Source: Candidatus Lokiarchaeum ossiferum
GTDB lineage: Archaea; Asgardarchaeota; Lokiarchaeia; Sigyniarchaeales; Promethearchaeaceae
Reading direction: 5' to 3'
Assembly (NCBI GenBank): GCA_025839675.1
Contig: CP104013.1
Coordinates: 270,001-302,000 of the forward strand
Length of the DNA: 32,000 nucleotides
In this document: positions 1 to 32,000 of the stretch, in pieces
Layout of the letters: each line of letters opens with the position of its first letter
How positions within the stretch are numbered: the first letter of the stretch is position 1
Notes under the pieces: model-generated
The model's database searches: none
Seen by the model: the letters and a program-made list of their open reading frames with translations, nothing else
Told to the model about the DNA's origin: nothing
Made by a program: the position numbers and the translations under genes

Positions 1-544
1 ACCCATAAATCAATATTAAGGTTAGAATATTAGATATATGTTTTCTATTTGAAATTATTTCAGATTGTTTGGTTATATTATTTTTTTGAGAATATAAGAA
101 TATAAAAATGGACATTATGAAAGTAAGTGATAAAATGGCAGATCCAAGCCAAGAATCATGTTCAATATTAAGGAAGGTAATAAGGAGAAAGATACTGGAA
201 GGAATCAACATGATTAAAATCATATTCAGACTAAAATCAATCTGATTTCTAAAATTAGCGAAATTAAGTCCATAACTCACAAAAGATCGTCTAAATGATG
301 TAATTATCAGTAGTGGAATCAAATACCATAAAAATCCAATAATATAAGGAATATACCATTTTTGGAAATAATTCCCCTCAAAAAAATATTGTAAAATGAA
401 ATGGGCAACTATAGAATAAATACCAAATCGCACAAGAAGTACTTCGATAATCGAAAGAATTTTTTTAAAGAAGGATTGCTCATCTTTTGAAGTTAATTGA
501 TTTGATTCTATATGGGTTTGATCTTCCATATTAAGATAACTCAT
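1..544 (-). CDS. Partial CDS (N-terminal part, continues past left edge): multi-pass membrane protein of unknown function, possibly the N-terminus of a CPBP-like protein
   Basis: Absent from the ORF track because no stop lies inside the window. Hand translation of the minus strand from ATG 544..542 (alternative ATG 529..527) gives 181 sense codons with no stop: MSYLNMEDQTHIESNQLTSKDEQSFFKKILSIIEVLLVRFGIYSIVAHFILQYFF...IPYIIGFLWYLIPLLIITSFRRSFVSYGLNF...ILIMLIPSSIFLLITFL...AILSLTFIMSIFIFLY. It contains several hydrophobic segments of about 20 aa. A stop-free run this long is unlikely by chance in AT-rich DNA. Confidence 0.55.
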   Translation of the reverse strand, partial: MSYLNMEDQTHIESNQLTSKDEQSFFKKILSIIEVLLVRFGIYSIVAHFILQYFFEGNYFQKWYIPYIIGFLWYLIPLLIITSFRRSFVSYGLNFANFRNQIDFSLNMILIMLIPSSIFLLITFLNIEHDSWLGSAILSLTFIMSIFIFLYSQKNNITKQSEIISNRKHISNILTLILIYG

Positions 545-682
545 ATCTATATCTTAAAAAATGATATCACTTGATGTGAAACAGTTCTGAACACCTACTT
601 GAGTCTTCTTGTAGCAAATAATCTAGTATTGTTGTCGATTCCCATCGAGACCTGCTCCTTTTTCTATTACTTTGGTCTAAAA

Positions 683-949
683 TTAACTTCGTTTTAGGAG
701 TCTCTCTATTTCCTCAATTATATGATCTCGAGATCCTGGTGAAAACTCATTAGTTTCGAAGATAACAGTATCTTCTATTTGTAATCTAATATGAGGCTGA
801 TCTTTTAGGCGCTGGCGATCTTTTAGGTACCGCCATTTATAGACTCCCGATGGGGGAACGTATGGATTATAGCAGTCATACAGCTCCCGTCGCTTGAGAG
901 CAGAATTTGAGCCATTTGTATACATTTTCAAATAATGCTTAACATTCAC
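683..949 (-). CDS. Hypothetical protein (88 aa), orphan
   Basis: ORF-track ORF with a GTG start. The AAGGAG directly abuts the start, which is a poor spacing. No motif recognised. Local G+C is clearly higher than the surroundings. May be a gene fragment. Confidence 0.3.
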   Translation of the reverse strand: MNVKHYLKMYTNGSNSALKRRELYDCYNPYVPPSGVYKWRYLKDRQRLKDQPHIRLQIEDTVIFETNEFSPGSRDHIIEEIERLLKRS

Positions 950-1230
950 TCCTTTAGGGGTTTGGTTAAGAAATATGGCTTATAATCCCGCATCAATTAA
1001 ACCACCTCAACACGTAGGGAATTAAGCGCATCTCAGAATAAATGAGGGTGTGTAATTGCATACCATTTTTTTAAACTGTTGTCTAACTGTTTTAGAAGTC
1101 ACTCCTCATTCATGACCATCTTCGAGAGAAATTAGGGCATTTCAAAACTGGAAAATCCCTTATTAGGAGAAAAATTCATTCTGATTGTTGAAACTCAATA
1201 AGAGTATTTATAAGATTGTACTATTAGAAT

Positions 1231-1716
1231 TTATTTTTCATAAGTTTTTAATTTGGAACCAATCATTTGGGTTGTAAGGTCTGCTAAAAAAAGATAAAAC
1301 TTTTGGAGTTTTACTAATTCATCTAATGTGGCATCATGATATTGATTTTGAAAGAGATATTGAATATTATCTTTATTCATTGTGGGAGGAAAAGTTCCCC
1401 GAGGTTGTGTTAAGAGAATCGAAGAATTGGTAATGATTTTTAACATTTTTAAGCCGATGTCAGTGATACGATATGTTTTTGCTTTTTTATTACTATTAAG
1501 AACAAGTTCTATAATCAGATCATCTTGCATTTCAGTGAGAATTGGATAAAGCGAACCAGGTGATGGTTTCCAGTGATCCAAGGATACTTCTTGAATTTTT
1601 TTGATTATATTTGATCCTGTCATTTTTGGATACTCCCCCTCTAAATTTTGGGTACCAAACATCATCAATATTGTGGGATGGAGAAACCCGCGTTTAATGC
1701 GATCAAGCCATTTCAA
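1231..1716 (-). CDS. PadR-family winged-helix transcriptional regulator
   Basis: 161-aa ORF. The core GEYPKMTGSNIIKKIQEVSLDHWKPSPGSLYPILTEMQDDLIIE matches the PadR signature (W..S.GSLYP.L..L). The first canonical start is TTG at 1716. The frame stays open for 49 more codons upstream. Confidence 0.75.
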   Translation of the reverse strand: MKWLDRIKRGFLHPTILMMFGTQNLEGEYPKMTGSNIIKKIQEVSLDHWKPSPGSLYPILTEMQDDLIIELVLNSNKKAKTYRITDIGLKMLKIITNSSILLTQPRGTFPPTMNKDNIQYLFQNQYHDATLDELVKLQKFYLFLADLTTQMIGSKLKTYEK

Positions 1717-1901
1717 GATAAGTTTTTCTGAAAGGCCTTCATATAATGATAAATGAGAATCATAAATTCCAGAATCATAACTATCGGAGAAATCTTGTTT
1801 ATGGATCTGTTGATTATCATCTTTTGTTTTTGTAATTTTTGAATCACCAAGTTTTTGGGGAACCTACGCAGAATTCTGATTTATATTATATGGAATAATA
1901 A

Positions 1902-1931
1902 TTAAATATATCGATTGACCGATATATTTAA
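1902..1931. promoter_or_regulatory. Perfect 12-bp inverted repeat TTAAATATATCG-N6-CGATATATTTAA (candidate operator)
   Basis: Read directly from the sequence. Lies in the divergent PadR/nitroreductase spacer and shares the core ATATATCG-N6-CGATATAT with 2021-2042. Confidence 0.55.
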
Positions 1932-2020
1932 ATGTGTTTTTCTCCTTTTTTATAAGCAATCCATTATATGATTCGGATAATCGAAATATTTTTAATATAA
2001 TTTAGACTCAAATAGATATT

Positions 2021-2042
2021 ATATATCGAATATCCGATATAT
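2021..2042. promoter_or_regulatory. Second copy of the palindrome core ATATATCG-N6-CGATATAT (candidate operator abutting the nitroreductase promoter)
   Basis: 8-bp perfect arms with a 6-nt spacer. Ends 5 nt upstream of the TATA-like box at 2048-2055. Confidence 0.5.
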
Positions 2043-2047
2043 TATGG

Positions 2048-2055
2048 ATATAATA
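2048..2055 (+). promoter_or_regulatory. TATA-like box ATATAATA, about 26 nt upstream of ATG 2078 (predicts a leaderless nitroreductase mRNA)
   Basis: The position relative to ATG 2078 fits archaeal TATA-to-TSS spacing. AT-rich background makes chance matches common. Confidence 0.35.
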
Positions 2056-2144
2056 CACACACACAAAAAATACTAGAATGGTGAAAAAAAATCATTGAAC
2101 AGATCCTCAGTCGTCGGAGTATTCGGGATTTTAGCTCAGAACAA

Positions 2145-2582
2145 GTGAGTCCCGAAATACTAAAGAAGATTTTAGAAGCTGGTAGAAATGCACCTACGGC
2201 GACTAATATCCAACCTTGGCATTTTATTGTTATAAAAGATCCAAAAGGGAAGAAAGCGTGCGTATTTAATGGGTTCAATAAATTTGCGACTAAAGCGGCT
2301 TTTATAATATTAGGAGTATATCTGAAATCAAAATCAATAATGGAAACTTACTCATTAATGGATGTTACTGTTGCTTTACAGAATATGGTCATTGCAAGTT
2401 GGGCTCAAGGAATAGGATCATGCTGGATGGGCGCTTTTAATGAACCTATACTTAGAAGAACCCTCAATCTCCCGGAAGATGCAAGAATAGTTGGAGGGAT
2501 TGCCATGGGTATTCCGAAAAAAATACCTCCATCTCCCCCCAAAAAAAAAATAGATGAGATTGTGCATATTGATATCTGGTAA
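2145..2582 (+). CDS. Nitroreductase-family FMN oxidoreductase; true N-terminus probably upstream (ATG 2078, disrupted by an A8 run)
   Basis: Motifs GRNAPTATNIQPWHFIVI and GIGSCWMGAF. The conserved N-terminal LSRRSIRDF motif lies in the same frame just upstream of the track's GTG start (2085-2144), with no canonical start codon there. Confidence 0.85.
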   Translation: MSPEILKKILEAGRNAPTATNIQPWHFIVIKDPKGKKACVFNGFNKFATKAAFIILGVYLKSKSIMETYSLMDVTVALQNMVIASWAQGIGSCWMGAFNEPILRRTLNLPEDARIVGGIAMGIPKKIPPSPPKKKIDEIVHIDIW

Positions 2583-2784
2583 TAATAATACCTGGATTCG
2601 TTCCGCCATTTATGATGGGACTACATGAAGATAAAGGAACGGAGATATTAGAATAACAAATTAAGATCGAAAATAGGGATAAAAGATGTGCTTTATCTAT
2701 CGTTTTTAAAATTACAATTATGTAATTACCAATTTGGAAATTTTTTTAATTAGAAATTGTCTACATTTCATGGAGCGCAAATAA

Positions 2785-4152
2785 ATGTCAGAAAAAAACC
2801 AACCTAATGATTCATTTGATAATAAAATTTACGATACTGAGCTATTAGAAAATTTTAATAGACCCAATAATATCACATTTACTAATTTCTTGATAATTTG
2901 GATTGGACAACTTGCTTCTCTTCTCGGATCAGAAATTGTACAATTCGCCATTATTTGGTGGGTAACCTTAGAGACCGAAAACCCCACCATACTAAGCCTA
3001 AATGTGTTTTTTGCCTTTCTACCTCGCATATTTTTAGCACCTTTAGCTGGAGTAATTGCAGATAGAAAAGATAGAAAGAAAATCCTAATGATCACCGACG
3101 GAACTCAAGCAATCATAACAGGGGGAATTATTCTCATCTTTTTTGTCAGTGAAATGAAAATTTGGATCATAATCGGGATGAATCTCTTAAGGTCAGTGTG
3201 TCAAACATTTCATAGTCCTGCATCCTCATCCATTCGACCACTTATGATCCCGAAAGAACTACTTTCCCGTATGAATGGACTATCTCAACTCGCTTCAAGT
3301 GTTATAATGACCCTTGGTCCAATATTTGGGGCATTATTTCTGTCATTTTTGACTATTCAAGAGATTTTATGGATAGATATTTTAACTTTTGGAATAGCAT
3401 TAGTATGTTTGCTTCGTGTTCCCATTCCAAAAATTAAGCCTACCCAAGCCGCTAAGAACACACAAAATGCTATGCATAACCAACCTTCCAATTCGTTAAA
3501 ACCAAAAGGACATCGATTTTTACAAGAATTTAAAGAAGGTCTGCACACAATTTTTCGGATTCGGGGGCTAACACCCATTATTGGAATTGTGATTTTAGCA
3601 AATTTCTTTTTGACCCCGCTTACAACGCTTTTCACATTTTTTATTCAAAATGATCATCATGGAAATGCTTTACAATACGCCTTAGTTGCTGGATGTTTTC
3701 AATCTGGAATGATTTTCGGGGGAATTCTGGTATCTTTAAAAAAGGAGTGGCAGAATAAAATTCGAGGAATTCTTTTTGGTATTTTCTTAATATTTTTTGG
3801 GATTACAGCCATAGGATTAATCCCTAAAGGAATGTTTGGGTTGCTGGCAATCGTTTCTTTCGTAGCAACGTTAGGATCGCCATTGATGCATTCTCTGCTT
3901 ATGACGTTAATCCAGACGTCAGTTCCACCTGAAAAAATGGGCCGTGTATTTTCTAATTTGAATATGATTTCCTCACTAATCATGCCTATTGGGATGTTAA
4001 GTTCCGGACCACTTGCAGAAATTTTGGGTACGGGAACTCTAATTAGTTTAGGAGGTGTTTTGGGGATGATAACGGTCGGATTGATTTATTATTTATCGGA
4101 TCTTCACCTTTTAAATGATGAGACTTTTGGAAACACTACAATCAGATTTTGA
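2785..4152 (+). CDS. MFS transporter (EntS/MFS_3-like efflux type)
   Basis: 455 aa with about 12 hydrophobic segments. Cytoplasmic loop GVIADRKDRKKILM after TM2 is typical of MFS. ATG is preceded by GGAG at a 9-nt spacing. Confidence 0.85.
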   Translation: MSEKNQPNDSFDNKIYDTELLENFNRPNNITFTNFLIIWIGQLASLLGSEIVQFAIIWWVTLETENPTILSLNVFFAFLPRIFLAPLAGVIADRKDRKKILMITDGTQAIITGGIILIFFVSEMKIWIIIGMNLLRSVCQTFHSPASSSIRPLMIPKELLSRMNGLSQLASSVIMTLGPIFGALFLSFLTIQEILWIDILTFGIALVCLLRVPIPKIKPTQAAKNTQNAMHNQPSNSLKPKGHRFLQEFKEGLHTIFRIRGLTPIIGIVILANFFLTPLTTLFTFFIQNDHHGNALQYALVAGCFQSGMIFGGILVSLKKEWQNKIRGILFGIFLIFFGITAIGLIPKGMFGLLAIVSFVATLGSPLMHSLLMTLIQTSVPPEKMGRVFSNLNMISSLIMPIGMLSSGPLAEILGTGTLISLGGVLGMITVGLIYYLSDLHLLNDETFGNTTIRF

Positions 4153-4632
4153 TGAATTACGGAGTTTATGATTTTTAATTCCAGAATCTGAATATGAAAT
4201 ACATCCACCAAATTTTGTTTTTTCATGGATAATGTATTTTTTTTTTTAATATTATTTCATTATTTTTCTCATTCTTTGTGGATAGGTAGAAAAAGCTATC
4301 ACAAATCAACATGAAAGTGTAAAAATAATTAAAGTGTTCTCTATCTTTGGACAAGAAATCATGTTTCACACTTCTATATCGGTTTGAAAGGTTTATCCTT
4401 AAGATGTAACACAAAAATCATGTAAATCTGCATTAATTACGTGATGCGATAAATTCCGATTGGATTGAGAATTAGTTATTAGATGCAGGGATTTGAACAA
4501 TGATAATAAAGCAAAAACTAACGGGCTATAATGTAAAGCATTAATTCAAAAAATTTCCTTTCCTGAATTCAATTTTTCTTCTAAATATGCAAATTTGGAT
4601 GGGAGCAATAGTTAATTATAGCAAGAAAATTC

Positions 4633-5688
4633 TTATCTTTCTTTTAATTTTTTGAAAAAAATTTTATTCAAAACGTGACTTTCTAGGTACATTTCATTGA
4701 TTTCACGCAATTTATGCAATTTTTCTTGATTTTCAACGGATTTTTCCATATTATTTAGATTTTCTTGGATATTCAGCAAAATTGGATGCAATTGATCGAT
4801 CTGACTGAGATATTGCCCTATCTTTTTAAAAAAAGCATCTTCAATTGAGTTCATAGAATACGAAATCTTACCTTTTTTGCCGGTTGACTCAATGGTTATA
4901 AAATTCAATTGTAAAAGCAAATTTAAGCCTTCAGAGATAGTCCCCAAAGAAAATCCAGTCAATTGTCGTAGTTTTCGCTGGGTAAGGGTTTTCCTTGTAA
5001 TGAAATATCCCAAAATCTTCGAATAATATTCAGAATATAATCCAAGTAAGAAAGTTGTGGAAAGAATGTCAATAAAAGCATGTTCAATAGAATCTATTTC
5101 AACCTTTTTATTAAAACTAGGCTTGAGAATTTGATTAATAATCGGAGTTTTGGATATTTCATATCCGTGCCTATAGTTTTTAATTTTATGTCTTAAAACA
5201 TTTAAAAATGCTTTGAATTCATTTAATCTTTGAAAAAATTTCTGTTTTTCAATTGAAACTGGGTTGGATGAGAACTTTTCATTGTTGTTAAAAATATCAT
5301 CAATAATTGAATTAATTTCATCGACTTCAGTCTGCAATATTATTTGGATCTGTGTGATATATTCATTTACAGGAAATTTCAGCCGATATTTATAAGCAGG
5401 AGGTTTATTTTGGACTCTGATTTTTTCTACAATTTTGTTGGTTAGAAAATAATTATTCAAGTACTTGGAAATGGTCCCTGAAGAAATACCACTTCTATTT
5501 TTCTTAAAATAATACTTTTTAGAAATGGAAACAAGTTCTTGTTGTGAAATTGGACCAAAAACGACAATATATGCGAAGAGATGAACTATAACATCTGGAC
5601 GGCCCCGAATTTTTCCAGTATCGACAATATATTTTATGATATCGGATTCAATCATTTCAGCGGATACATTATTCATAATCCTCTTCAA
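4633..5688 (-). CDS. Putative transcriptional regulator with two winged-HTH-like modules (TrmB/MarR-like); function uncertain
   Basis: 351 aa. It has two HTH-like segments, ISQQELVSISKKY...SGISSGTISKYLNNY near the N-terminus and TQRKLRQLTGFSLGTISEGLNLLLQLNFI near residue 240, separated by a helical linker. TTG start at 5688, alternative ATG at 5676. Confidence 0.45.
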   Translation of the reverse strand: MKRIMNNVSAEMIESDIIKYIVDTGKIRGRPDVIVHLFAYIVVFGPISQQELVSISKKYYFKKNRSGISSGTISKYLNNYFLTNKIVEKIRVQNKPPAYKYRLKFPVNEYITQIQIILQTEVDEINSIIDDIFNNNEKFSSNPVSIEKQKFFQRLNEFKAFLNVLRHKIKNYRHGYEISKTPIINQILKPSFNKKVEIDSIEHAFIDILSTTFLLGLYSEYYSKILGYFITRKTLTQRKLRQLTGFSLGTISEGLNLLLQLNFITIESTGKKGKISYSMNSIEDAFFKKIGQYLSQIDQLHPILLNIQENLNNMEKSVENQEKLHKLREINEMYLESHVLNKIFFKKLKER

Positions 5689-5842
5689 ATAGGTAAGAAA
5701 TTGGTTTTTTAAAAATTTATGCTTTCATGAAAACTAAATCTTTGGTTTATTCTTTTTAAATTATCAATATGAGTTCAATTTTTGATTAATTAGAGATTAA
5801 GAAAATTTATTAAAGTGAATCAACTATATTATTATAAATTTC

Positions 5843-7261
5843 ATGGATTCAGATTTCATGAAAACAAAAGTGATATATATGATTAACAACCAGTTTCGAC
5901 GAAAATTGACATCTCAAGAACTATTATTGAGAAATCACCCAGTTATTATTGCAGGAACGTTAAATGGAAATCTTCTACCCCTAGACGTCCAAAATGCAAT
6001 ACAAGAAATCCAAAAAAAACATATATTACTCAGAGTAAAAATTGAAAAAATTGACAATCAATATTACTTTTTAGAAGATAGTAATATTGAGATTCCATTT
6101 ATTACCGGAGAATATGCCGAAGACGGCAATTGGATCCGATCCATACAATTATTAATTAAAAAATCTTTCAATTTTCAAAAATCTCCTCTCCTTCAAATTG
6201 TTTTTCTAAAATCTCAGAGTCATAATCAAGTAAAATTAATTTTAATCGCAGATCATGCGATATGTGATGGAAAATCGGTAGTTTATTTACTTAAAGATAT
6301 TCTACTAAGTATAGAAGGAGAAAAAATAGGTTTTCTTATGCATCCTCCTGAAATGAAAGAAAATATGTTTCCAAAGAATGCTAGATTGAATTCGATTGAA
6401 AAATTTGTCTTGAAGAAAATGAATGCAAAATGGAAGGATCAAAAGATTTTATTTGATCAGCAAGATTTTGATTGTATTTTTGAGGGATTTTGGAAAAACA
6501 TTAATTATGAAATAAATGTGTTAGAATTTAATCAAACCGATACCCAGAACTTAATCAGTTATTGTAAACAAAACCACATATCGGTTAATTCTTTTATAAC
6601 TGCAGTCATTTTAAGGGCACATTTGGAAATACTTGGGAATCAAGACGAATATTACGGTAACATAAATACTGCGGTCAATGTCAGAGAGTATACGAAACCA
6701 AAAATTGGTGAACATCTAGGATTGTATGCTCGTGGGATTGATATCTCATACAAATACGACTTAAATCAAACGTTCATTAAAAATGTTAAAGTAATTCAAG
6801 AAAAAGTACGAAAGAATTTAACAATGAAAAATTTATTCAAACCATTTCTTCTTTTAAATAATTTATCTCATGGATTAAATGAAGCCCTAATGGTTAAAAA
6901 ACTTGGAAAATATGCTTCAGAAGAACATTCTAGATATGAAAAAATAATGTCCTTCGTTAAACAAGAAGATATGGTTAAAAAATTGATTAAAAAAAAAGAA
7001 TCCGACAAGATTTCAAAAAATTTCATTATAACAAATATTGGAAAATTAGATTTGAAAATAAATTATTCGCGTTTTAATCTTGAATCAGTCCATTTTATTC
7101 CACCATGTTCATTTATTGCAAAACAGGTTATAGGAGTAGCAACTGTAAATAAGAGACTGATATTAAATTTTTCAAATTACGAGCATATTACCTCAACAAA
7201 ATCAACAATTGCCATAATTAAAAAAATTAAAACCTTAATTAAGACTCTGAATTTCGATTGA
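5843..7261 (+). CDS. Condensation-domain-superfamily acyltransferase (PapA5 / WS-DGAT / alcohol acetyltransferase-like)
   Basis: 472 aa. LILIADHAICDGKS matches the (H)HxxxDG catalytic motif of C-domain/CAT-fold acyltransferases at the expected position (about residue 145). Confidence 0.55.
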   Translation: MDSDFMKTKVIYMINNQFRRKLTSQELLLRNHPVIIAGTLNGNLLPLDVQNAIQEIQKKHILLRVKIEKIDNQYYFLEDSNIEIPFITGEYAEDGNWIRSIQLLIKKSFNFQKSPLLQIVFLKSQSHNQVKLILIADHAICDGKSVVYLLKDILLSIEGEKIGFLMHPPEMKENMFPKNARLNSIEKFVLKKMNAKWKDQKILFDQQDFDCIFEGFWKNINYEINVLEFNQTDTQNLISYCKQNHISVNSFITAVILRAHLEILGNQDEYYGNINTAVNVREYTKPKIGEHLGLYARGIDISYKYDLNQTFIKNVKVIQEKVRKNLTMKNLFKPFLLLNNLSHGLNEALMVKKLGKYASEEHSRYEKIMSFVKQEDMVKKLIKKKESDKISKNFIITNIGKLDLKINYSRFNLESVHFIPPCSFIAKQVIGVATVNKRLILNFSNYEHITSTKSTIAIIKKIKTLIKTLNFD

Positions 7262-7326
7262 AAAGAGGATTTGGGATTATTGTCGAATGGAAAATAATCA
7301 ACCTAAAACTTTTGGATTTTTTTTTG

Positions 7327-8010
7327 CTATTTAAGTAGCTTATTTTTAATTTTTCTTATATTTTCATCATCTAAAGCTACTAATTTCAAGTAATGATCGA
7401 TATTGTCGAACTTTTCTTTAAATAAAGAGAGAGTTTTTAATATATATTCCTTTTTTGATTGACCAACAAAAGATGGAAGGTCAGAATATTTTTCATGAAG
7501 CGCTTTTATTTGTTCATATAAATTGGTTGCTGAAATTTCGTAATCCTCGCAAATTTCTTTTTCATCAACATCAGCAATAAGTAGTAAAAGCATAATGATA
7601 ATTCCAGTGCGATCTTTTCCAGCATTACAATTTATTAAAACTCCATCAGGGGCTTCTGCAATTCTTGTTAGAATTTTCCGTATAGATTCAAAATCATTGA
7701 TTATTTCAATATACCCAAGTGGTATCAATTCTTCCGATTCTGGAAATCCACTTCCTTTGGTTGGGATATTATAATAGAAAAACCCTTCACTATTTAGATC
7801 ATTTGGATTGTTCTTCACATCATCAGGTTCTCTTAGATCGATAACAGTTGTAATTTTTTTTTCTAATAGAAATTCTTTTTCCGATTGATCTATGTTAACA
7901 GGTAGATTTGATCGAATGAAACGATATTCTTTTATGAAATGACCTGATTTTGTTTGAATTCCGCCAATATCTCTCATGTTACTGACATTTTTGCATAAAA
8001 TTCTTCTCAT
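7327..8010 (-). CDS. Protein tyrosine (dual-specificity) phosphatase, Y_phosphatase3-like
   Basis: 227 aa. VLINCNAGKDRTGIII is a CX5R(S/T) P-loop. ATG start. Confidence 0.85.
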   Translation of the reverse strand: MRRILCKNVSNMRDIGGIQTKSGHFIKEYRFIRSNLPVNIDQSEKEFLLEKKITTVIDLREPDDVKNNPNDLNSEGFFYYNIPTKGSGFPESEELIPLGYIEIINDFESIRKILTRIAEAPDGVLINCNAGKDRTGIIIMLLLLIADVDEKEICEDYEISATNLYEQIKALHEKYSDLPSFVGQSKKEYILKTLSLFKEKFDNIDHYLKLVALDDENIRKIKNKLLK

Positions 8011-8309
8011 AACTATTCTATTTAATACTGTGTTTTACTATTGTAAAAGTATTCATATTATAACTAAAATAGCATATTCTTAACACACTCAATTTGAACG
8101 ATATGTCACCCTCAGAACCGGCAATATCGTATTACACTTCAATACAAATAGAAGTATTACAGGGGCAATACCTAAAGATCGATTCCCCTCGAGAGTTGTA
8201 AAAAAACGGGTCTAACCGATAATTTGATGAAATTCACCACTTTTAGTTAAACTTACCCACATTAATGCATTTTCCTTGGATTTTAAATGATTACAATCAA
8301 AAAAGGATC

Positions 8310-8489
8310 ATGAAAATTGCATCTCAACTAAGTGCCATTAAATTCTTGTAAGAAGTATCCCGTCGTGGAAGTATTTCTGGAAATTATCCCAGTGGTTTAG
8401 CTGTAGCATCGATATGTGTGGCAGCTTTTCAACATGGGGAATGATAAATTCAAAAAGAAATTGCTATGTCTAAATCAATGATGAGGTAA
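8310..8489 (+). pseudogene. Decayed fragment of a TFB/TFIIB-like gene (second cyclin repeat) with in-frame stops
   Basis: A single frame reads MKIASQLSAIKFL*EVSRRGSISGNYPSGLAVASICVAAFQHGE**IQKEIAMSKSMMR*. The segment G..PSGLAVASICVAA....GE..(T)QKEIA resembles the TFB/TFIIB cyclin-repeat signature G(K/R)SP.GLAAAA.Y.A....GE..TQ.E.A. Three internal stops. G+C is higher than the flanks. Confidence 0.45.
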
Positions 8490-8562
8490 ATATTCAAATA
8501 TATTAAAAGCAAAAGTAGTTCACAGAAGACATTTTTGATACGAAATTTAAAGTGAAAAAAAA

Positions 8563-9498
8563 ATGAATGATGATATCATTAAATATCAAGATACGGAACT
8601 ACATTACAAAGAAGTAAAATTTTTACAGGATTTGGAAGAGTTAACGCATAGAAAAATCCCTTGTCGTGAGAAATTTACCACAAAAAAATTTGGTTTCACT
8701 GCAGAGGGTTACCACATAATAGAATTACAATTAATTGATAGTGGGTTAACTCATCTTCCTTATTCGATTGGAAATTTAGAGAAACTTGAGACTATGTATC
8801 TCATTAAAAATAGATTAGAGGATTTACCTGACTCCTTTAGGCATCTGAAAAATCTGGAAGAATTACTCCTAAATTCAAATAAATTTACAGAAATCCCCAA
8901 ATATTTAGGAGAATTATCGAATCTTCGGATTTTAAATTTGGATGATAATTACATTACTCATATTCCAGAATCAATTTGTTCTTTACGAACGCTTAAAAGT
9001 CTGGACATCTTGAAAAATCAAGTCGAAACTCTCCCCGTTTGCATTGGAAATATGAAAAGTCTCAACCATCTGAATCTTCGTGATAACAGTCTTTCAGAAT
9101 TACCTGAATCCTTCGGCAATCTCTCTAATTTGTTCGAATTGAATCTAAGTTGTAATAAAATTACAAATTTACCAAATTCTATTGGTAGTTTACGTAATTT
9201 GAATTCGTTATTTTTAGGGGATAATTCTCTAAAAAAATTTCCCGATTCTTTTGCTAATTTAAAAAATCTGAAGGTTTTAAATGTTTCCGATAATCCACTC
9301 ACCGAAATCCCAAGTAAGTTTCATTCTCTTTCATCTCTTGAAGATTTGAATCTCAATAACACCAACGTGAAAAATTTACTTGAATATGTCAAAACTCTTC
9401 CCTCCTTGAAACGATTAGAAATAAAAAAAGTCAACCTTTCAGATGCCGATAAAAAACTAATTGTCACAACTTTAATGAATTGCAAAATCAGATATTAA
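8563..9498 (+). CDS. Leucine-rich repeat (LRR) protein, stand-alone
   Basis: 311 aa. About ten tandem 23-residue repeats of form LxxLxLxxNxLxxLPxSIGxLxN, for example LRNLNSLFLGDNSLKKFPDSFAN and LKNLKVLNVSDNPLTEIPSKFHS. Confidence 0.9.
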   Translation: MNDDIIKYQDTELHYKEVKFLQDLEELTHRKIPCREKFTTKKFGFTAEGYHIIELQLIDSGLTHLPYSIGNLEKLETMYLIKNRLEDLPDSFRHLKNLEELLLNSNKFTEIPKYLGELSNLRILNLDDNYITHIPESICSLRTLKSLDILKNQVETLPVCIGNMKSLNHLNLRDNSLSELPESFGNLSNLFELNLSCNKITNLPNSIGSLRNLNSLFLGDNSLKKFPDSFANLKNLKVLNVSDNPLTEIPSKFHSLSSLEDLNLNNTNVKNLLEYVKTLPSLKRLEIKKVNLSDADKKLIVTTLMNCKIRY

Positions 9499-10019
9499 CA
9501 GTTATATACGCAGCGCTAAAAGAAGAAAAGAACTATATATTATAAAGAAGGGAACAACAATAGCACTAATATAACTAATAATTAAAGATCTCTTAGTTTT
9601 TTTCAAAAAAAATCTCTATCTTTATATCTTAGTCTCTTTTAAAACTTCCTGAGTCATTTTTAAAATAGTGAATATTGATACGATCAAAAATGGAATCGCT
9701 GAGATTTTGATCTTTTTTGGGAATTCTCACATAAAAAACTAAAAACCGATTTTTTCAAAAATCTTTAGAATCCAATTGATGAAAGATCCAAAGTCGGATT
9801 TTTCCCATCATTGAAATAGTGAAATGGATCATTTTATCATTAATTTGAACCAAAAGTATAGAAAATGAGATCATATAACTAGATGTATGGATCGAAAGAA
9901 ATCGAAATTATATTTAGATATCAAGACTGCTTTATAAGAATTAATTCTCGCATTGAGAAAAAAGGAAGAAAATACGTAAGGTTTAATAGGTTGCTTGAAC
10001 TAATAAAGATAAGTAAATA

Positions 10020-10238
10020 TTACGAATTTTAAAGAAGCATCAAACAACCAATCGTGGGAGTTTGGCAATTTAATTTGTGAGTTGAATAAATATGGCACAA
10101 GAAAAATGGATTATAGAAGAAACTAAAAGATATGATCAAGAATTGCGTGATCAAAAAGAAGAAAATAGAACTATGCGAAAAATTGTTAATCGATCTTTAT
10201 TAAAATCAAAAAAAAACTCTAAAGCTTATAGAGGTTAA
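10020..10238 (+). repeat. Direct repeat unit A (~220 bp): small ORF plus ~70-nt conserved upstream region
   Basis: Aligns with 11711-11930. Shared blocks are TTAC(C)GAATTTTAA, CATCAAAC, TGGGAGTTTGGCA and GAGTTGAAT, followed by the ORF. Confidence 0.7.
10092..10238 (+). CDS. Small protein, 48 aa (paralog A), not in ORF track
   Basis: ATG 10092 to TAA 10236-10238: MAQEKWIIEETKRYDQELRDQKEENRTMRKIVNRSLLKSKKNSKAYRG. It has the same length as the ORF at 11784-11930 and is 24/48 identical to it, with many conservative changes. A conserved box TGGGAGTTTGGCA ends 25 nt upstream of the ATG in both copies. Confidence 0.55.
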   Translation: MAQEKWIIEETKRYDQELRDQKEENRTMRKIVNRSLLKSKKNSKAYRG

Positions 10239-10451
10239 TTTTTTCATTCATTATTGATATTGCTCTATTTACCGTCAAAACGTAAATACACGAGCAATAT
10301 CTCCCAATTTTAAATCTCTATCTATTCAATATTCTATTATATTCTTACCCCGCATATTTGGAAAATATTTAGGACTATTTGATATTAGAATCTTATTTTA
10401 AAAAACCACATTTCCTATTAATTGTAAAGATATTTGGATTGAAAAAATACT

Positions 10452-11003
10452 TCAATCTTTGGTGATCCATTGTTCTCTGGTTAGTTCATAGAGATTATAC
10501 AAAAATTCTATCGGAAGACCATTAATATTTTCCCGAAAATGCGTCATTTTTTCCCCTATTTTTTTAAAGCCTAATTTTTTCAAGAGCTTTTGGGATGAAG
10601 CATTAACTGCGGCAGTACCTGCGGTGCATTTATCCACTTTTAACTCTCCTAATACATATTTGAGGATTTCTTTCCCTGCCTCAGTAGCATAGCCTTGTCC
10701 ATGATAGTTTGAATTAAAATTGTACCCAAACCCACGTACTACTTCTCCAACGAAATCTTTTTTCAATTGAATTTGCATAAGTCCAATTACTTTTCCTTGA
10801 GTTTTCAATTCAACCGCTGCAAATTCATCTCCCATGCTCAGATAATCTAAGAGTGGTTGGAGCTCTTTAGCAGTTTGGGGATAGGGTTGATCATATTTGC
10901 CCATCTCTGAAGCTTCATATTGTTGAGTTATCTCTAGAAGATCCTTTAAATCATTAGAAGTAAAATTTCTTAAGAGTAATCGTTCAGTCTGTAGACGGAT
11001 CAT
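10452..11003 (-). CDS. GNAT N-acetyltransferase (RimJ/RimL, Acetyltransf_3-like)
   Basis: 183 aa. N-terminal TERLLLRNFTSNDLKDL, motif-A region YHGQGYATEAGKEILKYV, and C-terminal NASSQKLLKKLGFKKIGE. Confidence 0.85.
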   Translation of the reverse strand: MIRLQTERLLLRNFTSNDLKDLLEITQQYEASEMGKYDQPYPQTAKELQPLLDYLSMGDEFAAVELKTQGKVIGLMQIQLKKDFVGEVVRGFGYNFNSNYHGQGYATEAGKEILKYVLGELKVDKCTAGTAAVNASSQKLLKKLGFKKIGEKMTHFRENINGLPIEFLYNLYELTREQWITKD

Positions 11004-11710
11004 TAATTATTACATACTTTCAAAAGATTTAAAACATATGAAAGTCCTTTTTTTGCCATTTATCGTATGTATAAGCTATTGAAGGAGTGAATTTTATTTA
11101 TCGACCTGATTACTACGGCTAAATAGTGTTTTGAGATTCATTCTTGAAAATGGTTGATAATTCGAACTTTTTTAACATTCTTTTTAAAAAATTTTATCCT
11201 ATTTTTTTAACTTATTTTTTATTACTAACGTATTTATAATAAGATGTGTTTAATGTGTTGAAATTTGTGATACTATTAAAATCACAAGTATTTTTATTTT
11301 AATTACAATGAGTTAGATAAATTAAAGTAGAATCTGTTGATCAATTTTTCAATTATGTGAATATTAAACATGTTAAATAGTATTTGGATGTTCATTCAAT
11401 AGTAGAGCATCAAAAATTTAATGTTTATATTTTATCAATTTAAAAATATAGGAATACTAATATTTCTGGGAATCAATGAATATTATCGCCAAAAAGATGG
11501 TAATATTAGATATTGTGGGATTTTTAAGATTTTAACTTATGATTCTCTTTTTAAATATTTTACTTTGGGCATAGCGTAGTATAAAACATATTACGTCATT
11601 TTAGTACCTTTATGAGTTTAAAACGAATATAAATTTGTATTTAAAGTTGGTATATCGAAATATTTAAAAGACCATTCTTCCTATAAATTATTAGGTAACT
11701 TTCGAATACG

Positions 11711-11930
11711 TTACCGAATTTTAACTATTCATCAAACTACCCAAATTGGGAGTTTGGCATATTATACTATAGAGTTGAATTATATGACACAAGAAAACTG
11801 GATTTTAGAAGAATTAGAAAGATACGAACAACGTATCCATGACCAACAAACTGAAAATGCAATTAGACGAGAAGTACTTAAATTATCTTTATTAAAGTCA
11901 AAAATAAACGCTGGAGTGTATAATGGCTAA
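11711..11930 (+). repeat. Direct repeat unit B (~220 bp), paralogous to 10020-10238
   Basis: Same blocks and same spacing. The box ends 25 nt before the ATG in both copies. Confidence 0.7.
11784..11930 (+). CDS. Small protein, 48 aa (paralog B), not in ORF track
   Basis: ATG 11784 to TAA 11928-11930: MTQENWILEELERYEQRIHDQQTENAIRREVLKLSLLKSKINAGVYNG. Paralog of 10092-10238, with the same upstream box at 11747-11759. Confidence 0.55.
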   Translation: MTQENWILEELERYEQRIHDQQTENAIRREVLKLSLLKSKINAGVYNG

Positions 11931-12191
11931 ACACATTTTCTTTTTTTATAGCGTACTTGATTCTTTTGAATGAAAGAATTCATTTTTTTTAACTTGAAGA
12001 GGAAAATGAATATTTCAGGGGATTTTTATCCCCATATCCTCATTTTATTCCAACCTATCAAAAATATTATGACTTAAATCGAAATTTACTGAAGAAAAAT
12101 CAACATAATTTTTAAGGTGTAATTTTTTTTAGAACATTGATTTCATAACAAATTGCCACAGCTTTTTAAACAAAAAACCCCTTTTTCTTAA

Positions 12192-13613
12192 GTGGTGAAA
12201 AGAATCAAATCTAAATTAACGGTATTTCTCTTTCACAGATCTTTGAGGATTATTGACAATATTGGATTATATCATGCATTAAATACTTCAAATTTAGTAA
12301 TTCCGATATTCATTTTTGATCCTAGACAAATAACGATGAATGAATATTTTAATTCAAATGCGTTTCAATTTTTACTCGATTCTTTAAATGATTTGCAGGA
12401 GCAATTTCAATTACTTCGTAAAAAAATCTATTTCTTCCATAATAATCCGATTTCAGTCCTGAATTCAATTTTTAAAGAATTAAAATATGATTCGATCGTT
12501 CTAAATAAAGATTACACTCCATTTTCCTTGGAAAGAGAGCAAAAAATAAGGGAATTCTGCAATAAACACAAAATTCACTTGACTGCAGTTCATGATTGTG
12601 TAATTAACAATCCTGACGTAATTAAATCTCAAAAACACACCCCCTATACGATCTTCACCCCGTATTTTAAATTTAGCAGAAAAATTCCTGTTATCGAACC
12701 ACAGGAATTTAATGAAGAAAAAAGCGATCAATTCGTTGAAATTGAATTGGGAAACGCGTTTCTCCTAAAGGAAGCAAGACAAAAATTTTTAAAATCCAAT
12801 AAGATTCCAACTCAAAAAGGAGGGAGAGAAGAAGGGATCAAGATCCTAAAATCCTTGCAAAAATATATTGATTATGACAAAAACCGCAATTTTCCAGGAT
12901 TAAATGGAACCACGGGATTATCACCTCATCTAAAATTCGGATCCATTTCTATACGGGAAGCCTATTCCCATATTAGCAAAATCCTTGGGAAAGAACATCC
13001 CTTACTCCGTCAACTTTATTGGCATGATTTTTTCACATATATTGGCTTTCATTTTCCCCATGTTTTTATCAAATCATTCAAGGAAAAATACAATCAAATT
13101 AAATGGAATAATGACGATTTGAAATTTGCTTTATGGAAACAAGGAATTACCGGATTTCCGATTGTTGATGCAGGTATGCGGGAATTAAATTCTACGGGTA
13201 TCATGCATAATAGAGTACGCATGATTGTTGCTTCATTTTTGACTAAAGACCTCCATATTAATTGGCAATGGGGAGAAAGATATTTTGCTCAAATGTTGAC
13301 AGATTATGATCCTGCATTAAATAATGGGAACTGGCAATGGGCTGCGAGCACCGGATGTGATTCTCAACCATATTTCCGGATTTTTAATCCTTGGAGCCAG
13401 CAGAAGACTTATGATCCAGATGCAATTTATATCAAGAAATGGATTCCCGAACTTGCTGACTATTCGGCAAAAATAATCCATAACCTTGAAAAAAAACGCC
13501 CAAAAGAATTACTTGAAGATGTATATCCTAAACCTATCGTTAATCATAAGAAAGAAAGAGAACTTACACTGTTCATGTTTAAAACGTTATCGGGCAAAGA
13601 AGTATCATTTTAG
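12192..13613 (+). CDS. phr: Deoxyribodipyrimidine (CPD) photolyase / cryptochrome-family flavoprotein
   Basis: 473 aa. FAD-binding-domain signatures TGFPIVDAGMRELNSTGIMHNRVRMIVASFLTKDL and DYDPALNNGNWQWAASTGCDSQPYFRIFNPWSQQKTYDPDAIYIKKWIPEL. GTG start. Confidence 0.92.
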   Translation: MVKRIKSKLTVFLFHRSLRIIDNIGLYHALNTSNLVIPIFIFDPRQITMNEYFNSNAFQFLLDSLNDLQEQFQLLRKKIYFFHNNPISVLNSIFKELKYDSIVLNKDYTPFSLEREQKIREFCNKHKIHLTAVHDCVINNPDVIKSQKHTPYTIFTPYFKFSRKIPVIEPQEFNEEKSDQFVEIELGNAFLLKEARQKFLKSNKIPTQKGGREEGIKILKSLQKYIDYDKNRNFPGLNGTTGLSPHLKFGSISIREAYSHISKILGKEHPLLRQLYWHDFFTYIGFHFPHVFIKSFKEKYNQIKWNNDDLKFALWKQGITGFPIVDAGMRELNSTGIMHNRVRMIVASFLTKDLHINWQWGERYFAQMLTDYDPALNNGNWQWAASTGCDSQPYFRIFNPWSQQKTYDPDAIYIKKWIPELADYSAKIIHNLEKKRPKELLEDVYPKPIVNHKKERELTLFMFKTLSGKEVSF

Positions 13614-13631
13614 TATTATTACCTCGGGGGG

Positions 13632-13638
13632 TTTTTTT
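13632..13638 (+). terminator. Oligo-T tract (T7) preceded by CCTCGGGGGG, ~19 nt after the photolyase stop
   Basis: Sequence tag tattattacctcggggggTTTTTTTat. Fits an archaeal-type oligo-T termination signal. Confidence 0.4.
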
Positions 13639-13719
13639 ATTAATTTCTATAAATCTAAGCCTTTGTTTATTTATCTTATTAAATCAGAGCATATTAAAGA
13701 GTGAAGGGGTAAAATTACA

Positions 13720-14517
13720 TTGATTGTTATGCAAAATAAATCTAAAATTATTTTACAAATTGGAATATTATTATCGTTCATCGGAACGGTTGTAACGAAT
13801 GCACTCGCGAACATTTTACCAATAAATGGATACAATACTGGAGAATTGTCTGATAATATCCCCAATTTATTTGTTCCATCTGGTTTGACATTTAGCATTT
13901 GGGGTGTAATTTATGTACTTTTAGCCGTATTTACAGGATATTTCATTCGTGATTGGTTTAAAAAGCCAAAGGAGGATGAAGAATTTGAAACAAAACTTGC
14001 TCTTGCGTTTATCATCAGCAATATCGCTAATCTTCTTTGGATATTAACTTGGCATTATCTTTATGTGGGTTTATCTTTGATTCTCATGTTAATCATTTTA
14101 GGCTCCTTAATCTATGCCCATGAATATTTATATAAAAAGAAAGATCAGAATAATAAAATCAGAAATTTTAGCTTATTTCTACCTATCTCAATTTATTTAG
14201 GTTGGATTACCGTAGCGACTGTGGCCAATGTTACGGCTCTAGCAGTGGTAAATAATTGGAATGGTTGGGGCATTTCCGAATCAATGTGGACTATAATTGT
14301 TCTGATTGTTGCCACACTAATTACTTTTGGCATGATTTGGTTCCGAAAGAATTATGCTCATGCGATGGTTGTTGTATGGGCATTTGTTGGGATTCTTATC
14401 AAGCGGTTAGATCCAGTGAATTCCCCGGAAACAGGTATTGTTGTAGTAACAATAATTTCCATGATTTTGATCGTTAGTTTGATTGTTGTTCGGATTTTAA
14501 TAAAAGAGAAGAAATAA
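13720..14517 (+). CDS. TspO/MBR-like tryptophan-rich membrane protein (long form)
   Basis: 265 aa with multiple TM segments and Trp-rich motifs: LFVPSGLTFSIWGVIYVLL, LLWILTWHY, YLGWITVATVANV. TTG start at 13720 or ATG at 13729. Confidence 0.6.
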   Translation: MIVMQNKSKIILQIGILLSFIGTVVTNALANILPINGYNTGELSDNIPNLFVPSGLTFSIWGVIYVLLAVFTGYFIRDWFKKPKEDEEFETKLALAFIISNIANLLWILTWHYLYVGLSLILMLIILGSLIYAHEYLYKKKDQNNKIRNFSLFLPISIYLGWITVATVANVTALAVVNNWNGWGISESMWTIIVLIVATLITFGMIWFRKNYAHAMVVVWAFVGILIKRLDPVNSPETGIVVVTIISMILIVSLIVVRILIKEKK

Positions 14518-14836
14518 TTTATTTTCTTTATCTCTTGATAATTTATTTGCTTTTTTTTCATTAATGAATTTGGTTCAAGTTTTTGATTTTTTCTTTCCCT
14601 AAATTCATACTTTTAATAAATCTTGAGAAAATATTAAGAAGGAGGGCAATGGCATACTATTTCTATAACGATATATGAATTTGAACTTTTGAGAGATGAT
14701 CATGCTTGTTTAAGAATTGAAGCGATGGAATAATCGAAAAACAAAAGGATTAAATCTCGATTTCAAGAAAAAAACTAATTTTACAAACTGTAAACTGATT
14801 TTTTCTCAGAGCTACCATTTTTTTTGTACTTGCAAT

Positions 14837-15274
14837 TTATTTCAAACGTTTCTCAATTGCTTTTCTATCCGCTTTTCGATTCGGATATTTTTTTAAAAAG
14901 GCTTGTTCGTCTTGTTTAAGCATAATAAGACATTCCTTCAGAATTTTTTGTGATTTTATTTTGTCGGTTGATTCTAATGTATTCGCTTTCATTAAAAGTG
15001 AAAAATACTTACTCCAATTTGTTTTTATCCTTTCTTCGCTTTTTTCAGGTATATCCTTATCTTTAGGTGATATTGACTCTTTTAAACTTAATTTTCTCTT
15101 CAAATTTAGTATCAATGATGCTTTTTCCTCTTTCCAACTCGAAATATCTCTTTTAATTTCATTATTGGAAATTAGAGCTATAATGGCATCACAAATATCA
15201 ATTGCATATTCAAATTGTTCGCTTTCTTTAAAGATACGTAATTTTTCCAACAATTCGGAATAGGTTTCCATCAA
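14837..15274 (-). CDS. Hypothetical helical protein (about 144 aa)
   Basis: ORF-track ORF. The likely real start is ATG at 15271 (METYSELLEKL...). No motif recognised. Confidence 0.5.
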   Translation of the reverse strand: MMETYSELLEKLRIFKESEQFEYAIDICDAIIALISNNEIKRDISSWKEEKASLILNLKRKLSLKESISPKDKDIPEKSEERIKTNWSKYFSLLMKANTLESTDKIKSQKILKECLIMLKQDEQAFLKKYPNRKADRKAIEKRLK

Positions 15275-15578
15275 ATGTGACAGTTTTTAATTCTCCTCGT
15301 TAATTGATATTTTTTAAATGAATAGTATTAGATTTTTCTTTTAATTAAGATTTGATAAAATCTGAATTTATCTAATTTAAAGATAATGATAAAGATTACA
15401 TTTAGTTATTGTTAAAAATAATCCTCAGAATTCAAATTCCTTAATACTATTAGCATTTTAGATTCAGGAAATCTTCTATGAAGTAGAAATATTGTGGAAA
15501 ATTAATTTCAATAGTACAATTCTAGATTGAGCAGTTCCAAAAAAGGAAAAAATTAATATTTTTGAGGATAAACTGGTT

Positions 15579-16394
15579 TTACACAAAATAAACCATTATT
15601 GCCATCGCAACAGCCCCCATACAATTCAATATTATGTGAGTTAAAATACTTAACCGCATATTTTTTTTTATCCACACAAAGTATACCAATGGAATCAAAA
15701 TAACGATGCGAATCAAGTTTTCCCATGGAGAAAAGAAATGATAAATTGAAAAGAGAATTGCGTTGATATAAGGTGCTCCTTTTCCCATTTTTTCTTCCAT
15801 TCTTGGAAGAAGATAGCCTCGAAAATATAGTTCTTCAACAAATGGAGCGGCAATACATGATAATAAGATGTAGAGAATAAAAATAAGTTGAAAACCTTTA
15901 AAATTTTGCATTGAAGCAGGATCTTGCATTTGATTTTGAAAATTATACTCTTGCGGATACCATGAAAATATTTTTTCGATGAAAAAATTATTTACCGGTG
16001 GGGCGAGTAGAAACATAAAAACGAATGCAAATATGATATATATTGGAATAAAGATTAAATATATCTTAGTTGGACTAGTTTTTTTATTTCCTATAACTTC
16101 TTTTATGTTAAACGAGTTATTTTGCTTTTTTCCAACATATAACAGCATTCCCAATTGAACTGGAATTAAACAAAAGGTAATTGACATCAACCATCCTAGT
16201 AAGGGACCGAATCGTGCATCAAGTCCCAAAATTTCACAAAACAATGGTTGCGAGAACAAAAAAATTCCACCTAACACTAAAAGCCCTGGAAACAAGTGTA
16301 GTATTACAGATTTTAGAACATTATGTTGGTCTTGAAATAATAAATCATCCGTTTTTTCCATTTTAAAACATTCCCTTGAACAAAATATATACAA
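15579..16394 (-). CDS. CPBP-family intramembrane glutamic endopeptidase (CAAX protease-like)
   Basis: Three signature motifs: EELYFRGYL (EExxxR), FSIYHF (FxxxH) and HIILN (HxxxN/D). Multi-pass membrane protein. Track start is TTG; ATG at 16361 (MEKTDD...) is an alternative. Confidence 0.85.
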   Translation of the reverse strand: MYIFCSRECFKMEKTDDLLFQDQHNVLKSVILHLFPGLLVLGGIFLFSQPLFCEILGLDARFGPLLGWLMSITFCLIPVQLGMLLYVGKKQNNSFNIKEVIGNKKTSPTKIYLIFIPIYIIFAFVFMFLLAPPVNNFFIEKIFSWYPQEYNFQNQMQDPASMQNFKGFQLIFILYILLSCIAAPFVEELYFRGYLLPRMEEKMGKGAPYINAILFSIYHFFSPWENLIRIVILIPLVYFVWIKKNMRLSILTHIILNCMGAVAMAIMVYFV

Positions 16395-16615
16395 CTTCCG
16401 TTATGTTAACAATCATAGTTAATTTTGTGGAAGCAGATACTCAAAGGATTCAGAGGCCAGAATTAAGCAAAACAAAACTTTGAAAATTTACATTTTTGGT
16501 GTGGAATATAACTCCAATAATTCTATTCCAAAATTGAAGCATAAATTTTATTCCATCAATCCGATTAAGGTTAAATTTAAAAAATCTATGAGTTTCAAAA
16601 CTTTTTATGGATAAT

Positions 16616-16624
16616 AAAAAAAAA
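16616..16624 (-). terminator. Oligo-T tract (T9 on minus strand) ~10 nt after the C45 peptidase stop
   Basis: A9 on the plus strand at 16616-16624, directly downstream of TAA (16635-16637). Confidence 0.4.
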
Positions 16625-16634
16625 TATGGAGGCA

Positions 16635-18095
16635 TTATAATGCCGCATATATTGCAGTATCGTCATAATCACCAAAAAGAGCTTTCGCTTCTAGTGATGT
16701 AAGATCCCAACAAGTTACGGCGGCTCCTACGGGTTGAGTCAAGTCATCCCCATAATAATCATAGCTTGGGGGATGCAGATAATCAATCAATTCAAATCCC
16801 TGCTCTAAATCAATGTTTCCATACATTGTGAGAGCTTCATTGGTAAGCCATTCATACCTGCTCTTCGAATCCTTAATTGCCGTGGAATCGGCATCATTGG
16901 CCATTCCATAATAAATATAGTGATTTGTGTAGGTTACCAAATCATCTTTCTTCTCAATAGGATTTGGAGAGAAAATTGCCCACCATGGTCGTGTGTAACC
17001 CATATTCCTTACCCTATAATTATGAGCAGATGTTTCTAAGGCAACCCCTCCCGTTTCTCCATTACGTCCATCCCCTATGCCATAAATCCAAGAGCAACCG
17101 CGTACATTATTAATAATGAAATTAGTTGCTTCACTTAGTTGGTTGGTATATTGCATTACATATCTGGCGGTGAGCAAAGTACCCATCCCGAAATTTGCAG
17201 GATCACAATCTTGAGCTGGAACCATATCATTTCCAATACCCAAACCTTGATCATTCATGGCTGAAGTGACTCCGACAAATCCAGCACAGGAAGTGCTTAG
17301 GAAAGCATTTCCATTGTCAGGGTAGAACTCCATCATAATCATTTCCTCATGAGTAACATAGCTGGTAAATTGCCAATGACGACCCATGATGGTATGACCA
17401 TCGGTGGTAGCATCTTCTTGAGCAACAAATCCGCTACAAGAAAGAAAAGCGAACAAATCAATTAACCACAATAAAGGTTCCACAACAGGATACGCTAGTG
17501 CAAGAAGGGCATCCATCCCCATGTTTAATAATAATACTTGTTCGTAAGTAACTGGAACTCCCGCTGCTGTTGCTCCATCAGCAACTCCTTGTATCTCATC
17601 TAAAAATGCTTGGGGGACATAACGCGTATTATATTCAACTAACACATGGCAGAGATCTAACAATTTATACAATTTGTCATCAATACTATCTCCGCTTGCA
17701 GCTGCGACTTGATCAAGAATTTCATCGGAAACCACATTTCCGACAACGTTCTCTAAGCGACTTCGGCTGAGCACTTCATTGAATACTAAATTCAAAATCC
17801 AATCATCGGCTTCTAACATATTGAGAACGACTTCCCGCATCCAATCGTCCGAAGCTAAACGCGAAACACTGATCGGATCAAGATACCCTTGCTGGAATCC
17901 CATCTCATAAGGAGAACCTTCTAAGTGCATTAGATATTTACCAGAAATCAATTCTTCCAAATATCCTTTTCCATCTGGCGAATAAGAAATAATACTTGTT
18001 GCACTCGCTGATTGAACAAAATTTGCTAGGGAAGTCACCATCAAAAGTCCAATAAGACTAAGTGACAATACTTTTTTTCTTTGATTTTTCATCAT
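16635..18095 (-). CDS. Secreted C45-family / Ntn-hydrolase peptidase (acyl-CoA:6-APA acyltransferase-like)
   Basis: 486 aa. N-terminal signal peptide MMKNQRKKVLSLSLIGLLMVTSLANFVQSASA. G-PYE-G box (LEGSPYEMGFQQG). Candidate nucleophile region FLSCSGFVAQEDATTDGHTIMGRHWQF. G+C is markedly higher than in neighbouring genes. Confidence 0.7.
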   Translation of the reverse strand: MMKNQRKKVLSLSLIGLLMVTSLANFVQSASATSIISYSPDGKGYLEELISGKYLMHLEGSPYEMGFQQGYLDPISVSRLASDDWMREVVLNMLEADDWILNLVFNEVLSRSRLENVVGNVVSDEILDQVAAASGDSIDDKLYKLLDLCHVLVEYNTRYVPQAFLDEIQGVADGATAAGVPVTYEQVLLLNMGMDALLALAYPVVEPLLWLIDLFAFLSCSGFVAQEDATTDGHTIMGRHWQFTSYVTHEEMIMMEFYPDNGNAFLSTSCAGFVGVTSAMNDQGLGIGNDMVPAQDCDPANFGMGTLLTARYVMQYTNQLSEATNFIINNVRGCSWIYGIGDGRNGETGGVALETSAHNYRVRNMGYTRPWWAIFSPNPIEKKDDLVTYTNHYIYYGMANDADSTAIKDSKSRYEWLTNEALTMYGNIDLEQGFELIDYLHPPSYDYYGDDLTQPVGAAVTCWDLTSLEAKALFGDYDDTAIYAAL

Positions 18096-18455
18096 TCAAA
18101 ACAACCTACAAATTCGTCGTAAGTCAAACGAATTGGCAATTATCTAATTTATCAAAGATCTATATAAAGTTTTTAGTGGTGTAAATTGCTAGGATGGCCT
18201 TGTTACAAAGATATGTGATCATAATGCTCCAAAACATTATTTCATTGATCATATTCAAAATAATGATTCAATATTTATTTTTACTTGGAATAAAATCTCA
18301 CTTCTATAACTATGAATATGATATTATATTCAGAATGCTATTAAATATGGTGAATTTAATCTTATTTTTATATCATAAGTAGATAAAAAATTCTAATTTA
18401 ACGACGATTAAAAAAGTACATTCTATTTTGATTTTCGTGAAAGTTTGACAAGTAT

Positions 18456-18932
18456 TTAAAAATTCGTTAAGAATTTCTGATCTTTTCGCTTTAATTCCGA
18501 TGTTTCTTCATAGATTTTTTGAATATAAGTTCTCTGAGTGAAGAAAGAATTCTTTATTTTAACTAATGAATTTTTAATGTCATTTCCATCACCAATATCA
18601 TCGGATATCGACCGACAATTTCTTACTTTATCTTTAATTTGTTTAAAACTTTGGATAAACAAGCGATCTAAATGTGCATCGATTCGATGCGTATTTTGGT
18701 CAAAATAGTAGTCAAATACTTTATGGATATTGAGGATGTTAATATTTAATATACGGCTTTGCAGTTGTCCAAGGTGTTTAATTAAAATCGAATTTACTCC
18801 TGTCATAATATTCCTTTCAGTTTGTATAAGTTGATCATAATCTTCCTTAGATTTATCATGTTCAACTTTCGGACCGCTTTTTTCTACTTTAACAAGCTGT
18901 CCTTGTTCATTTCTGATGTATTTGTTTCTCAT
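18456..18932 (-). CDS. Hypothetical protein, 158 aa (paralog 1 of 2)
   Basis: ATG start. Gapless alignment to 20815..21291 gives 95/158 identities by hand count, with a fully conserved LFIQSFKQIKD block. No known motif recognised. Confidence 0.7.
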   Translation of the reverse strand: MRNKYIRNEQGQLVKVEKSGPKVEHDKSKEDYDQLIQTERNIMTGVNSILIKHLGQLQSRILNINILNIHKVFDYYFDQNTHRIDAHLDRLFIQSFKQIKDKVRNCRSISDDIGDGNDIKNSLVKIKNSFFTQRTYIQKIYEETSELKRKDQKFLTNF

Positions 18933-19556
18933 ACTTAGATTTCACTTCATTATTTGGATTGAATTAAAAAAAGAGCGTGTTTTAGTCCCTTGAATTTTTC
19001 ATCATCATTTTTTTTTTTATTGCTTTGGCATTTCCAAGTTTGGATTCAGATTTTGGGTAAGTATATTTTTCCCCTTAAGTGCTCCATAAACAATTATATT
19101 GAATTTAGTAGGTGATTTTTCTGCACTTAACCTGGAAAGTCTAAAGAATGGCTGATTCAATAAAAAAATGGATCATTATTTTTGTTGTTGCGAGTGAGGG
19201 ATATTAAAATTGTTCAATGGGATTCAAAATAATTGCAACGTATACCTATATAATAGGTACACTTCTTTAAAAAATTTTCTATAAAAATAGAAACTCTCGC
19301 CAAACAATCTCTTGAATTTACTTGGTTATTTAGGACTGCGCTTGAGATTTTCAATATCCAGAATCATTCAGTAATCTTTCAAAAATTCAGCAAAAAAGAA
19401 ATTACTTTTAATAGTATTTTTTGGAGCTAACTCAATCTATTAATTCTTCTTTAGAAAAAAGGATTTTTTACTATAAATAAATCACAAAGATCCAAGGATT
19501 TGTCCCAACTTTTATTCTGAAATTAAAATTTTTAGAAAACTGGGAAATTCAGTTAG

Positions 19557-19564
19557 TTTATATC
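19557..19564 (+). promoter_or_regulatory. TATA-like box TTTATATC inside the 7-bp inverted repeat GTTAGTT-N10-AACTAAC (19552-19575), ~30 nt upstream of ATG 19591
   Basis: Read directly. The spacing predicts a near-leaderless transcript. Confidence 0.35.
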
Positions 19565-19590
19565 TTTGAACTAACTTATGAAGATTAAAA

Positions 19591-20355
19591 ATGTTTCAAT
19601 ACTCAAAGAAGAATCATCAAGTCAAAATTTTTTGTAAAGGTTGTAAAGAAGATATTTCGTTTGCAATTCCAGAAAATCTTTTTCAAAAAGAAAATATCAA
19701 ATATCCTTATGTTTTTAGGTTTGTACATGGGGAACCTCCACACTCCATTTCCATGTATATTGATAAAAATGATTCAATTCGAGGATTTGAATTTGGAGAT
19801 TCTATTACACTTTCGGATGATTTAATTGAAAAAATTATTATTGAAAATGAGTTAAAAGGGGAAGTGAAAAAGGAAAAAGAGAATATTATTATACTCAAAT
19901 CTATTTTTGACACGTTTTCAACAGTAATTGAAGCAAAAGTACCTGAAACAGACAAGTTAGTTCAAAAAAACAATGCAAGTTTAACTTTACAATTGGAATC
20001 GTTGTATGAAACACATGATCATGCTCGATGGGGCGATAAAATTTTCAATATTCAAAAAAAAAATGAAAATTTTGTCATTTCAAACAATAAAGGCGATGTG
20101 TGGGAATTTAATTCTCAAACCAAGAAAAAGAAAATTCTACAACAATCTAAAGACTTGAAATTACATAATAAGTGGTTTCGAATAGTCACAAAAGATGGAA
20201 ATGTCGGATTTGATTATCGAAATATCTATATTGGTATGGATTTTAGTGGAGACTCCGTTATAATTGAACAAATTGGATCAAAATATGTTGTTTCCCATGA
20301 AAATATAATCATAAAAGAACAGGAAGTAAATGAAACCGTAAACAAAAGAACTTAG
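19591..20355 (+). CDS. Hypothetical protein, 254 aa
   Basis: ATG start with a TATA-like box about 30 nt upstream. One CxxC (FCKGCKED) near the N-terminus. No family recognised. Confidence 0.6.
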   Translation: MFQYSKKNHQVKIFCKGCKEDISFAIPENLFQKENIKYPYVFRFVHGEPPHSISMYIDKNDSIRGFEFGDSITLSDDLIEKIIIENELKGEVKKEKENIIILKSIFDTFSTVIEAKVPETDKLVQKNNASLTLQLESLYETHDHARWGDKIFNIQKKNENFVISNNKGDVWEFNSQTKKKKILQQSKDLKLHNKWFRIVTKDGNVGFDYRNIYIGMDFSGDSVIIEQIGSKYVVSHENIIIKEQEVNETVNKRT

Positions 20356-20536
20356 CCTTTTTTTTAATATTAACCATCAATATTGGAAATGCTGGTGCGA
20401 TTTACTATAACTTCGGTGCCAATATGTTCTTTATTTAAAAAAAAACATTGCATAATTAAATCATATGCATAAGTTTTCTGTTTAAAACAATTTTTAATAG
20501 AGGATTTATCCACATGTCTTTCCATTTTCTCTATTA

Positions 20537-20770
20537 CTAATTTTTTAACAAATTTTTAGTTAATTCGATGTCACTTGCGTATGGACCTTTTCGATTCTTT
20601 AGTATTTCAAATTCAACTTTATCTCCCTTTCTGGGTGATATTACTCCAAAATTATATTGATTTATTTCTTCAAAATGAAAAAAAACATCCTTTTTATCTT
20701 GATTTACTGAAATAAAGCCATATCCTTTGATAGAATCATACCATTTTATTTTTCCTTTCTTTTTAATCAT
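20537..20770 (-). CDS. Cold-shock-domain protein (CspA-like)
   Basis: KGKIKWYDSIKGYGFIS (RNP1-like KGYGFI) and DVFFHF (RNP2-like). I place the start at ATG 20770, preceded by GGAGGTGAAA, rather than at the track's TTG at 20782. Confidence 0.8.
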   Translation of the reverse strand: MIKKKGKIKWYDSIKGYGFISVNQDKKDVFFHFEEINQYNFGVISPRKGDKVEFEILKNRKGPYASDIELTKNLLKN

Positions 20771-20814
20771 TTTCACCTCCAAAATTGCTTATATTGATAA
20801 TTAATTTGTTAATT

Positions 20815-21291
20815 TTAATAACCTGATAAAAAACTATGATTATTTTGTTTCAACTCAGCAGTTTGTTTATAAATCTTTTTGATATATTTTCTCTGGGTAA
20901 GAAACGATGTTTTTATTCTTGATAATTGACTTTTGATCTTTGTTTTTTTATTCATCTCATCGGATATCGACCGAGAATTTCTAATCATATCTTTAATTTG
21001 TTTAAAACTTTGAATAAACAAGGTATCAAGGTGTGCATTGATTCGATAGGTATCTTGATTGAAATAATATTCAAATACTTTCTGAATATTTAGAACATTG
21101 GTTTTTAATATTCGCCTTTGCAATTGGCCAAGATGGTTATGCAGCATTTTTTTAATTTCAACCATTATATTACTTTGTTCTTGCTTGAGTTGATGGTAAT
21201 CATCTTGGGATTTATCATGATCCACTTTAGGGCCATGATCTTCAACTTTAACAATTTTTCCATATTCATTCTTGATATATTTGTTTTTCAT
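20815..21291 (-). CDS. Hypothetical protein, 158 aa (paralog 2 of 2)
   Basis: About 60% identical to 18456..18932. Embedded in a co-directional five-gene cluster. Confidence 0.7.
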   Translation of the reverse strand: MKNKYIKNEYGKIVKVEDHGPKVDHDKSQDDYHQLKQEQSNIMVEIKKMLHNHLGQLQRRILKTNVLNIQKVFEYYFNQDTYRINAHLDTLFIQSFKQIKDMIRNSRSISDEMNKKTKIKSQLSRIKTSFLTQRKYIKKIYKQTAELKQNNHSFLSGY

Positions 21292-21341
21292 GTTTTATTT
21301 GCACTCTTTCTTTTAATTCATTTTAAAAAATAGAGGAAGGG

Positions 21342-21545
21342 TTAATTCTGGATGTCTACAAGATTTTGATTTCTGACTTTGATTTTTGTTACTTTAGTTT
21401 TGCCTCGTTTGTTTTTATATTTCCGGAAGAACTCTCCATTTTTTTCAAATAAGATGGGTTTAATGAAGCCATCACCTGGAAATTCCTCTGCTTTTACATA
21501 GATTTTCTTTTTTAAGTTGTAAAATATTTTCGCTGACATTGTCAT
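21342..21545 (-). CDS. Hypothetical small basic protein, 67 aa
   Basis: ATG start 18 nt after the stop of the upstream gene, co-directional within the cluster. Lys/Arg-rich C-terminus. Confidence 0.45.
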   Translation of the reverse strand: MTMSAKIFYNLKKKIYVKAEEFPGDGFIKPILFEKNGEFFRKYKNKRGKTKVTKIKVRNQNLVDIQN

Positions 21546-21563
21546 TTCCTTTTATTTAATTAG

Positions 21564-22175
21564 TTATATTTTTTTTTTTAATAAAATGTAATTTGGAGAC
21601 TGAATTTCAGTCCCATTTATTTCTTCTTCCTCATAATCATAGCCCAAATCTATCCATTTTTGTATATAGGCTTTTCTATCTTTTTGAATTGCAATTTGTA
21701 TGAACTTACAATGAAGTTTTTTCAAATTATATTCGATATACATATGAAAATATTCATTCAATCTGAGATCTGCATAATAGGGATGAATTTTCATATACAA
21801 AATTTGATATACACGTGGTTTATAGGGTGATATAATTCCGATTACTCCCCCAATTAAGTTTTTATTCCCTATTTGAAATAGAGGGACAGATGTCTGTTGG
21901 AGTGCTTTATCTCGATTTAGTTGCAAGAAATCAAATTCCTTAAATGAATCTTGATTCCCATCTAACAGGAGAAAACACCCCTTTCCGTAGAATTGTTGAA
22001 TAATTTTGTAATGGATAGGTTTTAGATCAATATTATCAAATGATTCAAAAAATTGTTTAATTTTTTGAAAATCATGATAATCTGTTTTCTTAATTTGTAG
22101 ATTATTAAAAAAGATATTAATTTGGTTAACTATGGGGCATTTTTTTCGATTCTTTGATATCAATTTGTATTTCAC
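21564..22175 (-). CDS. Hypothetical protein with possible degenerate GNAT fold, 203 aa
   Basis: The C-terminal half, ILYMKIHPYYADLRLNEYFHMYIEYNLKKLHCKFIQIAIQKDRKAYIQKWIDLGYDY, has GNAT-like beta4-alpha3...beta-strand spacing but lacks the Q/RxxGxG/A acetyl-CoA loop. GTG start. Confidence 0.35.
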   Translation of the reverse strand: MKYKLISKNRKKCPIVNQINIFFNNLQIKKTDYHDFQKIKQFFESFDNIDLKPIHYKIIQQFYGKGCFLLLDGNQDSFKEFDFLQLNRDKALQQTSVPLFQIGNKNLIGGVIGIISPYKPRVYQILYMKIHPYYADLRLNEYFHMYIEYNLKKLHCKFIQIAIQKDRKAYIQKWIDLGYDYEEEEINGTEIQSPNYILLKKKI

Positions 22176-22189
22176 TTCATGTCTATTAA

Positions 22190-22375
22190 TTATTTCATAA
22201 TATTATATTCTAAATTCTCCCTCTTTTTTGAGAAGGGAGAGACTTTTGGCCGATTCGGTAAAATAAAATCCTTTTTCATTGAATAATCAAGAAAATCATC
22301 ACCTAATTCCTTATTAAAAATCCTTCTGCACGTATAATTCGTAGGACTTACCCATTTGACTTGAAAATCTTGCAT
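22190..22375 (-). CDS. Hypothetical small protein, 61 aa (first ORF of cluster; coding status uncertain)
   Basis: ATG start directly downstream of the conserved leader. Its first ~45 nt still align weakly with the 5' end of the ORF at 27635. Confidence 0.35.
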   Translation of the reverse strand: MQDFQVKWVSPTNYTCRRIFNKELGDDFLDYSMKKDFILPNRPKVSPFSKKRENLEYNIMK

Positions 22376-22448
22376 TTTAGTCCTTTGCAGATGAATTTAG
22401 ATGGAAATGTGGAAATTATTCTATAAAATCTGAACGATAGGTGTATCA

Positions 22449-22479
22449 ACAACAAATTCAAACCTTATCCTTTTGTTGT
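22449..22479 (-). promoter_or_regulatory. Stem-loop in leader copy 1: ACAACAAA / TTTGTTGT (8 bp) with a 15-nt loop
   Basis: Read directly. Stem arms are conserved in copy 2 while the loop sequence differs. Confidence 0.45.
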
Positions 22480-22551
22480 GAATAATTGGAACGTAATTGT
22501 TTCAATTCGATTATGAATAACTGCCAAGTACTATATTAATTAAGAATTTCT

Positions 22552-22559
22552 CATATAAA
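22552..22559 (-). promoter_or_regulatory. TATA-like box TTTATATG (minus strand) within repeat copy 1; predicts a ~150-nt 5' leader
   Basis: Minus strand reads AAAAATTTTTATATGAG. The homologous TTTATATA occurs at 27804-27811 in copy 2. Confidence 0.4.
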
Positions 22560-23116
22560 AATTTTTCTATCGATTTTGAAGATATTTAATTAATATCTTT
22601 CTAATACAATGGGACATTTAGAAATCTGCTGAAGATCCAGATTATTAACAGTTATTCCGATCTCTTTTAATAGTTAGGATGAAAATAGGCGAAACTTTGG
22701 TGTTTACTTTTATGCGTTATTTTAATGAATTTGGTCTCCTAGATTGCAATTTTGATCCCAGAATGTTTTTTGTATATTTTTACTCATTTATGCTGAAATT
22801 AAGGATTTATTCGTTGTTTAAAATATGGAAAAAATTCAAGTTTAATGAGTTGCAAAACGACATTTGTTACAATTAGATGAGAAAAAACATTTGGTCGATT
22901 AAATTGGAAAAAATTTTAGTATTTTTGGGTAGGAAACGGAAGCGATTTAATTCCATTACAATACAATCAATTTTCAATTTTAACCACAATTTACAATAAT
23001 TTCTTTAGATTATGATCTAAAACATAATATATGGCTAATTTTAGAGCTAAGATTTGTTGTAGTAAACTTTGGGATTTATAGATTATCTAACCTATAATAA
23101 AAAATATTCAATGGCG

Positions 23117-23133
23117 AAAAATAGAGTAAAAAA
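23117..23133 (-). terminator. Two oligo-T tracts (T6 and T5 on minus strand) 7-20 nt after the AsnB-like stop
   Basis: Plus strand cgAAAAAtagagtAAAAAAg, immediately downstream of TAA (23140-23142). Confidence 0.35.
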
Positions 23134-23139
23134 GAAGAG

Positions 23140-24645
23140 TTACACAATAAATACAGAGGTTCGAGGCATATTTTGGATGAATTCTTCGGTAAAACCAAAT
23201 TTCTGATTAAATACTTGCCAATAATGTAATTCTTCCTTATTTTTCAGGATAACTCCTGGAAAAATCTCTTTTTGGTTATTAAAAGCATCATCGGTAAATT
23301 TTTTGTCAAAGTAATCGCGTAAAATAAATTGAGAACCAACACCTTTTGAAAATTTGGCTTTATGACGCTTATATACACTCAATGGGATTATTTTCTTAAA
23401 GCTTTCTCGAATAATCCATTTTTCTAATAGTTCCCCTTCTGCTGTTTTGTAAAGTTTTACTTCTGAAGGAAAAGTAAAGGACAAATCAACAATTTCCTTA
23501 TTGAACCAAGGTGCTCGTGCTTCTATTCCAAATGCATAAGGTATTCTGTCAACCCTTTGTAAACCTGTAGAATGTTCTATTTTTAACATTTCTTCAATTT
23601 CTTTGTCAAATTGTTCAGAAGTAAGTTCTTTCAAATAATCATAACCTCCAAATAATTCATCTCCACCCTCTCCTGTCAACAATACATCCGCTTTTTTACC
23701 GATCTTTGAGCAAATATAGTACATCGGGATAGCGCTCCTTATTAGTGCAGCATCAAAAGTTTCTAGATGGTAAATTACATCATCGATAATTGGAAGCATT
23801 TCTTCTATCGTGATTTTGAAAATATGATGATTTACTTCTGGATACATCTTAGTAAAATTCTTTGCATGTTCAAGATCTGGAGAATTTTCGGCTACTACAG
23901 TATAAACATCGAGATTGGGTATATATTTCTGTGCTAATGCACATATAACGACGGAATCAATACCTCCACTTAATAGTGCAGCAACTTTACCATTCGTCCC
24001 AATTGAATTTTGAACTGCTCTATCTAAGGTTGTGGACAGTTTCTGTTTCATAATATCTAAATCATTGATAGAAGTGGTATTTTCATTAAAATTATAATAT
24101 TTTTTTAATTCAAGTCCTGTTTCCGAAAAAATCATTGCTTGTCCCGGTTCAATGGTGCGTGGTATGCCTGAAAAATGGCTGAAAATTTTCAATTCGGAAG
24201 AAATCAAAAGAAATTCTGGTTGATTCATATAATAAAGAGGATTAAAACCCATCTGATCTCTAACCGCTACAATTTCTTTAGAATTTTTTATTAAAATCGA
24301 GAATTCTCCTATCAATTGTTTAAAAAATGCAATCCCATGTTTTTTATAACCACTTTCAAGATATTTCAAATCAATATTAGTAATAGATGAATTTAATTCC
24401 TTGATTCGTTCATTTGATAAGTAACCATCTATAATTGAAAATCCTTTATTATTTATACTTACTTCCGTATTCATTTGACCTTTGTTTAAGAAAAAAATCC
24501 CCACAGAATTTGGATCGTGGTACGATAGTTTTTTGAAATTGCCACGATGGGCAATTTTTTCAGCGATTTCATGAATATGTTCTATATTGATCGGCTTTTT
24601 TTTATTCTTTTTATGGTAATACACAATTCCTGTCATTTTTTGCAC
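23140..24645 (-). CDS. Asparagine synthetase B-like ATP-dependent amide synthetase with degenerate glutaminase domain (no Cys1)
   Basis: PP-loop ALLSGGIDSVVICALA, LLTGEGGDELFGGYDY, and LQRVDRIPYAFGIEARAPWFNKEIVD. The N-terminus reads M-T-G-I (ATG 24636) where AsnB has M-C-G-I. The track start is GTG 24645. Confidence 0.85.
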   Translation of the reverse strand: MQKMTGIVYYHKKNKKKPINIEHIHEIAEKIAHRGNFKKLSYHDPNSVGIFFLNKGQMNTEVSINNKGFSIIDGYLSNERIKELNSSITNIDLKYLESGYKKHGIAFFKQLIGEFSILIKNSKEIVAVRDQMGFNPLYYMNQPEFLLISSELKIFSHFSGIPRTIEPGQAMIFSETGLELKKYYNFNENTTSINDLDIMKQKLSTTLDRAVQNSIGTNGKVAALLSGGIDSVVICALAQKYIPNLDVYTVVAENSPDLEHAKNFTKMYPEVNHHIFKITIEEMLPIIDDVIYHLETFDAALIRSAIPMYYICSKIGKKADVLLTGEGGDELFGGYDYLKELTSEQFDKEIEEMLKIEHSTGLQRVDRIPYAFGIEARAPWFNKEIVDLSFTFPSEVKLYKTAEGELLEKWIIRESFKKIIPLSVYKRHKAKFSKGVGSQFILRDYFDKKFTDDAFNNQKEIFPGVILKNKEELHYWQVFNQKFGFTEEFIQNMPRTSVFIV

Positions 24646-24649
24646 TTTT

Positions 24650-25834
24650 TTACTTATTAATTGTTAGATATTCACCCTTCAATTTTGAAGGGAGCGATTT
24701 TTGATGGATTCTACTTGCTGAAATTTTATTTCTAGTTAATAATCTCGAAAAACCTCCTTTAACCTTCTTTTGAGGAAAAGTTTGCAAATAGTTATTTATC
24801 GGAAAGCGGATTCGAGATAGAGTTCTTCCATTTTTATAAAAATTAACTCCAAGTAAACTTCCTGCGAGAGTTATGAAAGAATCAATTATTGGGGTTGGAA
24901 TGTTCAGGTATTTACCAAGAGAAGAAAGAGGTATAAGACCTGTTGGTACTTCTTCCATCAAGTATCTGTTATTTAGATCCTTTGGGGCTTTAATCTTTTT
25001 ATAGGGTTCAATAATTCTGAAAGCTTCAAAATAATTAGAGGCATTCACATTATATGAATCTCTTACCCATTGTAAAAATGTTTTTGGGCGAATTCCTAAT
25101 TTGTTTAAAATTAGACATCTTTCCTTATCCATCTCTTTAATAACATTAGCAATTTGCAAAGAAACATCTCTATAGAAAAAAAAATCATTTTTCCTGAGAA
25201 TTGCCCCTGCATTCAAAATTGAAATAGTTGGATGCAAAAGTGCCCCAATATTATTCAAACTTGTTTCTAGAATGTTTGATACAAAATTTAGTTGTGGAAA
25301 AATAGTTTTTAATTCTTTTTGAATTTTAATGTCCTCTCTTTCTGGGTAAAAACAGATGTCCAGAGAATTTTTAATTTTGATAATATCTACTCCCGAATCT
25401 GAGATTTTACGGCATGTAAATAAAAGAGATTGGGTTTCTGCAACCTTAATTCGTAAATTCGGTCGTTTCCGTTTAATAAAATTATAAACTTCAACCGCTC
25501 CAAATGTCCGTCCTGGATTTAAAATAAGAATTTGTCCATCTGATAAAGAAGGTAATATTCTTTCTATAATTTCAATATGAACATGAGCTGGGACCACTAT
25601 GAAAATGTACTTGGAATTGTGGATTAAATTAACATAATTAGGCGATATTCGCCCAATAGGGTAAATTCCCTTCATCAACCCTTTAGATACGATTTTTCCT
25701 GTTCTTAAAATAGTGCTGATGTTTTCATAAGTGCGAAACCCAAGTTTTACTTTAAATCCTAAATCCGATAAATATACAGCAAAAGCACGACCTCCATTAC
25801 CGGCCCCAATAATCGTAATTTCATTTGATTTCAT
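24650..25834 (-). CDS. Opine (octopine/nopaline) dehydrogenase-family NAD(P)-dependent oxidoreductase
   Basis: N-terminal Rossmann motif ITIIGAGNGGRAFAVYL. Central LLHPTISILNAGAI is typical of the Octopine_DH helical domain. GGGAGA RBS upstream. Unusual basic C-terminal tail. Confidence 0.6.
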   Translation of the reverse strand: MKSNEITIIGAGNGGRAFAVYLSDLGFKVKLGFRTYENISTILRTGKIVSKGLMKGIYPIGRISPNYVNLIHNSKYIFIVVPAHVHIEIIERILPSLSDGQILILNPGRTFGAVEVYNFIKRKRPNLRIKVAETQSLLFTCRKISDSGVDIIKIKNSLDICFYPEREDIKIQKELKTIFPQLNFVSNILETSLNNIGALLHPTISILNAGAILRKNDFFFYRDVSLQIANVIKEMDKERCLILNKLGIRPKTFLQWVRDSYNVNASNYFEAFRIIEPYKKIKAPKDLNNRYLMEEVPTGLIPLSSLGKYLNIPTPIIDSFITLAGSLLGVNFYKNGRTLSRIRFPINNYLQTFPQKKVKGGFSRLLTRNKISASRIHQKSLPSKLKGEYLTINK

Positions 25835-25874
25835 TCTTCTCCCTTTTTTTAATTTTTATAAGTATCACTTATTT

Positions 25875-27635
25875 CTAACAAGTTGGTGAATTTGATAAAA
25901 AAGATTTTACATCTAATTGTTCAAATTTAGAAAATAATCTTCTTATTCGATCCTTTTCAAGCAAACGATGGCCATCTTCAGTTACACAAATACATTTACC
26001 GTCTATAATTTTAGAATTAATATTTCCAAAGTTTGATGAATCATTTTTTAGATGTGGTGCATCAAAAAATCCATTTTCGACAATTGAAGTTAAAAATTCT
26101 GGAGTCAACAAATAATTCTCACCATAATGAGATTCTCCAAAGTCTTCAATCGCGGATAAAGTTATCCGAGCTTCCTTTATCAATTCATTTTTATATCTTT
26201 GAATCTCGGGATCATTAGTTAAGTTAATTGGATCATAACTTACTTCCTCAACTACTTTCTTCGCAATTTGTGCGCTAACAATTATATCTTGAGCTTTGGC
26301 TGCATGATTCGCTTCACAATAATTTACAATATGTATGATTGAGGGTTTTACTGCCATTTGGAATAACGTTGATAAAGCTAATTGGGCTTTTGCTTCATCT
26401 GGATTGTTTGAAAAATATGATAATCCTGCTCGAGTTTCTTTTAATATATCGAATGAAGGAGATTTCAAGGGTTCTACAACCTCAATCATCGCCAATACTC
26501 GACCTAAATCCATATTGAGACTGTTACCTACAGGAGTATTAAACATCAATTGTTGAATATACGTTTTGACTCCCAGTTCTTTGGCAATTTTTGCACATAG
26601 AAAGGCATCGGCAACAACTATATGGTCTGGAGCTGCTCGAAGTCCCCATTGATGAGGATCATTAATTTCAACGGGTAAATTTCGATGAGCGTGCCACATT
26701 ATATTTTCTAAGTTTTCTTGAATCGCTAATTTTAACGGACGCTTGGATCTACCATCTAGATCAGAATACCAAAATATCGGTGTTGCAGTCCATGCATTTT
26801 TTAAATATTTTAATTGAACTTTACTATTTAATATTAAATCTTGGGTTCCAGCATATATTCTAAGTAATGGGTAATTCCCAACTTGAGCGGAAGCGTAAAT
26901 TCTTTGCAAATCTTCTGTAGTTCTAATGGGAATACCTCCAGCACCTTTATCACATTTTTCAAGTACATCTTTTCGATGAAAATATTCTTGAGCAGGTTGA
27001 TCTGGAGCTATTGATATTACATCTACTAATTTTGATTTAGCAATTTTTTTAATTTCTTCTAAAGATTGTTCTAATGAATTCAATCCAAAATGAGTTCGAT
27101 ATATCGGATTTGGGGATTTCAATTTCAGTCGTGAAAGTAAATTAGATGCTTCAATATTTTTTTTTTGAGCTGCTGGATCTTTATCTTCCAATATTGCAAC
27201 ACAATATGAAGGTGATTCTCCCCCGATGAAAATATGTTTAAAGAAATTTAATGGAATGATTTTTTCTTTCAATGCTGGTAAACATCCTAGTAAAAAAATA
27301 CGCTTTGAAAGGTTTTTTTCATGAATCTCAGAAATAAAGTTTTTAATGATTTCAAATCCAACATCCGGAGTCAATCTAAAAGATAAAGCAACAACATATG
27401 GGTTTAAATGTTGGATTTCATAAATTATTTTATCAATTGAACATGCAGGCCCCAAAAATGATGTTTGATAACCATTTTCTTGTGCAATCTTAAAAAAATT
27501 GGTTATTCCTGCAACATGAACACAACTGTCAAGACATGCTCCCAAAATGTGTTTATTTTTTGTACTCTGCATCATTTTTTTCACTTTATAACGGTGTAAT
27601 CTAATAAATTTATCTGGTAAAATCTTTTCAAACAA
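25875..27635 (-). CDS. Fusion protein: N-terminal cobalamin (B12)-binding Rossmann-like domain plus a ~430-aa C-terminal domain resembling glutamate mutase E (methylaspartate mutase) by eye
   Basis: Residues ~25-150, HILGACLDSCVHVAGITNFFKIAQENGYQTSFLG...VVALSFRL...IFIGGESP, align by eye to MutS/GlmS ([31 protein letters not shown]...CVSS...VGG). There is no CxxxCxxC, so it is not a radical SAM enzyme. Start is ambiguous: TTG 27635 or ATG 27575. Confidence 0.55.
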   Translation of the reverse strand: MFEKILPDKFIRLHRYKVKKMMQSTKNKHILGACLDSCVHVAGITNFFKIAQENGYQTSFLGPACSIDKIIYEIQHLNPYVVALSFRLTPDVGFEIIKNFISEIHEKNLSKRIFLLGCLPALKEKIIPLNFFKHIFIGGESPSYCVAILEDKDPAAQKKNIEASNLLSRLKLKSPNPIYRTHFGLNSLEQSLEEIKKIAKSKLVDVISIAPDQPAQEYFHRKDVLEKCDKGAGGIPIRTTEDLQRIYASAQVGNYPLLRIYAGTQDLILNSKVQLKYLKNAWTATPIFWYSDLDGRSKRPLKLAIQENLENIMWHAHRNLPVEINDPHQWGLRAAPDHIVVADAFLCAKIAKELGVKTYIQQLMFNTPVGNSLNMDLGRVLAMIEVVEPLKSPSFDILKETRAGLSYFSNNPDEAKAQLALSTLFQMAVKPSIIHIVNYCEANHAAKAQDIIVSAQIAKKVVEEVSYDPINLTNDPEIQRYKNELIKEARITLSAIEDFGESHYGENYLLTPEFLTSIVENGFFDAPHLKNDSSNFGNINSKIIDGKCICVTEDGHRLLEKDRIRRLFSKFEQLDVKSFLSNSPTC

Positions 27636-27698
27636 ATGTATTAAATTTAGTATGAGATATGGGAATTATTCTACAAAATCTGAATGATGAATAAATCA

Positions 27699-27730
27699 AC
27701 AACAAAATCCTTAGATTTTTTCTATGTTGT
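27699..27730 (-). promoter_or_regulatory. Stem-loop in leader copy 2: ACAACA / TGTTGT (6 bp, extendable with a bulge) with a 20-nt loop
   Basis: Homologous position to 22449-22479. Confidence 0.4.
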
Positions 27731-27803
27731 GAATAATCGGAATCTACTCGATTCAATAAGACTTTGAATAATTGCCTAGTACCATATTACTTTTAGATCT
27801 TCA

Positions 27804-27811
27804 TATATAAA
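27804..27811 (-). promoter_or_regulatory. TATA box TTTATATA (minus strand) within repeat copy 2
   Basis: Minus strand reads TTAAATTTTTATATATGAAG. Matches the archaeal TTTAWATA consensus and is conserved with copy 1. Confidence 0.45.
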
Positions 27812-28273
27812 AATTTAACTGTTGAATTTGAGACTATTAAACCAATAACTCTTCATTTATTTAAGATATTGTTAACTCAGATTAAAATACATATTCTCGA
27901 CTGTTTTATTGATCTATCTTAATCTTTAGGATGAAAAGAGATTTTTTTCTACTTTATTTAATTTTAGGTTATTTTGGCTAACTAGAGCGCCAAGCAGAAA
28001 AAAATTTTCCATTAGAGATTTTTCTAAAAATTTAATCATTCATGCGTTTATACTTATTCTATACTTGTTTATACCTAAGAAAAAAAAGACATTATCAAAA
28101 TTCAAAATATCTTAGATGATGATGGAACTGGCAGAATGGATGATAACATAATCACAAAAAAATCTGTCATGGAATTCGTTTTACATCATAATCATTATAC
28201 ATGACTGACAAATTGAAGTAATTGTAAAGTTCCTATCATTCGAATTGTGATAATTAGGTAAATATGCTGTGTT

Positions 28274-28285
28274 AAAAAAAAAAAA
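28274..28285 (-). terminator. T12 tract (minus strand) abutting the stop codon of the last sHSP gene
   Basis: A12 on the plus strand at 28274-28285. The stop TAA is at 28286-28288. Confidence 0.5.
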
Positions 28286-28870
28286 TTATTTATTTACCTT
28301 TAAAGTAATCAGTCCATTGTCAGCATCAATGGTCGGTTTGTTTTTGGGTTTAAACGGAAGTCGAATTTGTTTTTTATATTCTACCTTGTCATTTTTCCCA
28401 ATGATTTTCAATAAATCTCCTTCGATTTTTGTCTCAATATCCTTCAAACCGATTCCAGGCATTTCGAACCGATAAATGTGCGTATCATCTTTTGGTTCTC
28501 CTTTTTTTTCGTTCTTTTTTTTCTTCTTTGACAACAATAATTTTGGATTTTTTATAGATGAACCTTCCAATTCTACTCCATATTTAGAGTTTATACCTGA
28601 TACAAATCTGTTGATAGTATCCTTGTCTACATCACCTTCTATCATTATTTCTGGTTCATCCATCCCAGTTTCATATTTGTAAGATAAAGAATAACTTTTA
28701 TCTTTTTGATTTGAATCATAAAAATTTTCATAATGGGAAGAAAAATGGTAGTTATCTTTCAAAGAAGAATCTTGCTTCATTTTTTGAAATTTTTTTTCTA
28801 TATCGTTCCATTCATCATGGATTCTCTCAAATTCTTTATCAATATCGTCAAATATGCGAAATACTTTCAT
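28286..28870 (-). CDS. Hsp20/alpha-crystallin-domain protein with long acidic and poly-Lys N-terminal extension (194 aa)
   Basis: C-terminal ACD: HIYRFEMPGIGLKDIETKIEGDLLKIIGK...IDADNGLITLKVNK. GGAGGT RBS. T12 directly after the stop. Confidence 0.7.
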   Translation of the reverse strand: MKVFRIFDDIDKEFERIHDEWNDIEKKFQKMKQDSSLKDNYHFSSHYENFYDSNQKDKSYSLSYKYETGMDEPEIMIEGDVDKDTINRFVSGINSKYGVELEGSSIKNPKLLLSKKKKKNEKKGEPKDDTHIYRFEMPGIGLKDIETKIEGDLLKIIGKNDKVEYKKQIRLPFKPKNKPTIDADNGLITLKVNK

Positions 28871-28912
28871 TATTTTACCTCCTCTTTATTTGATTTAAAA
28901 AAAAACAACGAC

Positions 28913-29236
28913 TTACTCTAACTTAATTCTATAAGCATCATCCATGGGATTCTTAATTTTACCTGTGATATATAGTAAGCCTTCTTCATAATCTCCTTTT
29001 ACTGTATCTATATCAACCTCCCAAGGAAAATGTCCTGACAACGAATAATGGGCATTATCTCTTGTTGCCGATAGATCAAAATATTTTGGTAAAACTCGAA
29101 ATTTGATCTTGGATTTATCAACACCAGGTAAATGAATCTCCAAATTCCATTCTTTTTTGGTAGATTCTACATTGAAATGACTGGTGGGCGTTATTTTATA
29201 TTTTATTTCTGTTTCTTGTGCTTCTTCTTGAGTCAT
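28913..29236 (-). CDS. Minimal Hsp20/alpha-crystallin-domain protein (107 aa)
   Basis: WNLEIHLPGVDKSKIKFRVL...GDYEEGLLYITGKI, with a C-terminal I-x-L (RIKLE). AGGAGG RBS. Confidence 0.7.
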   Translation of the reverse strand: MTQEEAQETEIKYKITPTSHFNVESTKKEWNLEIHLPGVDKSKIKFRVLPKYFDLSATRDNAHYSLSGHFPWEVDIDTVKGDYEEGLLYITGKIKNPMDDAYRIKLE

Positions 29237-29248
29237 TCTTTATTCCTC

Positions 29249-29629
29249 CTAAAATTTTATTTCTTTCGCTCCATCGAAGGGATCCGGAATATGGGCTGTT
29301 ATGGTTAATAAACCACAATCATATTTGGCAGTCGTTCTCTCAGGAATGATGGTTTTTCCAAAGTTTTGATTTGCATTATACATTAATTGACCACGTTTTG
29401 CTTCCAAGTAGAACCATTTGGGAAGCGCTTTCAGTTTAATATTTTCCTTTTTTACTCCTGGTAAAGCGATTTCAAAGGTAATTATTCTTTTATCATAGTC
29501 TATGTTTCGAGTCATATCAGGAAAAACATTATATATAGATTCTTTTTTTTCTTCTTCTTGTTTTTGAGCTTCTGTCATTTCTTCTTTTTCTCTTTCTATC
29601 ATTGCCATGTTCATCATCTCCATTTGCAA
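29249..29629 (-). CDS. Minimal Hsp20/alpha-crystallin-domain protein (about 124-126 aa)
   Basis: ITFEIALPGVKKENIKLKAL...AKYDCGLLTITAHI, with a C-terminal I-K-F. Start is uncertain: TTG 29629 or ATG 29623. Confidence 0.65.
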   Translation of the reverse strand: MQMEMMNMAMIEREKEEMTEAQKQEEEKKESIYNVFPDMTRNIDYDKRIITFEIALPGVKKENIKLKALPKWFYLEAKRGQLMYNANQNFGKTIIPERTTAKYDCGLLTITAHIPDPFDGAKEIKF

Positions 29630-29635
29630 AAAAGA

Positions 29636-29971
29636 TTATTCAATTTTAACATCAAAAGCATGTTCGAGAGGATTATAACGTTTTAATTCCACCTTCAATA
29701 AGCCTTCCTCATATTTTGCTTTGCTTACATCGGGTTCAACTTTAGTAAGTTCGAGATCCAGTGCATACATTACCTCACCACGGGGAGCTCGTAATGTGAA
29801 ATAATTGGGGAGAACTCGCATATCAATGTCCTCCTTTTTTACTCCCGGAATTGCGATTTGAATGGTGACAATTTCATCTTTACTCCATACACCATAGCGA
29901 GGAGTCACTTTGTAGCGTGGATCATCACTACTTTTTTCCGTCTGGTTTTTTTCAGATTTTATAATTGACAT
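29636..29971 (-). CDS. Minimal Hsp20/alpha-crystallin-domain protein (111 aa)
   Basis: VTIQIAIPGVKKEDIDMRVL...AKYEEGLLKVELKR, with a C-terminal V-K-I. AGGAGA RBS. Confidence 0.7.
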   Translation of the reverse strand: MSIIKSEKNQTEKSSDDPRYKVTPRYGVWSKDEIVTIQIAIPGVKKEDIDMRVLPNYFTLRAPRGEVMYALDLELTKVEPDVSKAKYEEGLLKVELKRYNPLEHAFDVKIE

Positions 29972-30037
29972 TTTTTAGTCTCCTGAACTTGACAACTCTA
30001 TGTTGGCAAGAATACAATATCTAAATATTAATCTGAG

Positions 30038-30045
30038 TATTTAAA
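30038..30045 (-). promoter_or_regulatory. TATA box TTTAAATA (minus strand) ~70 nt upstream of the first sHSP gene
   Basis: Exact match to TTTAWATA. It would give a ~45-nt leader carrying the AGGAGA RBS. Confidence 0.35.
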
Positions 30046-30356
30046 GGTTTTGATCATAAGACAACTAAATGTTAATTAAATTACTAAAATCCCGGATAAC
30101 AGTTTTAAAAATTAAATAATGAGAAATATTTGTTTAATTAAAAATATCTCAACCGATTTTCATTGAGTAATAAATCGGAAATTTCAGATTCCCAATAGAA
30201 GCACTTTAATCGAATAGAACCAATCGATGGAAAAAATTCTATACTAAAAATTTTATTTTAAAATAAATTTAGCAAATGATTAGGGTTTAATAAAATTTGA
30301 TTAAAAGTAGATGAATTTTACAAGTACTCAGTTAAAATTGACCTTTCATTAAAATC

Positions 30357-31085
30357 TTAATACTTAGCGAGAAATTCTAATATTTCAGGAAGTTCGTGGA
30401 TAACCATAATATTGTCAAAAGAATATTTATGGTTTTGATCCAACAAAACAGGAATCATCCCAATTCTCTTAGCCATTTCAATGTCCATTTTCAAATCATC
30501 ACCTACATGAATAATCTTTTTTGGATTCGTTGTTTGCATTAATTCCACTGCAGTTTGATAAACCTCTATATCATCTTTATTGTACCCATAATCTTGAGAG
30601 TGAATAAAAATATCAAAAAAGTCAAAAATCCCGAGTTCTTTTAGTTTGGAATGAACTTTCATACGATCTCCATTAGTTAATAAACCAATCTTCAAATTTT
30701 TTCTCTTAATTTGTTCAAGAGTTTCTTTACAGCCAGAATTCAAACTAAAATAATTAAAGAAGTTCTCTTGGAATTCTTCACTAATGATTTTGCTTGATCC
30801 TTCTCGTTTCAGTCCTATAGTATCAAGCATAATTCCATTAAGGTTATTTCTTTCATCATTTGTTAAATTCATATAACTTCTCCCATAAGCATATTGAAGT
30901 CGATTTATTTCTTCCATTTGTTTTTGTAAACCCTTATTTATTAGAGTATTGCTAAGAACCACGTCAGAACCTAAACGATTTAATATTCTGGACCATACCT
31001 TATAATAAGCACGAACTGAATCGATTAGTGTTCCAAAGAAATCGAAATATATCCCAATAATTTTGTCCATTATTAAATTTGGCAC
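30357..31085 (-). CDS. HAD-superfamily hydrolase (subfamily IA-like; motif I is D-F-F-G-T-L)
   Basis: Motif I IYFDFFGTLID, motif II IGLLTNGD, motif IV HVGDDLKMDIEMAKRIGM. The probable true start is ATG 31070 (MDKIIGIYFD...) rather than GTG 31085. Confidence 0.8.
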   Translation of the reverse strand: MPNLIMDKIIGIYFDFFGTLIDSVRAYYKVWSRILNRLGSDVVLSNTLINKGLQKQMEEINRLQYAYGRSYMNLTNDERNNLNGIMLDTIGLKREGSSKIISEEFQENFFNYFSLNSGCKETLEQIKRKNLKIGLLTNGDRMKVHSKLKELGIFDFFDIFIHSQDYGYNKDDIEVYQTAVELMQTTNPKKIIHVGDDLKMDIEMAKRIGMIPVLLDQNHKYSFDNIMVIHELPEILEFLAKY

Positions 31086-31246
31086 CTTTCCAACATTTCA
31101 AGTCCATATCAAATTAAATCTTATCTGCTTCAAAAATGAATAACAACTTGCTAATAAACAACATGAATACATTTTTTTTCTAATTCTTTGATAATTTATT
31201 CATATCAGAACTTACGAAGAAAACCAATAGAAGAAAATACTTGGCG

Positions 31247-31801
31247 TTATTTAATTTGTTCGTAATATTTTAATCTATTTAACATTAAATTATAAATTGG
31301 ATCATCAGATAATGCATTCGTTGCCAAATTTGCAAAAAACTTACTTTTTTTAAGAAGATAATTATAGTTATCCATTCCATCTACATAATTTTTAGCGGAA
31401 TAAATAAAATAACTTAAATTATCGTAGATATCTGCAGCTTTGACTATTAATGCGCTTTTCCCGTGATTTAGACAACGTTTAAACATATCTTGATATCTCT
31501 CTTCTAAATTTGCAATTTCGACATTAAAAGAATTGATTGCAACAAGTTCTGCAATTTCATTACCAAATTTCTCAGCAATATCGCTTTTAGTAATTGATGA
31601 ATCCTCAATTAAATCATGCAATATACCTGCAATTATTACAAATTTCGGATAATTGAATCTCAATATTGTCATTCCTACACGTATACTATGCAAAATTACT
31701 GGCTTAGGATTGTTTCCAGAAGAAAGAATATTCTTGACTAGAAAGTTAATTGCGTTCTCAATTTCTTTATCTGAAGAATGATCGTGGAAAATGGAATACA
31801 T
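31247..31801 (-). CDS. HD-domain protein of the RelA/SpoT hydrolase type (small alarmone hydrolase / Mesh1-like)
   Basis: 184 aa. HSIRVGMTILRF...VIIAGILHDLIEDSSITKSDIAEKFGNEIAELV matches the H...HD..ED core of (p)ppGpp hydrolase domains. No synthetase domain is present. Confidence 0.65.
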   Translation of the reverse strand: MYSIFHDHSSDKEIENAINFLVKNILSSGNNPKPVILHSIRVGMTILRFNYPKFVIIAGILHDLIEDSSITKSDIAEKFGNEIAELVAINSFNVEIANLEERYQDMFKRCLNHGKSALIVKAADIYDNLSYFIYSAKNYVDGMDNYNYLLKKSKFFANLATNALSDDPIYNLMLNRLKYYEQIK

Positions 31802-32000
31802 ACTTTTAATAAAATTTTAATCTAAATAAGCTTAATTAGATATCAAGATTTTATTTGTATCAGAAAATGTTCATCCTTATTTCTTTTGGAGTATCTAGTT
31901 TCTTGGTTGTAGATGGTTAATGGTTTACCGTTTATTGAACCGCAAATATGATTTATAGAAAAAAATTTATAATTTATTAAGAAACTTATCAAAGTATTCA

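Follow-up and report, generated by a model that had tools for sequence, protein, structure and literature searches.

A conserved module, probably a promoter with a structured leader RNA, upstream of three gene units in Candidatus Lokiarchaeum ossiferum

The window analysed here, a stretch of 32,000 nt of Candidatus Lokiarchaeum ossiferum (contig CP104013.1, positions 270,001 to 302,000), has a G+C content of about 30%. A second strain (CP163304.1, locus L001) is 97–98% identical to it over the regions of interest. From 31801 down to 20370 all genes lie on the minus strand, and within this run two unusually long intergenic gaps are found, at 22376–23139 and 27576–28285. Three minus-strand units in the window are preceded by copies of one module, designated A, B and C. 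The genes behind them are as follows.

23140–27575, minus strand: genes behind copy B, encoding a 566-aa B12-binding-domain protein, a 394-aa protein of the octopine-dehydrogenase family and a 498–501-aa asparagine-synthase-like protein (Pfam, NCBIfam)
27573–27587, minus strand: SD-like AAGTGA site and ATG of the 566-aa gene behind copy B (annotated start)
20370–22386, minus strand: genes behind copy A, comprising a 61-aa ORF with an AAAGGA SD-like site, genes for 203 aa and 67 aa, a member of a 158-aa protein family, a cold-shock-domain protein (20537–20782) and a 51-aa ORF
18456–18932, minus strand: gene behind copy C, a second 158-aa paralogue, 60% identical to the one in unit A

The 566-aa protein (25875–27575, minus strand) is identical to NEF87_000260, and its relatives also match the glutamate-mutase E-chain family. 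In the original prediction, an earlier note on this DNA, the first ORF of unit B was taken to begin with a TTG at 27635. The true start is the ATG at 27575, giving 566 aa as in NEF87_000260 and all homologues. Therefore, the weak homology that had been described inside the first ~45 nt of both ORFs is, on the B side, leader sequence, and the 61-aa ORF of unit A has no convincing similarity either. The 158-aa family is predicted to be helical, with low confidence (AlphaFold pLDDT 50), and homologues of the 158-aa and 203-aa proteins were found in Lokiarchaeum sequences only. Hsp20 genes adjoin the module-bearing units. The window also has other duplicated stretches, namely the 158-aa paralogues and a pair of 48-aa ORFs.

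Copies A (22394–22800) and B (27644–28052) are homologous across about 400 nt. With blastn, 22394–22793 aligns to 27644–28045 at 65% identity over 402 nt (E=1.5e-48), and the identity rises to about 79% in the gene-proximal 150 nt. A 27-nt consensus block is found at two places of the window and no more, in A and in B, with no occurrence expected from shuffles. The homology of the two upstream regions, as proposed in the original prediction, is thus borne out, as is the placement of the TATA-like boxes at 22552–22559 and 27804–27811. The proposed length of about 300 bp was too short, since the homology continues about 230 nt further past the TATA box, away from the genes. Nor does the claim hold that other intergenic DNA of the window lacks such conservation: a third, more diverged copy, C, lies at 19082–19330, upstream of the 158-aa gene at 18456–18932 (minus strand) and in the same orientation, and was matched at 19103–19364 (E=6.6e-12) by an nhmmer profile built from A and B. 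All three copies thus stand upstream of minus-strand genes and share one orientation.

A covariance model gives B 140.5 bits, A 127 bits and C 114.5 bits. In the 123 kb scanned, 13 matches score 106–147 bits and everything else at most 17.9 bits. No further convincing copy was found with this model in the window and about 90 kb of related DNA, apart from a marginal relic. Two stretches flank copy A or extend the promoter-distal homology.

22849–22984, minus strand: possible degenerate relic of an extra copy, adjoining module A on its upstream side (17.9 bits; marginal, with E=0.004 when 501 bp were searched and 0.97 for the 123 kb)
22569–22800, minus strand, with its counterpart in B at 27821–28052: extra A/B homology upstream of the promoter, 234 nt at 58% identity, lineage-specific

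Upstream of the TATA box, copy B and its L017 orthologue (see below) share nothing, and C and the L144 copy share 133 nt of their own. The plus-strand ORF at 22679–22876 (65 aa) and its 16-codon counterpart in B were discarded as a candidate, as no protein conservation was seen; the TTAGGATGAAAA block is the sole part of this ORF in common, and it is present in A and B only. Scanning genome contigs with a 20-nt conserved block returned only chance matches in unrelated A+T-rich bacteria, the source genome not being among the contigs matched. A gapped-pattern scan of metagenome contigs returned at least 120 stretches, none of them homologous by nhmmer (all E>0.1).

Orthologous loci were obtained through homologues of the flanking proteins, and the element is present at orthologous places in four other Lokiarchaeum-like assemblies. 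The module lies upstream of the orthologue of the 566-aa gene in L017 (ENA assembly; 64% protein identity; E=3.9e-17), L019 (GCA_018238425.1; E=1.2e-6), L020 (Logan assembly; E=1.3e-8) and L141 (ENA contig; E=1.9e-28), and upstream of the 158-aa orthologue in L144 (ENA sample of L017; E=4.3e-42), so that the conservation in related genomes called for by the original prediction is indeed found. The L144 copy has a tRNA-like fragment on its upstream side. Between the core of B and its L017 orthologue the identity is 70%, compared with 35% at the fourfold-degenerate sites of the adjacent gene, which indicates that the module is under purifying selection. The module is not detectable at the more distant orthologous loci P0006, P0007 and P0011 (54–56% protein identity), and its distribution is probably narrow, at the level of the genus.

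The same loci bear on the relation between the gene sets, which the original prediction regarded as otherwise unrelated. The 567- and 394-aa genes of L017 have as their next gene one for a 157-aa member of the 158-aa family (44% identity). The corresponding gene pair in L019 is followed, after a gap of 24 nt and without a second module, by a homologue of the 203-aa protein. A gene of the 158-aa family stands behind the module at every locus with enough downstream sequence. Because a single module in relatives precedes the 566/394-aa genes together with the 203-aa or 158-aa genes behind them, the gene sets cannot be regarded as independent; judged by this gene order, the A, B and C sets are evidently pieces of one conserved neighbourhood. 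In the simplest history, the copies would have arisen by duplication inside this neighbourhood. The B-type and C-type copies would be older than the divergence of L. ossiferum from the relative sampled in ERZ26802894, the ancestor having held one unit under one module and, already before the split, a separate unit of module plus 158-aa gene. Copy A would be an internal copy of the upstream region of B, made in L. ossiferum.

On the minus strand, the copies with enough upstream sequence consist of an AAGAGAT-like motif, a BRE/TATA element, a GTAC initiator-like site, a leader of about 150 nt, a variable spacer and finally an SD-like site with the start codon, in this order. The promoter elements in the window are located as follows.

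27845–27855, minus strand: module B, AAGAGAT-like motif TGAAGAGTTAT, which precedes the TATA box by about 40 nt and is a possible transcription-factor site
27804–27820, minus strand: module B, BRE/TATA AGTTAAATTTTTATATA (minus-strand sequence), conserved at the aligned position wherever a copy includes upstream sequence
27775–27782, minus strand: module B, GTAC initiator-like site, with the transcription start predicted near 27782
22593–22602, minus strand: module A, AAGAGAT-like motif AGAAAGATAT
22553–22568, minus strand: module A, BRE/TATA AGAAAAATTTTTATAT
19305–19315, minus strand: module C, upstream motif
19265–19280, minus strand: module C, BRE/TATA AGAAAATTTTTTAAAG

The spacing between the upstream motif, A[AG]AGA[GT][AT]T, and the TATA box is the same in A, B, C, L017, L144 and L020. 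An archaeal BRE/TATA element, AGAAAAATTTTTATAT or variants of it, is aligned on the gene-sense strand in A, B, C, L017, L144, L019 and L020, and the order of BRE followed by TATA fits on the minus strand only, i.e. towards the downstream genes. In all copies, a GTAY lies about 31 nt past the first T of the TATA box. This arrangement resembles a canonical archaeal core promoter, with an A-rich BRE abutting an 8–9-bp T/A box, a pyrimidine-purine initiator-like site about 25 nt downstream and positions conserved in every copy. It differs in that this likeness covers the promoter part of the module only, the start codon being 185–330 nt away. An (A/G)AAGTGA SD-like site precedes the start codon in B, C, L017, L144, L019 and L020. 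The distances from TATA box to start codon are about 185, 235 and 330 nt for the three copies, as against 27–42 or about 73 nt for other TATA-like boxes in the window. Being several times those of other window genes, they make the leaders locally exceptional. Transcription and its start site are inferred, as are regulation in cis and the identity of a regulator.

The leader cores are located as follows.

27624–27785, minus strand: module B leader core, with P1 (27759–27771 with 27666–27682), AUUGAA box (27752–27757), P3 (27699–27730), possible P4 (27685–27698) and conserved tail (27624–27650)
22382–22534, minus strand: module A leader core, with GTAC (22524–22531), P1 (22508–22520 with 22416–22432), AUUGAA box (22501–22506), P3 (22449–22479), possible P4 (22435–22448) and tail (22392–22400)
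19082–19245, minus strand: module C leader core, diverged, followed by a spacer of about 150 nt before the SD-like site and ATG (18930–18948)

Copy A differs at its 3' end, where the tail is shortened and an AAAGGA site precedes the 61-aa ORF. A consensus fold was computed with RNAalifold from eight distinct sequences in the gene-sense orientation. It consists of a long-range helix P1 of 13 pairs with a 3-nt bulge, a P3 hairpin and a small P4 hairpin. P1 encloses the AUUGAA box and P3 and reaches up to about 18 pairs in single copies. Its layout of helix, bulge and helix does not vary between copies, the 3-nt bulge (RUA) being conserved, and its duplex energies are -7.8 to -12.8 kcal/mol. Seven copies have a complete 5' strand, and for six of these, single-sequence folding predicts P1 with a probability of 0.44–0.94 (B 0.94, A 0.44); the 5' P1 arm of L141 is cut by the contig end. 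For copy C, P1 is not predicted by single-sequence folding, and on these models this copy looks degenerate. P4 has no support in single-sequence folding.

The ACAACA/TGTTGT stem described in the original prediction is present at 22449–22479 and 27699–27730 and corresponds to P3; the dominant helix P1 had been missed. P3 is ACAACA/UGUUGU in L. ossiferum and L144, CCCCAAU/AUUGGGG in L020 and CCCCCAC/GUUGGGGG in L141, so the pairing is kept while the sequence has changed, in agreement with the proposed conservation of the stem-loop. Standard pairs are formed in 89.7% of cells, compared with 40–58% when the partners are slid. The covariation analysis suggested earlier gave 13 cells with changes on both sides against 6.0±1.7 in shuffles, a value reached by one of 500 shuffles, in a sample of eight sequences from about two clades with few independent events. 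Among the non-Watson-Crick cells in paired positions, 26 are G·U and six are A·C, which argues for selection on a minus-strand RNA, not on a double-stranded DNA site. Kept pairs, compensatory changes and strand-specific wobble changes, as expected of structured leaders in general, are thus all seen in these eight sequences from about two clades. On the antisense strand, RNAalifold finds no consensus fold at 37 °C, and at 20 °C the two strands differ in consensus energy (sense -9.2 kcal/mol, antisense -1.95 kcal/mol). The change in sense consensus energy from -2.1 kcal/mol at 37 °C to -9.2 kcal/mol at 20 °C is shown by any A/U-rich helix and is not evidence of sensing. The minimum free energies are no better than those of dinucleotide shuffles on both strands (mean z about -0.6); being unremarkable on both, thermodynamic stability does not discriminate.

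Two further pairings can be drawn. One, between the AUUGAA box and UUCAAU in the tail, would form in 95.7% of cells, with changes that lead to G·U only and no double changes. In the other, a second AAUUAUUC segment could compete, weakly (-3.4 to -7.3 kcal/mol), for the 3' strand of P1. Nothing that would serve as an expression platform was detected, the best leader/SD duplexes lying at inconsistent positions and a conserved T-tract after the tail being absent. Pairing of the leader with the SD-like site was rejected for this inconsistency between copies. A conserved upstream ORF in the leader was also rejected, with 1-nt indels between A and B, the ATG of B and L017 missing in A, and unrelated peptides. 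Readings as a C/D-box RNA or a bulge-helix-bulge were rejected by inspection, there being no matching box order and no second bulge.

Taken as a whole, we judge it somewhat probable that on the minus strand every copy joins an archaeal promoter to a downstream 5' leader RNA, conserved and folded, which controls the genes behind it in cis. The shared cis-regulatory module of the original prediction hence survives as a promoter with BRE/TATA on the correct strand, a leader of about 150 nt and a stem-loop, conserved at orthologous places above the neutral level; what falls is the description of the gene sets as unrelated.

That prediction had left the choice between a protein operator and a structured leader open. 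An explanation on the DNA level alone, in which the blocks downstream of the TATA box are operators for a factor repressing or activating the three promoters and the RNA fold is incidental, seems rather unlikely to us. Candidate sites are present, namely the AATTATTC motifs, of which each copy has three (two direct, one inverted) that together form both P1 arms. Both arms are strongly conserved in sequence, beyond complementarity, as would also be expected if a protein recognised the DNA. The predicted start site lies immediately before the 5' arm, and archaeal repressors often bind just downstream of the start site. The upstream AAGAGAT motif makes part of the module probably a DNA-level signal in any case, and the RNA folds are, as said, thermodynamically unremarkable. 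However, double-stranded DNA sites would lack the asymmetry between G·U and A·C cells and the restriction of the consensus fold to one strand. They would also not account for P3, where pairing is kept while the sequence is replaced. Moreover, the conservation extends to about +160 from the predicted start, far past a normal operator, with the inverted arms about 80 bp apart. A structured leader RNA is therefore favoured over a pure DNA operator, because of the G·U excess and because the consensus fold is found on the gene-sense strand only.

If the leader acts as an RNA, its ligand could in principle be a small molecule. In such a riboswitch, the junction closed by P1 would bind a compound tied to the B12-binding mutase-like, opine-dehydrogenase-like and asparagine-synthase-like proteins, an explanation we consider unlikely. 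The closing helix around a multi-stem domain with a conserved unpaired AUUGAA box and UUAUUC is aptamer-like, unit B encodes enzymes, and competition by the second AAUUAUUC segment for the 3' strand of P1 could permit a switch. In this respect the leader resembles the aptamers of the cobalamin riboswitch type (RF00174), which also stand in a 5' leader before an enzyme operon, here one with a B12-binding-domain protein, and have a P1 around hairpins with a possible competing strand. In contrast to these, conservation in the present leader lies in the helix strands and not in a junction core. The loops and the P3/P4 region vary and the helix strands are most conserved, whereas most riboswitches show the reverse pattern. 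Searching Rfam 15 gave no match at gathering thresholds over the whole window and none overlapping the three copies at E<=5, and RF00174 in particular had no match at E<=5 over 18900–28300. Furthermore, neither a terminator nor an SD-sequestering platform was found, the alternative pairing is weak, and a small helical protein is all that copies C and L144 control.

The module could also be a free-standing small RNA gene of about 150–160 nt with its own promoter, the downstream genes using proximal promoters of their own, but we find this quite improbable. The conservation ends about 20–190 nt short of the start codons, a run of 6–7 T lies between element and gene in C and L144, and TATA-like boxes 27–42 nt from start codons are common in the window, all of which would suit such a gene. 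Yet A, B, L017, L019 and L020 have no conserved T-tract after the tail, all eight independent copies point to a gene start immediately downstream, and in A the gap from tail to start is only about 20 nt. A domesticated or decaying miniature inverted-repeat mobile element, with the P1 arms as terminal repeats and present by chance in three intergenic regions, is very improbable: the element is short and A+T-rich, has 17–20-bp imperfect inverted repeats and occurs in several copies within 9 kb, with the marginal extra relic beside copy A and the tRNA-like fragment upstream of the L144 copy as further hints, but the homology of all copies passes both arms into promoter and tail, so that the inverted repeats are not the ends of a unit, no target-site duplication is visible at the arm boundaries, the orientation to the genes is always identical, the module is kept at orthologous sites in several species (about 70% against 35% identity at neutral sites), and no further copies were found in the 123 kb of related DNA searched.

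For a promoter with a long folded leader, the nearest parallel is presumably the group of long 5' UTRs of E. coli cspA/B/G/I with their 'cold box' (Rfam cspA thermoregulator). Like these, the present leaders are about 150–160 nt long, are common to several paralogous or co-regulated units, have conserved blocks near the 5' end and form a weak A/U-rich fold; moreover, unit A encodes a cold-shock-domain protein and Hsp20 genes adjoin. Unlike the E. coli leaders, they are found in an archaeon with a BRE/TATA promoter, and no sequence or covariance-model similarity exists. The cold-shock-domain gene (20537–20782) is in one unit only, as the fifth gene behind A, and is missing from the loci of related species seen, a placement that does not agree with a cspA-type thermosensor, for which no Rfam match was obtained either. 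The parallel with cold-shock 5' UTRs is therefore at most suggestive.

In the promoter-plus-leader explanation favoured here, TBP and TFB would bind the BRE/TATA element AGAAAAATTTTTATAT, and the AAGAGAT motif, some 40 nt before it, may be the site of a further factor. Transcription would begin near the conserved GTAC, at about 22531, 27782 and 19245. The first ~150 nt of the transcript would then fold, with about +10 to +30 pairing with about +105 to +125 to form P1. P1 would close a domain with the AUUGAA box and the variable P3, and the conserved single-stranded tail CUAAAUUCAAU..UUGUUUG would come next. A shared trans-acting signal might read this fold and set the fate of the mRNA (stability, read-through or translation), so that the three units would respond together. 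We lean towards a protein as this signal over a small-molecule ligand, because both P1 strands and the bulge are conserved in sequence and the 158-aa family is always linked to the module. Candidates are the 158-aa family itself or the cold-shock-domain protein of unit A.

The module is probably a new, previously undescribed cis-regulatory promoter and leader RNA. Archaea have so far yielded very few cis-regulatory RNAs. For the Asgard archaea, neither Rfam nor the literature searched contained a described one, and this literature had nothing on leaders or start sites in this organism. A more ambitious proposal, which we put forward as a tentative possibility of low probability, is that the leader represents a previously unknown Lokiarchaeum-type class of regulatory RNA, acting either as a ligand or temperature switch or as the RNA half of an autoregulatory circuit with the 158-aa protein. 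If true, this class would coordinate a stress- or metabolism-related gene neighbourhood.

In either case, the module offers a concrete candidate for a regulatory RNA under selection in Asgard archaea. L. ossiferum can be grown in enrichment culture, so that experiments on the element are feasible. The module may also serve as a case of one promoter and leader cassette being copied to split and re-wire an operon, and it would join the mutase-like/opine-dehydrogenase-like pair, the 158-aa family and several small proteins in one probable regulon.

The module, a conserved BRE/TATA promoter with a predicted leader of about 150 nt, precedes a gene of the 158-aa protein family at all loci with enough downstream sequence. 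The family includes:

18456-18932, minus strand: 158-aa family gene in the window
20815-21291, minus strand: 158-aa family gene in the window
13064-13537 of L017, a locus of a related Lokiarchaeum-like species: 158-aa family gene
P0122: further family member

The homologues recovered all come from Lokiarchaeum-like assemblies, and no match was found to Pfam or NCBIfam models. AlphaFold predicts a helical protein at low confidence (pLDDT 50).

Between the asparagine-synthase-like gene and module copy A, a marginal match to the covariance model of the module (17.9 bits) is located at 22849-22984 on the minus strand. Its tail is recognisable (TCTCAT-CTAATTGTAACAAATGTCGTTTTGCAA), and it may be a relic of a tandem module copy. 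At the more distant orthologous loci L142 and L143, the gene for the 572-aa orthologue of the protein behind copy B (54% identity) lacks the module in its upstream region. A compact hairpin at about 9850-9900 of these loci carries the GAATAA/TTATTC words of the module in swapped order (AAGAATAAC..GTTTATTATTCTT), with the word AAAATCTAAATTC adjoining it. This hairpin may reflect chance in A+T-rich DNA or a remodelled module remnant.

The upstream regions of about 20 window genes were surveyed from their start codons. The distance between TATA-like box and start codon is 27-42 nt or about 73 nt in these genes, and two types of Shine-Dalgarno-like sites precede the start codons, either GGAGG/AGGAG-type or AAGTGA-type. 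Besides the module, another segment is duplicated on the plus strand of the window (10023-10238 and 11715-11930, 72-78% identity), with one ORF in each copy:

10092-10238, plus strand: 48-aa ORF, first paralogue, beginning MAQEKWIIEETKRYDQ
about 11787-11930, plus strand: 48-aa ORF, second paralogue, beginning MTQENWILEELERYEQ

Upstream of each ORF, about 70 nt are conserved (CGAATTTTAA..ATCAAAC.ACC..TGGGAGTTTGGCA). The duplicates resemble two paired genes for small proteins, with a promoter region common to both.

Gene order around module copy B was compared with that at L144, a second related locus carrying the module. The following features lie upstream of the respective copies:

28286-29971, minus strand: four tandem Hsp20-like genes (194, 107, 126 and 111 aa), directly upstream of module B
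9367-9438 of L144, plus strand: tRNA-like fragment of high G+C content, separated from the module copy by about 290 nt

The latter scores 19 bits against the Rfam tRNA model (gathering score 29) and ARAGORN calls no tRNA in it; it may be a tRNA remnant. In the window, HD-domain and HAD genes are followed by the Hsp20-like genes and module B, whereas at L144 the same pair is followed by a 41-aa ORF, about 0.7 kb of sequence, the module copy and a 158-aa gene. Since different genes follow the HD-domain/HAD pair at the two loci, the module copies may be sites of past rearrangement.

Follow-up and report, generated by a model that had tools for sequence, protein, structure and literature searches.

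A putative B12-dependent mutase and an opine dehydrogenase form a conserved gene pair, accompanied in Candidatus Lokiarchaeum ossiferum by an AsnB-type amide synthetase

Glutamate mutase (GlmS/GlmE; 1cb7, 1i9c and 6h9e) combines a Rossmann B12 module, which holds a His ligand in a DxHxxG motif, with a TIM-barrel catalytic module, and has methylaspartase as its partner. CENDH (N-(1-D-carboxyethyl)-L-norvaline dehydrogenase of Arthrobacter sp. 1C, 1bg6) is an opine dehydrogenase with a two-domain layout and a set of His, Arg and acidic residues. AsnB of E. coli (1ct9) carries a PP-loop synthetase domain, and in β-lactam synthetase and CarA a Cys-less N-terminal domain accompanies ATP-dependent carboxylate adenylation. 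Multi-step pathways of comparable logic are also known. The NAGGN osmolyte pathway, with the ATP-grasp enzyme Ngg and AsnO, couples an amide former to a building-block enzyme, and pyrrolysine synthesis proceeds through a mutase (PylB), a Ddl-like ligase (PylC) and a dehydrogenase (PylD). Here we describe a locus of Candidatus Lokiarchaeum ossiferum that encodes relatives of a B12 mutase (g1), an opine dehydrogenase (g2) and AsnB (g3) side by side; the families of g1 and g2 are unrelated to PylB (radical SAM) and PylD. An earlier note on this DNA knew of no characterised pathway that unites the three chemistries, and our literature search likewise found no published description of one.

The window, that is, the whole stretch of 32,000 nt analysed (GCA_025839675.1 CP104013.1:270001-302000), contains the three ORFs on the minus strand: g1 at 25875-27635, g2 at 24650-25834 and g3 at 23140-24645. 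Between g1 and g2 lie 40 nt; between g2 and g3 the distance depends on the start of g3, being 4 nt for GTG 24645 (501 aa) and 13 nt for ATG 24636 (498 aa). The gene calls of two Lokiarchaeum genomes concur, with 566 or 586 aa for g1, 394 aa for g2 and 498 aa for g3. For g1, which is 100% identical to NEF87_000260, the start is most likely ATG 27575 (566 aa; 25875..27575) rather than TTG 27635 (586 aa), because the NCBI call and the homologues begin there. The compact, co-directional arrangement described in the earlier note is thus confirmed in coordinates and gaps, as is its statement that the unit holds no transporter or regulator. Upstream of g1 lies a putative promoter and leader of ~210 nt (27644..27850, minus strand) that starts with the TATA-like AAATTTTTATATAT. 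An Rfam search found no match to it, and its predicted fold is not significant (z-score -1.5). The "conserved promoter/leader" of the earlier note does exist, with the correction that it is a putative element duplicated within the window: another minus-strand unit is preceded by a second copy, 80% identical, at 22394-22600. The oligo-T tracts reported past the last stop are also present; TTCTTTTTT, TATTTTT and ATTTTTT, read directly from the sequence 3' of g3 (23085..23139, minus strand), form a putative archaeal terminator-like region. The operon adjoins tandem Hsp20-like genes.

g1 is predicted to contain an N-terminal B12-binding Rossmann domain (~aa 8-125) followed by a GlmE-like TIM barrel (~aa 146-550). 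Unlike GlmS/GlmE, it unites both modules in one chain, with the B12 domain coming first, and its predicted cobalt-ligand motif, CVHVAG (27507..27524, minus strand), follows the pattern CxHxxG where DxHxxG is canonical. Every column of the motif can be aligned with DlHdiG and DiHsiG, its counterparts in corrinoid proteins of solved structure, and its Cys18, His20 and Gly23 are invariant in 35/35 homologues. We know of no precedent for the Asp to Cys swap. Within the wider fingerprint DxHxxG...SxL...GG, g1 has SxRL, the invariant Cys in place of Asp and, in Lokiarchaeum, G-C in place of GG. The g1 family profile aligns to the B12 domains of 4jgi, 7xcn and MetH. In Pfam searches, B12-binding matches all 35 of 35 family members, with Lokiarchaeum g1 at 23.8 bits, below the cut-off of 32.1, and Met_asp_mut_E matches 17/35, several above the cut-off, and gives no match to Lokiarchaeum g1 alone. 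No NCBIfam family matches g1. Since g1 by itself is sub-threshold in Pfam, it is the family profile and the predicted structure that support its assignment as a mutase. In Foldseek, an AF2 model (pLDDT 88.9) best matches two chains of glutamate mutase E (6h9e_B and 1cb7_B; E = 8e-15, TM 0.63); lysine and ornithine aminomutases (KamD, OraE) come next, together with acyl-CoA mutases (MCM, HCM, IcmF), so that the top matches of the large domain are all AdoCbl isomerases. Profile and model together place g1 in the class of AdoCbl-type, GlmE-like mutases, from which radical chemistry would follow.

The context of g1 relatives bears on this assignment. Genes for the GlmL reactivase lie immediately upstream of the g1-g2 pair in three loci (L055, L049 and L020), two of them scoring above the equivalog threshold of NCBIfam GlmL, and fusions of g1 to GlmL make up three protein clusters (P0380, P0384 and P0389), which argues for adenosylcobalamin radical chemistry. 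The Lokiarchaeum window contains no GlmL gene, and none of the fetched loci described below contains canonical GlmS or GlmE. The likeness to GlmE extends to the motifs around its Arg66 (QPRAG versus xRAHFG) and to a further motif (RHGTPD versus IYAGTxD), at an overall identity of ~13%; canonical GlmE escapes the g1 profile with both HMMER and hhalign. By an approximate mapping, Arg66 corresponds to g1 Arg160, the sole clear equivalent among the five substrate-binding residues compared (Arg66, Arg100, Arg149, Glu171 and Tyr181), Arg149 falls on the invariant Tyr241, two residues after an invariant Arg239, and Arg100 and Glu171 find no evident equivalents. Given this weak match to the GlmE substrate residues and profiles, a glutamate-type substrate for g1 is a guess.

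g2 (394 aa; 24650..25834, minus strand) matches Pfam Octopine_DH with E = 2e-39 (135 bits, cut-off 30) and aligns with CENDH over its full length (residues 3-342, E = 2e-57, 38% identity), sharing the two-domain layout. Its NAD(P) domain carries a GxGxxG motif, GAGNGG (aa 10-15; 25790-25807, minus strand). The predicted catalytic His201 (25232-25234, minus strand) is the equivalent of CENDH His202, and the segment from Arg290 to Glu295 (24950-24967, minus strand) holds the equivalents of Arg292 and Asp297. His201, Arg290 and Glu294 are invariant in 65/65 orthologues. At the position of Asp297, 63 of 65 orthologues have Asp and two have Glu, among them Lokiarchaeum g2. g2 also differs from CENDH in being genetically locked to a B12 mutase. 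Its class and its catalytic residues, as read from these alignments, identify it as a true opine dehydrogenase of the CENDH type, predicted to depend on NAD(P)H.

g3 (498 aa; 23140..24636, minus strand) is predicted to be an adenylating amide synthetase of the AsnB type whose glutaminase domain has degenerated. It matches Pfam Asn_synthase (E = 3e-48), GATase_7 (E = 4e-11) and E. coli AsnB (E = 4e-43), and scores below the NCBIfam equivalog cut-offs, with 301 bits against 499 for AsnB PRK09431, 193 against 267 for TIGR01536 and only 112 against 570 for the NAGGN amidotransferase model. All synthetase-domain invariants are retained, namely the PP-loop SGGxDS (SGGIDS; 23953-23970, minus strand), Glu348, Arg325 and Lys449 in AsnB numbering. 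Alignment with AsnB reveals, in contrast, a lost glutaminase site: the N-terminus reads MTGI in place of MCGI (Cys1 to Thr), Arg49 is absent, and N74-G-E76 has become D-G-Y. The C-terminal tail of AsnB is missing as well. Loss of the glutaminase residues together with retention of the synthetase site points to an amidating enzyme unable to use glutamine. About 100 g3 homologues start with MTGI, MAGI or MSGI, and four of the five relatives checked in their own contexts do not stand beside g1-g2. Similarity to β-lactam synthetase and CarA is weak (E = 1e-7 to 1e-10), and the Glu of g3 TGEGGDE, an AsnB-type motif (GEGGDE; 23656-23673, minus strand), stands where CarA TGYGSD has its catalytic Tyr. 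β-lactam synthetase likewise has a Tyr-Glu dyad with its Tyr in an (S/T)G(Y)G motif; for this residue, the alignment with g3 covered CarA. The families proposed in the earlier note, a cobalamin-binding domain fused to a glutamate mutase E-like domain for g1, the opine dehydrogenase family for g2 and an AsnB-like enzyme without a glutaminase nucleophile for g3, all agree with these results.

The g1 family is large, with at least 593 genome loci, 80 of which were fetched, and it forms 572 clusters at 50% identity. g1 and g2 are adjacent and on the same strand in 73/80, and no more than 200 nt apart in 72; of the seven exceptions, four lie at contig ends. Either gene may come first, and in some loci start and stop codons overlap. 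The hosts are anaerobes from Asgard archaea, Chloroflexota, Bacillota and other groups. The distance matrices of g1 and g2 correlate with r = 0.92, a value reached by 0/999 Mantel permutations. Thus, g1-g2 is the conserved unit, and the two proteins co-evolve. Synteny, one of the tests that the earlier note set for its trio, holds strongly for this pair, and only in a minority of loci (12/80) for the AsnB-like member. The g1 family would represent an uncharacterised B12 radical mutase whose gene nearly always has an opine dehydrogenase gene as its partner, across ~600 anaerobe genomes. A staphylopine-type metallophore cluster (CntM) was considered and rejected, because the neighbouring genes include no CntL/nicotianamine-synthase-like partner.

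An AsnB-like gene is found within 6 kb of the pair, in several arrangements, in those 12 loci, which belong to Asgard archaea, Chloroflexota and relatives of Thermoanaerobacter; by our own rough estimate, chance would place one in ~1/80. Counting ATP-dependent amide-forming enzymes of any kind, the number rises to 17/80 fetched loci, about one in five, plus four further loci of g1 relatives or divergent paralogues and one gene fusion. Divergent Ddl-like ATP-grasp genes are operonic with the pair in two loci (L066 and L023), and an ATP-grasp gene lies directly upstream of it, within glycan clusters, in two others (L065 and L076). In L088, an opine dehydrogenase gene is followed by a fusion of g1 to a RimK-like ATP-grasp domain and then by a class-I GATase. 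Two g1 paralogues of 29% identity stand in the orders opine dehydrogenase-mutase-Ddl-like and mutase-Asn_synthase-opine dehydrogenase, and three bacterial loci (L032, L042 and L051) carry Cys1-bearing, glutamine-competent amidotransferases in the equivalent position. The recurring third element is a function, ATP-dependent amide formation, and not one particular gene. Overall, the interpretation given in the earlier note is partly supported.

The explanation that we favour is that g1, g2 and g3 constitute a single operon and encode a short small-molecule pathway whose fixed core is the two-enzyme g1-g2 cassette, with skeleton rearrangement, reductive N-carboxyalkylation and carboxylate amidation as its steps. 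Taken as a whole, we give this explanation an even chance of being correct; the sequence does not fix the order of the steps. g1 would bind AdoCbl base-off/His-on through His20 of CxHxxG, and a 5'-deoxyadenosyl radical would drive the 1,2-rearrangement of a carboxylate-bearing substrate inside the GlmE-like barrel. Our best guess for this reaction is that a C5 skeleton of the glutamate type, with or without prior N-carboxyalkylation, becomes one of the 3-methylaspartate type. With NAD(P)H and its His-Asp/Glu-Arg site, g2 would join the amino group of one substrate to a 2-oxo acid by reductive condensation, the product being an N-(1-carboxyalkyl) amino acid. g3 would adenylate a carboxylate, possibly the aspartate-like β-carboxylate of the rearranged skeleton, and use free ammonia to amidate it, as expected from the dead glutaminase site. 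The end product would be an opine that is amidated and close to neutral in charge, in keeping with the amidated opine-type compound hypothesised in the earlier note, and in other lineages a different ligase would act on the product of the g1-g2 cassette.

Other readings share parts of this evidence. One is that only g1 and g2 are linked, g3 being an ordinary ammonia-dependent asparagine synthetase that is co-transcribed by positional accident. The intact AsnB synthetase invariants, the abundance of Cys-less and mostly solitary g3 relatives, and the rarity of AsnB-like genes near the pair would all suit this reading. We consider it possible but doubtful, since that rarity still amounts to about ten times our rough chance estimate, the association recurs in three phyla with differing gene orders, and non-homologous amide ligases, one of them fused to g1, fill the same place elsewhere. 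The paralogue with Asn_synthase between mutase and opine dehydrogenase and the short g2-g3 gap weigh in the same direction. A dehydrogenase-linked methylaspartate route appears unlikely. In this scheme, g1 would act as a divergent mutase of glutamate (or of 2-oxo-/2-hydroxyglutarate), g2 would interconvert 3-methylaspartate or 3-methylmalate and 3-methyloxaloacetate at C2, yielding 2-oxobutyrate for isoleucine synthesis or propionate fermentation, and g3 would be an unrelated asparagine synthetase. GlmE is indeed the best structural match of g1, GlmL beside g1 passes the NCBIfam cut-off for methylaspartate mutase accessory protein, the hosts are fermentative anaerobes, and an unstable β-keto acid intermediate would account for the tight coupling of the pair. 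Conversion of β-methylaspartate to 2-oxobutyrate is established. In six Tissierellia/Clostridia loci, moreover, genes for butyrate kinase and 2-oxoacid:ferredoxin oxidoreductase precede the pair, although the Tissierellia oxidoreductase genes stand 350-780 nt from g2. Recurrent ATP-dependent ligases, the ATP-grasp fusion and glycan-cluster contexts are ill-suited to catabolism, and the GlmE Arg100 and Glu171 equivalents are not evident in g1. Opine dehydrogenases are known to make or oxidise a D-configured centre, whereas glutamate mutase gives L-threo-3-methylaspartate, and we know of no primary amino acid or hydroxy acid dehydrogenase in the opine dehydrogenase family.

The earlier note had also allowed for a cyclised product. 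In a monocyclic β-lactam pathway, g2 would make an N-(1-carboxyethyl) amino acid, g1 would turn it into the N-(2-carboxyethyl) isomer, which is the type of substrate used by β-lactam synthetase, and g3 would close the ring, so that every product would feed the next enzyme; the Cys-less β-lactam synthetase and CarA do match g3 (E = 2e-8 and 2e-10). This option is disfavoured and, in our judgement, very improbable: g3 is far nearer to AsnB and has the AsnB-type Glu at the CarA Tyr position, the three bacterial loci hold amidotransferases with competent Cys1 and Gln sites in the equivalent position, and ATP-grasp ligases substitute at other loci. Nor do we know of a precedent for a 1,2-amino shift that acts on a secondary amine without PLP. 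Least probable of all is that g1 is a methylcobalamin methyltransferase. NCBI names many of its homologues "methionine synthase", and its B12 domain aligns with the corrinoid domains of MetH and MttC. This reading is at odds with the isomerase matches of the large domain, with GlmL adjacent or fused to g1 relatives, with the lack of an NCBIfam match to g1 and with the 278 neighbouring genes, among which there is no methyltransferase partner.

The amidated opine of the three-step pathway could plausibly serve as a stress or compatible solute or, amide-linked to surface glycans, as a building block; the neighbourhood hints, among them the Hsp20-like genes beside the Lokiarchaeum operon, are weak and come from different lineages. 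Amide bonds between opine-type amino acids and sugars have been described (PMC10609480). Beside the glycan clusters mentioned above, the neighbours of the pair in Chloroflexi include c-di-AMP receptors, Na+/H+ antiporters and a CLC channel.

The three minus-strand ORFs described in the earlier note are real and are separated by gaps of only 40 nt and 4-13 nt. The first, g1, a putative AdoCbl-dependent mutase gene, spans 25875-27635 from a TTG codon or 25875-27575 from an ATG codon (566 aa); the ATG at 27575 is the likelier start because NCBI calls and homologue starts coincide there. It is followed by g2 (24650-25834, 394 aa), an opine dehydrogenase gene of the N-(1-D-carboxyethyl)-L-norvaline dehydrogenase (CENDH) type, and by g3 (23140-24645, or to 24636 from an ATG, giving 498 aa with the N-terminus MTGIV), an AsnB-type amide synthetase gene. 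g1 is 100% identical to NEF87_000260 of Candidatus Lokiarchaeum ossiferum, and the same three genes are present in a second Lokiarchaeum genome. Oligo-T tracts do follow the last stop codon, in a window whose G+C content is ~30%. The conserved promoter/leader corresponds to a ~210-nt intergenic element with a TATA-like start, directly upstream of g1 (27644-27850, minus strand); a second copy (22394-22600, minus strand) lies directly upstream of another unit, consisting of a 61-aa ORF (22190-22375) and a 203-aa ORF (21564-22175), both on the minus strand. The two copies are 80% identical, with the TATA-like box AAATTTTTATATAT at the start and GATTATTCACAACA...TTTGTTGTTGAT inside; an Rfam search with the element gave no match, and no significant fold was found. 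This duplicated element may be a shared promoter/operator, in which case both downstream units would be co-regulated. The 203-aa ORF has no Pfam match, and its single-sequence AF2 model (pLDDT 36.7) is unusable.

We interrogated the g1 protein by profile and structure comparisons. Searched on its own, the Lokiarchaeum protein has a B12-binding match below threshold and none in NCBIfam or the PDB, and the records of its more than 300 close homologues label them as B12-binding-domain proteins or "methionine synthase". An alignment of 35 homologues contains an invariant Cys18-x-His20-x-x-Gly23, and the family profile built from it matches solved corrinoid domains, with CxHxxG falling exactly on their DxHxxG. 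The motif is encoded at 27507-27524 (minus strand), with Cys in place of the Asp, and this replacement is family-wide, including 29%-identical paralogues and fusion proteins; such a motif is not known to us from any other family of B12 enzymes. PDB sequence searches with the family profile and with P0067, a g1-related protein, gave matches confined to the B12 domain. From the alignment, AlphaFold2 produced a confident model (pLDDT 88.9), whose best PDB Foldseek matches are glutamate mutase E (GlmE; 6h9e_B and 1cb7_B, E = 8e-15, TM 0.63), with acyl-CoA mutases ranking lower and all best matches being adenosylcobalamin isomerases. The structure prediction and Foldseek search that the earlier note had suggested for this protein, there counted as 586 aa, thus return an AdoCbl isomerase fold with glutamate mutase E in first place. 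Given this fold, and with no NCBIfam model matching g1, the name "methionine synthase" is not supported; its use for many g1 homologues in NCBI records is probably a propagated misannotation.

The Pfam family Met_asp_mut_E is matched by 17 of the 35 family members, some above the gathering score, and neither hhalign nor hmmsearch (--max) gave a significant alignment between the g1 family and canonical GlmE. By these comparisons g1 is not a GlmE orthologue. Because the profile alignment failed, active-site residues were mapped only roughly, via Pfam profile coordinates; in this rough mapping GlmE Arg66 corresponds to Arg160 of g1, the sole clearly kept residue, and the counterpart of Arg149 is an invariant Tyr that follows an invariant Arg by two residues. 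Invariant positions of g1 include Arg160, Arg239, Tyr241, Asp274, Arg276, Glu303, Asn305, His308, Arg313, Lys332, Arg382 and His415. Genes for GlmL, the reactivase of glutamate mutase GlmS/GlmE, lie directly upstream of the g1-g2 pair in three loci, and two of these genes exceed the NCBIfam GlmL equivalog cut-off; g1-GlmL fusions make up three protein clusters; canonical glmS and glmE were found in none of the loci. This adjacency and fusion of GlmL to g1 relatives independently supports radical AdoCbl chemistry for g1. On an ENA contig (ERZ27248885, locus L089), g1 is fused to GlmL in a 1266-aa protein and the opine dehydrogenase gene precedes it.

The predicted g2 protein is 38% identical to CENDH (PDB 1bg6) over its full length (E = 2e-57). 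CENDH His202 and Arg292 are conserved, and the position of Asp297 holds Asp in 63 of 65 orthologues and Glu in Lokiarchaeum g2. A scan with one genome per species revealed g1 relatives at no fewer than 593 loci, and the g1 family comprises 572 representatives at 50% clustering. Neighbourhoods were counted in 80 fetched loci, which by our own tally of the record titles belong to Asgard or other archaea (25), Chloroflexota (27), Bacillota (21) and other groups (7). A g2 homologue lies beside g1 on the same strand in 73 of these 80 loci (44 downstream of g1, 29 upstream), and in 72 the two are within 200 nt of each other; of the seven remaining loci, four are at contig ends. No other broadly conserved neighbour of g1 was found in the fetched loci. 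The distance matrices of g1 and g2 are correlated (r = 0.92), with none of 999 Mantel permutations reaching as high a value. Gene order and sequence distances together show an obligate, co-inherited cassette of the B12 mutase-like protein with a genuine opine dehydrogenase. A weak Rfam match to sn2429 (C/D-box snoRNA-like; 25393-25462, minus strand) inside g2 is most likely due to chance (22.9 bits vs a gathering score of 50, E = 0.42).

Synteny of the whole trio, in contrast to that of the strictly paired g1 and g2, is limited: g3-like genes occur within 6 kb of the pair in 12 of 80 loci, in three phyla and several arrangements, where we estimate a chance expectation of ~1 of 80, and of five g3 relatives whose own contexts were examined, four stand alone. 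g3 may thus be a bystander asparagine synthetase. It is nearest to AsnB (1ct9, E = 4e-43) and scores under the NCBIfam AsnB cut-offs. Aligned with E. coli AsnB (Sakai genome), its glutaminase site lacks Cys1, Arg49, Asn74 and Glu76, and all invariant residues of the synthetase domain are retained; the enzyme accordingly cannot use glutamine. About 100 Asgard and bacterial relatives likewise begin with MTGI, MAGI or MSGI, and a metagenome scan with g3 gave one weak match only, which provided no context. Near the pair, g3-like genes are Cys-less in all Asgard copies and in loci L015, L038 and L041; in L032, L042 and L051 they are canonical (MCG present, glutamine site intact). Since both kinds share the same position, amide (NH2) transfer is indicated rather than cyclisation.

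In other loci, further ATP-dependent enzymes that form amides take this position beside the cassette. Two loci (L066 and L023) carry operonic, divergent Ddl-like ATP-grasp genes (84 and 142 bits vs a Ddl cut-off of ~245). The Lachnospiraceae loci L065 and L076 each have an ATP-grasp gene as the immediate upstream neighbour of the pair, amid glycosyltransferase genes; L065 further contains genes for a DegT aminotransferase, LytR_cpsA_psr and an acyltransferase. In locus L088, stop and start codons overlap across an opine dehydrogenase gene, a fusion of g1 with a RimK/GshB-like ATP-grasp domain and a class-I glutamine amidotransferase gene. Paralogues with only 29% identity to g1 show the same arrangement: at one locus, in an archaeal context, the order is Octopine_DH, mutase, Ddl-like ligase, and at another it is mutase, Asn_synthase, Octopine_DH. 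The third member, an ATP-dependent carboxylate-amine or amide-forming enzyme, recurs but is interchangeable. The fusion protein of L088 (Logan contig SRR21412986) is 863 aa long and is flanked by Peptidase_C26/GATase and opine dehydrogenase.

We weighed several other readings of these genes. A dehydrogenase-linked variant of the methylaspartate route, ending in 2-oxobutyrate, is plausible, as it accords with the GlmL association, with GlmE being the best fold match, and with a Tissierellia context containing butyrate kinase and 2-oxoacid:ferredoxin oxidoreductase. However, it leaves the ligases, the ATP-grasp fusion and the glycan clusters unexplained, and it clashes with the stereochemistry of the opine dehydrogenase family, which is D-specific. 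A PLP-dependent aminomutase was also considered for g1 and is less likely, the Rossmann domain of the family having no invariant Lys and GlmE being a better fold match than KamD or OraE.

For the product, a beta-lactam pathway would be chemically neat; the (S/T)G-x-G motif, however, carries Glu in g3, as in AsnB, in the place of the Tyr of lactam-forming CarA, and canonical amidotransferases occupy the g3 position in other loci, so the cyclisation considered in the earlier note is disfavoured. The staphylopine-type metallophore raised there was rejected, as neither a nicotianamine-synthase-like gene nor a metallophore exporter occurs among 278 neighbouring genes. A link of Ddl neighbours to D-alanine or peptidoglycan was likewise rejected: those within operons are divergent ATP-grasp ligases that score far under Ddl cut-offs, true Ddl genes near the cassette are divergently oriented and probably coincidental, and the cassette is abundant in archaea, which lack peptidoglycan.

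We favour a pathway to rearranged, amidated opines. In this scheme, g1 would catalyze a 1,2-shift on a carboxylate-bearing skeleton, most simply from a glutamate type to a 3-methylaspartate type, g2 would add an N-(1-carboxyalkyl) group by reductive condensation, and g3 would perform ammonia-dependent amidation of a carboxylate, possibly the aspartate-like one created by the mutase. Hints to the role are weak and vary by lineage. Chloroflexi cassette loci carry genes for a c-di-AMP receptor, a Na+/H+ antiporter and a CLC channel, and an amidated opine, which would be roughly charge-neutral, would suit a compatible solute. In Lokiarchaeum the hint is that the operon adjoins tandem Hsp20-like genes. 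A glycan role fits the Lachnospiraceae loci, because O-antigens contain opine-type amino acids amide-linked to sugars (PMC10609480). We suggest, tentatively and with some doubt, that g1 represents a new AdoCbl isomerase class with a Cys-His lower-ligand motif, that its natural substrate is an opine (a secondary-amine dicarboxylate) or its precursor, and that the cassette yields a new family of rearranged N-carboxyalkyl amino acids which, after amidation or ligation, serve as solutes or envelope building blocks in Asgard archaea and many anaerobic bacteria.

All three enzymes are within known superfamilies. Apparently new are the g1 family itself (fused architecture, CxHxxG motif, no sequence similarity to GlmE that could be detected), the strictness with which it is paired to an opine dehydrogenase, and the three-step logic of the pathway. 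Our literature search found no description of these genes in combination, whether in Asgard archaea or elsewhere, in agreement with the earlier note, which knew of no characterised pathway combining the three. The g1 family is a large, conserved, uncharacterised branch of the AdoCbl isomerase superfamily, of which, to our knowledge, only about a dozen enzymes are known and new ones are rare. With an opine dehydrogenase as its obligate partner, far fewer substrates come into question, and because the cultured thermophiles Caldanaerobacter (C. subterraneus) and Thermoanaerobacter carry the same cassette (loci L015, L032 and L067), the biochemistry is directly testable. Such work, bearing on B12 enzymology and Asgard metabolism, could yield a new radical rearrangement, a new metabolite class common to Asgard archaea and anaerobic bacteria, a further reason for the B12 dependence of these organisms, and the correction of a widespread "methionine synthase" misannotation.

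Just upstream of the operon are four tandem small ORFs (194, 107, 126 and 111 aa; 28286-29971, minus strand) that are Hsp20/alpha-crystallin-like, a block kept in both Lokiarchaeum genomes; the 107-aa ORF has a weak Pfam match (E = 9e-5), the sole match of two tandem ORFs scanned. In another Lokiarchaeota genome (L082), a g3 homologue also adjoins Usp and HSP20 genes. Elsewhere in the window, two paralogous 158-aa ORFs (18455-18946 and 20814-21305; 72% DNA identity, spacing 2359 nt) enclose a 254-aa ORF and a cold-shock-domain gene (20537-20782). Direct repeats at 10023-10238 and 11715-11930 (72-78% identical, spacing 1692 nt) lie on either side of a GNAT acetyltransferase gene (10452-11003), and both are upstream of a photolyase gene (12192-13613). 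A 311-aa leucine-rich-repeat protein encoded at 8563-9498 on the plus strand matches several LRR Pfam families, plant-type LRR models included.

Follow-up and report, generated by a model that had tools for sequence, protein, structure and literature searches.

A putative single-chain adenosylcobalamin-dependent isomerase family with a Cys-x-His ligand loop and an opine dehydrogenase family partner in Asgard archaea and anaerobic bacteria

A 32,000 nt window of the Candidatus Lokiarchaeum ossiferum genome (contig CP104013.1, positions 270,001 to 302,000) includes a gene for a B12-binding domain fused to a barrel that most closely resembles GlmE of glutamate mutase (GlmS+GlmE). With slightly more confidence than doubt, we read the product as a single-chain adenosylcobalamin-dependent radical isomerase that represents a distinct family of the GlmS+GlmE superfamily and works together with a dehydrogenase, on a substrate that is opine-like or an amino dicarboxylate. 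The more specific proposal, that this is a new class of adenosylcobalamin isomerase acting on a new type of substrate (opine-like or a D-amino dicarboxylate) together with an opine dehydrogenase, and that it uses a Cys-His instead of an Asp-His relay to the cobalt, is tentative and we hold it with more doubt than confidence. To our knowledge, the radical rearrangements that depend on coenzyme B12 number only about a dozen, and new ones are rare. A family that combines the glutamate mutase fold with a remodelled substrate pocket, a Cys where DxHxxG has an Asp that is supposed to be essential and a fixed opine dehydrogenase partner would, if the proposal is correct, add a new reaction to these rearrangements and a new two- or three-enzyme pathway to the amino acid metabolism of anaerobes.

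The open reading frame was present exactly as the first-pass annotation, made from the sequence alone, had given it, and in its longest form it covers 25875..27635 (-) and encodes 586 aa from a TTG codon. The gene-called product (P0001) is 566 aa long, is 100% identical and begins at the ATG (Table 1). That annotation had also suggested that the first 20 codons, from TTG 27635 to ATG 27575, may be leader. This agrees with the homologues, and the extension is probably non-coding, and hence probably not translated, because the homologues begin where ATG 27575 lies and have nothing that corresponds to the 20 codons before it. Scans for Rfam families, tRNAs, promoters and terminators gave no relevant match, either within the window or in the upstream spacer of 650 nt, and no NCBIfam family matching the fused protein was found. 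A sequence search of the PDB with the single protein returned only noise, and the same search with a relative (P0084) returned a match only to its B12 domain.

Table 1. Positions of the features discussed, numbered from the first nucleotide of the window
Feature	Position	Strand	Details
Fused B12-binding/GlmE-like CDS	25875..27575	(-)	566 aa from ATG 27575; stop codon 25875-25877; coordinates confirmed by translation
In-frame TTG-initiated 20-codon extension	27576..27635	(-)	Without counterpart in 49 aligned homologues; gene caller starts at ATG
B12-binding Rossmann (flavodoxin-like) domain, residues 8-130, no helical cap domain ahead	27186..27554	(-)	PF02310, profile matches, hhalign against GlmS, AF2 model
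Ligand loop C18-V-H20-V-A-G23 (CxHxxG)	27507..27524	(-)	Alignment to DxHxxG; translation confirmed
GlmE-like (beta/alpha)8 barrel and C-terminal subdomain, residues 150-566	25878..27128	(-)	Foldseek, hhalign against GlmE, PF06368 in relatives, AF2 model
Beta-1 motif R160-T-H162	27090..27098	(-)	His162 aligns with GlmE Arg66, Arg160 with Gln64; R160 and H162 invariant
Gln196 (invariant)	26988..26990	(-)	Aligned with GlmE Arg100 (hhalign)
Beta-3 motif R239-I-Y241	26853..26861	(-)	Tyr241 aligns with GlmE Arg149, Arg239 with Gln147
Glu421 (invariant)	26313..26315	(-)	Aligned with GlmE Glu330 (hhalign)
Opine dehydrogenase family gene (CENDH-like)	24650..25834	(-)	40 nt downstream, same strand; PF02317 E 2e-39
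Asparagine-synthase-like adenylating enzyme gene	23140..24645	(-)	PF00733 E 3e-48; 4 nt after dehydrogenase gene

The N-terminal part, earlier aligned by eye with B12-binding Rossmann domains, was significantly similar to such domains both in profile searches and when compared with GlmS using hhalign. PF02310 matches aa 29-103 with an E value of 4.2e-5 and 23.8 bits, which falls short of the 32.1-bit gathering score, all 50 relatives in the family alignment match it at E <= 0.01, and some are over the threshold (P0066, for example, at 40.1 bits). The profile built from these 50 sequences matches the corrinoid proteins 4jgi (1.9e-6) and MttC (7xcn, 5e-4) as well as the B12 domains of OraE and MetH, and hhalign against a small GlmS alignment gave a probability of 96% and an E value of 2e-9. 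The domain has five beta-alpha units in the AF2 model and, as in mutases, neither Pfam nor the model includes a cap domain.

In the wider ligand loop, D-S-C-V-H-V-A-G (27507-27530), the first-pass annotation had seen a non-canonical sequence with Cys at H-2, which stands, and a loss of the DxHxxG spacing, which does not. In the alignments, the loop Cys and His fall on the Asp and His of the canonical motif, respectively, and, therefore, the change is a replacement of Asp by Cys rather than a shift in spacing; judged from the aligned sequences it is a family-wide substitution (CxHxxG). The Cys, His and Gly are invariant in 50/50 sequences, and a Cys occupies the canonical Asp position in 196 of 197 relatives. 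Conservation of the loop D, C and H had been proposed as a check; C and H are conserved, and the Asp at H-4 is not (G in 37, E in 10, D in 2 and Q in 1 of the 50 sequences). His20 is the predicted lower axial ligand of the cobalt, and we know of no characterised precedent for an Asp to Cys change in the His-Asp pair. Further along, in the SxL region, Ser65 is nearly invariant and Leu68 is invariant, and the GG motif is degenerate, being G-C in the query protein and Gly or Ala followed by Gly or Cys across the family. The CxxxCxxC [4Fe-4S] motif of B12-binding radical SAM enzymes was absent when the protein was searched for it, as had been noted before, and with no cluster motif a radical-SAM enzyme is ruled out.

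The C-terminal domain had been described as barrel-like and resembling GlmE/MutE, and on this Foldseek, the AF2 model and hhalign agree. The model (pLDDT 91, pTM 0.82) has eight barrel strands, and the top Foldseek match of the barrel is GlmE 1cb7_B with an E value of 7.8e-16 and a TM score of 0.65 normalised to the target. The order of matches, GlmE (1cb7_B and 6h9e_B) followed by KamD and OraE (E 1e-10) and then MCM, consists entirely of adenosylcobalamin barrels; the domain thus matches adenosylcobalamin-mutase barrels and not those of corrinoid methyltransferases or URO-D. Identity to GlmE is about 12% (12-13% in the profile alignment), and a sequence search of the PDB with the family profile did not reach GlmE; hence, the fold search and hhalign were needed to make the link. 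With hhalign, the local E value against GlmE was 1.6e-5 over 361 columns and the global probability was 93%, significance being obtained only with a GlmE reference of 10 aligned sequences, taken from E. coli O157 and plasmid records, and not with a single GlmE sequence. This alignment recovered the blocks previously paired by eye (LLRIYAGTQD with LQARHGTPD, INDPHQWGL with INREPFGPL and AKELGVK with AEQGVK), and the pairing is backed by the fold. PF06368 (MutE) matches 19 of the 50 family members, with a best E value of 3e-9.

Residue equivalences with GlmE come from this low-identity (12-13%) profile alignment, not from structural superposition, and in it the glutamate-binding Arg66, Arg100 and Arg149 of GlmE align with His162, Gln196 and Tyr241, which are invariant in the family, while Glu171 aligns with a small residue, Thr or Ala, at position 263. 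To judge from these positions, the Arg claw that binds glutamate and Glu171 have been replaced and the family is, hence, not a glutamate mutase in function. GlmE Glu330, the counterpart of Glu421, contacts the adenosyl ribose in glutamate mutase structures. The predicted pocket is very polar, and five Arg and several His, Asp, Asn, Gln and Trp in it are invariant. No Lys is invariant across the 50 aligned sequences, and this rules out a PLP aminomutase.

At least 596 species genomes, from Asgard and other archaea and from many anaerobic bacteria, encode a relative, and the hosts include cultured organisms such as Promethearchaeum syntrophicum, Caldanaerobacter subterraneus, Thermoanaerobacter, Anaerolinea and Bellilinea. 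In sister subfamilies, the loop is canonical DxHxxG (DPHTQG in P0166, DPHTEG in P0154 and DAHTLG in P0175). Three representatives (P0141, P0143 and P0144) are fused to PF13941 MutL/GlmL with E values of 1e-55 to 1e-82, and the two of these whose sequences were read, P0141 and P0143, keep CxHxxG. PF13941 is the reactivase family of glutamate mutase. At one locus (L082), a full-length MutL gene (E 2.9e-175) sits immediately upstream of the dehydrogenase and mutase genes, and at a second (L043) another is upstream of the mutase gene, so that the link to MutL/GlmL is confined to a few lineages, namely 2 of the 81 loci compared and the three fusion representatives. Many relatives are named 'methionine synthase' by NCBI. 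This is a widespread misannotation, and the name most likely stems from the match to the B12 domain alone. Literature searches on CxHxxG, on GlmE-like proteins or PF06368 and on opine dehydrogenase with adenosylcobalamin found no description of the family, and a search on Asgard archaea and glutamate mutase returned one unrelated paper only.

The gene directly downstream encodes a protein with the PF02317 helical domain and the His/Arg/acid catalytic set of CENDH, and it is thus a member of the opine dehydrogenase family. It matches PDB 1bg6 with an E value of 2.1e-57 over 340 residues (phmmer) and keeps the catalytic His202 and Arg292, with Asp297 replaced by Glu. An opine dehydrogenase gene is directly adjacent to the mutase-like gene and on the same strand at 72 of the 81 loci, in either order and usually with a 4-nt overlap or a gap of <20 nt, and one also adjoins every sister clade examined that is not fused to MutL. 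The MutL-fused form has no adjacent dehydrogenase gene. In a further relative (P0136), aconitase-family subunits follow and there is no dehydrogenase on its short contig. Neither this partner nor the wide distribution of the family had been picked up in the earlier reading of the sequence.

The third gene of the Lokiarchaeum locus encodes an AsnB-like protein that has the PP-loop SGGIDS and a Thr in place of the N-terminal nucleophile Cys (MTGI). Genes of this type were found at 13 of the 81 loci and encode Cys, Thr or Ala at the position of the N-terminal nucleophile, ruling out an obligatory third component. When Ddl-like ATP-grasp and GCS2 ligases are counted along with AsnB-like ones, 21 of the 81 loci include such a gene within 6 kb, and carboxylate-amine ligases of three unrelated folds thus recur near the pair. 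One relative (P0128) is fused to an ATP-grasp domain, and the ATP-grasp protein adjoining the module at another locus (L007) has a weak PylC-like_N match. An oligopeptide-transporter/AAT context was seen at L082 and L099 and, being limited to a few loci, is not a general feature. A methylaspartate ammonia-lyase (methylaspartase) gene was present at none of the 81 loci.

The characteristic arrangement of base-off/His-on isomerases, a Rossmann B12 domain with a His ligand loop on a TIM barrel, is present, and adenosylcobalamin binding and radical catalysis are indicated indirectly by fusion to or proximity of MutL, by the conserved Glu421 and by the sister clades that have DxHxxG. The Asp to Cys change, the degenerate GG motif, the low PF02310 score, the few lineages with a MutL link and the heterogeneous gene context count against this reading. 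From folds, motifs, conservation, gene pairing and fusions, all of them observed, we infer cobalamin binding, radical chemistry, substrate identity and pathway direction as follows. The N-terminal Rossmann domain would bind a cobamide base-off/His-on via His20, the invariant Cys18 standing in for the Asp that normally hydrogen-bonds the axial His, and the corrin would rest on the C-terminal end of the GlmE-like barrel. Binding of the substrate would set off Co-C homolysis, and the 5'-deoxyadenosyl radical, its ribose held by Glu421, would abstract a hydrogen from the substrate, to be followed by a 1,2-rearrangement and return of the hydrogen. The substrate would not be free L-glutamate and would most likely be a small polycarboxylate with an amino or imino group that the co-translated NAD(P)H dehydrogenase of opine type either produces or uses. 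Candidates are an N-(carboxyalkyl) amino acid, i.e. an opine, and a D-configured amino dicarboxylate; it is the family membership of the neighbouring gene that suggests an opine. In some of the genomes, the product may then pass to an ATP-dependent carboxylate-amine ligase, which at the query locus would be the AsnB-like enzyme.

Several other readings were weighed against this one. That the protein is a genuine glutamate (methylaspartate) mutase which differs only in being fused, and which serves glutamate fermentation of the methylaspartate type in an archaeon that degrades amino acids, is in line with GlmE as the best fold match, with the PF06368 matches among the relatives, with natural S-E fusions of closer GlmE relatives and with hosts that ferment amino acids, but is very improbable given the low identity to GlmE (~12%), the loss of the three claw Arg, their positions now holding other invariant residues, and of Glu171, the lack of methylaspartate ammonia-lyase from all 81 loci and a constant partner, opine dehydrogenase, that has no role in the methylaspartate pathway. 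We give almost no credence to a corrinoid-dependent methyltransferase or 'methionine synthase', a possibility raised by the NCBI names of many relatives and by the resemblance of the B12 domain to MetH and corrinoid proteins: none of the 50 members has a Hcy-binding, pterin-binding, cap or reactivation domain according to Pfam, the large domain folds as the adenosylcobalamin mutase barrels do and not as MetH, MtaB or URO-D, and fusions to the MutL reactivase exist.

The altered loop raises the question of whether the Rossmann domain still binds cobalamin. If it did not, the Cys-x-His could bind a metal or another cofactor or be structural, and the barrel could carry out non-radical chemistry (as a hydratase, isomerase or lyase) coupled to the dehydrogenase. 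The Asp to Cys change, the degenerate GG motif, the sub-threshold PF02310 score and the fact that a Cys paired with a His is typical of metal binding all fit this; yet the loop His and Gly and the SxL region are retained, the ribose-binding Glu position is conserved, sister clades with canonical DxHxxG share the same partner and CxHxxG proteins are fused to MutL, the B12-mutase reactivase, and we regard it as improbable. A less improbable, though still unlikely, reading is an adenosylcobalamin enzyme of another class, either an eliminase/dehydratase or a PLP-independent aminomutase, with the neighbouring NAD(P)H enzyme reducing the carbonyl or imine that it forms. Glycerol dehydratase with 1,3-propanediol dehydrogenase and aminomutases with diamino-acid dehydrogenases are such pairings, a B12 enzyme and a dehydrogenase go together as a rule in ornithine and lysine fermentation, KamD and OraE are the next-best folds and the pocket is very polar. 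Against it, the fold is clearly closest to that of the carbon-skeleton mutase GlmE, no Lys that could hold PLP is invariant and the partner has the catalytic set of opine dehydrogenases and not that of alcohol dehydrogenases.

If the family is active, it points to a step not described before in the anaerobic metabolism of amino acids or opines, and it would be a natural test case for the influence of the residue behind the axial His on the chemistry of the cobalt. It would also be a further cobamide-dependent function to count when the B12 dependence of Asgard archaea and of sediment communities is inferred. The 'methionine synthase' annotation of the relatives is corrected as well.

Among characterised systems, glutamate mutase of Clostridium cochlearium (PDB 1CB7, 1CCW, 1I9C, 6H9E) shares with the query the cap-less B12 Rossmann domain and the (beta/alpha)8 barrel, the barrel motifs GT-x-D after beta-3 and E-A with the ribose-binding Glu and, for some lineages of the query family, the link to the MutL/GlmL reactivase. 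It differs in that the query is one chain in the order S then E, has CxHxxG rather than DxHxxG, and has an opine dehydrogenase partner and no methylaspartase neighbour. The first-pass annotation had considered a fusion unusual as such, and this does not hold as natural GlmS-GlmE fusions of the same S-then-E order exist on a Roseibium aggregatum plasmid (NZ_CP045635.1, WP_229006650.1, 664 aa, L018) and in Streptomyces sp. N50 (L013). These fusions differ from the query in having the canonical loop DSHSVG and ~40% identity to E. coli GlmE, and they lie in bacterial NRPS-type natural-product clusters (adenylation domain, amino-acid racemase) that lack an opine dehydrogenase.

2-Methyleneglutarate mutase (Mgm) of Eubacterium barkeri is likewise a single-chain adenosylcobalamin carbon-skeleton mutase that acts on a dicarboxylate, with a MutL-type reactivase, MgmL. 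Its B12 domain is C-terminal and its loop is canonical DxHxxG, and both features set it apart from the query. The aconitase-family subunits that follow P0136 recall the dimethylmaleate hydratase step of nicotinate fermentation. Lysine 5,6-aminomutase (KamDE) and ornithine 4,5-aminomutase (OraSE), the second-best fold matches, are followed in their pathways by an NAD(P)-dependent dehydrogenase but need PLP on a conserved Lys, of which the query family has no invariant equivalent. With MetH, only the B12-binding Rossmann domain is shared; the query lacks the homocysteine, folate, cap and AdoMet domains and its barrel is of a different fold family. PylB-PylC-PylD of pyrrolysine biosynthesis offers an analogy of logic, not of homology, in which a rearrangement of an amino acid of the glutamate-mutase type by a radical mechanism is combined with an ATP-grasp ligase and an NAD-dependent dehydrogenase, though PylB belongs to the radical-SAM enzymes and PylD lies outside the opine dehydrogenases. 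Finally, the partner and CENDH (N-(1-D-carboxyethyl)-L-norvaline dehydrogenase, PDB 1BG6) have His202 and Arg292 in common and differ in Glu for Asp297 and in the constant coupling of the partner gene to a B12-mutase-like gene.

The open reading frame (ORF) previously proposed for the mutase-like gene is present and encodes 586 aa when counted from TTG. The first 20 codons (TTG 27635 to ATG 27575), which the first-pass annotation suspected of being leader, have no counterpart in an alignment of 50 relatives, where the start lies approximately seven residues ahead of the first beta-strand, at ATG 27575. The database copy of the protein (P0001) has 566 aa, and residue numbers here refer to this form (add 20 for the 586 aa ORF). 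Overall G+C content of the window is approximately 30 %. The AT-rich spacer upstream of the gene contains no minus-strand ORF of at least 60 aa, Rfam match or tRNA, and promoter-like sites are no commoner in it than expected by chance. The four small ORFs beyond it, two with weak HSP20/CS-domain matches, may encode divergent small heat-shock or CS-domain proteins, clustered in tandem just upstream of the operon. The window's highest-GC stretch (17001–18000, 0.41) lies inside an ORF with a weak match to AAT (acyl-CoA:6-APA acyltransferase/peptidase C45), and as clear AAT-family genes precede the module of mutase-like and dehydrogenase genes in three other loci (L082, L099 and L100), this match may not be coincidence. 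The photolyase gene is notable for an anaerobic sediment archaeon.

Features of the window, with coordinates on the forward strand
Feature	Position	Strand	Remarks
Tyrosine-phosphatase-family protein	7327-8010	-	
Leucine-rich-repeat protein (LRR_8/LRR_14)	8563-9498	+	
DNA photolyase/cryptochrome	12192-13613	+	
ORF with weak AAT match	16635-18095	-	486 aa
AsnB-like (asparagine-synthase-like) gene	23140-24645	-	starts 4 nt past dehydrogenase gene
Opine dehydrogenase family gene	24650-25834	-	
Mutase-like gene	25875-27635	-	
AT-rich spacer	27636-28285		650 nt
Four small ORFs in a row	28286-29971	-	194, 107, 126 and 111 aa

The sole Pfam match in the N-terminal domain is PF02310 (B12-binding; E 4e-5, under the gathering score). 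For the family as a whole the evidence is firm. A 50-sequence family profile matches the corrinoid proteins 4jgi (1.9e-6) and MttC (5e-4), as well as the OraE and MetH B12 domains, and comparison with a small alignment of GlmS, the small subunit of glutamate mutase, using hhalign gave a probability of 96 % (E 2e-9), bearing out the GlmS-like B12-binding domain originally recognized by eye. In these profile and hhalign alignments the cobalt-ligating His is matched by His20, and the Asp of DxHxxG by Cys18. All 50 relatives have Cys18, His20 and Gly23, and the Cys is found in 196 of 197 relatives with a recognizable loop, the remaining one, a Bathyarchaeia sequence, having Asp. The first-pass annotation was thus right about an altered loop with Cys two residues ahead of the His but not about a loss of the canonical spacing: the Asp it pointed out at H-4 is not conserved in the family and the Cys occupies the Asp position, so the feature is an Asp-to-Cys replacement with spacing unchanged (CxHxxG). 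The SxL region is retained as S-[YF]-R-L-T and the GG motif is relaxed to [GA]-[GC]. Neither Pfam nor the structural model revealed a helical cap domain in the N-terminal part; mutases likewise lack this cap, whereas the corrinoid modules of methyltransferases have it.

An AlphaFold2 model built from the family alignment is confident (pLDDT 91, pTM 0.82) and shows a Rossmann domain of five strands together with a barrel of eight. Its best Foldseek match in the PDB is GlmE, the large subunit of glutamate mutase (1cb7_B, E 7.8e-16; also 6h9e_B), followed by lysine 5,6-aminomutase, ornithine 4,5-aminomutase and the methylmalonyl-CoA mutase family, all adenosylcobalamin barrels, with no methyltransferase or URO-D barrel in the top 50. 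The model comparison called for earlier hence assigns the C-terminal fold to the adenosylcobalamin-mutase barrels. PF06368 (MutE) was found in 19 of 50 relatives (best 3e-9), and hhalign against ten GlmE sequences (E. coli O157, C. cochlearium and plasmid-borne homologues) gave E 1.6e-5 over 361 columns and recovered the three GlmE-parallel blocks first aligned by eye.

A single-chain arrangement is less unusual than the first-pass annotation supposed, as GlmS-GlmE fusions that keep the canonical loop (DSHSVG) occur naturally on a Roseibium aggregatum plasmid (NZ_CP045635.1; L018:4164-6158) and in Streptomyces sp. N50 (L013), with ‘methylaspartate mutase subunit E’ as their sole annotation. 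The former adjoins genes for an adenylation domain, an aromatic amino-acid lyase and an amino-acid racemase; no annotation accompanies the Streptomyces record. Plasmids of Streptomyces (L016, L017) and Methylobacter (L015) carry a recurring cassette of a B12-binding protein, a divergent ‘methylaspartate mutase’ (~30 % identity to GlmE) and asparagine synthetase A, to which the Streptomyces cassettes, beside NRPS genes, add a glutamate-synthase-related protein. This cassette is probably a pathway for beta-methyl amino-acid building blocks.

Relatives were found in at least 596 genomes (scanned at one genome per species), and an exhaustive HMM search yielded 985 representatives (clustered at 50 % identity), of which 642 had E <= 1e-10. 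They occur in archaea including Asgard lineages, Bathyarchaeia and Theionarchaea, and in many anaerobic bacteria (Thermoanaerobacter, Caldanaerobacter, Halothermothrix, Tissierellia, Anaerolineae, Aminicenantes, Gemmatimonadota, Melioribacter and others).

Neighbours were counted from the ORFs of the window and of 80 further loci. In 72 of these 81, the mutase-like gene has a homologue of the dehydrogenase gene as its immediate same-strand neighbour (downstream in 40, upstream in 32), mostly with a 4 nt overlap or less than 20 nt apart; in most of the other nine, flanking sequence is short or missing on one side. For the partner in the window, PF02317 (2e-39) indicates the opine dehydrogenase family, and the protein matches N-(1-D-carboxyethyl)-L-norvaline dehydrogenase (1bg6, E 2.1e-57), keeping the catalytic His202 and Arg292, with Glu for Asp297. 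The dehydrogenase gene is the only neighbour conserved throughout the locus set. ATP-dependent carboxylate-amine ligases of three unrelated folds are found within 6 kb in 21 of the 81 loci (13 AsnB-like, six Ddl-like ATP-grasp and two GCS2). The AsnB-like protein of the window has an intact PP-loop (SGGIDS) and Thr in place of the N-terminal glutaminase nucleophile Cys (MTGI); module-adjoining Asgard homologues have Thr or Ala there, and some bacterial ones Cys (MCGI). This suggests that the enzyme is not a glutamine amidotransferase but a ligase using ammonia or an amine, or one resembling beta-lactam synthetase.

Several loci have further features. In Chloroflexota, one or two small genes for PII-like cyclic-di-AMP receptors (PF06153) directly adjoin the module (L032, L068, L089 at ~8800-9420, L082:3193-3504, L043:1420-1740). 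An identical 570 aa protein (P0046) is encoded in two assemblies (L002 and L003) with like downstream and unlike upstream contexts, an Octopine_DH gene two genes upstream in L003 being missing in L002, which may reflect misassembly or rearrangement. In a bacterial MAG (L007:6787-11880) the module lies within a polysaccharide-biosynthesis locus, between an ATP-grasp gene with a weak PylC-like_N match upstream and DegT-type aminotransferase and acyltransferase genes downstream, and the product may decorate a glycan in this organism. The 732 aa relative P0136 (L107:163-4105), with a weak Peptidase_M15 match at its C-terminus, is directly followed by overlapping genes for large and small aconitase-family subunits, hinting that in some subfamilies the product is a dicarboxylate, unsaturated or branched, that a hydratase takes over, and that different subfamilies may take different dicarboxylates.

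Many relatives are labelled ‘methionine synthase’. This label is not supported, as Pfam found no MetH domain other than the B12-binding one in the mutase-like protein or 50 relatives, and Foldseek places the barrel in another fold family. It is possible that cobalamin binding has been lost and that the Cys-His pair serves a metal, but the conserved His, Gly and Glu421 count against this, as do fusions to MutL/GlmL (PF13941), the family of glutamate-mutase reactivases or chaperones, in three representatives of unusual length, P0141, P0143 and P0144, the first two of which retain CxHxxG. Unfused MutL genes also occur: a full-length one (E 2.9e-175) lies upstream of the dehydrogenase-mutase pair at an Anaerolineae locus (L082), and another lies upstream of the mutase-like gene in L043. 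P0128 is fused to a glutathione-synthetase/RimK-type ATP-grasp domain, its gene flanked by opine dehydrogenase and Peptidase_C26 genes, and the CxHxxG sister P0170 has the dehydrogenase upstream and a Ddl-like ligase downstream. Sister subfamilies of ~620 aa (P0166, P0154, P0175) have the canonical DxHxxG, and an opine dehydrogenase gene lies alongside both of those checked (P0166 and P0175). Hence, the pairing predates the Asp-to-Cys change and, judged from these sequences, the Cys clade derives from bona fide His-on B12 binders.

Though GlmE is the closest structural match, a plain glutamate mutase is unlikely. In GlmE, Arg66, Arg100 and Arg149 clamp glutamate, Glu171 binds its amino group and Glu330 holds the adenosyl ribose. 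In the hhalign alignment the three Arg correspond to the family-invariant His162, Gln196 and Tyr241 and Glu171 to Thr or Ala, whereas the Glu330 counterpart is kept as Glu421, and none of the 81 loci includes a methylaspartate ammonia-lyase gene. Invariant Arg160 and Arg239 lie two residues earlier on the same strands, and Arg276, Arg313 and Arg382 are also invariant. Another adenosylcobalamin reaction class, an eliminase or PLP-independent aminomutase, is possible.

The best-supported reading places the protein in the glutamate-mutase superfamily, as an adenosylcobalamin-dependent radical isomerase. The cofactor would be bound base-off/His-on through His20, with Cys18 behind the His, and the opine-type dehydrogenase would either supply or remove the substrate. 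The pocket is arginine-rich and highly polar, and the neighbouring ligases point to a small amino or imino polycarboxylate; we favour an opine-type N-(carboxyalkyl) amino acid, the alternative being a D-amino dicarboxylate, given that opine dehydrogenases create a D-configured centre. Our literature search found no mention of the CxHxxG loop or of GlmE-like fusions of this kind, and no link between opine dehydrogenases and adenosylcobalamin. The family is of clear interest for B12 enzymology and for the metabolism of Asgard archaea and other sediment anaerobes: the fold is of a familiar type, as presumably is the chemistry, but the same does not hold for its ligand motif, its pocket or its obligate partner.
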